Origin: Folioceros fuciformis | Lineage: Eukaryota | Length of the DNA: 64,000 nt | Assembly (NCBI GenBank): GCA_049999805.1 | Contig: JBNGIO010006303.1 | Coordinates: 17,895-81,894, forward strand | Direction of reading: 5' to 3' | Shown: piece by piece, positions 1 to 64,000 of the stretch | Position numbering within the stretch: position 1 is the stretch's first letter | Layout: each line of letters begins with the position of its first letter | Notes under the pieces: generated by a model | Seen by the model: the letters and a program-made list of their open reading frames with translations, nothing else | Databases searched by the model: none | Told to the model about the DNA's origin: nothing | Made by a program: the position numbers and the translations under genes

Positions 1-1434
1 ACAATGCCGGGGGCCAGGTGGTGGTCTGGGACGGCTACCCCGAGTCCGCTGGATTCAACCTCGCCGCCTGGGAGCTCACCTTGAATGAGAACAGCATCAA
101 CTTCCCCGGCCACCAGGACACCGACACTATTGCATACGTGGTGGAAGGTGGGGTGCTGGTGATGGGTTCTTGTATTGCGGGACGTGGTGGTGGTGGCGCG
201 GGGGTGGTGACGGGGTTGGGTGCTTGGGTTGCATGCAGGCCAGGCGAAGTACGGGCTGGTGATCGCCACCGGGAAGCGGGTGGACACCCAGACCGTTAAG
301 GCTGGGGATGTTATCCTCGTGCCCAAGGAGGCCTCCTTCTGGTTCTACAACGACGGCAAGGGCCCGTTCAAGGTGTGGGGAGGAGGGGATACCTCCAAGA
401 GCCTCAAGCCCGGCCACATTCTGGTGCGAATACGCTGCCATTGCCTCCTGCATTCTCGTGCTGCTCCGTCAGGTGGGTGTTGGGTTGACCCGCGTCGCTC
501 TTCTCCCGCAGAGGATCGACCACGTCGGCGCCGGGAGCCTGCTCCATGCCTTCTCCAAGGACGTGCTCGCCGCCGGCTTCAACGTGCCGGACGAGAACGC
601 GCTGAGCACGATTGTGCGCGCGCAGCACGAGATCAGCCTGGCCAAGCTCGACGCCCCTCTCGTCCTCTCCAGCCCGCCCTCCGTGCAGAACGGTGACCAC
701 GTCGAGAAGTGGCCGGGACAGGTGGTGTTCCCTCTGCTCAGCGAGCCCCCGCACTTCAGCATCCAGGGCGGAGGTGCGCTCTACAACCTGGTGACGACGT
801 ACGGCGAGTACCCCGAGCTCAAGGCTGTGCATCTCAGCATCGAGTACGGTGTCCAGGAGCCGGTGAGTACGCCTCCCTTCCCCGTGCGTGACGTGGTCAC
901 GACGGACTGCGGCTGTGTTCTGGCTTCCCAAGCTCACACGATTTTATTGGCGATGGCTGTGGCAGGGCTCCGTGCAGGGTCCGCTGTGGGCGCCCAACAA
1001 TCACATGCTCTACTACTTCACTAAGGGAAGCGGGCGCTACCAGATTGTGTCCCCGGTTCTGAGCGAGCTCCTGGTGGATACCGAGGTGCACCCCGGCCAG
1101 GTTGTGGCTATCCCAGCGCAGTACCCATTCGTCCTCATCGCAGGCGATGAGGGTGTGGAGTTCTTCACCTTCGCTGACGTCGACACGTGAGTCCCTTCCT
1201 CCTCAGCCTTCGTGCCCTCTTGTCTAATTTGGTTGGATTGCATTTCCTCACATCTCCTCCTCTTGTCCGCATTGCAGCCCCACCGGCAGCAGCCTGTACG
1301 CCCAATTCCTGGACTTCCCCAAGGAAATTGTGGCTGCTGCGTTCAACGTCCCTGTGGAGGGGCTTTCCACCTTCGTTGGCAAGCGCGATCACAACATCAT
1401 CCTCCCGGCTTCCAAGATCAAGTCCGTCGTCTAG
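1..1434 (+). CDS. Legumin-like (11S globulin-like) bicupin, paralog 1; 5' end lies outside the window
   Basis: Exons <1-147, 239-423, 512-862, 966-1186, 1278-1434 joined by GT-AG introns. Motifs FPGHQDTDTIAYVVEG, IKAGD-like/FWFYND and HMLYYFTKGSGR, with the end PASKIKSVV*. The layout resembles the plant legumin-like RmlC bicupin family (At1g07750/At2g28680 type, from recall). Confidence 0.85.
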
Positions 1435-1466
1435 GTCCTTGGGTCGTTGCCAGCTTGGGTTTTTGC

Positions 1467-1540
1467 ATCCTAGGTCGGATGCAGTGACTGGTGACGCTGT
1501 CTCACACCAGCCTGCTGAAGTGCGGAGTCGCAACTGGGAT
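1467..1540 (+). ncRNA. Conserved structured 3' UTR element, copy A
   Basis: ATCCTAG-GTCGGAT-GCAG..CTGGTG..CACCAG..CTGC-TGAAG-TGCG-GAGT-CGCA-A-CTGGGAT, starting 33 nt after the stop. It recurs at 1596 and 4959. Confidence 0.6.
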
Positions 1541-1595
1541 TGATCCCTCTGCCTGGCGTGCCTCTTCTACTAGCGTGTTTGTTTTGGGTCTTAAA

Positions 1596-1665
1596 ATCCT
1601 AGGCCGGAAGCAGTCGCAGGTGATGCTCTCACCAGACTGCTGAAGTGCGGAGTCGCAACTGGGAT
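1596..1665 (+). ncRNA. Conserved structured 3' UTR element, copy B
   Basis: ATCCTAG-GCCGGAA-GCAGTC..GGTGA..TCACC..GACTGC-TGAAG-TGCG-GAGT-CGCA-A-CTGGGAT. Confidence 0.6.
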
Positions 1666-3095
1666 CAGGCCTACTATAACTCTTCGGAGCGTCTTAACTA
1701 GACTACTACGTAATGTGTGTCTGTACAAACTACCATGGAAGCCTCGAGCTTTCCCTTCCATCGTTGTCTTCGTTTCAACATGGAAAATCTAAACATCCTT
1801 TCTTCTAGCTTGCTGTTCTTGTTCACCATCTCACTCCTGTTTTCCCTGAATTCGACATCTGCGCATCCTCGCACATCACTCCAACACTTTTCCATTCTAC
1901 TTGCAGCTTCAGGGACGTGAATTCCACCAACAAACAAAAGCGAAACACTCTTGGTGCAATCGCTTCGCGTTGAAGAGAACTACCAAAAAGCAAATCAAAG
2001 AGGAAGAAAGGTAAAGTGCTAGTCCCCCTCCGACGAATGCACCAAACATCATTTCAAAATCTCTGACAGGCAACTCTGAACCTGCCCTGGATCCGTCGGC
2101 TGTCTTTCTTGCAGTGCGATAAACATCTGCATCTACTGTCCACGGTTTCACCAAGGCTAACACCACCAAGCAGCGATACCCTATCTTGGAAGAAGGATAC
2201 TACATATCTATTGGACCTCGATCAGTCCTGGATCATCTCGTCGTTTCTGCCATCGCCATGTCCAGCTCTGGAGTTGTGTACTGGGAAACCCTTGACTTAG
2301 TCTGTAGTTACTGGAGAGATAGATGGTCTGTTTGGAGGCAGGAGTCTGTCACACCACTTTTTTTTGAATTGAAATAAAATAAAATAAAAGGGTCCTGGCC
2401 AGATCCCAGAATATGCGTACGTTGTGTAATCAAATATGTACCCTTAACCCTAAAATATTTTCCTCAAAAGTGCATACTTTACAATGGGTAGGTGAAACTA
2501 GCTTCTCTCTCACGTGATGTGAGAGAGTGGCAGAAGAGCACAGCGCTGCCCTGGCCTGCTCTGCTCATTAGAATGATACATAAATGTACGTTTCACATGA
2601 ATGAAATGCGCGCTCCCGGGTGTCTCAGTGCCAGGGACTGGCACAGGCGTAACAACGTTATTTATGTCCAGCCGTGCGGCCTTTTAACTTATTACCGGAG
2701 CGGGAGGTACATCGTACATCGTTCTCGACGCTTGGCGCGCCCGCATGACGGGCTGCAGTACAGCTGACGCCAGAGCATCTCCACTGGGGAAGCCGCTTGA
2801 CCCGTGCAGGGCTCAAGGTAAGGGAGGAGGCGGGGCCATGGCAGGAGCGATCCTTCCCCGCACCACCTCCTCGTGCTGCTGTTGTCTTTTTTTTTCTTTC
2901 CTTCCTCACCTGCGATTTGATTCTTTGTAAACGCTTGCCACGATTCCGTCTGCATCTGCACTTGGCCCCGACCGGCGTCTAGGAGCATCGGGGTCAGGGC
3001 TCGGCTTAGTGCGGGATGGATTACACCTGCTCTTCATTGGCGCTCTCTGAATAACCGCATCCGGAGCTCCTCGCGCACTACAGGCCAGAGCGGGG

Positions 3096-3103
3096 TATAA
3101 AAA
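3096..3103 (+). promoter_or_regulatory. TATA box of bicupin paralog 2
   Basis: TATAAAAA about 105 nt upstream of the ATG at 3209. Confidence 0.7.
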
Positions 3104-3208
3104 GACGTCACAGGAGGCAAGCAATTCAGGCACAAGTTTCTTTCTCATCCCGCCTTGTCCTGCTCCAGGTTCCTTCTGTGTTTTGGCTTGTCTCGGACGA
3201 CAGCGGCT

Positions 3209-4927
3209 ATGGCTAGCTTCAGATCTCTTCTGATTGTCGCCTGCCTGGCGGTGTTGGCCACCTGCGCGAGTGCCCTGGACCTCTCTCCCAGCTACGGCCG
3301 TCTCACCGTTCACAATGCTGGTGGCCAGGTCGTCGTGTGGGACGGCTATCCCGAGTCCGCGGGATTCAATCTTGCCGCCTGGGAGCTCACTTTGAATGAA
3401 AACAGCATCAATTTCCCCGGCCACCAGGACACCGACACCGTTGCCTACGTCGTGGAAGGTGCGAGTCGGCTTGACATGAAGACGACTTCTTCTTAGCGTT
3501 GGGATCTTGCATGCAATGGTTATCGCGTTCCCTCGCGCGAATAACGTAGAATCTTTCCTGCTATTGCTGCGGTTTTTTCCCTCGCTCTAGGATCGGATCA
3601 CCTGGTCTCATTGCATGTGCTTCGCGCGATCGCGTGCAGGTCAGGCAAAATACGGTCTGGTCATTGCTACCGGCAAGAGAGTGGAGACCAAGACGATCAA
3701 GGCCGGTGACGTGATTCTCGTCCCCAAGGAAGCAAGCTTCTGGTTTTACAACGATGGAACAGGCATCTTCAAGGTCTGGGGAGGCGGTGACACTACTAAG
3801 AGCCTCAAGACGGGCCATATCCTGGTAATTACGCGGCTGTGCTCCCTTTGCACCTCTAGCTTGTGCAAGCGCACATTGGGCAAGATTTATGCAAATGTTG
3901 CAGACATCTTGAAGCTTCCATGCTGACGACATTGAATTTTTCTGTCATTGTCGACGCTGCAGCGAATTGACGCCGTTGGCGCTGGTAGCCTCCTCCACGG
4001 CTTCACCACAGACGTTTTGGCAGCTGGCTTCAATGTTGACGAGGCCACTATCAGCAAGGTTGTCAAAGCGCAGCACGAGATCAGCCTCGCCAAGTTGGAT
4101 GCACCTCTGCACCTTTCTGGCCCGTCTCCCGTCCTTGGCGGAGACCACGTCGAGACCTGGCCTGGACAGGTTGTGTTCCCTCTCTTGAGCGAGGCCCCTC
4201 ATTTCTCCATCAACGGTGGCGGTGCGCTGTACAACTTGGTGACTTCCTACGGCGAGTATCCCGAATTGAAGGCTGTCAGCCTCAGCGTCGAGTACGGAGT
4301 GCAGGAACCTGTAAGTCTATCGTCCTCGCAACTTGCTCCATTTTCCTCCTTCACACTTACTGTCATCGACTTCCCTCCCACTGGAAGAGTAGCCTAACTC
4401 GCACGGGTGCTCGTGTCCTTCGTCGATAGGGATCCTTCCTTGGGCCTCTCTGGGCGCCCAACAACCACATGCTCTACTACTTCACCAAGGGAAGTGCCCG
4501 GTACCAAATCGTCTCCCCGGTGAACTCTGAGCTCTTGGTAGACACCCAGGTGTTCCCAGGACAGGTGGTTGCCATTCCCGCACAGTACCCCTTCGTCGTC
4601 GTGGCAGGATCCGAGGGAGTCGAATACTTCACATTTGCCGACAACGATACGTAAGCGCCGTTTAACTTGGGTCTTGTCCTTTTCTGTCGTCAGTCAGAAG
4701 CTCCGGTAGTTTCGGACCTGTCTTATAACTTTAATACACATAACCCGGATGTCAATGTTGTGCGCAGGCCCACCGGCAGCAGCTTGTACGCAGAATTCTT
4801 GGACTTCCCCAAGGAGCTTGTGGCAGCTGCCTTCAACGTCCCTGTGGACCAGGTGTCCACCTTCGTCGGCAAGCGTGACCACAACATCATCTTCCCTGCC
4901 TCCAACAAGATTCAGTCCGTAGTCTAG
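3209..4927 (+). CDS. Secreted legumin-like bicupin, paralog 2
   Basis: Begins MASFRSLLIVACLAVLATCASA|LDLSPSYGR (signal-peptide-like). Five exons (~3209-3458, 3640-3824, 3963-4310, 4430-4651, 4768-4927) with the same intron positions as paralog 1; the protein is highly similar and ends PASNKIQSVV*. Confidence 0.88.
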
Positions 4928-4958
4928 CTTGCTTGTTGCAAGTGAGGAGAGGTTGGAC

Positions 4959-5036
4959 ATCCTAGGTCGGATGCAGCGAGTAGCAGTTCTCACCTGCTGC
5001 TACAATCTGCTGAAGTGCGGAGCCGCAACTGGTGGT
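4959..5036 (+). ncRNA. Conserved structured 3' UTR element, copy C
   Basis: ATCCTAG-GTCGGAT-GCAG..GTAGCAG..CTGCTAC..CTGC-TGAAG-TGCG-GAGC-CGCA-A-CTGGTGGT, starting 32 nt after the stop of paralog 2. Confidence 0.6.
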
Positions 5037-5479
5037 GCCTACCTCGTGAATGCTGGATGCATGTCTTCGTAGAAAGAAAAATACAAGCACCTAAACGCTC
5101 CTGGGCCCGGCTAAAATAAACCCAGGAGCGCTGGTCCTGTAGCCCTGTTTGGTCTTTCTGTAAAAAGTGAAACTTCGTCGGAGAATGCTTAAATATCAGT
5201 TTGCAGCAGCGTTTTTTCTCTGTCCATCCATACATATATCAACTACGTTTGTCTGCGTTTACGGATGATTCACATTGGGCCCGGTGTCGGTGCCTCAGTG
5301 CCGCCGCCACAAGCGCTGATGACTAGCTTCTCCCCGGAACCGGACAGGGCGTCCTGACTCATGTGTCGTTTCGTTTCTTGTGAGACCGCAATTTTTTTTC
5401 AACTTGTTTTCCATAATTTGTGCACATGCACAGTAGAGGATACCCTATGAGGCCATGCAAGTGTGCCATGAGACGCACA

Positions 5480-6130
5480 GTTCAGATGCTCGTCTTTGTC
5501 GCTTCTCTTCAAGCTGCGCTGAAGTGGCAAAACATCACAGTGCCTGGTGAACATGGTATGTACTGCATAGGCTACATGTGGCGAACTCAAAGATGCACGC
5601 CAGGCTTTGGAGAAAAGGATGTGGTGACGTGGACGGCGCTGATTGCTGGACTATTTGTAAACAGCAAGGGCCTGGACAAGAGGCGCTGTTGTGTATGAAC
5701 CAATGGAGCAAGAAGGCCTGATAGTGGCTCACCATGTTACTGTTGCTTGCCTTCTGAGCCTGTGAAAGCGAGGCGTCCTGCAGAAGGGCAGGTATCTGCA
5801 CTCACAGACTGTGGAATGAAGACAGCTAGGTAACATACGAGTGGGCAAATGGCTGCTGGATAGATATGTAAAGTGTGGCGAATGGGATGTGCAAGCGATG
5901 TTTTTGAAAGCATGGCCAGAAAGGATGCGTTGTCCTGGAAATTCCAGATTGTAGATAATAGTGCATTCAATGCATCTGCATTCCCACATTGTTAAAGAGG
6001 ATAGTCGCTACTGGATGACATACTGGTGAGCAACAGTCTGGGGGACATGCCTGCAAAATTTGGTGAACTGAAAGACGTATGACAGACTTTTCACAGCTTG
6101 GTTACAAAGAACGTGCTAGCATGGACCTAC
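5480..6130 (+). pseudogene. Degenerate PLS-class PPR gene fragment
   Basis: PPR motif remnants in shifting frames with stops: EKDVVTWTALIAG, VFESMARKDALSW, VSNSLGDMPAKFGELKD, FHSLVTKNVLAWT. Confidence 0.7.
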
Positions 6131-7142
6131 CTACAGATGTATGTCAGCTGATTGTTATGCGGTGGTCTTTTGGTTAAGCGTACACTCCAGGTGCAGTTTC
6201 AGGTGACACTGTTCGGAGTTGTTGTTACTTGTTCCTGGTTCTGCCTGCTTGCCACCACATTAAGGTGACCTGATGCTAACTGCAGACACCGAGTGTAGCC
6301 AACCCAGAAAATCTGCCTGCAGTTGCGTCCTGGATTGCCATGGACGTCAACCCAGCGCAAGGGATCTGCAAGTCTCATCAAATGAACAGACATTCTCTCT
6401 TCTCAAACTGAAAATTCACAGATGGGGAACATCTCACTGTTGGGGGTCTTGCTGCGGTGTGTGGAACCGCATCTCACAATTTCAGTGTTCCAGGACCTCT
6501 GAATTGAGAGACTGGCCACTGCTCAAGGTTCCGTGACTACGCAACACCATACCGAACCTCATGGACAGTCCGTTGCTGTAACCAGCCTGCCCGAACTGAG
6601 CCGTTGCACGGGCTTCCTGCTGTTGCCGCGTAGTGGCCTTCACGGTTCGCGATTCCGTTATTCCCTACCGAGGAACTCCTTTTCCAGTCAGAGCACCTGC
6701 AACACGATGTACAGTACAGTACACTCAGCCTTGCATCTCTCAAATAATATGCACGTGACACAGAAAGCGCGCCTGCCAGGCCCTGCTTCTGGTGGAACAC
6801 TCAGTCGGGCCAGAACACGTGGTACCACAGGTTCACAACGCACAGTAACTCAGCAGCTCCAATAATTGAGGCTCCAGAGTCCGCAACAGCCTATGGATTC
6901 CACAGGGCAAACTTGAAGTGTACATACTGTATTACCGGCACAGATAAAGATTCCCGCGAAAGTCTATTTCCTTCAAAACGTCTCTCTACACACACGAACG
7001 TCACTAAACGCTCCATGTCGGCCTGTCCGGAGACACGGACCGCCTTCCAGATGCTCACACTCTCATTCTCTTTGTAGAGTACATACATACTGTAGCTACA
7101 TCTTGTCGTGCCCTGACCGGAGACCATGCAGATTCGCATCCT

Positions 7143-8726
7143 CTACACAACGCTGGCAATGCTTGCTTGAGCCGCGGGATTGTCGTGAGGGGGCAGAATG
7201 ATGTAGCTGTTGGGGCGCTGCCCGATCACCTGCCGCACCAGAGACTCGTCGACATTGAACGACTCCGCCACAATTTCCTTGGGAATGCCTTTGTACTGAG
7301 AAAGCTTCCCTGCCACGAAAGAGCCGGTCGGCCTGCGAAATTCACAACTCTTGCAGTCATGAGATCAAGTCCTGCAATCCAAGACGCTGGCACAATCGAA
7401 TTAAGGGGGCAAGAGGTGCAGGTTCTCACTTATCGTTGTCAGCCACGGTGAAGTATTCCACTCCCTCAGCGCCGGCCACGATGACAAAGCCGAACTGCTT
7501 GGGAATGGGGATGACTTGGCCTGCGTGCACCTCCGTGTCCAGACTGAGGCGGCTGTCGACGGGGCGCACAAGCTGCACCCGAGCGCTTCCCTTGGTGAAG
7601 TAGTACAGCATGTGCGCGTTGGGAGCCCAGGCTGGGCCGAACAAGGATCCCTGGAGCGCACAACGCACTTGCATTAGGAAAATTGCATCACTGCACACTC
7701 ATTGTGGACGGAGGAAAAGATCTGAGGGAAACCTACCGGCAATTGCTGCACGAACTCCGCCCCGAGGTGCACAGACTCGAGCGGCTTGTACGAGCCCCGG
7801 GTGGTGACCACGTTCCACAGCGACCCGCCGTTCACGATGCTAACATCCGCAGGCCTGCTAAGCAACGGGAACACGAATTCCCCATCGTAGGTGAGCGCGG
7901 AGTCCGGAGGAGACAGGGAGAGCGGACCCTTGGCGAGCCCGAGCGAGATGGAGTGCTGCGCGCGAATGAAGGTCGTGGCCGTGGCCGTGTCCACATCCCA
8001 GGCCGCGGCCAGAACGTCCTTCGTGAAGCCGTGCAGGATTCCTCCAGCCCCGGCCACATCAATCCTCTGCCAGGCCACACTCGGATAAGCCAAATGCCAT
8101 CACACTTCGCAGCACGCATCAATTCGACACCCCTACGCAACCGGACTAGGAATGGCACGCGTACCAGAATCTGGCCCTGCTTGAGCCCGCTGGTGGTGTC
8201 CCCGATCCCCGCTATTTTGAAGATGCCTTTCCCGTCGTTGTAGAACCAGAAGACAGCCTCCTTAGGGATGAGCACCGCGTCCCCTGCCTTAATGGTCGTG
8301 GTGGCCACACTCCTGCCGTTGGAGAGCACCAGGCCGAATTTTGCAGATCCTGAGGACTCACATTGGGGTTCGCCGGGGTGAGGGCTAGGGTGCATCAAAC
8401 CACGCAGCCACTGTACCAGCTCTGGCGCTAACAATACAATGCAAAGCAAAGGACAGCAGGGCTTGACCTTCGTAGACATAGGCCAGGGAATCGACGTCCT
8501 GGTGACCCGGGAACTGGATGCCGCCCTCGTTCAGCCCCACATACCAGGCAGCCAAATTGAGAAATGCCGTGTCGGGGTAGTGATCCCACACCACCACCAC
8601 CCCGCCCTCGTTGTCGATCACCGTCCGGCCGTAGCTCGGGCTCAGGTCCAGGTGGTCCAAGGCTGCCGCTGAGGCTTCCAGCAGCAGCAGGCAGGCCGCA
8701 AGCAGCACAATTTGAGCTCCCGCCAT
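7143..8726 (-). CDS. Secreted legumin-like bicupin, paralog 3 (more divergent, convergent to paralogs 1 and 2)
   Basis: Begins MAGAQIVLLAACLLLLEASAAA-LDHLDLSPSYGR. Motifs FPGHQDVDSLAYVYEG, IKAGDAVLIPKEAVFWFYND, WAPNAHMLYYFTKGSARV; ends ASIASVV*. Same 5-exon layout as paralogs 1 and 2. Confidence 0.87.
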
Positions 8727-8760
8727 TACCGCGTTTGGAGAAGACGGATTCGAGAACTGG

Positions 8761-9318
8761 GACGACCCTGGATCAAGCGATGTAACCCGGGAGGGATGGA
8801 ACAGGATTATATAAGTGGAATAAGGGAAAACGGCACGCTCTTCGACGCCCACGACGTGCCGTTTCTGCAAAACTGGCGCAGCTCCACGATCCTATCCTCA
8901 CCAACCATGAGGCGCAACCGGCGATTGCAGCGCTATCCCGTCAAGCTCCTCCAATGATAAGCACCCAAAGCGATAGCCACCCTCTGCTACCGGGGCGCCT
9001 GTATCATTTTGTTGGCTGTACCTGGAAACTGCTGTTAGAGAGGCATTCGAGGACCAGGAGAAACCTGGAGCAAGCTGCCTCCGCAGGGATGGAATAGGAA
9101 TATATAACGGGGAGTGAGGGAGAACGGCGCGCTGTTCGAGGCGCACGACGTGCCGAGACGGCGAAACTGGCGCAACTCCACGACCCAGTCTCTCCTATCA
9201 CGCTCCTGCCCTGCCCTGCCCCGCCCTGCCCTCCAATGATACGCACCCAGAGCTATACCCACCTCCTTATCTTACGTCCTGGGACGTCTGTTTCATTTTG
9301 TTCGCTGTACTTGGAAGC
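8761..9318 (-). repeat. Diverged tandem duplication (~290 bp) of the paralog-3 proximal promoter
   Basis: Two colinear copies (~8761-9027, ~9049-9318) share AGGGATGGAA, a TATATAA box (8807-8814; 9101-9107), CACGACGTGCCG, AAACTGGCGCA, CTCCAATGATA and TCATTTTGTT. Confidence 0.8.
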
Positions 9319-10693
9319 CTCGAACAAATGACATTTTCATTAAGAGCCTCAAGTCTTTGATGCCTGAGACAAGGAATCTCAACACAGTCCTCGCTTTCCA
9401 AGCAGCCATGGGCGACATGCAAGAAATGCGTTCATCTCAAACTATAGCGCATGTTTGCATTCTAGACTACTTTTGGTGATGGAGGACATCAGTTTTAAGC
9501 ACTTTGTTTCTACCAGAAAGAAAGCAGATCTTCTCATTATTGGGACTTCAAAGTTGGTGAAGGACCTTTGCATGTTGTGACCAACCCCGCTCAATAGACA
9601 TCATGGAACACATAAGCAAGGATTGAGCATAGCATGCTGGCTACCGACTGCTTCTTGTTTCCCAGTGCACTCCAATTGCTGGAGATCTTCTGATTGAGCA
9701 GAGCATAGCGTCACCTAAAGCAGAGTCCATCGTGTCCACGTTGAATGTGTAAAGAATGGTGATAAGCAGCGCCCTGGACTGTTACGTTATTCGTACCCCT
9801 CTGGACAATCCCGCTTCTCAAGTCCCATACGTGTTGCAAACTTTGTGACGTTGAAACGTACATATCTGGAGCCTGCTCTGCCATGCGGGCGTGGCAAACC
9901 CTGTCTGCATGCACCAGGCATGTGTAGGGGAATGTTTTGTGCACAGGGAGACCTGTTGAAGAAACTGAACATTGCCGCCATGTCTGTCGCCGCGGGTGAT
10001 GCGCATTTGAAGGTCTGTCCAGTGAAGGCTCAGTCGGTGGAGCTCCTGTTTTCTTCCGATTGGTTTCGGTTCCTACCAAATATCACATTATCCCTAACAG
10101 TGCACGTTTTCTTGTAGTGGTACCTATGCATGTATTTTCTCTGCCGTCCATCACCAAGATGCCAATGCTCGAGCGTCAGGGCCTGATAACCCCCTTAGAC
10201 GTGTCGCGTACGCAGGCAAGCTTGGCCAGAACTCCTCTACCTACAGGACGCAGCCCATATCCGGATCTGAGGTGTATACCGATGTTCCTGCTACAACTTC
10301 TCAGGGAGATTTTCGTCGCCATCTGCCCTTTCTGTTTTTCACAACAAACAAAAGCAGTCAGAAACAGAAACACGACTCCTTATACTCAACGGAACCGTCG
10401 CCTTTGGCACAGGATAGCTGTACAACTCACCTCTACAAGAGTGACCAGATGCGTAGACGGCCAGAGTCACCTTTCACGAATCGCACATTACACATGAACC
10501 TAGCTATTCACCGAGCTGAGCACTCATGCGGGCTATTTACAAGTTCATATAGCTAAGCTCTAATGAGCATATGTTTGTACACCATCTAATCAGACATGCA
10601 ATTCAGCATGGCCGAAGACGCATGTCGATAAAGTCCTTCTGTGTCCTTATTGAACGTGTAAAGAATAGGCTAGGAGGATGCGATTCAGAAGAG

Positions 10694-13600
10694 TTACATT
10701 ATTACACACTTTTCTTTTTTAGCGTCGGGTTTGGAGGAGGCCGTGCTTGTTCTTGGGCCCTGTAAACAATACACAACAACTCGTCGAAATTTTAGTTTGT
10801 CAGCCTATACAGCGTGTCTACAAAACCCTCAACATTATCTTCGCGAGCTGAAACCTTTGGGCAGGCGGGTGCAATTCCAAAATGTCAACTTACTGTGATG
10901 AGCCTATTCACCGCACTCAGAGCAGTAGACCTCGTTGGTTGCGGTGCAGGTAGAGGCTCAGCTATCCTTTGTCGCAATTGTTGCTGTGCAGCTTCCTGAG
11001 CTGCTGGATGCTCCTCCTGAGTCTGCTGCTCGTCAAATTCCTGTTGTTGAAGGGCTAGAGCTAGCTGCAAATCCGTGCTGATACACCAAGAGCTGGGTTA
11101 GGCTACGCTAGCCAGATCCACTTGCAAGGTGATTCCAAGTAGAAGGCAGGAGCTACTTACTTGTAATCAGCGCCGGATGCAACAGCTTCACGCTGAGTTG
11201 AGATGAAATTCTGTAAAGCAGGACAAAGCCATTATCAGGAATGAAAGTCATGCATCATCGAGACATCAGTCAAAGTCTGCACTCATGTGTCATACTAGGA
11301 CACTACCTCCGTGCGAGTCAGTGCATCTTGCTCATTCCATGTACCCACGTTGCTCTCAGCTTGGAAGGGAGTGAAGTTCCCAGTGAAAAACGAGTGGTTT
11401 CCATCCACCTATAAGTCAACATTGTCAGATTCAGGCCCTTAAAACACAGAACTCATCAGCTCAACACAAAATTGCAGAAAGGGGCACTGCATGCAGGCTG
11501 AGCCGAAGTCCATTAATACCCGATCAAGCTTCTCCCAAACAAGATCAGTTTGGTTAAGGTAGCCTTGGTCGGTGGCCAACAAATAAAGGTCTTTGTTGTA
11601 CTGCACACGGTTATGTCAGCTCACGTATCAGCAACGTTATTTTCACCAACAAATTCAGCAACAGCTGGTCAGGGTTAAAACAGTAACAACAACAAACGTG
11701 CCTTGAACATGGTACTGAAATGATTATTTCGAAAAAACACGCACAGTTCCCGATCCTTGACTTCCTCCTGAAGATTAAAAAGCCTGAGCAAGCACGACGT
11801 GGCATGAGACAATTGGATTGCAACCCCAGCATCTGTGGATTGATGCAGAATTCCACAATAAAGATTCACAAATCTGAAGATAGAGTACCCAGTCCAGGTG
11901 AGCTGGTTGCTTTTGATTAGGAAGTCCGCAATCAATTGCTCTGCACCAGGGAACAGAAAGCTCATCATCCAGCCAGTGTGCCATGCATAGTTTAACAATA
12001 AGCTTGTAAGATATGAATGGGACACGATCATCAAGCACACAACACATCCACAACCTTGTCTCTGCTCAAGGAAAACACAGTGGACGCATGGTGTGAGCTT
12101 CCAGGCATCATACCCTCAGTTCTCGCAGCAGTAGAGTCAGCATCCTCTGAGTTCACGATAGCTTCACTACAAGCAGGTCTACTTTCTTGCACCGAGCTCA
12201 GACTTGCCTGCTCAGCAAGTGCAGCTTCTCCTTCATATAAGGGTTCTTTCGTGTCATCTTGAGGGCAACCAATATCATCTTGAGAGCAACCGATTCCACC
12301 TTGGACAACCTCTCCCTCGTACAGAGCTTCCTGCTCGTTGAACTGTGCAATATAAGTGCTTGGAACGTTAGGTTCACAACCCCCCTGGCTTACCAACCTT
12401 TCACTGTCCTTCAGTTGTGAAAGGGCAATCGCCACGCCTTCAGGTCCGGGCTTGGTATCCTGATCCAATGTCTTGGTGGAGTCAGCCTCACCACCCACAG
12501 TAGCTTCTTCATGTTCACTTCCTGGTGCCTCATCAAGTGCAGTAGCATCCCCCACCCGTTCTCCAGGTGCATCACTTGCGAGACAATGGAGGCCATCCAC
12601 TCCCGTGACTGCTCCACCATCCACTCCCGTGACTGCTCCACCATCCACTCCCGTGACTGCTCCACCATCCACCCCTGAAGGATGTACAGCTGCATTAGAA
12701 TCACCAAATGCTTTTGGCAAAACAATCCAGTCCTTCATATCAACTATGTCCTTCCGTCTGTCTTCCACAGAAAGAAGCTTGAAGTCTTCATGAACAAGCC
12801 CAGCGCCGCTTTGAGCACGCACAGTTGCTCTTCCATCACCATCATGGCTAATGTTGGTTCCTACTGTCCGCACTTCTAAAGCACCACCCACGAAAGCCTC
12901 TACATCAACCATTGTTTGCCTAACGTCACTTGGTGTCAGACTCTGGTGTGACAGTTCGACAGGACCAGCATGTTCGTCACTGCCTGAATTCAGAGACATC
13001 ACATCAGACTGACCTTCCTCGACTTGATGTAGGGGAGACCCCTCCGACACCTCAGCAGATGGAACAGTTTCCTCTCTCTGTGGACTGCCCTCGGACAAAA
13101 ACTCCTCTGCAGAGTAGTCCCCAGACCCTCCAGTATTCAGTATTGCAGTGGACAGGGCCCCCACTCCCGACTTAGAGAGCTCCAATGCCTCCAGTAACTG
13201 AGCGGCTTCCAGCTCATCCCCTTTTCTCCGTTTCCCAGCACTGCTACCAGAGTCTGATACTTCTTCTAACAAATTCTCGTTAGGAGAACCACTGAGAGAT
13301 CGAATCACGCTAGACAAGGACGGAGAAGGAACAGTGAACGTGGCGGTAATAGCAGCATTGAAATCAACACTCGATTCCCTTTCAAGTGTCCTGGTCTCTG
13401 GCCTACTTGCCTGGAGAGCAGCCAGTCTATCAGCAAGAGTATTATAGGAGTCTGCACCAATGACCCCCTTTGTGTTATCATCCTGCACATAACCACAGCT
13501 GAGAGCAGTTGGTTGGCAAGTATCGGTATTAGGTGAGCCAAACCAGTGATTTGCCGGCATGACAGTAATCTACAGAACATTGGAATGAAATTGAAGTATT

Positions 13601-14821
13601 ACAGTACAGGGCCCCAAAATACACACCTCACAAATCCAACCATGATAAAGTCCAATGTCTAGGAGATCAAAGATGGCACACTCTGGTGTGAATTCAAAGT
13701 CTTGAGTACTGCAAATCAGATATGAAGTGAGCCACAGCACAGGCTTAGGTAGCCATATTCAATCTCAGTGGATTATGAAAAGGCAACGAAATTTCGACAA
13801 GGCAGGACATCGTCTCTGTCAGCAAAGCCATGCATGCCACAAACACGCTGCACCAGTTACAGCGATAAAAAGCCCACAAACCTATTCTCCATATTGAAAA
13901 TGGAGCAAAACACTCACGTTCTGAACCGGACATTTACATCAATTCCTGTGGCAAGACGAGGAAGCAGATTAATTGAGTCTGCGATGTTTTGCTGTTGATT
14001 GCGTACATATTCTTCGTCTTTGCCCTGCATTTTCATGTGCAGAAAGGAACCTGAGTGATGCAATTATGATGCAAGTAGCTGCCACCCAATGAAAGATGTT
14101 GAGAGCAGTAGAATATTTGGAAGAAAACCTCAAGATTATAATTGGCATCAAGCAATCTTTCTGCCACTAGGGAGAGTAAGTCTCGTGTTGAGATCTCATT
14201 CATTTCTGTGTTGATACTGACATTGTTTCGGAGTAGGAGAACATTGCCTGCAAAGAGACCACACCACATAAACACACACAAAAGGAGACTATGTTGCAGA
14301 ATTAGAGCCTATGCATTCATCCTGCTAAGGACCTTGCACTTACGCTATGCCAGCAGATTAGGTTCTTGCACCACAACTAAAAGTTAAACATGCGCCACAC
14401 GCACACAAGTCTGGCCAATCAGCAATGCAGACTCACCACCTCCTGCACACAAGAAGACCTCATAGCAACATGCCCTCGCATCCCCAGTCTAGTGAATGCA
14501 CAGGCTCGGGCTCCTTTGCCCCTGGAACATGAGGGCGCATGGACAAATTTTTCCACATGCATTCCTTTCTCTTCCCTACAGAGCCGAACTCATCTCAGTT
14601 CATCCGCCACTTAGCCACCAATCGCAAGCAACGTTAGATAATTACCGCAAGGCTCCTAACCCTAAATCGGACAGGCGGGATATGGCGAGGGTTTTACATA
14701 TAGAAAGGAGGGGGCATGGCCCGTTGTCGCTCTGCAGGATGATGGGCACAGACCGACCAAGAAATTGGACCAGCTTCGTCTTATACACGGGGCCATCCCC
14801 GTCCTGGTCGTCGTCCCCCAT
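10694..14821 (-). CDS. MINDY-1/2 family deubiquitinase (FAM63/DUF544) with C-terminal CaaX
   Basis: Exon 1 (14821-14698) encodes VYKTKLVQFLGRSVPIILQSDNGPCPLLSI (catalytic Cys). Later exons encode LPRLATGIDVN, FEFTPECAIFDLLDIGLYHGW, VFFRNNHFSTMFK (catalytic His), LYLLATDQGYL and the MIU-like DLQLALALQQQE. The last exon ends KKEKCVIM*. Confidence 0.9.
12593..12675 (-). repeat. 24-bp coding tandem repeat, about 3.5 copies
   Basis: CCATCCACTCCCGTGACTGCTCCA x3 plus a partial copy; encodes (GVDGGAVT)n in the MINDY large exon. Confidence 0.95.
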
Positions 14822-15740
14822 ACTAGCCCTGCCCAGCGGTCCTCCGCGATCCCTTAGCTCAAACCCCTCTGCGCCACCATCAAGCCCCTGTCAGCGGAAG
14901 CCACAGACACAACTCCACACTCCCTACCCATCCAATTCTCAAGCTCCGCAACTGCAAACACACATTCGGATTCCGATACCCCACTCTCCTCTCCTCACCA
15001 CACAACCACATATTTCGGTCCAAACCGTGTACTGACAAGGTCAATCCTCCAGCTCCTTCTCATGAAGAATAGATACAACAGATTGCAAAAGCATACGCAA
15101 TTGCCGAGACTCACCGCACCCTAGGGCTATCCTCCCAAATTACGGGCTCCCCGATCGAGCACCAACACCGCCCGGCACAGACGGAGTGCGAGCTTCCACA
15201 AGGCAATCTCGGATCCACCCAATGGAAACAGAGGCGGGCATGAATCCACACCAACAGCCCGGTACGCGAAGACCCGGACCCACAATCCCTCTCAGGACAA
15301 GCCACAGGTCGGTCTGCTGGCAGCGCGACGCGATGCAAACTTCGGGATGACATATAAGTAACGGTCGGTCCGCTTGCGATCGCGCTGTGGACGGGAAGCC
15401 GTAGCGCCACTTCTCTAGTCTCTGTCTATATCCTTCTTGCGTCTGTGCGTAGGTGTGTACATATATACATGGGTGTTCTACAAATTTCGACGTCACAAAG
15501 GACACCACGCGCCTAGTTTTGTTCACAAGCGAGTCTTTTCATGCCACTAAAAATTGCTCAGGACTTCATTAGACTACCTAACCCCAAACACAGAGACATC
15601 GTCCCGCTTTCACCAGTCCTCAGTCAGGTCAATGCAGGCTGGGCGTACTTCGCTCGGCCCAGAGCTGGTGCGCGGTTGGTAGCTAGCCCTTGTCGTTTCA
15701 CGCGGGTGCGCGGCCGGGTAGCCGGCGAATGAATGAATCT

Positions 15741-15826
15741 GCAGCGACAAAATCGTTGGTCCCGTCATTTGCTACAACGAAATCAAGTGTCCCGTCTTTT
15801 GCAACAAGAAAATCAAATGTACCGTC
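15741..15826. repeat. Degenerate 30-bp tandem repeat x3, intergenic
   Basis: GC(A/T)(A/G)C..AAATC....GTCCCGTC units with period 30. Confidence 0.6.
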
Positions 15827-16150
15827 TCCCGGAAGACGCAGGCAACAAGGACACAAGTGAAGCTGCGACAACGGGAAGACTGGAATGAGATGACGCCCTG
15901 CCATTCCAGCAGGTGAGGGTTGCAAACATTTCCAAGTGAGCAGTAAGGTGCCTGGAGGTACAAAGGTACTCTTTCTTGCCAAAGAATTCACAGAATGCAT
16001 GGTACACTACTCGCAGCGGGAGCCTGCGAGGTAAAGTTGAAGTTCAACACGGAACTACGGATCCTAGCCTATCCAACAAGGTAAGATTGACATGGCCCTA
16101 GGCGCGAAACGACCTTGTATTGCGAGGAAAGACAGTAGACCACAGCTGGA

Positions 16151-16683
16151 TCAGGTGAGATATCTGATGAACTCGGACGCCGTGGCAACGGCAGCCCCGG
16201 TGATGGCCGACTTGAACATTTTCTCCCGAGAGTATCTGTTGTCACCGAAAGAAAGAAGCGCTCCCGTCAAAGCTCCGCCGAGGCACGCGTTCTTCCAATC
16301 TTGTCTTCCACGGACCTGTCACGCGATGGAGTGATTCAGAGGCGAATTTGCAGCCGTGTTGGAGCTTAGATCCGCGGCAAGCAAGGCCGTCAGTGAGCTC
16401 TCACCTGCTCCATGCCGTACTCCATGCCGGTGTAGATTCCCGCCACAACGCCCCACTGTAAGCCTTCCTGTCCCATTTTCTTCAGTGTTCGCTCCAAGTC
16501 GGCTTTGGTGACGCTCTCCTTCTTCAGCATGTCGAATACTCCTTCAGCAGCAGCGTGCGACGCACCGACGCTTCCAATCTTGAGGAATCCGTCAACCGTC
16601 CTGTTGAGGAAGGGATGTCCCATGTCGACAATGACATCCACTGTGGGAGAGTGAACACTCCCGGACACCCTGGTACGCGGCAT
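16151..16683 (-). CDS. OEP16: Plastid outer envelope pore protein OEP16 (Tim17/22/23, PRAT family)
   Basis: Exon 16683-16405 encodes VDVIVDMGHPFLNRTVDGFLKIG...GMEYGMEQ; exon 16315-16151 encodes VRGRQDWKNACLGGALTGA...ATASEFIRYLT*. Confidence 0.9.
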
Positions 16684-17345
16684 TTTGTGGAGCTTGCTGT
16701 TCCTTCCTCAAGCTGAATTTGTGTAGCAAGAAGGAGCCGTTTCACACACTCTGCCTTCAGGAACAAGTGCACAAACAACAACAAGCTCTCAGATATGGCA
16801 TGCAGGCAAGTTTCAATTTCATTGAAGACAGCAAGACACCGGAATCCAATTCTTACGGGTCACTCGATCCCTTGAGTGCGCCAGTCCGTGGTTAGGCTGC
16901 GGAGAGGGAGGAATGCTTCCAGTCCCAATGAGTGTCCTTGGGTACTCCGGAATCCAAGCATGGAATTTATGCATAGACGGCCCTGCGGTTAGCTCGCGTG
17001 GTTGGTCCGGGACAGGGACAAACTAGCGGAGCTGCTGGGTTGGCGCAGCCGGATCGGTCCGACGAAACTCACGATAAGACACGCGTCCAGCAGCCGACTA
17101 CGTGGCACGTGGTGGCCCTGCGTTGGTTCATTGTCCTTGGATGCTTTTAACCAGGGTTTGATTGGCAGCACTGACAGCTTCATCGTGGCGTTCATCCGTA
17201 CGAAACTGTGGTAGGTGTAGGAAGTCTTGCAAGACACGTTTCGGTAATCCTGGAAGCCCCACAGTCCTTTGCGGTACAGAGTCTTCCGCTAATTGATTAA
17301 CGTGATATTTACAATGCAGTTCTGGTACACCGATGTTGAGGGCAA

Positions 17346-19503
17346 TTAGAGAGAGTTGGCTAATGGAGTGGATGGAATGACAACGTTGGCGCGTTGTCGA
17401 GAACATGCTATCAACTCGGCATTCGGTCTGTCATTATTCAGCACCTGCGAAAGAACAAGAGATGCAATTCAGCAGCATTCTGCTAACCACATTGCACTGA
17501 GGTCTGTGATGCTAACGACATTGCACTGAGGTCTGTGATGTTCTAACTACATTTCTCACCCGCCATAAAGCGCGGTCTGGTGTGGATCCTGCAGGAATTC
17601 GTTTACATCTTGTCAACACAAGACTGACAGTGACGTTGGCAGACCACTTGTCAACAATTGAGCAAAAACCTACCGGTTGCAATGTGCCTTTTCTCTACTC
17701 TCCTCATGGCCTCATCCATGTCCACCTGAATGAACCTGCAAGGGAAAGGGAAGCAGTTCAGCATTCAACACTGGTTGCCGTCCATTGCTGAGGCTCCCGA
17801 TTGTATCCACAAGCCTTCAATGCTCCCTGAAAAGTTGTTCAAGGAAAAATTTCCACTGGGGAAGAGTTTGGCCGAGCATGTCCGCAGATTTCCAACTCAG
17901 CGACAGGCTTCAGGTCTTGGTCTGACGCACCAGGTTTCGTCAAATATGTCCGCCAGCTCCTTCCAGTAGCCATTAGCCATGAGCAGGTAATTCCCCTCCA
18001 CAAGCACCACTCTTTGCCTGCAGGCGCAAGGACCCCAAAACCTAGCTTATCGCTAGCAGCCAGCACTCCATGGATCTCGTGAGAGCTTTACCGTCGCATC
18101 CTATGTCGTGGTCTCCTATGTGCAATCGAAACCCAACAGACCCAGTGACTGATGTGCTTACCGATAGGTGATGACAATGTCATCCTCTACAGGGTCTCCA
18201 ACACCATGATCAAAAGATGGAAAGGAGGCCCACCCCTAGCAATGGAACAGCCCATCCACCCGGTGAATGTTGGTCAAGTCATGTACATGGAATAGATTAA
18301 ATCGACGTAGTACTTGCGTATCGTAATCGAAGCTAGTTCACAAACCTGAATGCGAAGATCGACGAGGCCCTGCAATAGGTTTGCTGGGTCAAAAGTCCAA
18401 GGAGCTGGAAAGTAGTCGAATGAGACCGCTAGCTGAACTACCAGACAAAGCTCGAGCAAGCAGGAAAGAAAGAGGAGATCCACGAACTCACCTCCTCTTC
18501 TAGCATGTGCTGCAACAGGATCCTGCACAGATCGGGGAATTGAAAAAAACTGCACACACAAAACTGCAAAAGGAAAGCCAGAAGGCCAGCAGATTATTAT
18601 GGTGCTCATATGTCTTGCAGAGGAAAGCAGTTCCACATACCTTCATTGCGTCCAGCTGTCGCCTGTAGAGGTGAAAGCCATCCATAGGGAGAGCAATGGC
18701 AAGATCGTCGACAGCCCCATCCTGGTTGACCTTCCTTTGGCGCCACATAGCATTTAAGCGGGTGACTACCTCATTTGCCACAGTAGATTTTCCAGCCCCT
18801 GGTGGCCCTGCAAGCCCGACCACATATCTGTCGCGAATCGGTCAAGAACATAGTCCAGCCATCCGACCCGGAAGCTCTGTCTCACCTACTTTCTAACAGA
18901 AAAAACTTGGGTGCTGTTCATGAAGGGGATGCCCGGTTGGATGCACCCACTGTCATGCTTTCATGGCAATGTCTCACTTGGAATTGGAAGCTGTCGTTTC
19001 TGCTGCTGAGAGCAATCGCTGTGCGAGCTGATCATAGGCTTCCTCCATCGTGCTACAACATAAGGCATGGATCCTGACTTCAGGTGTTGCCATCACACAA
19101 ACTACAGCTGGCTTAGCGGAGCCAACAGCGAGGGGGACGCGTTGAGTTAAACCTGAGCTGCAGGAAAACTGGTGGACTCTTTAGACCCCCGTCTGCCTGT
19201 GCCAAATGAAGACGGGGCAAGTCGAAGTTAGCACAGAGGCTGGGAGAGATGAACCCAATTGCTATACCGAGAGTTACACAACACACTCACATTGTTCCTC
19301 AACGTTGCCAGCGACTTGGGAGCGTGTTGGAATCGCCACCTCACAGATCGAATCCCAGTAATCGTAGCCGCGCCATGAAATTTGTCACAGCTCCTCCGAC
19401 ATGGTGCATACCAGCCCACAACCGATTTGTTGCGGCTGCTGCTTCCACTTGCCCGTCCCACTGTTGAGAATTGCGAAGGAGGATGACGAGGTAGCGATGC
19501 CAT
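17346..19503 (-). CDS. Phosphoribulokinase/uridine kinase family P-loop protein (YggC/Yfh7-like), probable organellar transit peptide
   Basis: Walker A GLAGPPGAGKST, then PMDGFHL, RRGAPWTFDP, PSFDHGVGDPVEDDI, VLVEGNYLL and NDRPNAELI. Stop at 17346. The N-terminal exons and start codon are uncertain. Confidence 0.82.
17482..17540. repeat. 29-bp tandem duplication within an intron
   Basis: GCTAAC(C/G)ACATTGCACTGAGGTCTGTGAT x2. Confidence 0.85.
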
Positions 19504-19743
19504 GCCGTCTTCACATGGCAGCAACGCTCCGACACAAAAGTTGCATCACCGCATTTATGGACAGAAGCCCACCTTTAACCGGTACGCGCTTGGAATTTAC
19601 CGGTCAGCGACTCCAGAATGGGACCAGGATTTACGACTCCTCGGGACCTGGCAGCAACAGATTCAGGCCGATGAACATCATGCGCGGGCTGGAGCATCGG
19701 GGAGGGTGCATCATCTTCCAGCGTTTGTAGCTTGTGGGTAGCA

Positions 19744-21114
19744 ATGGCTGCGACGTTGCATCTAAGGCCTGGGTTCACTTTCCGCCCGAGGTGCTATCCA
19801 GTAGCCTCACCGTCTCAGAGGTCAGATTTGGACTCGAAAGCCAGCGTTTGCTGGGGATGTTCGGAGTTTGCCTGTAACCTTTTGTTGCTTGTGGCAGGAC
19901 GTGGTGCTGTGTTGGTCAGAACTTGAATTCCGACTCCAGTGATGAACCCAAGGGCAGTCCACTGGTCACCGCTGAGTTGAGGGCCAGCTTGAAACTCACA
20001 GCAGAGAAGCTCCTACCCAACGCTAGAATTGTGAGGGAGCAAGGGGACAGCGTAATGCAGCACAGCGTTGGTGTTGATTTTGGGGATAGCAGAACAGGTA
20101 TTGCTATCAGCTTCAGGGGCTTCGCTCCGTCTCCCTTGTCAGTAAGTTTCTGAAGCAACACCCGTCCCGTCGTATCGTGCTTCTCTCGTATGTGGGACTT
20201 GTGTTTGGATCGTGAAGAAAATGCCACTGTGGGTGATGATTCCAGGTGACCCAGCTGCGGGGAGATAAACTGTTAGCGCACTTACTGGACGTGGCGAGTA
20301 AGCAGGTGAAGTTCTGTTTGTACGCAGGTTTCCCTTGGCAGGAGGGTCAGCAACTCTGAAGCTGCTGACACCAGATGGTCGGCCCATCAGGTTTTTGAAT
20401 GACTCTGCTGAAAGCTGACAAGTTCAGGGTTGGTTTACGGCCTCTGCAGAGAGCCGATGAGTTCATCGTTGGGCTGCCCAGATCCTGGGATGGGAAGGAA
20501 ACAATCCAGTCCAACAAGACTCGATCCTTTGCTGGGAGGTTAGCTCAGCACGCTGTTAACAGGTGGGAGAACGTATTGTCAGGATGAAATTCCATCTCCT
20601 CCGTGAGATGCAGCTTTCTTGATGCATGCTGTTGTGTATTCCTTGCAGAGGATGCCGGGTGTACCTGTACGAGGAATATGGAACATCTCAGGATGCAATG
20701 GAGTACATGATAGACTAGTATGCTCTCCTTTCACGTACTGCCTGCCAGCTGCTAGAATCGGATTCTTGTTTCACTTCTGCATGGTTGGCTGGCAATGTGC
20801 TGAAAGCGAATGCTTTCCTGCTCGTAGTGGTTCCAAGAAGAGCTCACGGAAGAACTTTCTGGATGCCTACGCTGCAATGGTTAGTGAGTGCCCTTGCCAC
20901 ACCACATGGACGAATTGGGTATTTGATTTCATCACTTGTCCTCAGCACAACTCGCTCCAGCGTTCTCTCGTTTTCACAGATGTTGCTGCGCAACTACTTC
21001 GACAACGGTGGAGCTCAAGCCCAGTTGGTGCTGCCCAAGAAAGTGGATGAACAAGTGCGATTGTTCGAAGAGTACAATGCACTCAAATTGAGTAGGGCAA
21101 AAGACGAGGAATAA
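19744..21114 (+). CDS. YqgF/RuvX RNase H-like protein (putative pre-16S rRNA nuclease), organelle-targeted
   Basis: Motifs SVGVDFGDSRTGIAIS, DEFIVGLPRSWDGKET, VYLYEEYGTS and LDAYAAM|MLLRNYF. N-terminus MAATLHLRPGFTFRPR is transit-peptide-like. Confidence 0.85.
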
Positions 21115-21816
21115 GACTTCTGACTATCGTGATATTCCTGGCATCGACAACCAGCCTATGTATGTACGTGGTCTGCGCCGCATGAAACTAGGTGTTCGTT
21201 TTCAAAAAGGGTGGGTGGATACAGAGCACCTGTGAACGTCCACGAACAAACGTCAGACCCGGGCCCATATCCGTAGCACCGGTTTTTCTTACGTGAAAAG
21301 ACGGCTCGGAGCCGGAAACATAATGATATACAGCACTGAGATCGACTCCTTCACCAGTCAGGGAGGGCCCAGGAATCTGTCCGAAGACGTCGAGCTACAG
21401 CTGTAAAAGAGGTCCTCAGTGCAACAAATAGCATGAACCGAGAGAAACCCCTCGTAGAAAAGGCAATGTTGCATCTCCGTCACCACCAATGTGGATGGTT
21501 GTGTACTCCATAAGAAAAACAACATAGCCAGCAGTGCAGAATGATTTCTTCACCCTTACCTTCACCTAATCCACAGAGCCCTTCTCCAAAGCAGTTATAC
21601 TCCTGGGCCCATAGGCAGAGCCATAGCCATTCGGTCCACACACACTGTTGGGCAACGATAACCTTGCAGACTCGTGTGTCGGAAAGCACGTGATTAGCAT
21701 GGAATATATGTAGCTTCCTACTTCCCAACCTACCTTTCAAGAAAGTCACTGGAGGCACGATGGAAAGCTGAGAGACAGCTGTAATATCTACAAAGCATCA
21801 CTTTGTACGTGGCCCG

Positions 21817-24678
21817 CTAAAACGCACTCCAATCAAAGGAGGGTTTGGTTGTCTGTCCTCCTGGACCTTGCCCCGCAGTTGCACCAAATGGCCCTGTCCC
21901 CGCGAAAGGATCATCATCAAACGATCCAAACTTCTGGCGAGGATTATCTTTCGCGCTGCTGAATGAATCAAAGCGCATGAAAGTCTCACGGCTGGTATCC
22001 GTGCGTGCAAACGTCTTGACATGAGCAGGGCTCTCTGTGAACAGAGAAGTTCCAAAAGTACCACCAGCAGAACTGTTGAAGAAGTCGCTCTCATCTTTTG
22101 AAGAAGCAAATGACGTGAAAGATCCAGCAAAATTATCTGCCAAGGAATGTCCGTTGCCATGGTCAACCCTGCCTGGACTTGAAACATCCGAAGATCTGAT
22201 GTCTACAGGGGAGTCACCAAAAGCATCGAAGGTTCTTGGAGTGGGAGGCCCCACAACTTCCTTCTCAACAGGCTCTGGATCAAACTGATGCCGGTGAGAG
22301 AAGAGAGTGCTCTCAGCCACACTTTTTGGAGATCCATCCTCACTCTCAGCTCTGAAAGACCCACCAGTTGATGATAACTTCTCAGAAGCAGCGACGTGCG
22401 CACCATTCTCTGGCAGCTTTGAATCAGAAGGGAACTCAAAGCCATCATCGAAGAAGGTGCCGTCATCCCAGCTGATAGGTGCGCTTACATTGGTCGCAGC
22501 TGGAACAGGAGGAACAACATGGTTCTCTTCGATCTTGTCAGTTAGTTCCTGGCTTGGGGCTTCATCCACAGGCGTAAAACCCTCATCGTCAAATTTATCC
22601 CAGTCCTCATCCCACTCAGCCGCTGTCTCCTGAAGACCAGGCTGCCATCCAAACGGTGGCTCGACAGCCACAGAGGACTTCGCCTTCAAACCTAGGCGTT
22701 TAGCCCGCTCAGTGAAAGCTTTTCTCAATTCATCCAAATCCTGTGAGATGCGATCTGCCTGCTTCTGCAGTAGGACATTCCCATCCCCACCCTGGTCCAT
22801 CTTTGCAATAGCATGGTACAGATCCATCTTTCTTTGCTGTAAGTCTCGAAATGCAGCCTCTTCTGCTAGCAAACGAGAGTGAGACTCTCCACTTTGCTTA
22901 AACTTCTCATCGTACTTTTTAGACAGCGCCTCAACCTCCCGCTTGTCTGACGCAGCTCTCTCCACAGTTTCTGCCAGCCGGTTGTCACACCGAGTCTTGA
23001 AAAGTATGATCTCCTGCAACTTGGTCTTGTAAAACTCCATCTTCTCCTTGGAGTCCATGATGTCCCTGTCCATCTCGTAAGCCTTCTTCTCGGCATCTTC
23101 AGCCTCCTGATGCTTCGTCTTGAGTGCCTCCTGCTCATCTTTGTGCAACTGGGCAACTAGATGTGGCTCCAGAACCGGAAGTTTCGACTTGAACGCCCCC
23201 GCTTTGTCGGCCTCTGGAGCCACCACAGGACGCTGCACCTGAGGCTGGACAAAGCCTGGACCCTGCTGCTCAGGTCCAACAGACACCTGAGGCGGAACAA
23301 GGCCCGGAGCCCGCTGCCAAAGGGCCACATTATATCCTCCTGATTGATGAGACATCACCTCCTGTGCCTCAGCAACACGTTTAGCTGCTATTGATTGCCA
23401 CTCATCAGTGGCCGGCTCGTCCAAATGAAACCCAGGAGGCAGAACGGGTGGAATAGGCCGACCCTCCCTCCACCGATCCATAAGATACAGAGCCGTACAG
23501 AACTCTCTGAGCGACAGCATGCTGTCTCCATCCTGATCTGACAAGTCCCATACCTGCTTCAACACCTCCCTAGGCAGCTGCCAGCTGAGGAAAAGGTCTC
23601 GAGCCTCTGTACCGGATATTTTCCCATCCTTGTCCCTATCCACCACAGCAAACACCTTAGAGTACCGCTGCTTATCAGCCTGAGTCATCTTCGGCCAAGG
23701 GGCGGACGTCGGAGGAGGACCAGCCGTTGCAAGGGCAGAGCTAACCTCAGGAGGCCTGGCCGCAACACTTGGAGCAACAGTCCCGGACCCGGCCTGAGTA
23801 ACTGCTGGCGTAGTGGGAACAAGAGCAAGGCCAGCTTCCGCCTGGAAGGTAGACTCCCCGAAAACAGCTGCAGTGCTGCTCGCCTGCGTCTTCTGCTGCA
23901 CGGGTGCTGCCACAGGCTTCACAGAACTCGTGCTCAGAGGATCCAAACCACGCGACGGCTCGGAAGATGAGCCGATGCTGGTCGGAGTCACCTTAAACCC
24001 TGCCCCGGAAAATGCATCTAACGTATCCAAAGAAGGAGCAGAAGCTGCTGGCTTCCCCTGGAGAGCATTTCCACCGCCTCTCGGACTCGGGAGTTGGCCA
24101 CCCGCTGCAGATCCAGGCCCCNNNNNNNNNNNNNNNNNNNNNNNNNNNNNNNNNNNNNNNNNNNNNNNNNNNNNNNNNNNNNNNNNNNNNNNNNNNNNNN
24201 NNNNNNNNNNNNNNNNNNNNNCCCCTGCCCCTACTCTCAGCTGGCCCGGAGGAGGAGTCAGAGGCACAGGACGTGCAGAAAAACCAGGTGAAGGACTCGG
24301 ACCATAACTCTGCGGCTGCGGCTGCTGGGGCTGCTGCTGGGGCTGAGGAGCCAAGCCACCTGCAATACCGCCGGGAGCGGCTATCTTCGGAGGAGGAATC
24401 TGCGCTGCTGCAGGTCCGGCCAGAGCCGCGCGCACAATTTCATACGATAGCTCCCGCCCGGTCTGAGCCACCGTGACGAGCTTGAGAGCATTGTAGAATT
24501 CCGGCCTGGACAGAAACCCCCGCTGACCCTGGTCCGCAAATTGCCAAATCTTGGCTAGCGTCGCCTGCGGTAGATTGGCTCCCTGGAAGAATGCCACAGC
24601 CTCATTGCCGCTGATCTGGCCATCTCCATTCAAATCGGCTCGCCGGAAGTAGAGATCAAACACCTCCGGGTTGGCCAT
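21817..24678 (-). CDS. EH-domain (Eps15 homology) endocytic adaptor, AtEH1/EH2 (Pan1-like, TPLATE complex) homolog
   Basis: Two EH domains (FRRADLNGDGQISGNEAVAFF..LAKIW; WPKMT..DRDKDGKISGTEAR..LKQVWDLSDQDGDSMLSLREF), a coiled coil, WDEDWDKFDDEGF and the C-terminal WSAF. Uninterrupted ORF apart from a 100-N gap. Confidence 0.92.
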   Translation of the reverse strand: MANPEVFDLYFRRADLNGDGQISGNEAVAFFQGANLPQATLAKIWQFADQGQRGFLSRPEFYNALKLVTVAQTGRELSYEIVRAALAGPAAAQIPPPKIAAPGGIAGGLAPQPQQQPQQPQPQSYGPSPSPGFSARPVPLTPPPGQLRVGAGXXXXXXXXXXXXXXXXXXXXXXXXXXXXXXXXXXGPGSAAGGQLPSPRGGGNALQGKPAASAPSLDTLDAFSGAGFKVTPTSIGSSSEPSRGLDPLSTSSVKPVAAPVQQKTQASSTAAVFGESTFQAEAGLALVPTTPAVTQAGSGTVAPSVAARPPEVSSALATAGPPPTSAPWPKMTQADKQRYSKVFAVVDRDKDGKISGTEARDLFLSWQLPREVLKQVWDLSDQDGDSMLSLREFCTALYLMDRWREGRPIPPVLPPGFHLDEPATDEWQSIAAKRVAEAQEVMSHQSGGYNVALWQRAPGLVPPQVSVGPEQQGPGFVQPQVQRPVVAPEADKAGAFKSKLPVLEPHLVAQLHKDEQEALKTKHQEAEDAEKKAYEMDRDIMDSKEKMEFYKTKLQEIILFKTRCDNRLAETVERAASDKREVEALSKKYDEKFKQSGESHSRLLAEEAAFRDLQQRKMDLYHAIAKMDQGGDGNVLLQKQADRISQDLDELRKAFTERAKRLGLKAKSSVAVEPPFGWQPGLQETAAEWDEDWDKFDDEGFTPVDEAPSQELTDKIEENHVVPPVPAATNVSAPISWDDGTFFDDGFEFPSDSKLPENGAHVAASEKLSSTGGSFRAESEDGSPKSVAESTLFSHRHQFDPEPVEKEVVGPPTPRTFDAFGDSPVDIRSSDVSSPGRVDHGNGHSLADNFAGSFTSFASSKDESDFFNSSAGGTFGTSLFTESPAHVKTFARTDTSRETFMRFDSFSSAKDNPRQKFGSFDDDPFAGTGPFGATAGQGPGGQTTKPSFDWSAF
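24122..24221. other. Assembly gap (100 N)
   Basis: Run of N. Confidence 1.
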
Positions 24679-25235
24679 GGCCGGCATGGGAAGGCCGCAA
24701 CCCCTCCGCCCCTAGGAGGTCAAACGAGGGAAGCGGAGACACCGTAAGACCGCAGGCTGCGATACAAAGACACCCGGATCTGCTCCCCTCCTGAGACCTC
24801 GATGCGTCAGGGTTTCCGTTTCGCATCCATCTCCTCCTGCTCCCAGCTGAGCACACTGTCCCGCCAACACGCAGCAGGGAAGTATCGTGACGCCACTCCC
24901 CCGCGTTTCGCGAGCTTTTTCATCCAGAACGAAACGAGTTAGTCTACCACACGTTCGTCGCCCTAGGGCAGCAAACACATTTCACTTCACGCAACGCAGT
25001 ACGCAATAGGTAGGAAGAAGTTGAAGCAGCCAGCATCTGTTCGTACGCCCGTTGAGTCGAGTGAGAACAGAGCTGGACTCGATGGCAACGGGAATCGGAA
25101 TGGCAACGGAATGAAAGCGCCAGATGCGCGGTAACATTGAAACTTCTAGTAAGGAAAAACGGTGGGAAAAAAAGCCCAAGCAGAATGAGACAACCAAAGA
25201 CGGCCACGATTGGTTTGGTTGTAACGGTCCCACTA

Positions 25236-25335
25236 NNNNNNNNNNNNNNNNNNNNNNNNNNNNNNNNNNNNNNNNNNNNNNNNNNNNNNNNNNNNNNNNN
25301 NNNNNNNNNNNNNNNNNNNNNNNNNNNNNNNNNNN
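25236..25335. other. Assembly gap (100 N)
   Basis: Run of N. Confidence 1.
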
Positions 25336-25519
25336 CGGGGGTGGATAAATCCAATGTCGACCAGGTTGGCAGGATAGGAATGACGGGCGGACCTTGATCT
25401 AGGTAGAGTCACCTGCTTTGTGTCGTAGGAGGTGATGTGAGTTGAAGTGGATCAGGCAAAGTTGATGAGTGGCTGGTGGATTATGTACATACGGGCCGAG
25501 AATGCTGGATGTGGGAGGA

Positions 25520-27287
<1,768 letters not shown>

Positions 27288-27782
27288 CTTGCCGGACTCG
27301 GATGGATTCCAAAATCTGGACGACGGGAGAACCAGGCGCGTGGGATGAAAAATTCTGCGTCTGCTCAGCTCGTGTTCCAGACTCCGCGTCTAAGCGCTTG
27401 AGCTGGAGTTTTGTCAAGATCGTCGGATCATGGAGCGGCCGAGCTTCTTGTTCCGAACTCACCGCATCCGCACCGCTCTACGGTTCCATTGCCCGACCCG
27501 TCAGGACCGAGCCAGCCGCTTCCGGGGCAGGGGATGTGGCCGTTAGGCCGTTGCGTGTTATTCCGGGCCGGGTATGCGCCGGGTAAGAGCCAACCCACTA
27601 CGTCCCAGTTAGCGTTCCAGAACGCTCTCGAGCCCTAGCTTGGAAGAGCCTGGAAACGTGCAATTGGAGCCGCCCGGACCGAAAGCGGTATGGCTCGCTG
27701 AAGCGTCGGCTCGGATCGAGTTGAAAGGACTGAATACAGAGACGATGACAGTCTAACCGACGGAGACTTTCCTGTTGGAACC

Positions 27783-29400
27783 ATGGTGTGGTTCCAGTGC
27801 GAGGATTGCGGAGAGAGTTTGAAGAAGCCGAAGCTTCCGAACCATTTCCAGAGATGCTCTGCTTGGAAGGTGAGTGTTCGTTCTCCAGCTCGGGCGGCGT
27901 CGATGCGGTTGCAGGTGATGCGGTTTCGGATGATGCTGCATTCTGCCTGACCGGGGATTGCGCGGACTGGCAGCTTTCCTGCATCGACTGTGGAGTGGTC
28001 TTCGATCGACAGAGTGTCCTGCTTCACACCTCATGCGTTACAGAAGCGGTAGGTATCGGATTTTATGTCTTCGGAGGGATTGGCGCCCAGGGGTGTGCTC
28101 ATCTGCTGAGTTTCGTGACCCTGCTCAGGAGAAGTACGGTCCCAAAGGTGTGCCCGATGCGTCTGGACAGAAACCGAAGACTGGATCTATGCCAAGTTGT
28201 GAGGAGAGTGTGAAGCGTGGTTTGTCAACCAAGGCACCATGGTCATGCAGGTGAGTGTTAGTTGTTCTCGTTATCTTACTTGCAGTGTAGGGGACCTACT
28301 CTGGAGTGTGTGCTCGTCGTGTTGATTTTGTTTCGCTTTGTTGTAGCTTGTGCAAGATCACAGTATCGAGTGAGCAAACTCTACAAATGCATTCTGAGGG
28401 GAAGCGACATATGAGGATCTTTAGGGCTGCCCTTGGGAACGGCGCGGTAATGGCTGCCTCCAAGGATCTAACGGGGCGGAGTCCAAAGACCAATGCTCCT
28501 GCGGTGGATGCGACTAAAGTGTCTGAAGTTAGTCCCTCCGTTTTACCTGGGGATGAGACTGAGAGGGATTTAGGGTTTCAGAGCAACGAAGATGCAGTTG
28601 AAGGAGAGCAGGAGAGTGGGAAAAACTGCAAGAAGAAGAAGGAGACGACGCTGAAAGAAGAAAATCACGGACAAAATGGGGAGGCCGACAACGGCACCAA
28701 AGACAGCGGTGCTCACCTGGGAAACAAGAAGGCAGGGAAGCAGAGCAAGGCTGGGAAAGTCAAGTCTAGTAAGAAGGAGAACGATCCGCAATCCACGGGT
28801 GTTGATCCCACAGAAAGTGATGGGAAGAAACAGTCGGGCAAGACATCAAAGAAGCGGAAAGAGCACAGCAATGGGGCTGGTGATCAGAATTGCAAGGATC
28901 CGTCCAAGGACCCTGTTCTAGGTGGACAGAAGAAGAAGAAGAGGAAGACGTTGGAAGTAGAGAAGGACAGGGGAAACGGGGTGGCCGACAAGGCAGTCAA
29001 AGACGGCAGTAGTGGTCTCGGAGACGACAAGTCAGAGCAACAGAGTCAGGCTGATGAAGTGCAGGCTAGAAAGGAGAAAGATAGAGTGCAAGCAAAAGGC
29101 ACTAATGTCGTATTGGATAGTCGGGAAAAAAAGAAAAAGTTGAAAGTGAAAAATGAGAAGGAAGTTGGGCCGGTTGGCAAGGCGATCGAAGAAAGCAGTG
29201 GCAGTCTGGGAGACCTCAAGCCAGAACGGTCGAGCAATGCTGTAAAACTCGAGACTATTAAGACGGATATTGGGAAGAAAGAAGTAGGGAAGATATCGAA
29301 TAAGCGAAAAGAGCATGGCAGTAGTGCCGATGATGATGCCAAGGGTCCCCTGAAGGACCATCAAGGTGTGAAGAAGAAGAAGAATAAGCTTCAAGAGTGA
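27783..29400 (+). CDS. LYAR-type C2HC zinc-finger nucleolar protein with a U1-type zinc finger and Lys-rich tail
   Basis: [47 protein letters not shown], then [19 protein letters not shown]. Four exons. Confidence 0.88.
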
Positions 29401-29838
29401 CGGGCCTCATGGTAGTTGCCCTCAGCGAAGAGAACCTTAGTAGCTCAAAGTACCACCGACTTTTTGGTTCTATGAATGCCCAAGTCTCCAAATGGAGTAT
29501 TGTAGCGGGATTAGCTTGTTGGGAGTGTAATATATTGGCTCCCCGAGTTTAGGTGCAGTTCTAACTCTGCTAAGATGCAGCTCTGAGTAGGACCTTCAGT
29601 TTTGTCCGCGTCTGGAGGCGTCGAATGCCTTCGTTCACCAGTCTGGTGTTGAAATATATAGCCTTGACTGAGCGTATTAGGCCCGCCTCTTGTCCTATGT
29701 CTATCTAGTACGTTACTCGGGGAAGTGAAAGGGTAGATAAGCTTCCTTTGAAAACGGTGAGGATTTCCAGGGCAGCAGCTCTCATCAGAAGCCACAAGGA
29801 ATGCTGTAAGCGGTTGACAAGAAGCTTGAGGAGCGGCC

Positions 29839-31850
29839 ATGGCGGCGCTGAGGGCCGGGCCCTGCCCGCCTGCAACTGCGGTTCCCACGAGTCGAAGTGC
29901 CGGAGCTGCGGCTTCTGCTTCGGCCGATCTTCTGCCGTCGTGTCTCAGCTGCCGACCTCTCTGGCAGGGTTCATTGAGCGCGGCAGCGGCGGATTGCAGG
30001 GAAGCCGGGGGCCATGAATGGACTGGGAGCTTCGGCGCTGTCAGCACCGCCAGCTGGTTTGGTAGGACATCGCATGGCCACCACACCAACCGGGGCCTGC
30101 TTATTGTCGGCAGAGCTGGAGGGTCCAGGCCACCCGCTGGCGCCCGGCGTCCCCGTGTCAACACTCCTCGGAAGCCTTTGGAAGACAATGGACCGGCTTC
30201 TAAGAATGGCGTTCTTATCAATGGAGACATTAGGTGTGTAGTAGCTTGGAAAAATGGCCGACTATGGACATTTGCTGAATGGCCTGCAAGCCCGCGTAGA
30301 ATTTTTGGCTGTGATGGAAGTGTAAGATCACAGGAAACGAGAGTTTCATCAGCAGAGCTTCAACACATTTTGAGAGTAACTTCCAGTCAGGGTCGCAGTT
30401 CAAAGTCCTTCGGATTCATGAATCGCCTGTTGCTTGTGCAGAGCTCCAGTCGTCAGGCTTTTGGACGAAAAGCAAAACATGGTGAATTCTCATTTCTAAT
30501 CTAATGAGCGGAGAGTTTTTGTCCACTACTTCCTGTTGGACCTACTTCAAAACCTGGAAGAAGCATTGAAAGGTCATCCGATTGCAGTGCGATGTCGCTT
30601 ATGTTTCTTTGTGAAACACAGGTTGGTGTTGTTCCTCTTCAGGAAGCTATGTCAAGATCAAAGGAGGCAGAGCTCGATCTGGTATGGTCGTTCTCTTGCA
30701 GGTCTTTTTTGTCGCTGGAAGGTTGAGACGTGCCTAAACATCGGTGCAAGCGGATGGATAATGAAGGGCGTGTAAGCGTTTGTTGTAACAGGTGATGATA
30801 TCTCCCGATGCAGATCCTCCTGTTGTACGCATCATTGATTACAGGTGCTCCACTTTTTCTCAAAGGCCATCTCGTTATGTTGTTGACTGTTTGTCGTTCA
30901 CTGAGCGAGGTAACGTTTTGAGCAGTCTTCTGTTCGTGTGTATAAATGAGTCTGCGCTTTTGGTCATTATATGCGGTTTACGGCTGTGCAGCAAGTTTAG
31001 GTACGAGCAGCAGAAGAAGAAGAAGGACCAGCAGAAGAAGAGTTTAGGTACACTCCTGTGTGGCTAGTGGGACAGCCTATGTTTTAGCCAGGAACTTGAA
31101 GTATGTTGTCATGACTTGATTATGTGGTGCTTTGTCCAGCAAACCGAGTGGAACTGAAGGAGCTGAAGATGAGGTAACCATCCTAATTCATTCATGTTCA
31201 TGGTTGACAATATGCCTGCTGTGTGTTGACTTCGATTGTGGGTATATATTTCTTTGCAGATACAATATCGACAAGCATGATTATGATGTCCGGCTTCGAG
31301 CGGCCCAGCGATTCTTAAGGAGTGGCGACAAAGTAACCTTGTTTATCCTAACCCTCCGCCTTCCGTTCGACATTTATTTTCCCCAGAAAGTAAGCCCGTG
31401 ACATGTGCTGCAGGTTAAGGTCGTATGTCAATTCAAAGGCCGGGAATTCGAGTTTAAGGATCTTGCTTTCGAATTGTTCCAACGTTTCCAACAAGACACT
31501 GCCGAGGTCGGTATCTCGAGTTTTCCTTGTATGGTGTTCTGCCTCTAAGTGTGTAGCTATGATAAACATTCTTAGCGATGCAGGTAGGGATAGTGGAGGC
31601 GAAGATGACTCTGGAAGGGAGAAGTCTGTCAATGGTCCTGGCTCCCGACAAGGTTGCTCTTCTGAAGAGCACTACCAACAAAGACAAAGAGAAGGGGAAG
31701 GCTGCAAAGACTGACTCGGACTCAGATGGTGAGGACGAAGATGTTGAAGCGTTAAACAACATCGACGACAGCGATGCTGACGACGATGAGCCTGTCCATA
31801 ACGACGCGAAAGACTCCACCACGGAGAAAGAGACGGGAAGTCCCGTCTAA
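29839..31850 (+). CDS. Plastid translation initiation factor IF-3
   Basis: Transit peptide followed by [72 protein letters not shown], and an acidic tail. Confidence 0.9.
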
Positions 31851-32530
31851 GTAATTTTGCCGTATTCTTTTGTAACTCTTAGCTTCTTTACTTATGTCTT
31901 GCGGCCGATGCCAAAGACGTATTGTATCACTGAAGTAAAAACTTGATTGAGACGGAAACACGTAGTTGATGAAAATCTGTTAGTTCATTCAGTTCAGGAC
32001 TTGGACGTTCAAAAACGTGGCTTGCAGTACTCAATTCTTGTCATGAGAAGGTGATCGCACATAGTACACCAAAATGCTTTCTGAGCCGGGACAGGTAAGC
32101 CAAAACCAGGATGCCTGCCTCCTGAGCTGGGACGCAGGGGAGCACAGCTACCTGTGCTGCTTGAGGGATGAGGCTCGTGTTTCCACGCTCTCCACAACAA
32201 TGGTTTCAGGGACGAGTCTCCTCAAGGATCAGCGACGGCTTCTGAGCTAGAAGGATCATTGACTGTACAGGTGTTTTCAAGCAGTAATGTAGATGCTGTC
32301 AGGGCTTAGCTCCTGGGTCAGGGTGTGTGCTGTTCGGTAATATGAGTTTAAGTTAACAAGTTTTCTGTCAAGTCTCCCTTCCCGCTTCCCGGAGCTCCGA
32401 GAGTAGGACACATCGTTGCCGGTGTTGTGGAGGATTGCCGAACTTGTATCAATTGTGGAGCTGCAGAGCTGCTCCTGATAGCGCTAACGTAGCTTTTCAA
32501 TACATTGGCGTCATCGCATGTTTTGGAGTG

Positions 32531-33870
32531 ATGAAGTTAATAGCCAGCGACCCTGTAGTTCTGGGCCCTGCACCGACTCTTGTTGTGGTATTCTTTGAAT
32601 CCATGTGCGTGGTCATTCGGAGCGATCGATCAAGCTCACAGTCCACTCATGAACTGCAATTGTGTTGTGCGCTGTGTTTGTTGCAGCCTGCTCTTTCTAT
32701 TGGGAATGTCGGCCAATTGGGAGCAGATCTCCTGATCCACTCTCTCAAGCTGTCCAGGATTGCATATCTGGACTCTCCACTTGTGCTGCCGTGTGTTGGC
32801 AATGATCCTTTCAGTCCAGAGGCCGAGGGTAATCTGACAGTGGCACTCGAGGGTAATGCAGTCCGATTCCTTGCCCTCCGTGATTGTTATTCCGGTCTTG
32901 AGGGACATGTCCCATCGCACTAACCGGTGTCTGGGGAACAATGGCAGTGTTCGGGGGCGCAGGTACCCTGAAAGTCGTGCAGCAACGATCTCCAGTTCTG
33001 AAGGTTTACTATCGTCCTTCTTTCAGGAGTTTTCTGTGGTTTGCATCACAGGCACTGAAACCTAGTTGCCGTGTGGAGCAGGGCAAAATGTTGCAGTTTG
33101 CGGAGTCTCTGGCAACTTTGGCAAAGGAAAATGGAGTGAAGGAGGTGATCATCCTGTCCGGCATTGATATGGGCAGACACGATCGACGAACGTCGTCGTA
33201 AGTGTCCAGTTTGATTTTCATCTGTGTCGTGAGTTGTAGTCTGCTTTTCTGTTTCTGACAGACCGTATGAACAGCTCGCAGCTGCAGTATATATCAAGTG
33301 CAAACGAGGATGGCACGGATGCTCGTTGCGAGCAACTTGGTTGGCGAAAACTGGCAGAGTATTCACCAAATGCTGCTGAGTGGCGGCTGGACGTTCGTTT
33401 GCCTGCTGGTAGTCAAGTTTCTGCGAAACTTATTGACGACCCAACCCATTTTGCGAAAATGCCTTTCAATGCTTTACTCTGTGCTGCACAGGTGACCACA
33501 TTTGACAAGGCATCTCCTTCTCCTGTCAACTGCACTCAAGTAAGCACATGACACACGTGTAATTTGGTTGCAGGCACGCGGGGTGAAGGTGGTGTGTTTA
33601 CTGATGCCCTGCTCTGAGGGAGATAACACGCCGGATGCATTTGCCTTGGCCGAAGCTGTGACAAGGCTTGCAAGCTTGGACACTAAAGCTGCAGGTACGT
33701 GCGGAAGAAGCTCTTGGCTCAGACTTGTGGTCTGTGGAGAGGTACCCTTTGCGGACTCATAACTTTGGGTTCTGTTGTGGGATACAGGATTCGAGAATAT
33801 CGATTGGCGGATACCAAGCTCGTGGACAACCGTATATGGCCCTCCTCCGGATTCCAGCATCTACTGTTGA
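32531..33870 (+). CDS. PSMG2: Proteasome assembly chaperone 2 (PAC2/PSMG2)
   Basis: Motifs PALSIGNVGQL, VLPCVGND, VQQRSP, PCSEGDNTPDA and WRIPSSWTTVYGPPPD. Confidence 0.88.
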
Positions 33871-34105
33871 TATTTGAGCACACTGGTATGAGGGCACTAT
33901 CTAGGAAAGCATGAGGTTTCTCTTAGCAGACTCCCTCAATTTCCCTTCTGTTTTGGGATGCATGATTCGAACGCCTCAACTGGTATAACCCTACTTCGTG
34001 AACAACCGTCCATGGCCCTCAACTAGACATTAATTTTCACAGTTGACGATACACATTGGTACGAAAAAAGAATTACACTTCATTTTTGTACATAAAAGAT
34101 TACAG

Positions 34106-37100
34106 TTACGATCGCAGAGATTTCCAGTAACGGACGCTTGAGGGAGATAAGTGCACGGCATGCTGCAACCAGGATTTGGCCGTGTGCAATGTCTCCGGTC
34201 CATCCACTCCTCCTTTCGAAGCCCCATTTGACTTCTTTGCCAGGAGAGACATTTGGAAATACAATTCTGCTGGCCTGTACCCTGTACAACGTAGAGCCTC
34301 AGTAACACGAGAAAATCCAGAAAACGACAGCACTAGCGCCTATGGCTGAACTAGAATTACCTGCTGGCCAGCATGACCACTCCGCCCGAATATACTTCTC
34401 GACTTTCGGGGTTATGCACGAGACGCTCAGGATGGAGCCCCCGGAGCCTGCCTCAGCTTGAGCTAACAGAGCCTGTGCAATGGGCAAAGAACATTGGACA
34501 GAGGATCTGCGGAGGCTGCGAATCGCTGAAGTCCAGAACTCGGACCCTGCACTAACCTTAGCAAGCTCCACAGCAAGAGCACCTGTTGAAAGGAAAGCAA
34601 GGACGTGAGTTGCAAAACAAGTAGCCAGAAATAAATACGACTTTTCCGTTACAGTTCAAGAGCAGAAAACACCACTCGATTGGAGGATACCATGCAAAAG
34701 GTCTAGGACAGAATTGTTTGGACAGAGCTCTAAGGCACTTGCAGCAGCTTTTTCTGCAGAAGTCAAATCCTTTTCCTGAAGAAATCCCTGTGCCCGAATG
34801 AGTTGTAATGCTGCTGACCATACCCTTCTCTCCACTGTATCGATCTTTCGGATGGCATTCTCGCTGGTGGTTATTACAGACGGGCTGTCCTGATGTAACC
34901 CACACTGTTGCACTATTGATGCCAACACCACCCACCCTAAAGTATCATCTGGATGCATAGATGTAAGCAACATCTTAACCTCGTTCCCAAGGAGGTTACT
35001 GTTCTTCCCGACAGCATGGCATCGAACAAGTTGAAGATCTGCAATACGATTGTCACTTGCTGCAGGTGTTTGCCCTGAAGCGATTCTTGCAAATTCTACG
35101 GCCGTTGCCTCTTGGCCACTCTGCAAAGCACTCTCGGAGGCACATACAAGCAGGTGAATGCGCAAACGATGGTTTGCTTTACTGTTTTCAAAGGCTTCAA
35201 GCAGCGACAGAGCTGTTTTGCACATTCGCAAAATTGCTCTGCAAAGATTGCAAGGATAACCTAAACCTCTGGCTTGCTGAAGGGAGTCTGATATCAGATA
35301 TACATGTGGCAAAATATTCCACGGCTCCCTATGTAACCATCTACATCAGGAAGTGTGTAAGTGACTTCACCCATGACAAATTAACTCCAACAAATGAACA
35401 AGCACTCTTCTTACCTTTGAAGTTGTATCGAAATTGCAGCTGTTTCAGAATAGCCATGACAAGCTGAGAATGGTGGCAGGTCCTTTGCTGATCTACAGGA
35501 ACCACAAGCAAGAGCTGCGGAGGCCAGTGTTTTTATTTCCTCATGCTCAGCAGACGTGCCAGACAAAGGAAATGTTGCATGGCAGCATCGAACAGCGAGC
35601 TCTGCTGCTTGTCCTGAACTGTTCTCCAGAATTATCCTCCCAAGCTTAGACCTACATGGAACAGGAGAATGAACATAATAACTATGCCAACACACAATCT
35701 CAAGCATCTCCAAAGACATGCCTTTACGAATGAAACAGCTATGCCTACTCAAACCCTCACAATCTTACCTTAGAAGGGCATCATGAGGACGTAGGTGCAA
35801 GGTCTTCAGCAATGGTATCGACACAAGCTTATTGTCTCCTTGATAGAGAATCTGTCATAAGATTTTGACAAACTGTTAATGGAAACACAGCGGTGCAAGA
35901 ATGTGACACAGTAAAGCCTAGATATGCAATCCAGACGTAGCCATAAGATTCATAGAAAGAAGCAGCACGTAGCACCATCCACAGAGGTATCAACAACTAC
36001 CTGTCGGCCAACTGCAAGGAGTTCATGGAATTCTGAGGCTCGTTCATCTTCGACGACTTTGGAGCAGAAAGGCAAGAGGCTTGAAAAGACATGACTTTGA
36101 CGAGAAGAAATAGCCAAGGCAAGGGCTGTGAAGCAAAAGCTTGCTACAGAATAATCGAGTCGTGAGGCCCTCTGCATCTCTCTTATAGCTGGTGACGGTC
36201 CAAACTTAAAGTACAGCAATCTGCTCATAAGGCTTATCACTGCACGGCCAGTTACAGCATGTTGAATCTTAGACCCTGCTGCCTGTTGCAGAGTCATAAT
36301 TGCAACTTCTTTCTGACCACTCCACCACAAGGCCACTGCATATCCACATATTCCTCCAAGATCTGCCGCCAAACTACCTGTGAGGCAAACATATGCATTT
36401 CAGTTCTGCTAATATGTTCAAGACCTGCCAGTTAGTCATTGAAACCAGAAGCAGTTGATGACCTGTTGCAGCTAGCTTTTCATACTCTTGAACAGCTGCG
36501 CTCATCTTTCCGGCCTGAACAACTCAAGACATGCAAGAAACCAGGTCTCAATGGTAAGAGAAAATGAGCTTTTTTAATTAAACAACAAATATCCCCTAAA
36601 CACTCACCTTGCAAAGAGCTCGGGATAAGTTGATAGAGACTGCGAAGTGTTCCTGAGAGAAATTGGGCCTCGCCATCCCCACTTCTTCAAGTACAGTTCG
36701 GCTTGTGCGGAACGACTTGATGGCAGCATGGAAGTCTGACCTGGATTCACAGGCCAGCCCTTTGAGGTTGTGTGCTTCAGGGCATTGTGGGACCCGCTGA
36801 ATTACTTGCTCTAATGCTACATACACCTGACATCATCAACGGACAGTCTTCAAGTTAGTTTAACAAGTGCCAGAAATCAAATTTAGAACATGGAAGCACA
36901 GGACTCTGTGAACCCTAAAGGCTCTTTCAATCAAACCTGCAAGAGGTTCAGTTGCTGAGTATCAGCTGCAAGCTTTGCCAGACCCAATTGGACACTTGTA
37001 GTCTGCATTAGCCAGGAAAGACATCAGATCATACTGCAAAATATGCCACCAGAAGAAGGTAACACCTTCCTCCTCCTGGACTTCAGACAGTCTCTCAGCT

Positions 37101-40100
37101 TCCTTCAAATTGAAACACGGGGTCCGCTCAGAACTTATGGATCTCACCGGGGAGAGATGGATAGCATACAGACAGTCGGCCACAGCATCACGAAGTTTGT
37201 CCTTGCTGCTGTCACTAGACACGTCAATCATTAGACACATAAAACACAGAACATAGGGCAGACAACGAGTCCCAAACAGCCCAGTTGAGTGAGCTAACCT
37301 TCCCTTCAAGCTGTGAATAAAAGACATCCCAGCCCATGGTAATGAAAGCAGAGGGTCAGAACTCCGTGCACGATCAAATGCATGTGTTGCAAGCTCTTGA
37401 TTTCCCTCCATTAAATACAGCTGATACCAGCCGCAAGAGTGAATTAGATAGATGCGGTACATGTCAATGAGTGACTTAAAGCACTACGCTGAAAACGCAG
37501 CCTACCTGTCCAAGAAGAGCCCAAGCCAGGGAATGATCGCCATCAATGCGGAGAGCTTGGATAAGCGCATGTTGTTTCCATCTATTGTCATCCATAAGAA
37601 CACCAAGTGCTATCCAGTAATCTGGATTACCTCCCTCCAGCTGGATGCCTCCACAGACTAAATCGAGCCTGCCAGTCAGCACAATCCCGTTGACATCTCA
37701 AATGTATCTTCAAGGGCTTATAGTACAGGAAACGCTTCAAAGGGAGCAAGTTTCCTTTGCACCATGTCACGAGGGTGACCAATTTTAATCTCAAAAGGAA
37801 AAACGGAGTATGAGGAGCCCTGGCAGCCAGAGGCTCAGCTTTGCAGAATACGTACATCTTTTCTGAGGCCGAGTCTTCCATCCCTTGGAGACGACTTAGA
37901 CGCTCCAGACACAATCCCAAGTCCACGTACAAGTTGCTCTGAGAGGGACACATGTGCAATGCATGCTGATATGCTCTCTTGGCATCCCGAGCTGCACCAA
38001 GTTGCAGGTTACGCCAAGCCTGGATGCCTCTGAGCAGATTATGCTGTGTTTGTCCTCTGAGACTATGAACGACAGTAGAAGATTTGATGTCCACAGCTTC
38101 ACAGTATACAGCCTCTGTATATGTCGTCTGAAAATTTATCACTAGCAAGATTAATAATGTGGTGCTCGTTAGAAGATGGAGAGCTGTGTGCACAGGAAGT
38201 AGAAATGTATTCAGTGCTTGGGAACTACACCTAAACAATACCTTGATATCTCCCAACAGCTTCCACGCTGTCACCAAGTAACTAGATGTAGATGCCATTT
38301 CTCCTGCAATTGTTCCAGCTTCCTGGGATCGCAAATCCACGTTGTTACCTTGTGAATCCAAACAGATATTCGGAAATGACTTCAACGCGTTTCCATCACT
38401 AAAGGAACTTGCACCTCTAAAAGAGCAGTGCTCCATGCAAAAGCGCCTAGCCCTAAGCATTCTCGAGATCGCCCAAGAAGTGCCGCAGCAAGACCACAAC
38501 GAGCCACTACATGAGTGGGGCACTTTTCCAGTGCAAGGTGGAACATGTCAATTGCCTGGCAGCATGGACGCCTTCACTTTAGAACAAAATAGTCTAAATA
38601 CAAAATGAAAGATGAATCAGGATACAAAGCTGGTGCAACCTTGTACTATACCTTTGAGAACATTGAGAGGGCCAATAAAATGGCCCCACTCTCCAACAGA
38701 GCGAAAAGAGGTGAACAGTTCTCCAGAGCCAGCACTCCACTGTAAGCCTGTGTGACAGGAACCATGTTGAGATCCAGGGAGCATAGACACAAGGTCAACA
38801 ACATGATTTCACTGGAGTAGTAAACAAACCTTCAATGCAGCTGTCAGCATTCCCAGCTGCCGGTATGCTAAACCCAAGGCCTGGATATAAACAGTATAGT
38901 GTAAATAATTGTTGTACAAGTACCACAGAAGTTCCCAAGTCAAGAACACAAATAGGTGGCTCCCAGTATATCACCTCCCATGACTGCCCATCATGAGGGT
39001 AGCCTCTGAGAGCATGTTGTAAACTCGAGGTAGCTCCAGACCAGTCTTTCTGTTGCACCTGCAGACCAACCCACAGCAGAGCTTCACATCTTGATGCCAA
39101 GTGCACACTAAGAAAGCCTCCATGTACTACATCAGCAGCAAACAGCTGCCAAGAATGCAATGAAATGACAGTTTGAACTGAATACTTCAAAAGCACAACT
39201 CAGAGATAGGGAAAAGCAACGCACTTGAACAAAACCACGATGGCGCCAAGCCCAGTATGCACTGGCAGAAAGGTCTGTGACAGTATGACAGATCTCTGCA
39301 GCTACAGACTCTTGTCCTCTCTCTGAAAGGAGGTCACAGAGTGCTTGCTACACACAAAGTTTCTTGTCAGCGATAGAAAATATTTAACAGAGCATTTACT
39401 GCTGGTAAGCAGAACCTACCCCCGCTTCTGCATCATCCGCATCAAGCAACACTGCCTTATGATAGCAGCTAATGGCTTGCTGAGAAGTTTCCTGTACTGC
39501 CCGAAAATGATGTCCAAGGTCGCGAAAAACAGCAGCTTGCCCAGGATCCAAAGTAGCTGCTAGCATGAGTTGTTTCAACACGATGCTTCTAGAATAACCT
39601 AGGGATTCACCTCCCCTACAGTACGCAATGCCCTGGCAATACACGAGACTCCAATTATCAGACAGTCCATTAAGCAAAGGAAATGGAAATGGAAATGCAG
39701 TGCTTAGCGCATAGATAGATCAATCCGTACCAATCGGTGATGGTAGACTGCAACATCAGGGGAAAGTGCCACTGCCTGCTCCAGGCATCGCACAGCGTCA
39801 CTCAATTGTCCTTTCTTGTATGATTGCCATCCAAGCTCTGCAATCGCCCAATGGCTGTGAGGATACAAAGACACCACAGAACCCAACCTTGACCAAGCCT
39901 CTTCCAAGTTTCCTTGTGCTATTGAAACTTTTGCCAATTCCTGGTAACATATATAACCAAATATCATTACTCTGCTATCATTTAGTGACAAATCCATTCT
40001 TATATTATCTTCTGATAAAGCCAGTGAAGGTATGGGAAGGTGCCAAAGACACTGCTAACTTACCTCCAACGCAGACAAGCAAAGTGATTCATCAGATACT

Positions 40101-41619
40101 GCACGCGCACCCTGCATTCCAAAATAGTGCCGAGCTAAGGTTTAACAAGCGGAAGAGCAGAAAGGAAGAGCCCTCAACACTGCTCAGCTGAAAAACGCAC
40201 CTTGAGCACAGCTTGCAAAGTCTGGTCAGCATCTACGTACAGTTTCAAGGATAAGAATGCACGAGCCAGAATCAGTTTGAGCCTTAGCTCGACCAAAAGC
40301 AGGCTGAGTCCAAAAGTTGCTCGCCAGGATAAAACTGCGCCCAGCCCCTGGTTGATGCATTTGACAGCATCGCCACCTGCCCCTCGATCCAAGTGGACCA
40401 CGGCCAAGAGGTGCCACCTGGTTCAGAAGACAGCTCAGCTTAGAGATATTTATCTATATATATATGTCCTATACAAGATTGAGCTTCGCATTGAAATTTC
40501 CGTACCCAGTGACACAGCTGCTTTCTAGCTGGAGGGCTCGCTGCAGGAGCAAAACCTGTTTCTGAAAGTCCCATGTCCTGCTCCACACACCCTTAATTCA
40601 GGAAGGTGCAAAACTTCCCACAGTTCTACATAGCAAAACAAATCAATGAGATTTCGTCCAGACCACCTCGATACACACCTTTCATGCATTCCCAATGCAA
40701 TTGCTGCAAGACCACAACCATGCTCCGGATAGAAGTGATGACACCTCTGGCCAAACCATTCAATGCGTGCTATCCGATCCCCACCTATGTGGGCGAAACC
40801 GAGTGCATTGAACACCTCATCGCTCTCATCCTCTTCACATAGTGCCAAGCCAACTTGGAAAGCAAGTTCAGAAGGCCTGAAATGCGTCATAGCGACGCAA
40901 TTCTCCAGCAACGCCGATTTTGCCTTCCGCCACTCATCACCACCAACTCCTGCATGCAATACATGGTCAGAAGCAGATTGCAGCCACCCTACTACACCAG
41001 CATGTGGGCAGCCGCAAAAAGACCTTCATACCTTTCAAGGAAACCACCTTCTGAATGAACTGTCTAAGCTCTGCATCGTCAGGAACAGCCGGACTGCTGC
41101 TCACTGGAGCTTCCCCTCCTGACGACTCCCCCGTCCGAAGCGCAGCAAGCTTGACACTAAATGTTTGGAGGAGAATGCCATCCGCGGATGCCTCCGACAA
41201 TTTACATGCTTCTTCCAAAGCCTCCAGCAGTTTGTCCTTCTCTCCCGTCTCCTCATACAGCTCCACCAATCCCTGAAGCGAGACCAGCACATGAGACGCA
41301 CAGAATGGCGTTGCACCGCAAAAATTGCCCACTATGGCCATCATCATTCAGCTGAGAAGGAGATAAAACACAAAATGACTAATCCACTCACCTGCCAGGC
41401 GGGTAGCGATGCGGAATTTGTGTCAATCGCCTTGCGGAATGCCTTGTCCGCATGAACGGCCTGCTTCTGGGCCATGAAAGCTTTCCCAAAGATGATGTAG
41501 GCCTCATAGTTGTTGTGGTCCTGCTTGAGCACATGCTTGCAATGACGCCCCACTGCACCATAATCCTGTTTCTCCAAAGCCTCCTGAGCTGCTTTCAGCC
41601 TCCTCTCAACCTCCTCCAT
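34106..41619 (-). CDS. SKI3: SKI complex TPR subunit SKI3/TTC37
   Basis: N-terminus LKAAQEALEKQDY..CKHVLKQDHNNYEAYIIFG..LPAWQGL. Later exons encode LQHALRGYP, HNLKGLACESR, AFDRARSSDP..LPWAG, and the C-terminal RPAELYFQM..SVRYWKSL. More than 20 exons; boundaries approximate. Confidence 0.88.
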
Positions 41620-42126
41620 GGCGCTTCAAGTTTTGAATATCCAAACCTAAGCCCCCTTCCGTAGGCCAGTACGCATTCAACTACAACAACAAGAAGTCCT
41701 GTATGTTGATGTCCCGCAAGGGTGCATAAGTCAGCACGAATGTTTGCTAAAGTACCATGTAAACTACTGTGGTAAATAATGTAACGTAAAGTTAGCTCTG
41801 TGCGTCAAAACTTAGCTCAGTTAGCTTCTGCTAACAGCTATTTACAAGCGAAGTTAGGTTTAGCTGCCTGATAGTTTAATGCTCATTTACAAGTGAAACA
41901 GCGTGCTCGGCTCTGTTCGCTCGTTTGGGATGTGAATTCTGCAAGCTAGATTGGAATCTAAACTCTGATGGCTAAATTGGAATGCAAATTCCGTTTGCTA
42001 GATTGAAAGCTTCGAAACGACGATCGGTTTGCTATCTCTGTCTGTGGAAGAACCCGAGATCGCAGTGCTTGAAATCGAGGCAGCATTGCATGAGGACGAG
42101 GCTGGTGAAGCGAGAGCAAGCACAGA

Positions 42127-42729
42127 ATGCATCTCACTGTGGAGTTTGGGTTAGTATCAACGGTGTTCAGTCTAGGGCTTTTTTGTGCTGCGTTCTTTCT
42201 GTTCTCACGCCAGTGGAATTGTTGCAGAGGTGGCTTGGAGCTGCTCTTTGATTCCGTGAAGAAGCACGAGATCGAACTGGCATGTGAAGGCGAGTCCGCC
42301 AAGGTGCGAACCGAGCTCCTGGGGTTTAGCACGCGTTCTTCCTTGATGTGTATCTTTGTGATATGTTGTCCATCCATCTCAACTGAACTGATGGGTGGGG
42401 AACCGCTGCACTCGCTTGTTTCGGCAGGAGATCACGGTGGAGAGCTTGCTGATGTGGATTCGGGATAACCTTCTGAAAGAAAGACCAGAGATGTTCATGA
42501 GAGACAACTCAGTGTGAGCGAGTCGTCTGCCACAGACATGTTTGTTGCCCGTGAAAGGGCTCCCTTGTGACCTAGATGCATTGCTCTGATGCTGTTTTCT
42601 CTCTGTTGCAGGAGGCCTGGAATATTGGTTCTCATCAACGATTGTGACTGGGAGCTTTGTGGCAACCTTCGCGCACCCTTGGAGGACAAAGACACGGTTG
42701 TTTTTATCTCCACACTACACGGTGGTTAA
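42127..42729 (+). CDS. URM1: Ubiquitin-related modifier 1
   Basis: Spliced from 4 exons: [19 protein letters not shown]..|[10 protein letters not shown]..|[15 protein letters not shown]...[10 protein letters not shown]. The ORF track does not show it as a single ORF. Confidence 0.93.
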
Positions 42730-43193
42730 CCTCGTGAACGTTCGGAACAGACCCTCCTGGGTTTGGCTGTGAAGAGCTAGTTGAGGGCTTACTATTTGCA
42801 GTTGAAAGCATAGTTATTCTGAAAGGGACCACCTTGAAAGGCTTTGTGGTGGATTATTGCTCTCCACAAGGTCAAGCATTTCTGTAAAAGTGGCCATAGA
42901 ACTTAAGCGGAATTTATTAGTACGACTCCCAAGTCTTCTTTCCAAGTTCTCGTTCTCTGGTAACGGTAGCTCTTGACACTGCAAGATCGCAAAGACTGTC
43001 CAGCGAAGAAATGAGGTGGGTTGAGTTCATCGTCCACAAGTAGGCGGCCAAGCAAGTATGGACCTCGGACATGCATGCAACGACTTGTCCGACCAGGTCA
43101 CTCTTGGGGGAGCTGCTTCTCAGTTCTTGTTCTTGGCATTGGGCACATCATCTACTCCATCTACTCCGCAGGTTCGATCAGTGACGAGGGAGG

Positions 43194-44597
43194 ATGGCAG
43201 CCAAACTCCGAGCCGTGATTTGGTGGACACTTCTGATTGCCATGGTGCTGTCATCCTTGTTGCTGCAAGCTCCTCTCTTCCTGCGTAATTGGCCGGTGGG
43301 CAACGCGGCCTGCGTGTGCAACAGCGGAGCTACCAACTGCGATGCAAACTTCGCCGAAGAGCAGAGGCCGCAGCAGCAACAATTCTATGCGCACGGGACG
43401 GCGCACTACGGGTTTGTCCAATTCGGCGCATACCGGCAGTCCCCTCGCACCTTCTTCATCGTCGGCATCACCTCGGTGGCTGTGCGGGACTACACACCTC
43501 CGGTCCAAGCATGTGAGTGGAAGAGCAACGGAGGCGGCAGCGCAACGGCACCCGCAGAGATAATCTACATCGGCTTCGACGAGAACGGGGCCCTGTTCGT
43601 GCCGGCCATCGTCAACTGCTCGTTCCCAGACCCGGTAGGCGGAGACGGACTGGGAGGCGAGCTCTCCATCCAGCTCCCTGCGGGAGCGCGGGGAGGGAAG
43701 ACAATCACGGTGCTGGCAATGGCGGAGGAGCGCGGAGCAGCGACAAGCTTCTTCCACTCGCCGGCTCCCCGGCTGGCGTATGCCTTCTGCGGGCCGCCGA
43801 TGCATTCGGAGGTGCGGGCGGAGTGGATCCTGCACTGGCTCGTCTACCACCACGCCCTGTGGCAGCAGCAGGCGCACTTCTTCTTCTACAACGTCGGGGG
43901 GCTGAAGCCGCAACAACGCCGCCTCTTCCTACCTTACATCCGCGCCGGAGTGCTCACCATCACGGAAGTGGCGCGGGAGGCAGACTTCCCTTCTTGGTAC
44001 TACCAGCAGCCGCTCCTGGCCAACGACTGCCTCCACCGCTCCCGCTTCCTGGCGGACTGGACCTTCTTCCTGGACTTCGACGAGTTCCTCCACGTCCCGG
44101 CACCGGCATCCCTCCCGGCCCTTCTGCTCCTCCACCGGCAGGCCCCCTGGATCTCCTTCGGCAGCCTCCCCGTCTCCCACAGCCACTGCCTGGACACCGG
44201 CCCCGATCTTTGGCCCGTGGAGCGCATGCAGTGGAGACACAGCGCGCCGGAGTGCATGCATTCGGACAAGGATCCCTGGACCTGCGTGGCGGCCCCCGGG
44301 AGAAGGAAGTACGCAGTGAATCCCAGGGCGGTATTCGCAGCCGGTGTGCACAGGAGTGCGCTACCGGAGGACGGAGGAGTGGATTTGAACGCGTCCGTGG
44401 CCAGGATCCACCATTATCACGGCGTGCTGGCCCCGCAGGTGGAGCTCTGCCACCACCATGTGAACGTCTCCCAACCCCTGGAGCACTTGGATTGGCTCAT
44501 GCCAGGCTTCGCCAATTACGTTCACGACCCGGAGCTGGCCGCGCTGGTGTCGGCCGCCCGCCGGGCTTGGCTTTCTTCCAGACCCGGCCGCAGCTGA
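43194..44597 (+). CDS. Glycosyltransferase family 92 / DUF23 (galactan synthase GALS-like), type II membrane protein, intronless
   Basis: N-terminal transmembrane segment, FVQFGAYR, YAFCGPPM, WLVYH, WYYQQPLLANDCLHR, FFLDFDEF (DxD), RKYAVNPR..GVH and HHYHG. Confidence 0.88.
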   Translation: MAAKLRAVIWWTLLIAMVLSSLLLQAPLFLRNWPVGNAACVCNSGATNCDANFAEEQRPQQQQFYAHGTAHYGFVQFGAYRQSPRTFFIVGITSVAVRDYTPPVQACEWKSNGGGSATAPAEIIYIGFDENGALFVPAIVNCSFPDPVGGDGLGGELSIQLPAGARGGKTITVLAMAEERGAATSFFHSPAPRLAYAFCGPPMHSEVRAEWILHWLVYHHALWQQQAHFFFYNVGGLKPQQRRLFLPYIRAGVLTITEVAREADFPSWYYQQPLLANDCLHRSRFLADWTFFLDFDEFLHVPAPASLPALLLLHRQAPWISFGSLPVSHSHCLDTGPDLWPVERMQWRHSAPECMHSDKDPWTCVAAPGRRKYAVNPRAVFAAGVHRSALPEDGGVDLNASVARIHHYHGVLAPQVELCHHHVNVSQPLEHLDWLMPGFANYVHDPELAALVSAARRAWLSSRPGRS

Positions 44598-45055
44598 ATT
44601 GTGACGTCGAGTCGCGGAGACGAAGATCATGCAGGTGGTCACAAAATTCCGGCAAACAAAGTCGGGACGGCGGGATAAACCCTGGCTGGGACCCGCAATG
44701 ACGAGCCGGTCAACCCGGACTGCGTTTTCTGTGCTTTCTATTCTTTCCGTGGTACAGTAATTCGTCCTTGCAGCTCCCGGCCTTCAGTGAAATTGAATCT
44801 ACTGGAATCTCTCTCCGGAGTCTGAATCCATGCCCATCCACTCGGGCTGGCCACTAGCGGCTTCTCTTCTGCCTTTCCCGCTACCAGGAGCCAGCTATCT
44901 CTTGAGGCATCTGTGCTCCGACCTGCGCCTGCTCTCCCAGTTTAGTGCTTGAGGTTGCAGGGCGAGAGGGCCTGGATATGGATTGAGGAAGCGGCTGGTG
45001 GATCGGATTTCTTCCTTCGGGACGCAGTTCGTGGGCGGAGGGCGTGGTGATAGAG

Positions 45056-48000
45056 ATGAATGGGAACGGGGAATTGCATATTCCGTTGCTCCGGAAGCAG
45101 AATGGATCTTCAGGGTCGGGGGGCCGCGAGATCGTGGAATTGCAGGTGGAACTGTTGGCTAACGGGGCGGGGATTGAGGATGCGAACGGAAACGGGGAGC
45201 GTGTGAAGAAGAGGAGGGATGGGGCCGCGCAGCATGTGATCTCTTTGTTTGGTGAATGTCCCTCGCTGGGGCCTCTTCTTCCTATCGATCCGTTTCGGAA
45301 CCACACTCCGGAAATTGACGGCCTGTACGAGTGGGCGAAGACGGTCATTTGCCTGCCGATTCTGCTGGTCAGAGTGCTACTAACTATGGTGGTGGTGATC
45401 GTCGGCTTGGTGGGCACCAAGCTGGCTCTGGCTGGATGGGAGCAGAAGCAGGAAGCTATGCCCTTGTGGCGGTACAGGCTAATGAGTGTTGCAAGAGGCT
45501 GCGCCCGCTGCATCCTTTTCTGCTTTGGGTTAGTTTTGCGCCTGCTCCTTACATCGTCTGTGAAAGGCTTCTTGATTGAAATGTACACGGAGGAAGTGTG
45601 CAGGCTCTGACTTAAGAGCGTCGTCTTGTTCGCAGCTTTCATTGGATTCGGATATTGGGGAGCCCTGCACCTAGGGAGGTTGCTCCGATAGTTGTGTCGA
45701 ATCATGTGTCCTTTGTTGACCCCATCTTTTTCTTTTACGCGCTGTTTCCAAGCATGGTCAGCTCCAACTCGCATGACAGCATTATCTTCGTAGGAATGAT
45801 CATCAGATCTATGCAGGTAAGGGGCGTGGGAAAGTAGGGAAATTGGAGCTTGGAGGATGTGTGGGTAGGCTCCTGGTTAGAGTCCAAACGCGATGGGTCC
45901 CTTTTTTTCGCTTGCGCATGGTCCAAAGAGGCCGGTGGTATGAATCTGAGGAGGAGTAATGTGGACCTGTTGCAATGGCAGATGATTCTTGTTGACAGGC
46001 TTGACCCAGCTTCAAGGAGAAAGGCTGGTCTGGAGATTAAGGTACTCTTAACTCATCCTAGTGTTTGGAAATGGGGCACCCCATTCCCAACCCATTCCCT
46101 GCCTAAGGGATACTCCCCTCTCACCTGGGATTGGTTGGTTTTGGTTACTACTCGGAACCTATGCAAGAACTCACGACGTGGTGCGCTCAAGCACATAATT
46201 GCAGAGAAGAGCTTTAAGCGATGACTTCCCTCGAGTGCTGCTCTTTCCAGAGGGTACAACCACTAATGGCAGGGCTTTGATATCATACAAGCTAGGAGCC
46301 TTCGGGCCTGGGCTTCCAGTACAACCTGTTGTTGTGCGCTATCCCTTTGTCCACTTCGACTGCTCCTGGTACATGGCATTTGGGTTTCCCTCGTCACTTA
46401 AAGTGCTGAATTGGTACCTCAGTTATGAAGCGATTAGTCTAGTTGTTCTGACAATCAGTCGTCTCTGACGCAGGGGTAATACTTCACTTTTCAAACTTGT
46501 GTTCCGAATGCTGACACAGTTCAACAACTTCATGGAGGTATCTTCACGGTTTAGAAGTATGCCTAGGATTGTACATGTTGTCACCGCGGCCGCTGGTGTG
46601 TTATGTTAACACAGTAGATATGTCAAAGAGAAATTCGTACTCCACCATGTTGCCTCCACTCAGATCTGAGTGGTCATGCCTGACATCCAGGTCGAGTACC
46701 TTCCAGTCATGTTTCCATCGGCTAAAGAGAAGGAAAATCCAGCAGAATTTGCTGCAAGGGTATGTGCTCCACCTTGTTTGACAAGTTCCTACGATCCAAT
46801 TGAGGGACAAAGTCTCACTGGGAAAAAAATGTGCATCTGCACAGGTCCGATATGAGATGGCTAGATCTCTCAATGTTCCGGAGACTGAGCATACATATGG
46901 TGACTTGATGCTAGCTGTCAAAGCAACGGAGCTGAAGATGGTAAGCTGCATACCGAAGAGTGCAAAAATGTACATGTAGCGCATACCGAAGAGGTGATTT
47001 TCTTTCTGGTGTCTTCTCCAGTCTTCGGCTTTTTCTTCCATGGTGGAGATGGGTCGTATGGAAAAGGTACCTTCCTTAGTCGTCCAGATGCATTCCAGTG
47101 ATATCTGTTGCTTGAAGTTTGCAACAGCCAGAACGTGATCGATCCATGTTTTCTGTCGACTAGCTTTTCAACCTGTCCACAAAGGAGGTGAAGGGTTATC
47201 TGGACAAGTTTGTTGCAATGGACTCCACTTGCAGGCAGCTTCTGTTGCTCTTCATACACTGTGCTGCAATCTTGCTATAATATTACGTTCCTACGAGGTA
47301 ACGGCAGTTGCTTTTGTTCCAATCAACAGTGGCTATGTCAATCTCGATCAATTTCTGGAGGCACTCGATCTTCCAAAGACTGACTTCTCTGAAGAGGTGA
47401 CTGTCCCTGTCCGGGAAGCCCGTTTCCTTTCTTGCCATTCACTGAATTTGCTGATTAACACGTTGTCTGTGGTGGAAGATGTTCTGCTTATTCGACACAT
47501 CTGGCCGAGGCTTTATATATTTCCGGGAGGTATGCTCCACCTGGACACTAGTCTCCCATTGCAGTTGGCTGAGGAACACTCTCCAAAATTCGATATTCAC
47601 AAAGCCATGTGGGTTGTCCAATTTTGCAGTTCGTAGCAGTCTTGGCATTCCTATCAAGACATTCTGCCTTTTCCAGCGCGATGAAGATGGCCTTTGATGC
47701 ATGTGATCTGCAAAAGGATGGTTCTGTGACGCTCAAAGAGGTTGAAATCTGTTATCCCTGAACTCTTCTTCCATGTAAAGTATCACCTCTGCACTAACGA
47801 TCTTAGAGTGCCCGCTTCTGTGTTGCAGTTGGAGTCAAGCCTTAGATTAGTCTTCCCGTCAATATCAAGCACAAAGGTACCATGAGTGCTTTTGCTCCTC
47901 CTTTCGTTGACCTTCCTTGTTCATCTTTCGTTACAGGGATCCCGTTCCATTCAGGTACAACACATTTTCCAAAAGCTGGATGTCGATGGTGATAATTCTA

Positions 48001-48086
48001 TCAGCTGGGAGGAGTTCAAACTGTTTTGCGAAAGGAATCCTGAGCTGCTAACTGTATTTGTTGCAGCCTCATCTAGTTCGTCGTAG
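45056..48086 (+). CDS. LPEAT2: Lysophospholipid acyltransferase LPEAT2-like with C-terminal EF-hands
   Basis: Motifs DPFRNHTPEIDGLYEWAK, VSNHVSFVDP (HX4D), LFPEGTTTNG, VQPVVVRYP, and the EF-hand DVDGDNSISWEEF. Confidence 0.9.
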
Positions 48087-48254
48087 GTCGTCAACCTTAG
48101 TATGGACCTTGTATAGATTTCTTGGGGTTTGTATCTATAGATAATTCCTGACAAATAGATCATCATATAACAGACTACGAAAAAGATCTTACCCTGCTAA
48201 ATCAAACTTTGTTTTTGTTATTTACAAATACTGCACATTTTAAAGTATAGAACA

Positions 48255-48327
48255 GGTCGCGTGGCCTAATGGATAAGGCGCTCGCCTCCGGAGCGGGAGA
48301 TTGCGGGTTCGAGTCCCGCCGTGATCG
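48255..48327 (+). tRNA. tRNA-Arg (CCG)
   Basis: 73 nt. Acceptor stem GGTCGCG/CGTGATC, D-arm TGGCCTAATGGATAAGGC, anticodon arm CTCGC-CTCCGGA-GCGGG, T-loop GGTTCGAGTCC, with T-runs downstream. Confidence 0.95.
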
Positions 48328-48399
48328 CGTCACTCTTCACCGACAACAAAATTTAACGGTTTCGTCTTTTTAGAAAGAAAGTTTTAATTAAAAAGTAAT

Positions 48400-50050
48400 T
48401 CACTAGTGATCAAAGATCATGGTTATTCAGATATGAATAAATATTCATAATTTTCTTTCTTACAGAAGTTATCTATAACCCAAAAGAATCTTTTATTTAT
48501 TTTAGAAAAACAGATGGAAAACCATCTATCCTAGAGAGGAGATAAACCATGAGAAGACACTAGTGACTAATCCAAACTCTAATGATTATCAATAGCACCA
48601 AAAACATAGTTGGTAGTGTGAGAAAAGCTATTACTCACGCAATTGAAAAATAGTTCATTAATTATCAAAGATAAGGATTATGTATTTTAGGATCGTCGTT
48701 CAGTGTTTAGCTTTGTAATAACTCTTCTTTTTTTATTTCACATTATTTTTCTTAATTATTAACATGTACATTGTGTTCTTGATTGCTAACAAGGGGAACA
48801 CATAGGCAACCAAACAGTCTAGTATCGTGTTTTAAGAGGACGCTCTTCCAAATTCTGAACGAAGGAATGGGGTAAATTTAAGAGGACGCTCTTCCAAATT
48901 CTGAATGAAGGAATGGGGTAAATGGGAGGATTCTTATTGATATGTAAATTGAAAAAAATAGGGTTCTTGGGAACAAGGAAAGGTGCTTGTAGGTTTTTCT
49001 CTTAAGCAAGACACTACAAGAGCAAGCAAGCCCAAGCAAAAACTCATCAATAGTAGAGAAAGTTGATGGTGTGATTCAAAAAAACCTAAACACACAGCTA
49101 CCAAAAGCTGGGAGCTCACACTCTTGCGTAAGCAAGAGCACGAGCGAGCTTGAATCAAGTGAGGGATAGAAGAGTCTCTAAAAAGAGTGAGTTTGCTCTT
49201 GCATGTACTACTTCTAAAGGAGGAATGCTTAATCCCTTAGATCTCTAATACGGGAAGTGATGGAAAATGAGGCATGGCAACCCTTTCCTCAATCAAAAGA
49301 GAGCCCCTTGTGGATTTTAGGGATGCTTGCAAAGGAAAGCACCTTGTTCTACACCACAAATGAAAGATTCCAATTTGTGGAAATCCTCCTATAAAGCCTA
49401 GATGAGGGCTAACATAAGCCAACTTCCATTTGATGAGTAGCCCTAAGCTCCCCAATAGGATGAGGAGAGATGCTTCTCGCATTACTCTATCCCTCAACAC
49501 CACATTTAAAAGTTTCATATCCATAACAAACTGCATCCACAAACCACCATAATCTTCGTCCCCAAGCCTTTCAAAACTAAGCAAGAGTATCGGAGAAGGG
49601 AGCAAAACCTCGGGTGGCACACTAAACATGAAGGAAGTATCCCAAAGGCCTCACATGGGTCCTCTAATTTGGAAGTGGCGGCAATCTACACAAGCCATAT
49701 CTTCCTTGAGAGCTGCCAACACAAACTCCTAATTAAAGGAAGGAAGCCCCACCGAGACATAAAGCACGAAGAGGCCTTGCTTGGAGACAATTTCACCCTT
49801 AAGGAAAACTCTGCACTTGAAAATCTTCAATCTCAATCCAAGACAAGGTACTTGTGAAGAGAAAAGCTCAATGCTTCCTCAAGTAACTCAACATAGCTTG
49901 TCTTAGCCTAAGACAATGGCCCTACTTTATTTTGTGGAGATCCATTCATGTGTTGTAGTTGTTGCTGCGAGACTATGAGAAACTGAAGTCTCGCTGTCAC
50001 CGAAAGAATGGCAAGGCATGATCCTTGAGGCATCAAATCCGTTTTTGTCT
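48400..50050 (-). mobile_element. AT-rich island, probably decayed retroelement remnant
   Basis: Sharp drop in GC relative to the flanking genes and broken reading frames with weak LINE-ORF2-like character. No diagnostic motif was found. Confidence 0.3.
48831..48922. repeat. 46-bp tandem duplication
   Basis: TTTAAGAGGACGCTCTTCCAAATTCTGAA(C/T)GAAGGAATGGGGTAAA x2. Confidence 0.95.
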
Positions 50051-50456
50051 CTGGACTTCCACTCGTGGTCGAGAGGTACACCATCTAAAGTGACCTGATA
50101 GATATCTAAGTACAGTGCGTATGATGTGCACGGATACGAGTACATACAGTATGAAGTAAGTATGTATTTTGGAGAGAGGAGAGTGGTGTGATACGTAGTG
50201 CGATGGAGGCGGCCCCGAGCTGGGTGTGATGTACAGTACAGCAAAGTGAGCATCCATCAATTGTTGCCGTAAAAAGAATGCCAAGACGGGCCGGGCCGCA
50301 TGGCGATGTCCAAACGTCAATAAAAGGAAGGCGATCGCTCAGGCTAGAGCTGAGGCTGAAACAGAGACGGAGGGGGCTTGATGATCCTTCTGCTCTCCCG
50401 GAGGCAAGCACCGATGCGGCAGAGTTGTTGCATTGGCGGCATCGCAGCTCGGCAAG

Positions 50457-51923
50457 ATGCTGAAATGCATTCGCATTCGCTCGGCCACGAGTGGCAGCGG
50501 CAGCGGAAGCAGGTCCAAATCCTTCCAGAAGACGGTGGTTCTGAAGCCCTTGCGGCTGGGCCGCCCGGACGTGGGATGCTGCGGGGAGCTTGCGGTGGCC
50601 ACCAGCTGCCAGGACGGCATCTCTTGTTCCACCCCGGGATCCAGCTCCACCTCCAGCTCGGGCTGCCGCGATCCGGCCCTGGGATGCCGTGATCCGGCCC
50701 TGGAATGCCAGTGCCCGTCCCTCAACTCCCTCCCGGACGAGGTGTTGCGGGAGATCCTTGCCCGGGTTCCACTCCCGCCCCTGCTCCCGCTCCGGGCCGT
50801 GTGCCGGGCGTGGGATCGGCTGATCCTGGAGGACGCGCGGGTGGAGCTGGTGGCGGGATCCTTGGGAGCCAGCTTCCTCCGCGCGGTGCACACCCGGGAT
50901 GGGAAGATGCTGGCCCTGGCCTACAACCCCGTGCTGCGGGTGGCGGCCAAGGGGCCCGTGGCGCTGCATGCGTCCGCGGTTGATTTTGGCCACTTCATCG
51001 CCTCTGCCGGGAGCCTGCTCTTCTACGGGAACTTCAACAACTGCGCCCCGGTGTGCCGGATCACGGTCTCCAACCCGCTCTCCAACGCCTGGCGCCGCCT
51101 GCCGCTCCTCGCGGACGGGCCAACTCTGCTCTCCTTCCCGGTCTTCCGGCGGATCACGGTCTGGAGCACCGGGGAGGTCGGGGCCCGGAGGAGGGGGATG
51201 TACCGGATCTTGGTGATGAAGTTCAGATGGCACTTCCAGACTCACATCTACTGCTCCATTGCGGATTCCTGGCGGCCGTGCCCGAGTATTCCCCTCTGCG
51301 GCTACGATTTCTTCACATCCACGGGCCCCTGCGTTGGGGGATTCGCCTTCTATGTGGTGGGGAGCAGTATTCGGGATGTGAAGTCGTGGTCCATCTGGGC
51401 GTTTGATCTCGAGTGCGAGGCCTGGTTCAACTTCACGGTGCCCACCACGATGCTGGACGGGGTGGTATCCTATGTACTCATCGAGTGTTTGGGGAGGCTT
51501 GTGCTGGTGGCCAGGTGCGGGATTGTGGATTGGGAGAAGAGGTGCATTCATCTTGATGGGGTGCGCTTGTGGAAGCTCAGCCTCACAAGGAAGAGGAATG
51601 GGTCGACCGATCCCGGGAAGACGCTGGCTGGGCACTCGTGGGCGAAGCTCGGGGAGATGCCACAGGAGTTTGTCCCACTTTACTCGTTGTCCTTCTCTAA
51701 ACGTCATTGGTGGCATCCCACCCTGGAGCTCAAAGACTGCACAGTGGTGTCCAATTGCATCTTTTTCCTCAAAGGCCGCAGCCACGGAGCGGATGCTATC
51801 GTGTTTGATTACATTGATAAGTCCTGGAGTGTGCCGGACAGGGATTTGGTCCATCCTCCTCGAGGCTGCCGGATGTACGACCCCGGATTCTGCCTCATTC
51901 CCAATGCCGATATCATGCCTTAG
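50457..51923 (+). CDS. F-box protein with kelch/FBA-like C-terminal domain, intronless
   Basis: F-box LNSLPDEVLREILARVPLPPLLPLRAVCRAW, then AYNP, VSNPLSNAWRRLP and AFDLECEAW. Confidence 0.88.
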   Translation: MLKCIRIRSATSGSGSGSRSKSFQKTVVLKPLRLGRPDVGCCGELAVATSCQDGISCSTPGSSSTSSSGCRDPALGCRDPALECQCPSLNSLPDEVLREILARVPLPPLLPLRAVCRAWDRLILEDARVELVAGSLGASFLRAVHTRDGKMLALAYNPVLRVAAKGPVALHASAVDFGHFIASAGSLLFYGNFNNCAPVCRITVSNPLSNAWRRLPLLADGPTLLSFPVFRRITVWSTGEVGARRRGMYRILVMKFRWHFQTHIYCSIADSWRPCPSIPLCGYDFFTSTGPCVGGFAFYVVGSSIRDVKSWSIWAFDLECEAWFNFTVPTTMLDGVVSYVLIECLGRLVLVARCGIVDWEKRCIHLDGVRLWKLSLTRKRNGSTDPGKTLAGHSWAKLGEMPQEFVPLYSLSFSKRHWWHPTLELKDCTVVSNCIFFLKGRSHGADAIVFDYIDKSWSVPDRDLVHPPRGCRMYDPGFCLIPNADIMP

Positions 51924-53014
51924 CTTCTGCTTCTCCCACAAGTCACTCCAAGTGTGGATTCCTTTGCCTCCTTTGCCTTGTGTCCACCCGTTCAAGCCCA
52001 GCAGAACAGTGGTGGGTAGGTGTGGCAAACTCGTGCTCTCATCTTTTATTTCTCGTTTCACTTACTCTCAATGCATCACTCGCCTTCTGACACCTGTCTC
52101 AAACTGTTTCCTTAGGCAGGTTTCTGTTGCTTCCACAGGGGTGGCTCTTTTCTCTACTTTAAGAGGCTGCGCGTTGGGCATCTCAGTTCACGACCACACT
52201 CAAAATCTCCTGCACTGTGTGTTTGAGCCTATGAGGTGTCGAAACTTGGCTGTCTCTTGCTCTTTGCAACAAGATGCCCATGTGGACATTCAGCTAGTTC
52301 TGTTTCATGCAGTCCCTGGCAGGCTGTTATTGTGTCTCTCCGGAGATGTTCCAAGCCTAATGCTTGGTGTTCGCCGCAGAAGTAGGAAGGTTTTCGCTCT
52401 TCTCAGAGAGCAGGAGGAACGAGTGTCTTCCCCGCCTCATCTAACTACATCGGAGAGGAGGCTGCAGCCTCCGTCTAGTTCTCTTCCGGGGGCCAAATCC
52501 CATCTCGTGATGTACATTCAGTCCCAAGTGCTGTCACACGCTCATAGCCTCCGTCAGTCCGCCCACCATCCTTGAATATCATAAAGTATCATACATGTTC
52601 CGTTGCGAATGCACGTGGCCACCTACGCATATGCAACTCTTCCCTCTACTGTGCACAATCGCCGGAGCACGTGGGGAACGTCCTGGCAAGCGCCAACGGC
52701 ACGACAGGGCAAGGGACGGTGGAACGAGGGCCGGCCCGTGGAGCTGGCGGGCCCTGATGGGGTCCATGGCGGAGGCGGCCAAATAGTGTTTGTGACTGAC
52801 GAGACAAAGTTTGCACTGACCCCGGCGCAGCCTGCTTGTGATGGTGGCTCTGGCGGCAGCATCTGGTGACAGTTTCATCTCTTATCACGTCGTGGCAGGC
52901 CTGGCAATTTGCAAACCGCGCCAGGCACTTTCAGAGCAGCGAGTTCACGTCCAGCATATGTCGTAAGATTCTTCGAGCTTGAGAAGACGCAGCATATGGT
53001 TCTACTTCGCTTGG

Positions 53015-53192
53015 TGAGTGTGATGAGAGGCTGGTTCTACTGCGTTTGATGTGTGACAGGAGGCTGGCTCTACTGCGTGAGTGTGATGAGAGGCTGGTTC
53101 TACTGCGTTTGAGTACGATGGGAGGCTGGTTGTACTGCGTTTGAGTAATATGGGAGGCTGGTTGTACAGCGTTACAGTCTGAAGAGAGGCTG
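53015..53192. repeat. Minisatellite of about 32 bp, 5-6 copies
   Basis: TGAGTGTGATGAGAGGCTGGTTCTACTGCGTT and variants in tandem. Confidence 0.9.
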
Positions 53193-53447
53193 CACTTGGA
53201 ATCGAGTCCCAACTCGGGAACTTTCACGCTTGCTGCTTCGACGATGTTACGCAATGCAAGAGAAGAAAGTTGTGCATCGGGCCGCGGGCTCCGCCACCTG
53301 CGCATGCTTTTCTCTCCCTTCATTCATGGACGCCCGGATCTGCCGTTGCTCGCACATGCGTCACGGCTATGACTTGACGGGCACCGGCCAGCGTTGCGTT
53401 CATTTCGCTGTGCGCTTCACGAGACCCCGGGACCTTCGGACCGCTCT

Positions 53448-54409
53448 ATGGCGCCCGTTCGCGGCCAGTGCTGCGTTCCTCCGCCTCACTCCGATTACAA
53501 GGGCGTGGGAAGGGAGGAAGTCTGGCCGGAGGAGCGTTCCGTCTACTTGACTGGCTCCCCAGACGCTAAATCGGCTATACTGTTCGTGTCCGACATCTAT
53601 GGTGGAGCCCCGTCCGCTGATCATGGCCGAGTGGAGGAGTGGCTGAAATGGCTGACATGATGGATGCAGCGCTGCTTGTTGTTCCATAGCGAGCTTCACG
53701 ATGGCAGTTTCTGACCGCCTGGACGTTGCACATTCTTGCTTGCGCAGGATGGGAAGTGCCTCAGAGCAGACAACTGGCGGACAAGATTGCCGCCTCGGGA
53801 TATTTCGTCGTACTGCCGGAATACCTCGACGGGGATCCTTACAAGGTGACGAACCCAGACGACGAGTACGACGGCCTCTGGCCGTGGCTGGAGAAGCACT
53901 CCGTGGAAGCTGATCGAGAAAAGATACGCAAGGTGCTGGACCATATCCGCTCGGAGTACAGCTTCAAGGGCGTGGGAGTGGTGGCCTTCTGTCGGGGTGC
54001 CAAGATTTCCATCCCGTTGCTGCCCGATGATGAGGCGGTGCAGGCTGCCGTCTTTTGCCATCCCTCTTTCATCACCTTTGAGGAAATCAACGCAGTAAAG
54101 GTTCCGCTCTCGATTATTGCACCGGAGATTGATATCGTCATCACGCCGGAGGAGAATTTGGCGTTCGGCAAGGCCCTGGAGGAGAGCCCGCTCGTCTCCC
54201 TCAGCAAAGTGAAGGTGTACAAAGACGCCGAACACGGCTTTACCACACGCTACTCCGATCTGGACCCGCCTGCTGTTGCCAGGGCCGAGGAAGCTCACCA
54301 AGATCTCCTGGACTGGCTACACCTCACCTTGCCTCGAGCACCAGAACCAACCATTGGAGACAAGTTCCAGCACCTTTCTACGACCGACGACGACAAGGTC
54401 CAAGTGTAG
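53448..54409 (+). CDS. Dienelactone hydrolase family alpha/beta hydrolase (plant endo-1,3;1,4-beta-glucanase-like)
   Basis: Exon 1 encodes QCCVPP..AILFVSDIY. Exon 2 encodes GWEVP..LADKIAASGYFVVLP, the nucleophile motif AFCRG, EID and HGF. Confidence 0.88.
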
Positions 54410-54627
54410 GGTACAGTACAATCCTTATCTTCCTTTTAGAGGACGGACGACCATGTACTTTGCAGAAAAGTACCTTTTTCAGGGTGTCGCTGCACGCAAA
54501 CGATCCGTGCGGGAAATATGTACGATATTTAATTTTTTTTTAAAAGTGCACCTAAGCTGTCATGATTTTTGTGCGACGTTGTCGTAGTGCGATGTTCCGC
54601 TTGCTCAGGAATCAATTGAAATAATTG

Positions 54628-57568
54628 TCACCACTGATCTCCGCATGTACACGCGCCGTTTACGAAGTGGTGATAGCAGCTTGGATCCCTGACAAGAATT
54701 TGACGTTTGACTATTTGGGAAAGGGACTTCAAAGCATTGTGACAGTCCCCGCACACTCTAAGATTCTTTGCTATGCGAATAGTTGTCCCGGGGGGTGTGT
54801 TGATGAGCGCGAAGGCAAGGGCTAGCTTTTCGGCGTGGAGGTGCAGAGGCCTTTCCCTTTCGTCCTCGTCGGCGTCATGTAGCACAACACCTGAGACGGG
54901 GGCATCGTGCCCTGCTTCCTTCAGATACCCCCATAGGTTGTTCACACTAGAGTAGATCTCTTGGGACTGAGGGTGGGACTCATCGCCAGCGGTAAATTCG
55001 TGCACCTTCTGGTTGAACTCGATCGAGCACACGGCGGTCTCCTTCCTGGTGCCGTTCATTACCATCAGCTTTCTCACCCTTGCCTCATCATCCCACCTTT
55101 TCAGATAACCGTAAGTGTTGGCTAGCATGACGTAAGGGGCTGGGTCCTCCTTGTCTATGGCGAAGAGCTTGTCTGCAGCGATTTCTGCCAACTCTATGGC
55201 TCTGTGGTAGCTACAAGCCTTGAGCAGAGCCATCCAGACTCTAGAACCAGGGCGGCCTGGAAGATTGAGGATGAAGTTCTCCGCAGCTTGAAATTGCCTA
55301 GCTCGACCAAGGAGGTCAACCATGCAGGCGTGGTGCTCCTCCTCTGGACTGATGCCATAGTCAGGAGCCATGGACTCATACAACTTTTGGCCCTCCTTCA
55401 CCATACCCAAGTGTGCATATACTCCCAGGGCCGCAGCCAATGCTCCCCGGTCAAGGTCCACTTTTTCCTGGAACAACTGCTTCAAAAGGTCGAGTGCCTC
55501 GCCACCGAGTCCATGCTGGGTGTATGCCGCCAACATCGCTGTCCAGGACACACAGTCCTTGCTTGATAGCTTGTCGAACACCTGGCGAGCATCCTCTATA
55601 CTCCCACACTTGGCGTACATATCTACCAGGCTGTTTTCGATGAAGATGTCAGGGAGTAACTTGCGTTCGTTGATTAGGGTATGGACCTGCTTACCATGCT
55701 CCAAGGCAGCTGCATCTGCACATGCACTAAGAACAGAAGGAAACGTTTTGAATGTCGGCTCAAACTTCTCGTTTAACATCTCCTGGTAAAGCAACAATGC
55801 CTCTTTGCCCAGCCTACACCTGGCATACCCTGTGATGATTGAAGTCCATGAAACAACAGTCCGCTCCTTCATTCTGTCAAAGATCATGCGTGCAGTGTGT
55901 ATGTCCCCACATTTGGCATACATGTCAATGAGAGAATTGACCACGAGTACATCTCCTTCATATTCAGCATTCATGATTTTGGTGTGCATTTGCTGTCCCA
56001 CATCCAGAGCACGTATGCTAGCACAAACATTGAGGGAAAGGACAAAAGTCACCCTGTCGGGTTTTCCACCGCCCTTTGTGAATGCTGTAAACAGTCCCAA
56101 AACTGCTCTACCCCGTCCGGCCGTCATATACCCTGCAAGCATTGCGTTCAATAGTACAACGTCCGGCTGGTTGACACTGTCAAATACTTGACGTGCGCTT
56201 TCTATGCTTCCACATTTGGCATACATGTGGACGAGTGCACACATGACTGCTCTGTCGTTCCCAAATCCACGTCTTTTAATGTCATCATGTATTCGCCTGC
56301 CAAAGTTACGAGTTGAACATGCCATCAGGAGCTGGACATACGCCTGTGAATTCATAATCACACCTTGTTCTTGCATTTTCTGAAAAAGGTGAGATGCCTC
56401 CTTTTCGATCCCATTCTGAGCATATCCAGCAATAATCGTTGTCCATGACAGCAACTGGTGTGCTATCATATTGTCAAAGATGTCACGAGCATCAGATACG
56501 CTCTTGCACTTGACATACATGTCGATGAGGGAGTTCTCCAGCAGAGTATCCAAGACCACGCCACTGCTGATGATATGAGCATGAACTTCCTTCGCCTTCT
56601 CCAAATCAGCCAACTCAGCACATGCCTTCACCATCACAGTTCCCAAAATCTTGTCAGGCTTTACACCTTCTGCCACCATGTTCTGATAGACTTTAAATGC
56701 CTGCTCGCCAAGTCCGACATTGATATAACCCTGAACAAGTGCACTCCAGGAAATGACGTTCTTGTTCCTCAATTTGTCGAACAATTTTTGGGCTTCCGAC
56801 ATCTGTTCACAACTGGTGTACAGCCGGACAAGGTTGGTACCGAGAAATAGCGTCGTCTCCCAACCACGTCGCACAATGTGAGCTCGGACCCGCTCACCCT
56901 CAGCTAGAGACTTCGTCCTGATGCAGTCCTGCAAGAGAGAATCATAAACGTCGTTGTTCACTCGAACCCCTTGCTCCGACATAATATCCAGAAGATGCAG
57001 AGCCTCCTTCAACCGACCCTCTCTGCAGAATTTCCTCAACTCTCCAGAAGGCCCAGGGTCAAGTCTGGAACTTGGAAACCTGTGAGAACGAAGCACACTA
57101 ACCGCAAAATTCAGGCTTTACTTTCCAGCCTACAGTCAGAGCCTCAAAGCTAACAAATCGAGAAGAACGACAACCTGCCCTGACGCCGGGTTGAGCTCTC
57201 AGCATCCAAGGCCCGACGCCCTGTTTCCACCACCACGCCAGAGTCTCGTCGTGAGGACGAAGACTCCTTGCTCATACCTCGCCAGTCCTCACTGTGTAGG
57301 ACCCGACAGAACCCCAAGAGGCTTGACATCTGCAATTGTAAAACATCTGAAAATGCGACGTCACGCAAGATTCCCCGACCTAGCTCGGTTGGCACCAGAT
57401 GACGCCGCCGAAATGAGGTAGGCTCACCTTATGGAGATGACCATTCCAGCTTTCCAGAATAGCTCCCTCAAAGCCACCTGGAGAGCAGCCAGCATTGGCG
57501 GCGGGACTGTACTGGCGCAGCACATGCTTGAATCTGCTCCTCAAACCTCGGATTGAGCTGGTCCCCAT
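54628..57568 (-). CDS. PLS-class PPR protein with E1-E2 and a variant DYW deaminase domain (ends DQW)
   Basis: Exons 57568-57428, 57329-57175 and 57079-54628 are phase-compatible and give 915 aa. About 17 P/L/S repeats, HAEKLA and CGDC zinc motifs, and an Arg/Ser-rich N-terminus resembling a targeting peptide. Confidence 0.93.
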
Positions 57569-58363
57569 AGCTGCGCTGCGTTCAATTGCAGGCGCGTTGT
57601 CAAAGTCGTTTGAGCTAGTTCCAGCACTCACCGGTGTCCGGGACCGGAGAAGCCACGTCCATGTAGCGACGTTGGCGAAAAACTGGCTCTAACAATTTCG
57701 AAACTAGTGAGGTCTGATATCTTTGTGAGAACGCAGTCTGACATCAGATTGCAAGCTGAGGATTCCCGCAACAGTGTCGAGCGGGCAAGACTGCTAAGTT
57801 CTGTCAGGAACGCATTGTTTGTGCAGCCTGCCATGGTGTGAATACAGAATGTTCTGTGGTAAGGCACCGAAACTGATGAGGGCAAAATGCACGGACCATT
57901 TCACAGACTGCCAGTCTGCAACATCCCGAATCCGATTAGTTGCCAATTACATACCCTAGGAGGCAAAACCCGTTAACATGGCGATGTGCTCAAGGGTTCC
58001 TTGTCCATCTCCGTCTCCCCTCCAGCGTCAGGGCTGGAAGCGCATGGGAGGAAGACAGGCAGCAAACGGAACGGCTGTGGAGAATGGGTCACACATCTGT
58101 TCCGTCCCGTTGCAGTTGTATTTTCTAAGCACTCGCATGTGAGGTTCCATGGATGAACAAGGCATGTACAAATTTTTTATTAGGTAACGGTATGTATCCC
58201 TCAGGGGGCGGTTAACAGATTAGGTAGGCAGCCAGGTACATAACTTACGGAAAGCCAAAATAGACACCAGTAGATCCGTCGACAAAAAACCAGACTAAGA
58301 ATCAAGGAGAGCGAATATAATGTACATAGGACCCCCGGATGGCGATTCGCGTGAGGTGTCTTT

Positions 58364-59950
58364 TCACCCCCTCAAGGTCGCGGTCTCAACGTCCGATTGA
58401 GGGGCCAGTGGATGCCGAAATGTGGACTCTCCAGGATCAGTGTTGTTGGATCCACGTATGGCCCTATGATAGACTTGACCACCTGCTAGGAATTACCGGG
58501 GCCAGCGCGTTAGCACTTTCCTGCCTATCCACTTCACTAAGGGGGAGATGCAAGCTGCAATGTGCAAGATGTTTTGGCACAAGATACATGAACCAAGTGT
58601 GGAAACTTACTCTTTGAACTACAGAGGGGATAAAAATGCAGGTGATAGATGACTGTAGCCACGGCGAGACCTGGACAACGTTTCCCAAAGAAAACCGGAG
58701 GTGAAGTCAAGACGTGTGTACTTAATTGCATACTTACAAGCCATTTGCAGGAAAAAGCCTCACCTAGAAGACCTCCTACTACCACATCTTGCCAATGATG
58801 CCAGTAGTTATCCACAAGGGATATGCCGACTAAGGTTGCCAGTAGTAATGGGAATAACGCAATTGTCAATTTGTACATGAACCCATGTCTGTCGTAGATG
58901 CCTAACTTCCCGGCCAGATACCAGGACAGATAACCAAGCCCTGCAAAAGACCCTGCAAGAATCTCGGTGTCACACATTGCTGACACTGTCTTGGGACGGC
59001 GCACACTACGCGCAAGGCCTGTACAGATAGACATGGAAAGGTACTAGTGATGGTCAAAAACGTACAGGAAGTATGTCCACTAGGAAAACTTTTGTAGCCT
59101 TGCTTGATGTCCGACTTGGAAGCTAGAGGACTACAGATAACATTGCCATCTCCAGCATCATCGAATGTCTGAGAACATTTCAGCCACGGTCACCCCGTTA
59201 TCAAAAATTGGCACCAATCAAACATCTTCAACTTCCCATTAGCATGATCTTGAGACAGATAGTTTACCCAGGTGCTAGGTCCTCCCGGAAAACATCGACG
59301 CATGAAATCAGGACGCGGGCGGCCCGTGGAAACCTTGACGATATCGGTGAGCACCGCAGTAATGAATATGGTGTAAACCAAGCCTAGCAAACAGCCAGCG
59401 TCCAGTGAGACGAGTTTGAACACACAGTCTGCACGTTTCCAGTCGTGCAGGCGCAGCACACGAGCAAGCTGAAAGGACACCAAAGTGTTACCAAGAATGG
59501 CGTGGTGGAAATCTCGGGGGTCTCTCCTCACACAATACAAGATGCTGATCACCAAAATTGGTAAAATCAACGCATATAGCTGTCACACGGCCACATCCAC
59601 CACACGCAACATCAGCCTCCAAACTGGTCAATCCGATCAGCATAGCCCCGATCAGAACCGAGGAACAGCAAACGCCAAACCTTGGAACGTACCGGAACGG
59701 ACCAAAAGGGGACTGTGCTATTGTTCAAGGGAAACGTAAGGTTGTTCACGACATATCGATTGATATGTCGATGGAACGGTTCAATAAGGTTGAGGATGCC
59801 GTAGAAGATGATTAGCGCCAGCAGGATGAGCCAGTCGTGTAGGTGGAACCTGAGGAGATGGCACCACCTGTCCTTCCGCGGCCTTTGGGAGACCTGGCCA
59901 TGAGAGTTCGCATTGCCATTTTGCGGCTGCTCATGATCCCCTGCCTCCAT
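58364..59950 (-). CDS. Lipid phosphate phosphatase (PAP2/LPP)
   Basis: Motifs [21 protein letters not shown]1 [10 protein letters not shown]2 SFPSGHTS and C3 [13 protein letters not shown]. The last exon choice (stop at 58364) is inferred. Confidence 0.88.
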
Positions 59951-62047
59951 GTCCCCTAAGCAGCAGCAGCAAGCTCCTTCACAGACGCACAAACAGAAGG
60001 GAACTTCAATACAACCCAATCCAATCCGTTCCCGCCAAAGCAACGGTACCGGTACATTCCACCAGAATAGCACGAATGTACTCCGCAACCTTCCGTAGAA
60101 CAACGTTCACTAGGAAACCGACCTCGACCGGAAACAGGCGCCTGAGACTCTGCAGGTGGTGCCGCAGCGCTCCCCCTCTCCTCTAACGACGCCATCCCTG
60201 GCAGTTGAAAGCACAGGAGTCCCGTGCGCAGCCATTGAAGCCCAGCTGTGTGAAGCCAGCTGCCACCTGAGGAACTTCGAACTCACCCGACTCACAGAAG
60301 GCTGGCCTGCTATGCGACAAGTGTCCGTGGCTGCCAAATATACATGACACGCGTTCTTTTGTTGGGTTTGAGTGTGGTCTATAGCGAATGAAACGTAGCC
60401 AGATGGGCAATCTACAGGAACGAAAACTCATCCGAGCGTCGCCTCATTGGGAATCCTCTCTCCATACACTGGACCTCCTCACTGCCTTTTGGCAATACAG
60501 AGCAGATGGACGCACCGAAGTCGAAAACAATGTGCACGAACCAAGCCTTGGAGCAGAGAGGCCCAGCATCTCATCGACGCTTCGCAGCGGGAATTTGAGA
60601 TGGAATGAGGAAGGAGGCCGTGTCTTTCAGACAGACTTGGCACTGGAGGCACTGTTTGAGCGAGGAAAGGACGATGCTTCATGTGGACAACGCCGAGAAA
60701 CGGGCCCCCGCTTTCCGTCTCTCGAAGACACTTCAGAAATTCAGCATTAACAAGTTCTCGGAAGGATTCCACAAGTTCATGGGATGTTGAAGGAGGTGCA
60801 TACCACAAGTTCATGCGAGGTTGAAGGAGGTTCATGGTATGCAAGAGCTATGTCCATGATTCACCAAGTATAGTGATGCAGCATATGAGACAAAATGTTA
60901 TGAAATTATGAGGGAGAAATTTGGATGCAACTATAACGATGCAAATCACATTTGAGACAAGAATTCAATCAATATTAGAATATTTCGAATCAGCACTGCA
61001 ACAACTATTTCATGTCAAGAAAAGGGGCACACAAGTTAGCTTCACTCAATCTCTTGCTACTTACAAGTCCAACAACGGTTCATTGGCTCTTGCACGATCC
61101 ACAGCAAGAGCAACTTCACCAAGAAGACAACTCACAACCACAACAACAAAATTTGCATTTTTAGTCTCAACAATTTTATGTCAATGAATAGGATCTAAAG
61201 GTGTCATCTTGGTGAAGTTTTTGCTGTTGTGAATAATGTTCTCCAAGCTAACTTTGCCAGACTTGCAAGTTTACAAGACATTGATTCACAACTTGAACAA
61301 CCAACAAAGTTTGCATTTTCAATTTCAATAATTTTATGTCAATGAATGGGATCTAGAGCTCAACTTCAATCCATCTCAACATATTGGGCAACTCTCTTCA
61401 CAACAACAGTCCCCCAAACTCAAGATAACTTCCCGATTACTAATAACAATCACCGTGGTATGAGTGCCTAGAGTAGTTAATCAAAATTCAAACTAGCATG
61501 GGCTCTTAGTCTTTAGTTTAAGGGAGTGGCTTCTTTAGTTGAAAACAAGCAAGTTATAGAAATAATAGATTCAAATATTAATGGTAATTATGTATAATAT
61601 TATTTATGATAAATTACCATAAATGACTATATATAAAAAATACACACGGCTATACAAAGACCAATCCTAGAATACGATGCTTCAAGCACCCCATCTAAGG
61701 ATCTACAAAGCTATGTGAAGACTTTATAGAAAAAAAGAGATGGAAGTTTTATCTACCCCATGACAAGGGGAACAACCCATAATGGGGAAAAGCCAAAAAT
61801 AGGCGACCTAACCCCCTCGTCCACCTAGCTTGTAACTCCCTATCCCCACAAGAAGTCGTATTCAAGTACAAGGTATGGCCTACTTACCATAGAGGCCACT
61901 AAAGCTGCCATCATGCTTGATGTTGTTCAAAAAATCGCATTTGCCAAGGCTTTTTGTAGCACAATCAAAAACCATTTCCGGAAAAAGGCCACCAGGCCGG
62001 ATAATCTTGCTGACGTGATGGGCCTTTGTGTAGGTCTTCAAAAACCT

Positions 62048-62244
62048 CGAAAAATCCTTACCCATGACCCTATTGCAAGGGCTTGTACTTGCAAGTCTTT
62101 CTTGTCGCACTTCCTCCTGCCGCCCAACCTAAGGAGTTGATAACGAAAAATCCTTACCCATGACCCTATTGCAAGGGCTTGTACTTGCAAGTCTTTCTTG
62201 TCGCACTTCCTCCTGCCGCCCAACCCAACCTAAGGAGTTGATAA
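62048..62244. repeat. Near-perfect 96-bp tandem duplication
   Basis: CGAAAAATCCTTACCC...GGAGTTGATAA x2; the second copy has a 5-bp CCAAC expansion. Confidence 0.95.
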
Positions 62245-62639
62245 CAATGTGCTCACTTGATGGTGGTTTGTGACAACCACATCCACTAAATATCTAAGCA
62301 AAGGATGATTTTTATAAGCACTCATCTAAGTATTAATCTAATCAAAGAATGCTTAATCATAACGTTCTCATAAATGTTGTTACAATGGTGTGTCATGATG
62401 TTCTTATAAATGTGTATCACAACATTCAAGCTATTTATCTATCTTATCTATTTAGAATCCAATCGACATAAGTCAAGAATCCTTGAGCTTCTGGACTCCC
62501 AAGGCATATTGCAGGAAGGACTCGCTGGTAGCAAGAATCCCTGAGCTTCCGCACTCCTAAGGCATAATGTTGGACTTATTGGTAGGCCTGAAATGGCTTA
62601 TCACATGATTCCATGTGGAAATCTCCTCAAGCATTAGAA

Positions 62640-63500
62640 AGATAGCAAGTTATGAGCAGCTTTGGATATCAACTTATGGGCAGCTTCCCGCTAATGTGTC
62701 GGAGGAACAACACTTTGTCGAAGGAACAACACTTGGCCCTCGAAGAGCCCAACTCAGCGGCTGAGATGGTCGAAGTGTCGAAGGGGATATTGAGAAACGA
62801 ATCACTAAGTTATGAAAGTATCCTACTTGAATTCCTTTTATGAGGGTGGGATTTTGTGCCACTATTTTTCAAGAAGGTAGTTGGTATGATTTGGAAAGAG
62901 CATAGCATGGGTAAATAGGTCAGCCTAGGTCTCATCTCCCTTCTACCTAAGTAGAATGCTGGTCTCTCAATTTCCAATTAGAGGCTATCACTTTGCCAAG
63001 GTTCTAATAAATAGACTCAAGCCCTTCCTTGATGAGTGGATGGAGGCAGAATAGCAGGGGTTCATCTAAGACAAGTGCATTCTTGATAATCTTTTGCTGT
63101 TGCGTAAAGCCAAGTACAACACTTTGGCCCAGCAGAAGCCGGTTGTCTTCATCTCCTTAGACTTCTATAAGGCTAATGACTCCATCGAATGGCATTTCAT
63201 GTGGTCATGTCTTTGACGTTTTGGGCTGGCAATAACTTTTGTAGATGGATAGCAATCCTCTGCAAAGAGGCAGACGCAATGGTATCCATCAACAGATCCT
63301 TCATTCAACGGTTTGACATCATGTGCCAAACCGTGAACAAGTGATTCACTTGTTCGGTCCATCAAGGATATCTCTTGGCACCCTTTTTTGTTTATCATGG
63401 TGATTGACCTTGTTCTTCGAGGATTAATGTGAATGGCATGCCCAAAGAGATCATTTTGAGGGGAGTAATTAGATAGCAGTCGTATACGGCGGGAGGACCT
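62640..63500 (+). mobile_element. Degenerate non-LTR (L1-like LINE) reverse transcriptase fragment
   Basis: GLISLLPK, *QGFI*DKCILDNLLLL, VFISLDFYKANDSIEWHFMWSCL*RFG and PFLFIMVID, with several stops and frameshifts. Confidence 0.82.
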
Positions 63501-63683
63501 CGCTTTCCACCAAGGTGGTAGCATGGCGTATCTGGGGAAAAATCTCCATGTTATCTAGGTCACCATGGCTAAGCATCTTGCTTATGATTCATTTGAAGCG
63601 GTGCATCGAGAATATTCGGTGCACTCAACAAACGAATTAACACTTGGTTCCACACGTCATTTGAGAAAAAAGTAAGCACACAA

Positions 63684-63783
63684 NNNNNNNNNNNNNNNNN
63701 NNNNNNNNNNNNNNNNNNNNNNNNNNNNNNNNNNNNNNNNNNNNNNNNNNNNNNNNNNNNNNNNNNNNNNNNNNNNNNNNNNN
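63684..63783. other. Assembly gap (100 N)
   Basis: Run of N. Confidence 1.
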
Positions 63784-64000
63784 GTCAATTGGACACTTTA
63801 CTAACTAGGATTTTTTTATTTATGTGCAAGAAGTAAAGAATGTACAAGGCCTCAAAATTTTACTTGAAGCTTTTTAGGCTTTCATCTTAGAGGTCCATAT
63901 GTGGAAAGGACTTGAGAATGAGCAATGTGCTCTGGAAGACTCGGTTATGGAGGTTGGATTGCAAAAGTTCATGGTCCCACACACTGAAGCTGTTATGCAA

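Follow-up and report, generated by a model that had tools for sequence, protein, structure and literature searches.

Two neighbouring bicupin genes carry in their 3' UTRs a short stretch of sequence that is better conserved than the genes themselves. Why should a non-coding stretch of some 70 to 78 nt be kept in this way, and what kind of feature is it? The original prediction placed three copies of this stretch, here called A, B and C, in the 3' UTRs of the two genes and read them as a selected RNA fold. In this study, we analysed these copies within a window of 64,000 bases, that is, the whole stretch of DNA under study. All inference concerns three related copies in one genome.

Both genes lie on the plus strand. 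Gene 1 (1-1434), the 5' end of which is cut by the window, comprises exons at 1-145, 237-422, 511-862, 966-1186, and 1278-1434 and ends with a TAG stop at 1432-1434; its assignment is based on the splice joints of RNA contigs, the reading frame, and Cupin_1 on the matching exons of gene 2. Gene 2 (3209-4927; exons 3209-3456, 3638-3823, 3962-4310, 4430-4650, and 4768-4927; stop TAG at 4925-4927) is complete and codes for 387 amino acids with a hydrophobic, signal-peptide-like N-terminus. Spliced RNA contigs support GT..AG joints at every intron of both genes, and the translations of both are free of internal stops and in-frame UGA. Cupin_1 occurs twice in the bicupin proteins, which are related to 11S globulins and vicilins. 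Judging from these sequences, the genes appear to encode 11S/7S-globulin-like bicupins with a signal-peptide-like N-terminus from a hornwort-like land plant.

The 3' UTR of gene 1 (1435-1813, plus strand) is delimited by an RNA contig with a loose A run behind 1813, whereas the extent given for gene 2 (4928-5101, plus strand) is a minimum, defined by the reach of one spliced RNA contig (4768-5101). This contig runs from exon 5 of gene 2 through copy C to 5101. RNA contigs of gene 1 likewise extend through copies A and B, and the poly(A) site at about 1813, seen in one RNA contig, lies 148 nt after copy B. Since contigs traverse all three copies and a poly(A) end is found at about 1813, the element lies inside the mature mRNAs, as had been assumed. 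The RNA contigs also reveal a minor splice form that takes out the whole UTR.

Copy A lies at 1467-1540 and copy B, a tandem second copy, at 1596-1665, 129 nt after A, both in the 3' UTR of gene 1; copy C lies at 4959-5036 in the 3' UTR of gene 2. All three are on the plus strand and share a common layout, exactly as predicted, and none would be expected by chance. Copies A and C begin 32 and 31 nt past their stops, one nucleotide closer than the 33 and 32 nt first reported. A 26-mer, CTGCTGAAGTGCGGAGYCGCAACTGG, has three occurrences with at most three mismatches in the 64,000-base window, for an expected count of 0.00; at least three occurrences were reached in 0 of 100 shuffles. Searched with a covariance model built from the three copies, the window yielded these three alone, at 98.3, 85.9, and 85.7 bits; among its 21 matches at E<=10, the one that follows scores 15.2 bits.

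The proposed layout could be followed through each copy: helix P1 (AUCCUAG/CUGG(G)AU), junction J1 (G(U/C)CGGA(U/A)), the base of P2 (GCAG/CUGC), junction J2 (UGAAG), hairpin P3 (UGCG-GAG(U/C)-CGCA; the loop is GAGC in copy C), and a single A. It needs one amendment, as the 3' strand of P1 in copy C, CUGGUGGU, has one extra U and turns one U-A pair into U-G. In copy A, P1 is formed by 1467-1473 and 1534-1540, the P2 base by 1481-1484 and 1512-1515, and P3 by 1521-1532, followed by the single A at 1533 (plus strand). Above the P2 base, the distal stems differ in their letters and are paired in every copy, again as predicted: CUGGUG/CACCAG in A, GCAGUC/GACUGC plus GGUGA/UCACC in B, and GUAGCAGU/GCUGCUAC in C. 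Copies A and B are not independent, however, as the distal P2 sequence of one can be aligned to that of the other (GGUGA...CUCAC(A)CC); the loop of copy C retains UCUCACC. By this sequence comparison, A and B clearly arose by local duplication.

The two bicupin genes are old tandem paralogs. Their proteins are 86.4% identical (304/352) and their coding nucleotides 78.6% identical (830/1056), while four-fold sites agree at 68/155 positions (43.9%), a JC distance of about 1.0. No alignable similarity was found between the introns of the paralogs, as had been judged by eye, and the UTR flanks of A and C outside the element do not align. In contrast, the element cores of A and C are identical at 18/18 and 35/36 positions (53/54 together), exceeding the best 54-nt coding window between the paralogs (51/54); at the coding identity, the binomial probability of at least 53 matches in 54 is 3.5e-05. 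This conservation starts and stops at the two strands of helix P1. All long runs shared by the UTRs fall within the element, and the 7-mers common to both UTRs beyond it form 12 runs versus about 6 expected, which is chance level. Comparable conservation of the rest of the UTR and of the introns, which the original prediction had named as the sign of a recent duplication, was not found, since neither aligns. Hence, core identity of 53/54 against 68/155 four-fold sites, together with unalignable introns and UTRs, indicates selection and not recent duplication. Altogether, these data show purifying selection at the nucleotide level on the element, stronger than on the coding sequence.

The same comparison makes it highly improbable that the similarity is merely left over from duplication or local gene conversion, with no function of the element's own. 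The genes are indeed tandem paralogs, and A and B do stem from a local duplication, but four-fold sites have only 43.9% identity, and neither the introns nor the rest of the UTRs can be aligned. Moreover, a single conversion tract would homogenise the middle of the element, yet the middle differs by substitutions and indels between near-perfect cores, which argues against such a tract; the 18- and 36-nt cores are too short for separate ones. Nor would neutral decay leave 53/54 identity if the element were a piece or copy of some dispersed mobile element (MITE or SINE-like) that had come to lie in both UTRs by chance. Such an origin could draw on the tandem duplication in gene 1 and on P1, which resembles a 7-bp terminal inverted repeat. 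However, the copies share the same orientation and lie almost equally far behind the stop, at 32 and 31 nt, in two paralogs with saturated neutral sites, no target-site duplication was found at any of the three, and there is no further copy in the 64 kb. Four DNA contigs on the 5.4-kb stretch show no pile-up on the element, a weak argument given the patchy assembly. We consider a mobile element very unlikely.

Does this selection act on a fold? RNAalifold predicts from the three copies a three-way junction of 19 pairs, in which 98.2% of the cells pair versus 24-55% when the partners are slid. This junction is the MFE fold of copy A, lies within 1.7 kcal/mol of the MFE for copy B, and 3.0 kcal/mol above it for copy C. 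The folding z-scores of the three copies (-0.45, -1.97, and -0.61) correspond to unremarkable energies, and once 40-100 nt of flank are included, the predicted probability of P1 drops to 0.00-0.71. The U.G pairs of P1 speak for the sense strand, and P1 is absent on the minus strand. The distal P2 hairpins were beaten by shuffled inserts in only 195 (A), 31 (B), and 7 (C) of 2000 trials. Compensatory change is confined to 3 pairs of one distal P2 helix among three related copies, and the covariation score, from the same three related copies, was reached by 29 of 500 shuffles. The element thus stands as a selected mRNA feature with a hairpin rebuilt at distal P2, but the covariation claimed for its predicted fold comes from one short helix, and the thermodynamic support is weak.

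Of the 19 pairs, 15 never vary, and the stems P1 and P3 and the P2 base change no more than the junctions do, which fits linear recognition as well as structure. The invariant blocks could accordingly be read as small-RNA (miRNA or siRNA) sites or as sites of a single-strand RNA-binding protein, the helices being incidental, and the unremarkable, context-dependent folding energies would suit this alternative. Known storage-protein zipcodes are short linear motifs, too, in the portion of PMC9656906 available to us. However, the 18- and 36-nt blocks can pair with each other precisely at their ends, the outer ones giving P1 (7 bp) and the inner ones the P2 base (4 bp), and a hairpin has been rebuilt between them with different letters (7/2000 and 31/2000 shuffles). 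The 36-nt block also exceeds one small-RNA site, and the 64-kb window holds no antisense copy of the element. A linear motif is in our judgement unlikely; the element probably folds into a three-armed structure that is recognised by a factor of the cell.

A further claim was that copies A and C can form a competing hairpin, CAUCC/GGAUG. The hairpin is indeed present in both, and its predicted probability rises to 0.97 for copy A with 40-nt flanks. In copy B, two substitutions cut it to 3 pairs with a predicted probability of 0.00, and the proposed switch is thus not common to the three copies. The same loss in copy B bears on the suggestion of a ligand-sensing riboswitch or self-cleaving ribozyme, perhaps toggling between the three-way junction and this hairpin. 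Besides the hairpin predicted in A and C, and a minor splice form by which the UTR is dropped, such a reading would have in its favour what the element shares with the plant TPP riboswitch (THIC 3' UTR, RF00059): a structured three-way junction with invariant letters, a plant 3' UTR and, putatively, a k-junction, as the junction of the TPP riboswitch itself is described in the available parts of PMC4005666 and PMC10573300. The two differ in the helix that opens to the rest of the mRNA, which is the C helix in the element and the T helix in the TPP riboswitch.

Rfam covariance models gave 0 matches at E<=10 over positions 1400-5100 on both strands. RF00059 and the ribozyme families are among the models without a match at this threshold, in agreement with the original impression that neither the TPP riboswitch nor the hammerhead core is matched, and the TPP-binding consensus is absent. 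The hammerhead core reads CUGANGA / GAA / H (CUGANGA...GAAA). The element resembles it in being a three-way junction whose strands (7, a few, and 1 nt) follow each other in the same cyclic order, but it reads GUCGGAU / UGAAG / A, no hammerhead family matches, and there is no sign of cleavage, the RNA contigs being intact across all copies. Moreover, it is the junction and short stems that hold the conserved letters, whereas the long arm, where a pocket could form, varies freely; storage-type bicupins also suggest no obvious metabolite. A ligand sensor or ribozyme is barely credible on these grounds.

If the element is folded, the sense strand would form a three-way junction with a 7-bp P1, a long P2 hairpin whose tip is free to vary, and an invariant 4-bp P3 hairpin. 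We compared the junction letters with the definitions given in the available parts of PMC5061560, PMC4005666, and PMC10573300, where a kink-turn is a loop with G.A and A.G pairs after it; in k-junctions the loop counts 4 nt (L1, L1.1, L2, L3), and the non-bulged strand bears a third helix (PMC4005666, same limits). In the element, 5'-GAUG-3' and 5'-CUGA-3' would extend P2 by G.A, A.G, and U.U pairs atop a G-C pair, which would form the core of a box C/D kink-turn. The loop G(U/C)CG would join P1 to this core, with P3 inserted on the non-bulged strand, and in such a k-junction-like module P2 would be bent sharply away from a P1-P3 stack. The junction letters are near-invariant, as originally described, but instead of single-stranded they are better read as extending P2 by a tandem of G.A and A.G plus U.U.

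K-junctions are further defined by tandem trans sugar-Hoogsteen pairs, G1b.A1n and A2b.G2n, right after the loop on its 3' side. In the element, the G and A of the b strand and the G and A of the n strand occupy these positions in 3/3 copies, a match at the level of the letters. In copy A, the loop GUCG lies at 1474-1477, the putative G1b, A2b and U3b at 1478-1480, U3n, G2n and A1n at 1516-1518, and the linker AG at 1519-1520. The putative G1b and A2b lie at 1607-1608 in copy B and 4970-4971 in copy C, with G2n and A1n at 1642-1643 and 5012-5013 (all plus strand). In copy B, J1 is GCCGGAA, which gives A-U in place of U.U at 3b.3n. P1 (the C helix) is joined to G1b by a loop that has the 4 nt of k-junctions and reads GUCG in copies A and C, GCCG in copy B. 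Nevertheless, the linkers of 2 nt (AG) from A1n to P3 and 1 nt (A) from P3 to P1 depart from the strict k-junction (2HS2HS4). The loop position before G1b is occupied by G, which speaks against a kink-turn, as box C and U4 have U there. By an arithmetic estimate, a GA/GA tandem would arise by chance at some helix end in roughly 2% of such junctions, so the match is suggestive only. Going by the letters, we tentatively propose that the junction may form a box C/D-like kink-turn with P3 as third helix, k-junction-like rather than a strict k-junction.

Compared with the k-junctions of the TPP riboswitch, DUF-3268, and H. marismortui 23S J4,5 and J94/99, as far as they are described in the available parts of PMC4005666 and PMC10573300, the element has the same succession of a helix, a 4-nt loop and G.A/A.G opening the second helix, and the third helix on the non-bulged strand, like P3. 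It shares no sequence homology with them, and its linkers of 2 and 1 nt contrast with linkers of 0 and 2 nt in the TPP and DUF-3268 k-junctions, where the two nucleotides pair with L1 and L1.1. The element, the fold of which is predicted, further differs in belonging to a eukaryotic mRNA 3' UTR and in having no ligand-binding arms. U.U or A-U at 3b.3n are types that need a protein to fold, according to the accessible text of PMC5061560. However, in that of PMC10573300, L7Ae failed to fold the Arabidopsis and DUF-3268 k-junctions, so a partner of the L7Ae family is not implied.

GAUG opposite CUGA together with a terminal stem is found in the element as in the box C/D kink-turn (snoRNAs, U3 B/C) and the U4 5' stem-loop, which are bound by SNU13/15.5K/L7Ae. 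Box C/D snoRNAs have a box C of consensus RUGAUGA, a D box CUGA by the terminal stem, and a 10-21-nt guide upstream of D/D'. In the element, the C-like box CGGAUGC agrees at 5/7 positions and has G where the protruding U sits, CUGA is parted from the terminal stem by the P3 hairpin, neither a guide region nor C'/D' boxes are present, and the whole is part of an mRNA. The stretch upstream of the D-like box is variable and self-paired; such a hairpin, differing between copies, leaves no conserved guide. We therefore rejected a box C/D snoRNA, and snoRNA families in Rfam gave no match at E<=10.

These comparisons also bear on a processed small RNA, snoRNA-like (box C/D-like) or tRNA-like, that would be cut from the mRNAs. 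The 70-78 nt size, the GAUG/CUGA core by a terminal stem, and the two tandem copies in gene 1, which recall plant polycistronic snoRNA clusters, could be taken in this sense, and P1 plus P3 would make an acceptor/T-arm-like stack. Against this, no snoRNA or tRNA family was matched at E<=10 and the boxes deviate as described. The RNA contigs are intact across all copies, although contigs cannot reveal small RNAs. ARAGORN found 0 tRNA genes at 1-6000, and the sole Rfam tRNA in the window (48255-48327) lies away from the element, so a tRNA or tRNA-like element was discarded. A processed small RNA is decidedly unlikely. A SECIS was considered, too, as it is likewise a 3'-UTR structure with a G.A/A.G core, better conserved than the coding sequence. 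A SECIS is marked by an AUGA...GA core and by an AA(R) left unpaired in its apical loop or in a bulge, and its gene holds an in-frame UGA codon; the element has CGGA instead of AUGA, lacks the apical unpaired AA(R) and the in-frame UGA, and matches no SECIS model. Metagenome, viral and prokaryote scans found nothing.

What, then, would such an element do? We give an even chance to the reading that a single cis-acting RNA element, shared by the 3' UTRs of two old bicupin paralogs in tandem, is folded and serves as a docking platform for a trans-acting factor. This factor would most likely be a protein, with a member of the L7Ae family as the first candidate, though far from certain, and it would govern how stable these secretory storage-type bicupin mRNAs are, how they are translated or how they are targeted to the ER. 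Glutelins belong to the same 11S bicupin class as the host genes of the element, and rice glutelin mRNA carries a 3'-UTR zipcode (available part of PMC9656906). As described there, the glutelin and prolamine zipcodes are likewise 3'-UTR cis-elements of secretory storage-type mRNAs, but they are linear, short and rich in U, are bound by RRM proteins, and bear no sequence resemblance to the element. We infer that the element may be analogous to them in role, not in sequence.

It is rare for a nuclear plant mRNA to carry a short non-coding element that is better conserved than its own coding sequence, and among structured regulatory RNAs of this sort, to our knowledge, only the TPP riboswitch is well established in plants. 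If the kink-turn reading is true, the element would give the k-junction a new architectural variant. There is a small chance that it represents an undescribed class of eukaryotic mRNA element, in which a kink-turn three-way junction with novel linkers would exert protein- or ligand-dependent control over tandemly expanded hornwort bicupins; plant 3' UTRs would then have a second regulatory RNA of the k-junction type besides the TPP riboswitch. The bicupin family has been greatly expanded via tandem duplication in the hornwort Anthoceros angustus, according to the available part of PMC7027989. If the element is confined to the two genes studied here, it would be a clean but local case of a selected 3'-UTR element. 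If, on the other hand, further bicupin paralogs and hornwort genera have it as well, it would tell how this family is controlled post-transcriptionally, and would also provide a portable UTR module for hornwort transgenes.

Gene 1, whose 5' part lies outside the window and whose last exon ends with TAG at 1432-1434, and its complete paralog gene 2 (3209-4927, TAG at 4925-4927) lie in tandem on the plus strand. They were originally proposed to be bicupin genes. Our searches bear this out, because the exon translations of gene 2 match Cupin_1 (8.5e-07 and 1.8e-10), its protein relative P0001 contains two Cupin_1 stretches, and, among solved structures, 11S globulins and vicilins stand nearest to P0001, with 40 PDB sequences at E<=0.01 and prunin the best at 8e-14. 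P0001, which belongs to the hornwort Nothoceros aenigmaticus (EukProt accession), was the sole relative among 627 candidates when exon 3 of gene 2 was used as the query, with 59% identity over that exon. The N-terminus of gene 2 is hydrophobic and signal-peptide-like, that is, a putative signal peptide. In the hornwort Anthoceros angustus, bicupins are reported to have expanded in tandem (PMC7027989). Elsewhere in the window we found an intron-less PPR gene with E, E+ and DYW deaminase domains on the minus strand (54628-57096), whose best named relatives come from lycophytes, liverworts and gymnosperms (37-44% identity), together with a 956-aa ORF with EH/EF-hand domains (21817-24687, minus strand), a glycosyltransferase family 92 ORF (43194-44597, plus strand) and one tRNA (48255-48327, plus strand). 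Going by P0001 and the relatives of the PPR gene, the window comes from a land plant, probably a hornwort.

The 3' UTRs of both genes carry an element present in three copies on the plus strand, two in gene 1 (copy A, 1467-1540; copy B, 1596-1665) and one in gene 2 (copy C, 4959-5036). Every copy parses exactly into the layout first described, with three helices (P1, P2 and P3) and the junctions GUCGGAU (GCCGGAA in copy B) and UGAAG. Copies A and C had been placed 33 and 32 nt after their stops; the real distances are 32 and 31 nt. A 26-mer of the core occurs three times, always on the plus strand, and nowhere else in the 64 kb even with up to 3 mismatches (expected count, 0.00; three or more occurrences in 0/100 shuffles). 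A covariance model built from all three gives them scores of 98.3, 85.9 and 85.7 bits, and the next best of its 21 matches in the window at E<=10 reaches 15.2 bits. Copy C has one additional U and one U-G pair in P1. Copies A and B have their distal P2 sequence in common and are therefore not independent. The competing hairpin claimed for copies A and C is present in both, but it is lost in copy B. No target-site duplications flank any of the three copies. The core DNA pattern gave 0 matches in metagenome contigs, viral contigs and prokaryote genome contigs, and a search for bicupin-encoding loci in metagenomes returned 438 pattern matches, 0 of them confirmed by tblastn. The known distribution of the element is two genes in one genome. 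On the 3' side of the element, both UTRs also contain the 9-mer TGTCTTCGT (1765-1773 and 5062-5070), which may mean nothing, as by our own arithmetic some 0.4 matches of this length would arise between the UTRs by chance, and GCCTAC lies directly behind copies B and C (1672 and 5039).

In contigs from sequencing run X3, the exons of gene 1 and those of gene 2 are joined at GT..AG boundaries, and X3 therefore contains spliced RNA; we took it as RNA on this ground and not from its run label. One X3 contig of 1198 nt (record 7) spans exons 1 to 5 and extends across copy C as far as 5101. For gene 1, the contigs reach across copies A and B, and one contig ends in an A-run behind 1813. The element is thus located inside the mRNA. 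The original prediction had named poly(A) sites upstream of it as a possible refutation, and on these contigs that refutation fails. The contigs are uninformative on levels, ends and small RNAs, and depth was not used, nor were genes ranked by it. A minor splice form of gene 1 was seen in RNA contigs (1421-2356), with a joint 1421->1907 (GT..AG, depth 61) followed by a joint 2008->2113. This form lacks the last four codons, the stop, copies A and B as well as the ~1813 poly(A) site, and its C-terminus would differ slightly. Behind copy C, a perfect 10-bp inverted repeat (5096-5105 / 5121-5130) holds AATAAA within its 15-nt loop, and the gene 2 RNA contig stops there (5101); the repeat may form a hairpin at the 3' end, or it may simply be what breaks the assembly at this point. 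One RNA contig joins exon 2 of gene 1 onto exon 4 of gene 2 (363->4450, CC..CT) without splice signals; it is probably a chimera made when the paralogs were assembled. Several RNA and DNA contigs agree with the genes over short coding stretches and continue as unrelated sequence, with loose ends at 325, 1111 and 4501. They indicate that the genome contains additional bicupin paralogs, more distant than these two, at other loci. Run X4, labelled as another organism of the same study, gave two short contigs that match exons of gene 1 at 100% identity (514-759 and 1029-1186, depth ~3) that look like library carry-over rather than an ortholog. Run X6 gave no matching contig.

Gene 1 and gene 2 are old paralogs. 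Their proteins are identical at 304/352 positions (86.4%) and their coding sequences at 830/1056 (78.6%), and 68 of 155 four-fold degenerate sites agree (43.9%; JC distance ~1.0). The introns, said in the original prediction to lack similarity, indeed yield 1 to 20 alignable columns, and the UTR flanks on either side of the element do not align between the genes. The two cores of the element, conserved blocks of 18 and 36 nt, are identical between copies A and C at 18/18 and 35/36 positions. Within the coding sequence, the best 54-nt window reaches 51/54 and the longest perfect run is 26 nt. The two UTRs share 12 7-mer runs, compared with ~6 expected; all runs of at least 16 nt fall within the element, and the rest is at chance level. 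A recent duplication by itself would explain the likeness of the copies, but near-identical cores stand against saturated four-fold sites and unalignable introns and UTR flanks, and we rejected this reading. Substitutions and indels separate the copies in the distal part of P2, in the middle of the element; gene conversion in a single tract is unlikely, because it would have erased these differences. Judged from the alignments, purifying selection on both cores is the simplest account, in keeping with the selected element proposed at the outset.

The conserved blocks begin and end at the strands of P1; at their inner ends they pair to form the base of P2, and P3 lies inside the second block. 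This three-way junction was recovered by RNAalifold, and 98.2% of cells pair, compared with 24-55% when the partners are slid. U-G pairs are present in P1 and the minus strand fails to form this helix, which points to the sense strand. The distal P2 hairpin is rebuilt from different letters, and shuffled inserts were equally stable in 195, 31 and 7 of 2000 cases for copies A, B and C, respectively. A selected RNA fold with variable but pairing stems had been claimed. The re-pairing of distal P2 agrees with this claim, but 15 of the 19 pairs are invariant, two-sided changes affect only three pairs of the distal helix (covariation score reached by 29/500 shuffles), and the single-sequence z-scores (-0.45, -1.97 and -0.61) and the dependence on flanks are weak points. 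The MFE of copy C is 3.0 kcal/mol lower than the energy of the junction, and when 40 or 100 nt of flank are included, P1 is predicted with a probability of anywhere between 0.00 and 0.71. A pseudoknot between the GUCGGAU junction and the P3 loop was dropped, as they are without complementarity. Altogether, the predictions make it fairly likely that the element folds as a three-way junction.

The junctions GUCGGAU and UGAAG, first described as single-stranded, look paired when read with the base of P2. Here, 5'-GAUGCAG-3' lies opposite 5'-CUGCUGA-3', giving G.A, A.G and U.U, then G-C, C-G, A-U and G-C; copy B has A-U in place of U.U. GAUG over CUGA is the consensus core of the box C/D kink-turn. 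A U before kink-turn position G1b is important for 15.5K/SNU13; in the element this nucleotide is G. By our own arithmetic, a GA/GA tandem arises by chance at some helix end in ~2% of such junctions. A kink-turn is generally defined by G.A and A.G pairs that come after a short loop (PMC5061560). The k-junctions of TPP riboswitches and DUF-3268 are described as having a 4-nt loop and a third helix on the non-bulged strand (PMC4005666, PMC10573300), and the element is alike in its 4-nt loop G(U/C)CG and in P3 on the non-bulged strand. However, in the k-junctions described, A1n directly adjoins the third helix, and two connector nucleotides between that helix and the C helix pair with L1 and L1.1, whereas in the element AG (2 nt) comes after A1n and one nucleotide, A, before P1, the C helix. 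By its sequence, the element is not a strict k-junction member. The 3b.3n folding rules for simple k-turns would suggest protein dependence; we set them aside because TPP k-junctions with C-G at 3b.3n nonetheless fold in Mg2+ (PMC4005666, PMC10573300). Two k-junctions are reported not to be folded by L7Ae (PMC10573300). That the junctions form a box C/D-like kink-turn core with P3 as the third helix is a tentative reading of the sequence, somewhat short of even chances. Such a reading would account for the invariant junction letters.

Rfam was searched at gathering score across the whole window and at E<=10 across 1400-5100, and none of its families, among them TPP, every ribozyme class, SECIS, snoRNAs and tRNA, matches the element; the same had been said of TPP riboswitches and the hammerhead. 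ARAGORN found nothing in 1-6000, and the element contains no conserved guide-like stretch of the snoRNA type. A SECIS role was discarded since neither gene has an in-frame UGA. A stimulator of stop-codon readthrough was also rejected, as the next in-frame stops lie 12 and 5 codons past the annotated one, with the element ~30 nt away, and so was a coding function, given stops and indels of lengths not divisible by 3. In the literature searched, we found no described plant or hornwort 3'-UTR kink-turn or like structured element.

The nearest functional analogy is the 3'-UTR zipcode of the mRNA for rice glutelin, likewise an 11S-type bicupin, although the rice zipcodes differ from the element in being linear U-rich motifs (PMC9656906). 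The 3'-UTR element is real, strongly selected and absent from existing catalogues, and it probably forms a three-way junction whose core resembles a kink-turn. We infer that it would act in cis as the platform on which a trans-acting factor, most likely a protein, determines what becomes of the secretory bicupin mRNAs, and control of their stability or translation would be equally possible.

Follow-up and report, generated by a model that had tools for sequence, protein, structure and literature searches.

A divergent DYW deaminase domain with an altered PG box, an HAE active site and a DQW terminus in Folioceros fuciformis, probably belonging to a C-to-U editing factor

Gene Structure and Protein Architecture

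The window analysed here, a 64,000-nucleotide (64-kb) stretch of a Folioceros fuciformis contig, holds a single PLS-DYW gene, encoded on the minus strand. Its open reading frame (P0001) comprises 784 amino acids, of which residues 648-784 form a DYW deaminase domain of 137 residues (54631..55041, minus strand), and it closes with a TGA stop codon (54628..54630) directly after the C-terminal CGDQW. The first-pass annotation had assigned the domain to 54628..55060; that span starts on the final base of the stop codon, and its end falls one base off a codon boundary and six residues before the domain proper.

Nearly the whole coding sequence lies in the last exon (54628..57079), which is supported by a spliced contig of the sequencing run X3 and by an X3 contig colinear with the window over 54612-56903. 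The joints in the spliced X3 contig place a 95-nt intron at 57080..57174, an exon at 57175..57329 that opens with ATG and encodes a Ser/Arg-rich N-terminus, a 98-nt intron at 57330..57427 and an upstream exon at 57428..57503, all on the minus strand; inspection of the ends of both introns showed GT..AG borders. The upstream exon represents either 5' UTR or more coding sequence. An in-frame ATG is found 47 codons upstream of its end, and further low-depth contigs extend to 57900, beyond position 57503 reached by the X3 contig. The spliced coding sequence amounts to 868 codons with an intact frame.

Run X3 derives from another sample and study, and the DNA run X1 is possibly the window's own source. 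That X3 represents RNA is a guess, for which its GT..AG-spliced contig is the sole ground; none of the runs listed as containing the sequence is catalogued as RNA. Contigs of both runs cover the DYW domain with 0 differing letters, therefore its unusual codons are not an error private to this assembly. An assembly error as the origin of the HAE and DQW motifs described below was considered and rejected, because the contigs from the second sample agree with the window. The gene is nuclear and spliced, and apparently transcribed.

The product is a pentatricopeptide-repeat (PPR) protein of the PLS-E1-E2-DYW type, about 868 residues long and presumably targeted to an organelle. Pfam PPR families delineate a PLS-type array, L1-(S1-P1-L1)x4-S1-P2-L2-S2, at 55246..56955 (residues 10-579), followed by the E1 and E2 motifs at 55042..55245 (residues 580-647), which correspond to the Pfam E_motif and Eplus entries. 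The boundaries of the array and of both E motifs were set by eye; the motifs so parsed have canonical lengths (34 residues each for E1 and E2) and fill residues 10-784 exactly. Matches in the protein atlas were limited to generic DYW/PPR clusters, and the sole Rfam match in the window was one tRNA.

The DYW Domain: Fold and Conserved Residues

Accompanied in P0001 by the Pfam PPR, E and E+ motifs, the C-terminal domain scores 122.7 bits (E 5.6e-36) with Pfam DYW_deaminase (PF14432), whose curated cut-off is 24. Sequence matches in the PDB comprise the consensus PPR-DYW protein 9kfx (E 1.8e-63), OTP86 (7o4e, E 8e-37) and DYW1 (7w86, E 1.3e-35); the identity to 9kfx is 54% over the last 203 aligned columns. 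An AlphaFold2 model of the domain was predicted with a pLDDT of 91.5, and a Foldseek search with this model retrieved 9kfx_A (E 2.7e-22, TM 0.88, rmsd 2.7 Å), with 7o4f, 7o4e and 7w86 among the other matches. In the model, the domain is predicted to adopt the deaminase fold, including the inserted helix and the gating region.

The zinc-binding and catalytic HxE...CxxC signature (H69, E71, C97 and C100 of the domain) and the second zinc site close to the C-terminus (H124, C131 and C133) are complete, and these columns are invariant in all 391 non-identical DYW domains pooled from the homolog matches, a set biased toward relatives of the query. All eight metal-binding and catalytic residues are kept, and no residue described as essential in the literature is missing: the Lys before the PG box, the base-stacking Leu, the active-site Lys, the terminal Asp, the Lys that partners it and the terminal Trp are likewise present. 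The motif KNLRVCGDCH (54739..54768) combines the active-site Lys and the stacking Leu, whose roles are described in PMC13324415 and PMC7611903, with a Val, as in PG domains, and the zinc-binding CxxC. The xHP tripeptide is kept as SHP (54970..54978).

All motifs listed in the first-pass annotation, including RKETAVCSIE, HAEKLA, RDPSCYHHF and CGDQW, were recovered in the minus-strand translation, as were the intact HxE and CxxC ligands and the SHP tripeptide that it had reported; other motifs read there are GDESHPQSQEIY, EAGH and CGDCH.

Unusual Residues and Their Rarity

The rarity of the departures from the common sequence was assessed in the pool of 391 domains. The PG-box equivalent, KETAVCSIE (55018..55044, minus strand; RKETAVCSIE corresponds to residues 646-655 of P0001), carries Thr-Ala for Pro-Gly, Cys for Ser5 and Ser for Trp6, while the Lys ahead of it, the last residue of E2, is retained. 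Pro occupies position 2 in 288 of the 391 domains, against 10 with the Thr found here; Gly at position 3 is present in 343, against 29 with Ala; Ser at position 5 in 345, against five with Cys; and Trp at position 6 in 225, against 75 with Ser. The box is naturally variable, with Pro missing from 103 of the 391 domains and Trp from 166. The AlphaFold2 model puts the first two beta-strands in this block (pLDDT 92-96).

His replaces the Tyr of the GY motif, a position with Tyr in 367 pooled domains and His in 10, and a single residue is inserted after this GH. The active site reads HAE (54829..54837; H716-A717-E718, codons CAC GCC GAA), in which Ala takes the place of Ser between the zinc-binding His and the catalytic Glu; Ser is found here in 383 of the 391 domains and Ala in the window domain alone. 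RDPSCYHHF (54664..54690), which contributes a His to the second zinc site, has Tyr for Phe and Cys for the conserved Arg of RD..RFHHF (Arg in 382 of 391, Cys in four). This Arg is R595 of 9kfx, a residue of the PPR-DYW interface. Finally, the protein ends with DQW (54631..54639): the middle position of the DYW triplet is Tyr in 330 domains, Phe in 44, His in 11, Ser in two and Gln only here. Conservation in the pool reaches 90% or more at 36 columns; the window domain deviates at five of them, the highest number among the 391 domains, in which the median is one.

Comparison with the PG, KP and WW Subtypes

The first-pass annotation interpreted these residues as marking a subclass, either transitional or separate, that would stand between the canonical PG-type domains and the DYW:KP domains, which occur in hornworts, lycophytes and ferns and are linked to U-to-C editing. 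The background on which it relied agrees with the literature in several respects: DYW:KP domains have HAE as their conserved state, the xHP tripeptide is missing from most of them, so that the absence of SHP stated there is borne out for the majority, and DRH and GRP do occur as KP C-terminal variants in hornworts. A full-text literature search for the term KPAxA, also used there, returned no relevant paper. The proposed subclass itself found little support.

Of the five KP features taken from published descriptions, the window domain has one, the Ala or other hydrophobic residue between the zinc-binding His and the catalytic Glu. The KP dipeptide that defines the subtype (PMC11332814) is absent, the corresponding residues being Lys-Glu-Thr-Ala. 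The deletion of three to four residues that removes xHP is also absent: the tripeptide is present as SHP, and the domain is 137 residues long compared with 132-133 in KP domains. Val in KNLRVC stands where KP domains carry Met (Val95 in PG numbering), and the C-terminus, DQW with D and W kept, differs from the DRH, GRP or F (the last in KP6) of KP domains. Besides the Ala, the likeness to the KP domains, including the designer proteins KP1-KP7, extends to a PG-box region without Pro-Gly or Trp and to the conserved active-site Lys; in this as in the other KP comparisons, published descriptions were used.

PG-type editors such as OTP86 (7o4e/7o4f), moss PPR56 and the consensus protein 9kfx share with the window protein the architecture of a PLS array followed by P2-L2-S2-E1-E2-DYW. 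The window domain equals PG-type domains in length within one residue (137 residues against about 136, owing to the private insertion). Like them it contains xHP, HxE, KNLRVCxDCH, the residues of the second zinc site, and D and W at the C-terminus, and it differs from them in Thr-Ala for Pro-Gly, Cys for Ser5 and Ser for Trp6, so that the Pro2-Gly3-x-Ser5-Trp6 pattern is replaced by Thr-Ala-Val-Cys-Ser, and in HAE for HSE, Cys for the interface Arg, Gln in the DYW triplet, and the insertion after GH. Moss (Ceratodon) proteins among the homolog matches have canonical PG boxes.

Of 386 proteins inspected, 357 have the HxE..CxxC arrangement; among these, 342 have HSE and the window domain alone has HAE, and none looked KP-like. 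A search with the HAE region yielded 101 proteins, 72 of them new; 71 of these have HSE and one HCE. Altogether, neither KP nor WW sequences were present among the 458 proteins retrieved. DYW:WW is described, in the accessible part of its source, as a hornwort subclade that performs C-to-U editing with a domain of 137 residues. The equal length of the window domain is probably a coincidence, since the insertion that accounts for it is absent from the ortholog described next.

The Ortholog and the Phylogeny of the Domain

The only ortholog found, P0002, is a protein of 822 amino acids from a Logan assembly. Its identity to the window protein is 55% end to end and rises to 60% within the DYW domain. 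Both proteins contain KETAVCS[I/V]E (KETAVCSVE in P0002) and RDPSC. In P0002 these are combined with HSE, GY and DYW, and it lacks the one-residue insertion, aligning to PG domains free of gaps. HAE, GH and DQW are therefore private, recent substitutions of the window protein. Neither ortholog has lost any zinc ligand, the catalytic Glu, the base-stacking Leu or the active-site Lys. In seven of the 11 P- and S-type PPR motifs the pair formed by position 5 and the last residue is identical between them, and the corresponding positions of E2 are V and K in both. In the window protein the 11 pairs read, starting at the N-terminus, TN, SD, NQ, TN, CD, ND, NT, TT, ND, TD and AG. P0002 deviates at three of the 36 conserved columns, and its catalytic Glu is directly followed by Leu, a place taken by Lys or Arg in 388 of the 391 domains. 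Already the exchange of Lys for Arg at this position lowers editing by PPR56, and catalysis in the orthogroup may not be tightly constrained.

In a FastTree phylogeny of the 391 domains, which contains no KP or WW domains, the window domain and P0002 form a clade (support 0.997) that branches off with a long stem (0.433) and lies among PG-type domains at a depth of 15 nodes. This nesting depends on the midpoint rooting that was applied, because the tree holds neither KP nor WW domains.

A Probable C-to-U Editing Factor and Alternative Explanations

The window domain is best regarded as part of a C-to-U editing factor that is divergent yet probably active. Most of its odd residues would have arisen recently in an ordinary enzyme of the C-to-U type, and it would not be a missing link to the U-to-C enzymes. 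In the history that we propose, the domain would descend from a non-KP, PG-like domain. An older change, common to P0002, may have converted the Pro-Gly-x-Ser-Trp of the PG box to Thr-Ala-Val-Cys-Ser and the Arg of the PPR-DYW interface to Cys; HAE, GH, the one-residue insertion and DQW would have followed as species-private changes. By analogy with published assays, the private changes appear mild. In OTP86 the S893A substitution, which is the Ser-to-Ala change in HSE, has only a minor effect. The Y609A change of the DYW Tyr only slightly lowers editing and the same change in DYW1 is without effect, while OTP86 itself ends with DSW. The gene looks functional, judging from the intact spliced coding sequence, the exactly matching contigs of a second sample and the seven shared PPR pairs out of 11. 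In autoinhibited OTP86, two serines hold the active-site Lys to the Glu; both are replaced in the window domain (Cys5 and Ala70), thus regulation of the enzyme may differ, and docking of the domain onto the PPR tract may have been remodelled. The motifs, the domain family, the predicted fold, the splicing and the residues of the ortholog are direct results of the analysis, whereas catalytic activity, the direction of editing and organelle targeting are inferred.

Weighing against an active C-to-U editor are the altered PG box, the Arg-to-Cys change, the five deviations from conserved columns and the long stem of the clade in the tree. Changes in the PG box can be costly, as in moss PPR56 P2A cut editing far more than G3A. 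The R595A variant of 9kfx retains about 30% of activity and the equivalent variant of OTP86 less than 50%.

The main alternative is a factor that processes RNA in another way, with a PPR tract binding a conserved organellar RNA and a DYW domain that no longer deaminates but is retained for folding, docking or some other activity. We consider this unlikely. In its favour, the window domain has the most conserved-column deviations of the 391, both orthologs have a changed PG box and lack the interface Arg, and the Lys or Arg after the catalytic Glu is missing from P0002. Precedents are PpPPR_43 and CRR2: according to PMC9459714, the DYW domain of CRR2 is needed for RNA cleavage, and PpPPR_43 is a DYW protein required for splicing of cox1 intron 3, with a DYW domain distinct from the moss's other nine. 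Compared by description, this Physcomitrium protein resembles the window protein: it likewise has the complete PLS-E1-E2-DYW architecture, and its DYW domain is unlike the domains of proven editing factors. On the other hand, both orthologs keep the zinc ligands, catalytic Glu, stacking Leu and active-site Lys, the fold is confidently predicted by the model, and in natural PG-type domains the box often lacks Pro, Gly or Trp. Decay of a former editing factor that lost its target and is now drifting would equally leave conserved-column deviations and a long branch, but it has only a slight chance of being correct given the intact 868-codon spliced frame, the matching spliced contigs from another sample, the full set of eight metal-binding and catalytic residues, and the position-5/last-residue pairs shared by the orthologs in seven of 11 motifs. 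Two further proposals concern the direction of the reaction. An intermediate between PG and KP domains, or a separate subclass, might convert U to C, or work both ways like the designer protein KP6, whose direction is shifted by small substitutions. HAE is the KP state and occurs in just one of the 391 pooled non-KP domains, and the two serines that form hydrogen bonds with the active-site Lys in OTP86 are gone; this Lys is required for U-to-C editing in KP proteins and is conserved in PG domains as well. The four missing KP features and the HSE and DYW of P0002 make such a subclass very improbable. Moreover, the Ser/Ala position in HSE/HAE leaves the editing direction unset, as swaps between the two motifs do not discriminate between the reactions. 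It is similarly improbable that a PG-descended domain has dismantled an autoinhibitory Ser-Lys tether, by Ser5 to Cys and then by Ser to Ala in HSE, and so freed the active-site Lys, becoming an unrestrained C-to-U editor or a U-to-C editor without the KP deletion.

Significance of the Variant

If the domain is a divergent C-to-U editor, it would join the thousands of lineage-specific DYW variants that seedless and seed plants possess. It would then be useful mainly as a natural test of tolerance, as a box devoid of Pro, Gly and Trp, HAE, an interface Cys and DQW are carried by an otherwise intact enzyme. For the engineering of PPR-DYW base editors it is relevant that the two serines suggested to keep the active-site lysine in check are both missing here. 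Should the protein edit U to C or bidirectionally, which we rate as unlikely, the KP deletion and the KP motif would be unnecessary for the reverse reaction. A pairing of Cys5 with HGE was also observed in another, unrelated clade (P0132/P0136); if the tether had indeed been dismantled in the window domain, this pairing would mean that both positions evolve together.

A divergent DYW domain at the C-terminus of an apparently expressed PPR protein

The open reading frame of P0001, the PPR protein that carries the DYW domain, comprises 784 codons on the minus strand (54628..56982). Besides PPR repeats (PPR_2, E 3.6e-61; PPR, E 6.4e-56), Pfam recognised one E and one E+ motif, followed at the C-terminal end by DYW_deaminase (PF14432, E 5.6e-36, 122.7 bits with a cut-off of 24). 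With motif boundaries placed by eye using canonical lengths, the order L1-(S1-P1-L1)x4-S1-P2-L2-S2-E1-E2-DYW fills residues 10-784 exactly. By Pfam and translation, the DYW domain proper occupies 54631-55041 (minus strand); the first-pass annotation had assigned it an interval that covers this segment but also takes in the stop codon and a few E2 residues. The motifs quoted there all occur in the translation: RKETAVCSIE, GDESHPQSQEIY, EAGH, HAEKLA, CGDCH, RDPSCYHHF and a terminal CGDQW followed by TGA.

The stretch with the DYW gene is matched by two public sequencing runs of the same organism, one of which, X3, comes from a different sample and study and bears an RNA label that is a guess. 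Over 54612-56903 a contig of X3 follows the window without a gap or a single differing letter, so the second sample agrees with the translation that the unusual codons, and with them the variant DQW domain, are real. A further X3 contig leaves out 57080-57174 and 57330-57427, two introns of 95 and 98 nt (minus strand) with GT..AG borders, and looks like spliced RNA; the gene thus appears to be expressed. The ATG at 57329 opens the exon between the introns, and the spliced frame runs for 868 codons with one stop only, the terminal one. Because of the two 5' introns and this ATG-initial exon, the ATG at 56982 was ruled out as the start codon; position 57329 is a candidate start, and the first exon holds another in-frame ATG, 47 codons further upstream. 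Residues 1-60 of the spliced product include 13 Ser and 10 Arg, and organelle presequences are often rich in these two residues.

Rare residues and their structural context

The domain was compared with the DYW domains of all retrieved proteins (400 with a complete tail, 391 of them non-identical), a pool biased toward relatives of the query. At PG-box positions 2, 3, 5 and 6 the majority residues Pro (288/391), Gly (343), Ser (345) and Trp (225) are replaced by Thr, Ala, Cys and Ser, found in 10, 29, 5 and 75 domains, respectively. His stands at the GY position (10/391; Tyr in 367), and Cys replaces the Arg of RD..RFHHF (4/391; Arg in 382). Two residues occur in the window domain only: Ala in HSE (Ser in 383) and Gln in the middle of DYW (Tyr in 330, Phe in 44, His in 11, Ser in 2). 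None of the metal ligands is lost, as the first reading had claimed for the zinc ligands, and the catalytic Glu and active-site Lys are likewise present. The domain is the most deviant of the pool by a small margin, since its deviations at 5 of the 36 columns conserved in at least 90% of domains are the highest count (median 1, 95th percentile 3; P0002, the ortholog, deviates at 3), and no ligand is affected.

An AlphaFold2 model of the last 205 residues, built on a 45-sequence alignment, reached pLDDT 91.5 and matched a consensus PPR-DYW protein's crystal structure (9kfx_A; TM 0.88, rmsd 2.7 A), as well as OTP86 and DYW1. The PG-box region forms the first two predicted beta-strands (pLDDT 92-96); in the PG box of moss PPR56, P2A is reported to be far costlier to activity than G3A (PMC10482289). 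Residues were mapped onto 9kfx and OTP86 via sequence alignments. According to PMC13324415 the Ser of HSE contacts O2 of the target base, and S893A in OTP86 has a minor effect only, which PMC9478123 words as an activity decrease. In inactive OTP86, Lys915 is hydrogen-bonded by S828 (position 5) and S893 (HSE), which keep it in place against the catalytic Glu (PMC7611903); the window domain has Cys and Ala at the equivalent positions. R595 of 9kfx, the counterpart of the Arg that gave way to Cys, is described as binding the L2 backbone, with R595A leaving about 30% activity; the Phe-to-Tyr change at F596 is conservative. The Tyr replaced by Gln corresponds to Y609, which points outward, toward L2-S2; Y609A is reported to reduce editing only slightly, and the same change in DYW1 to have no effect. 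OTP86 itself ends naturally in DSW.

Three of the five domains with Cys5 also lack the HSE Ser, namely the window domain, with Ala, and P0132 and P0136, almost identical to each other, with Gly; that Ser is missing in only 5 of the 386 domains without Cys5. These cases, at most two independent events, hint that the two Lys-tethering positions evolve together. The pair, both cluster representatives, has KEAGVCRIE with HGE and lies elsewhere in the tree than the window clade; adjoining it is P0220, with Cys5 and HSE.

The ortholog and the order of changes

Searches of a 5.8-billion-protein collection and 1.84 billion cluster representatives returned one clear ortholog, P0002 (822 residues, Logan assembly), 55% identical to P0001 over the full length; all others among the matches listed reach at most 44%. 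Over the last 225 residues the identity is 59%, followed by a Ginkgo protein with 51%. P0002 shares KETAVCSVE and RDPSC but has HSE, GY and DYW, and aligns without gaps to PG-type domains. Judging from this pair, the recast PG box and the replacement of Arg by Cys are therefore older than the split of the two species, and the window's lineage alone acquired HAE, GH, the inserted Asp and DQW. This order is, by the same comparison, the reverse of that expected from a relic intermediate, and the earlier proposal of a domain in transition from PG to KP is poorly supported. P0002 has peculiarities of its own: HSELLA, with Leu after the catalytic Glu (Lys or Arg in 388 of the 391 domains), SHR for SHP and CGSCH for CGDCH.

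The residues at position 5 and the last position are identical in 7 of the 11 P- and S-type motifs of the two orthologs, NT and AG being uncommon pairs among these, and E2 carries the canonical V/K pair in both, which suggests a conserved RNA target. The L2 motif is among the least conserved (39% identity), and this would fit a contact surface of PPR tract and DYW domain that has been remodelled.

Subtype assignment

The division of DYW domains into PG and KP types reportedly originates with Gutmann et al. 2020 (Molecular Plant). We defined KP by five features drawn from published papers, of which the window domain shows one (HAE); it keeps SHP, as first noticed and now seen in the translation, has 137 residues, Val, no Lys-Pro, and the terminal D and W. 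The first reading's statements that KP domains lack SHP and are marked by DRH/GRP agree with PMC9478123, which names xHP as the missing residues, gives both endings for hornworts and places Met where PG has Val95; their length is 132-133 residues (PMC11845758). The WW type is described as a subclade in hornworts, with C-to-U editing and a domain length of 137 residues; the equal length of the window domain stems from the insertion absent in P0002. The proteins returned by the homolog searches included no KP or WW sequences, and in the resulting FastTree phylogeny of 391 domains (midpoint rooting) the window domain groups with P0002 (support 0.997). The stem of this clade is long (0.433), and its position is 15 nodes deep within the PG-type domains. 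The window domain is best placed with the non-KP DYW deaminases, as a divergent member. The nearest neighbours, with moderate support (0.84), are short gymnosperm PPR-DYW proteins (P0394, P0405, P0406 and P0409, including Araucaria and Cryptomeria) of about 500 residues without E motifs, in which the PG-box stretch is replaced (aligned KPP----TP) and the remaining domain is canonical.

Possible functions

On balance, we lean toward a domain that would have kept C-to-U deamination, acting on one site in an organelle; its autoinhibition may be weaker and its docking altered. The main rival, a PPR-DYW protein turned into a non-editing RNA-processing factor, has precedents in PpPPR_43 and CRR2 (PMC9459714) and seems rather unlikely. 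That the gene is decaying is very improbable, as the spliced frame is intact and the PPR code conserved. Similarly improbable is U-to-C or two-way editing: its only support is HAE and the lost serines, and the Ser/Ala position is reported not to set editing direction (PMC9478123).

Other genes in the window

A dienelactone hydrolase family gene (53448-54409, plus strand; Pfam DLH E 5.9e-19 on ORF 53690-54406) is convergent with the PPR gene, and the interval 54300-54562, just past the PPR stop codon, is spanned by an X3 contig whose depth (78) is much higher. Long ORFs with domain matches to F-box (50385-51923, plus), EH/EF-hand (21817-24711, minus), glycosyltransferase family 92 (43185-44597, plus) and C2H2 zinc-finger (28291-29400, plus) are ordinary nuclear gene content. 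GC content is 42-56% throughout, and one tRNA gene lies at 48255-48327 (plus; Rfam RF00005, 61.5 bits). When two PPR-DYW proteins were run against the window by tblastn, no second PLS-DYW gene was found; a weak PPR-like match at 6008-6133 (plus; 42 residues at 45% identity, E 6.7e-06) may be a fragment of a further PPR gene.
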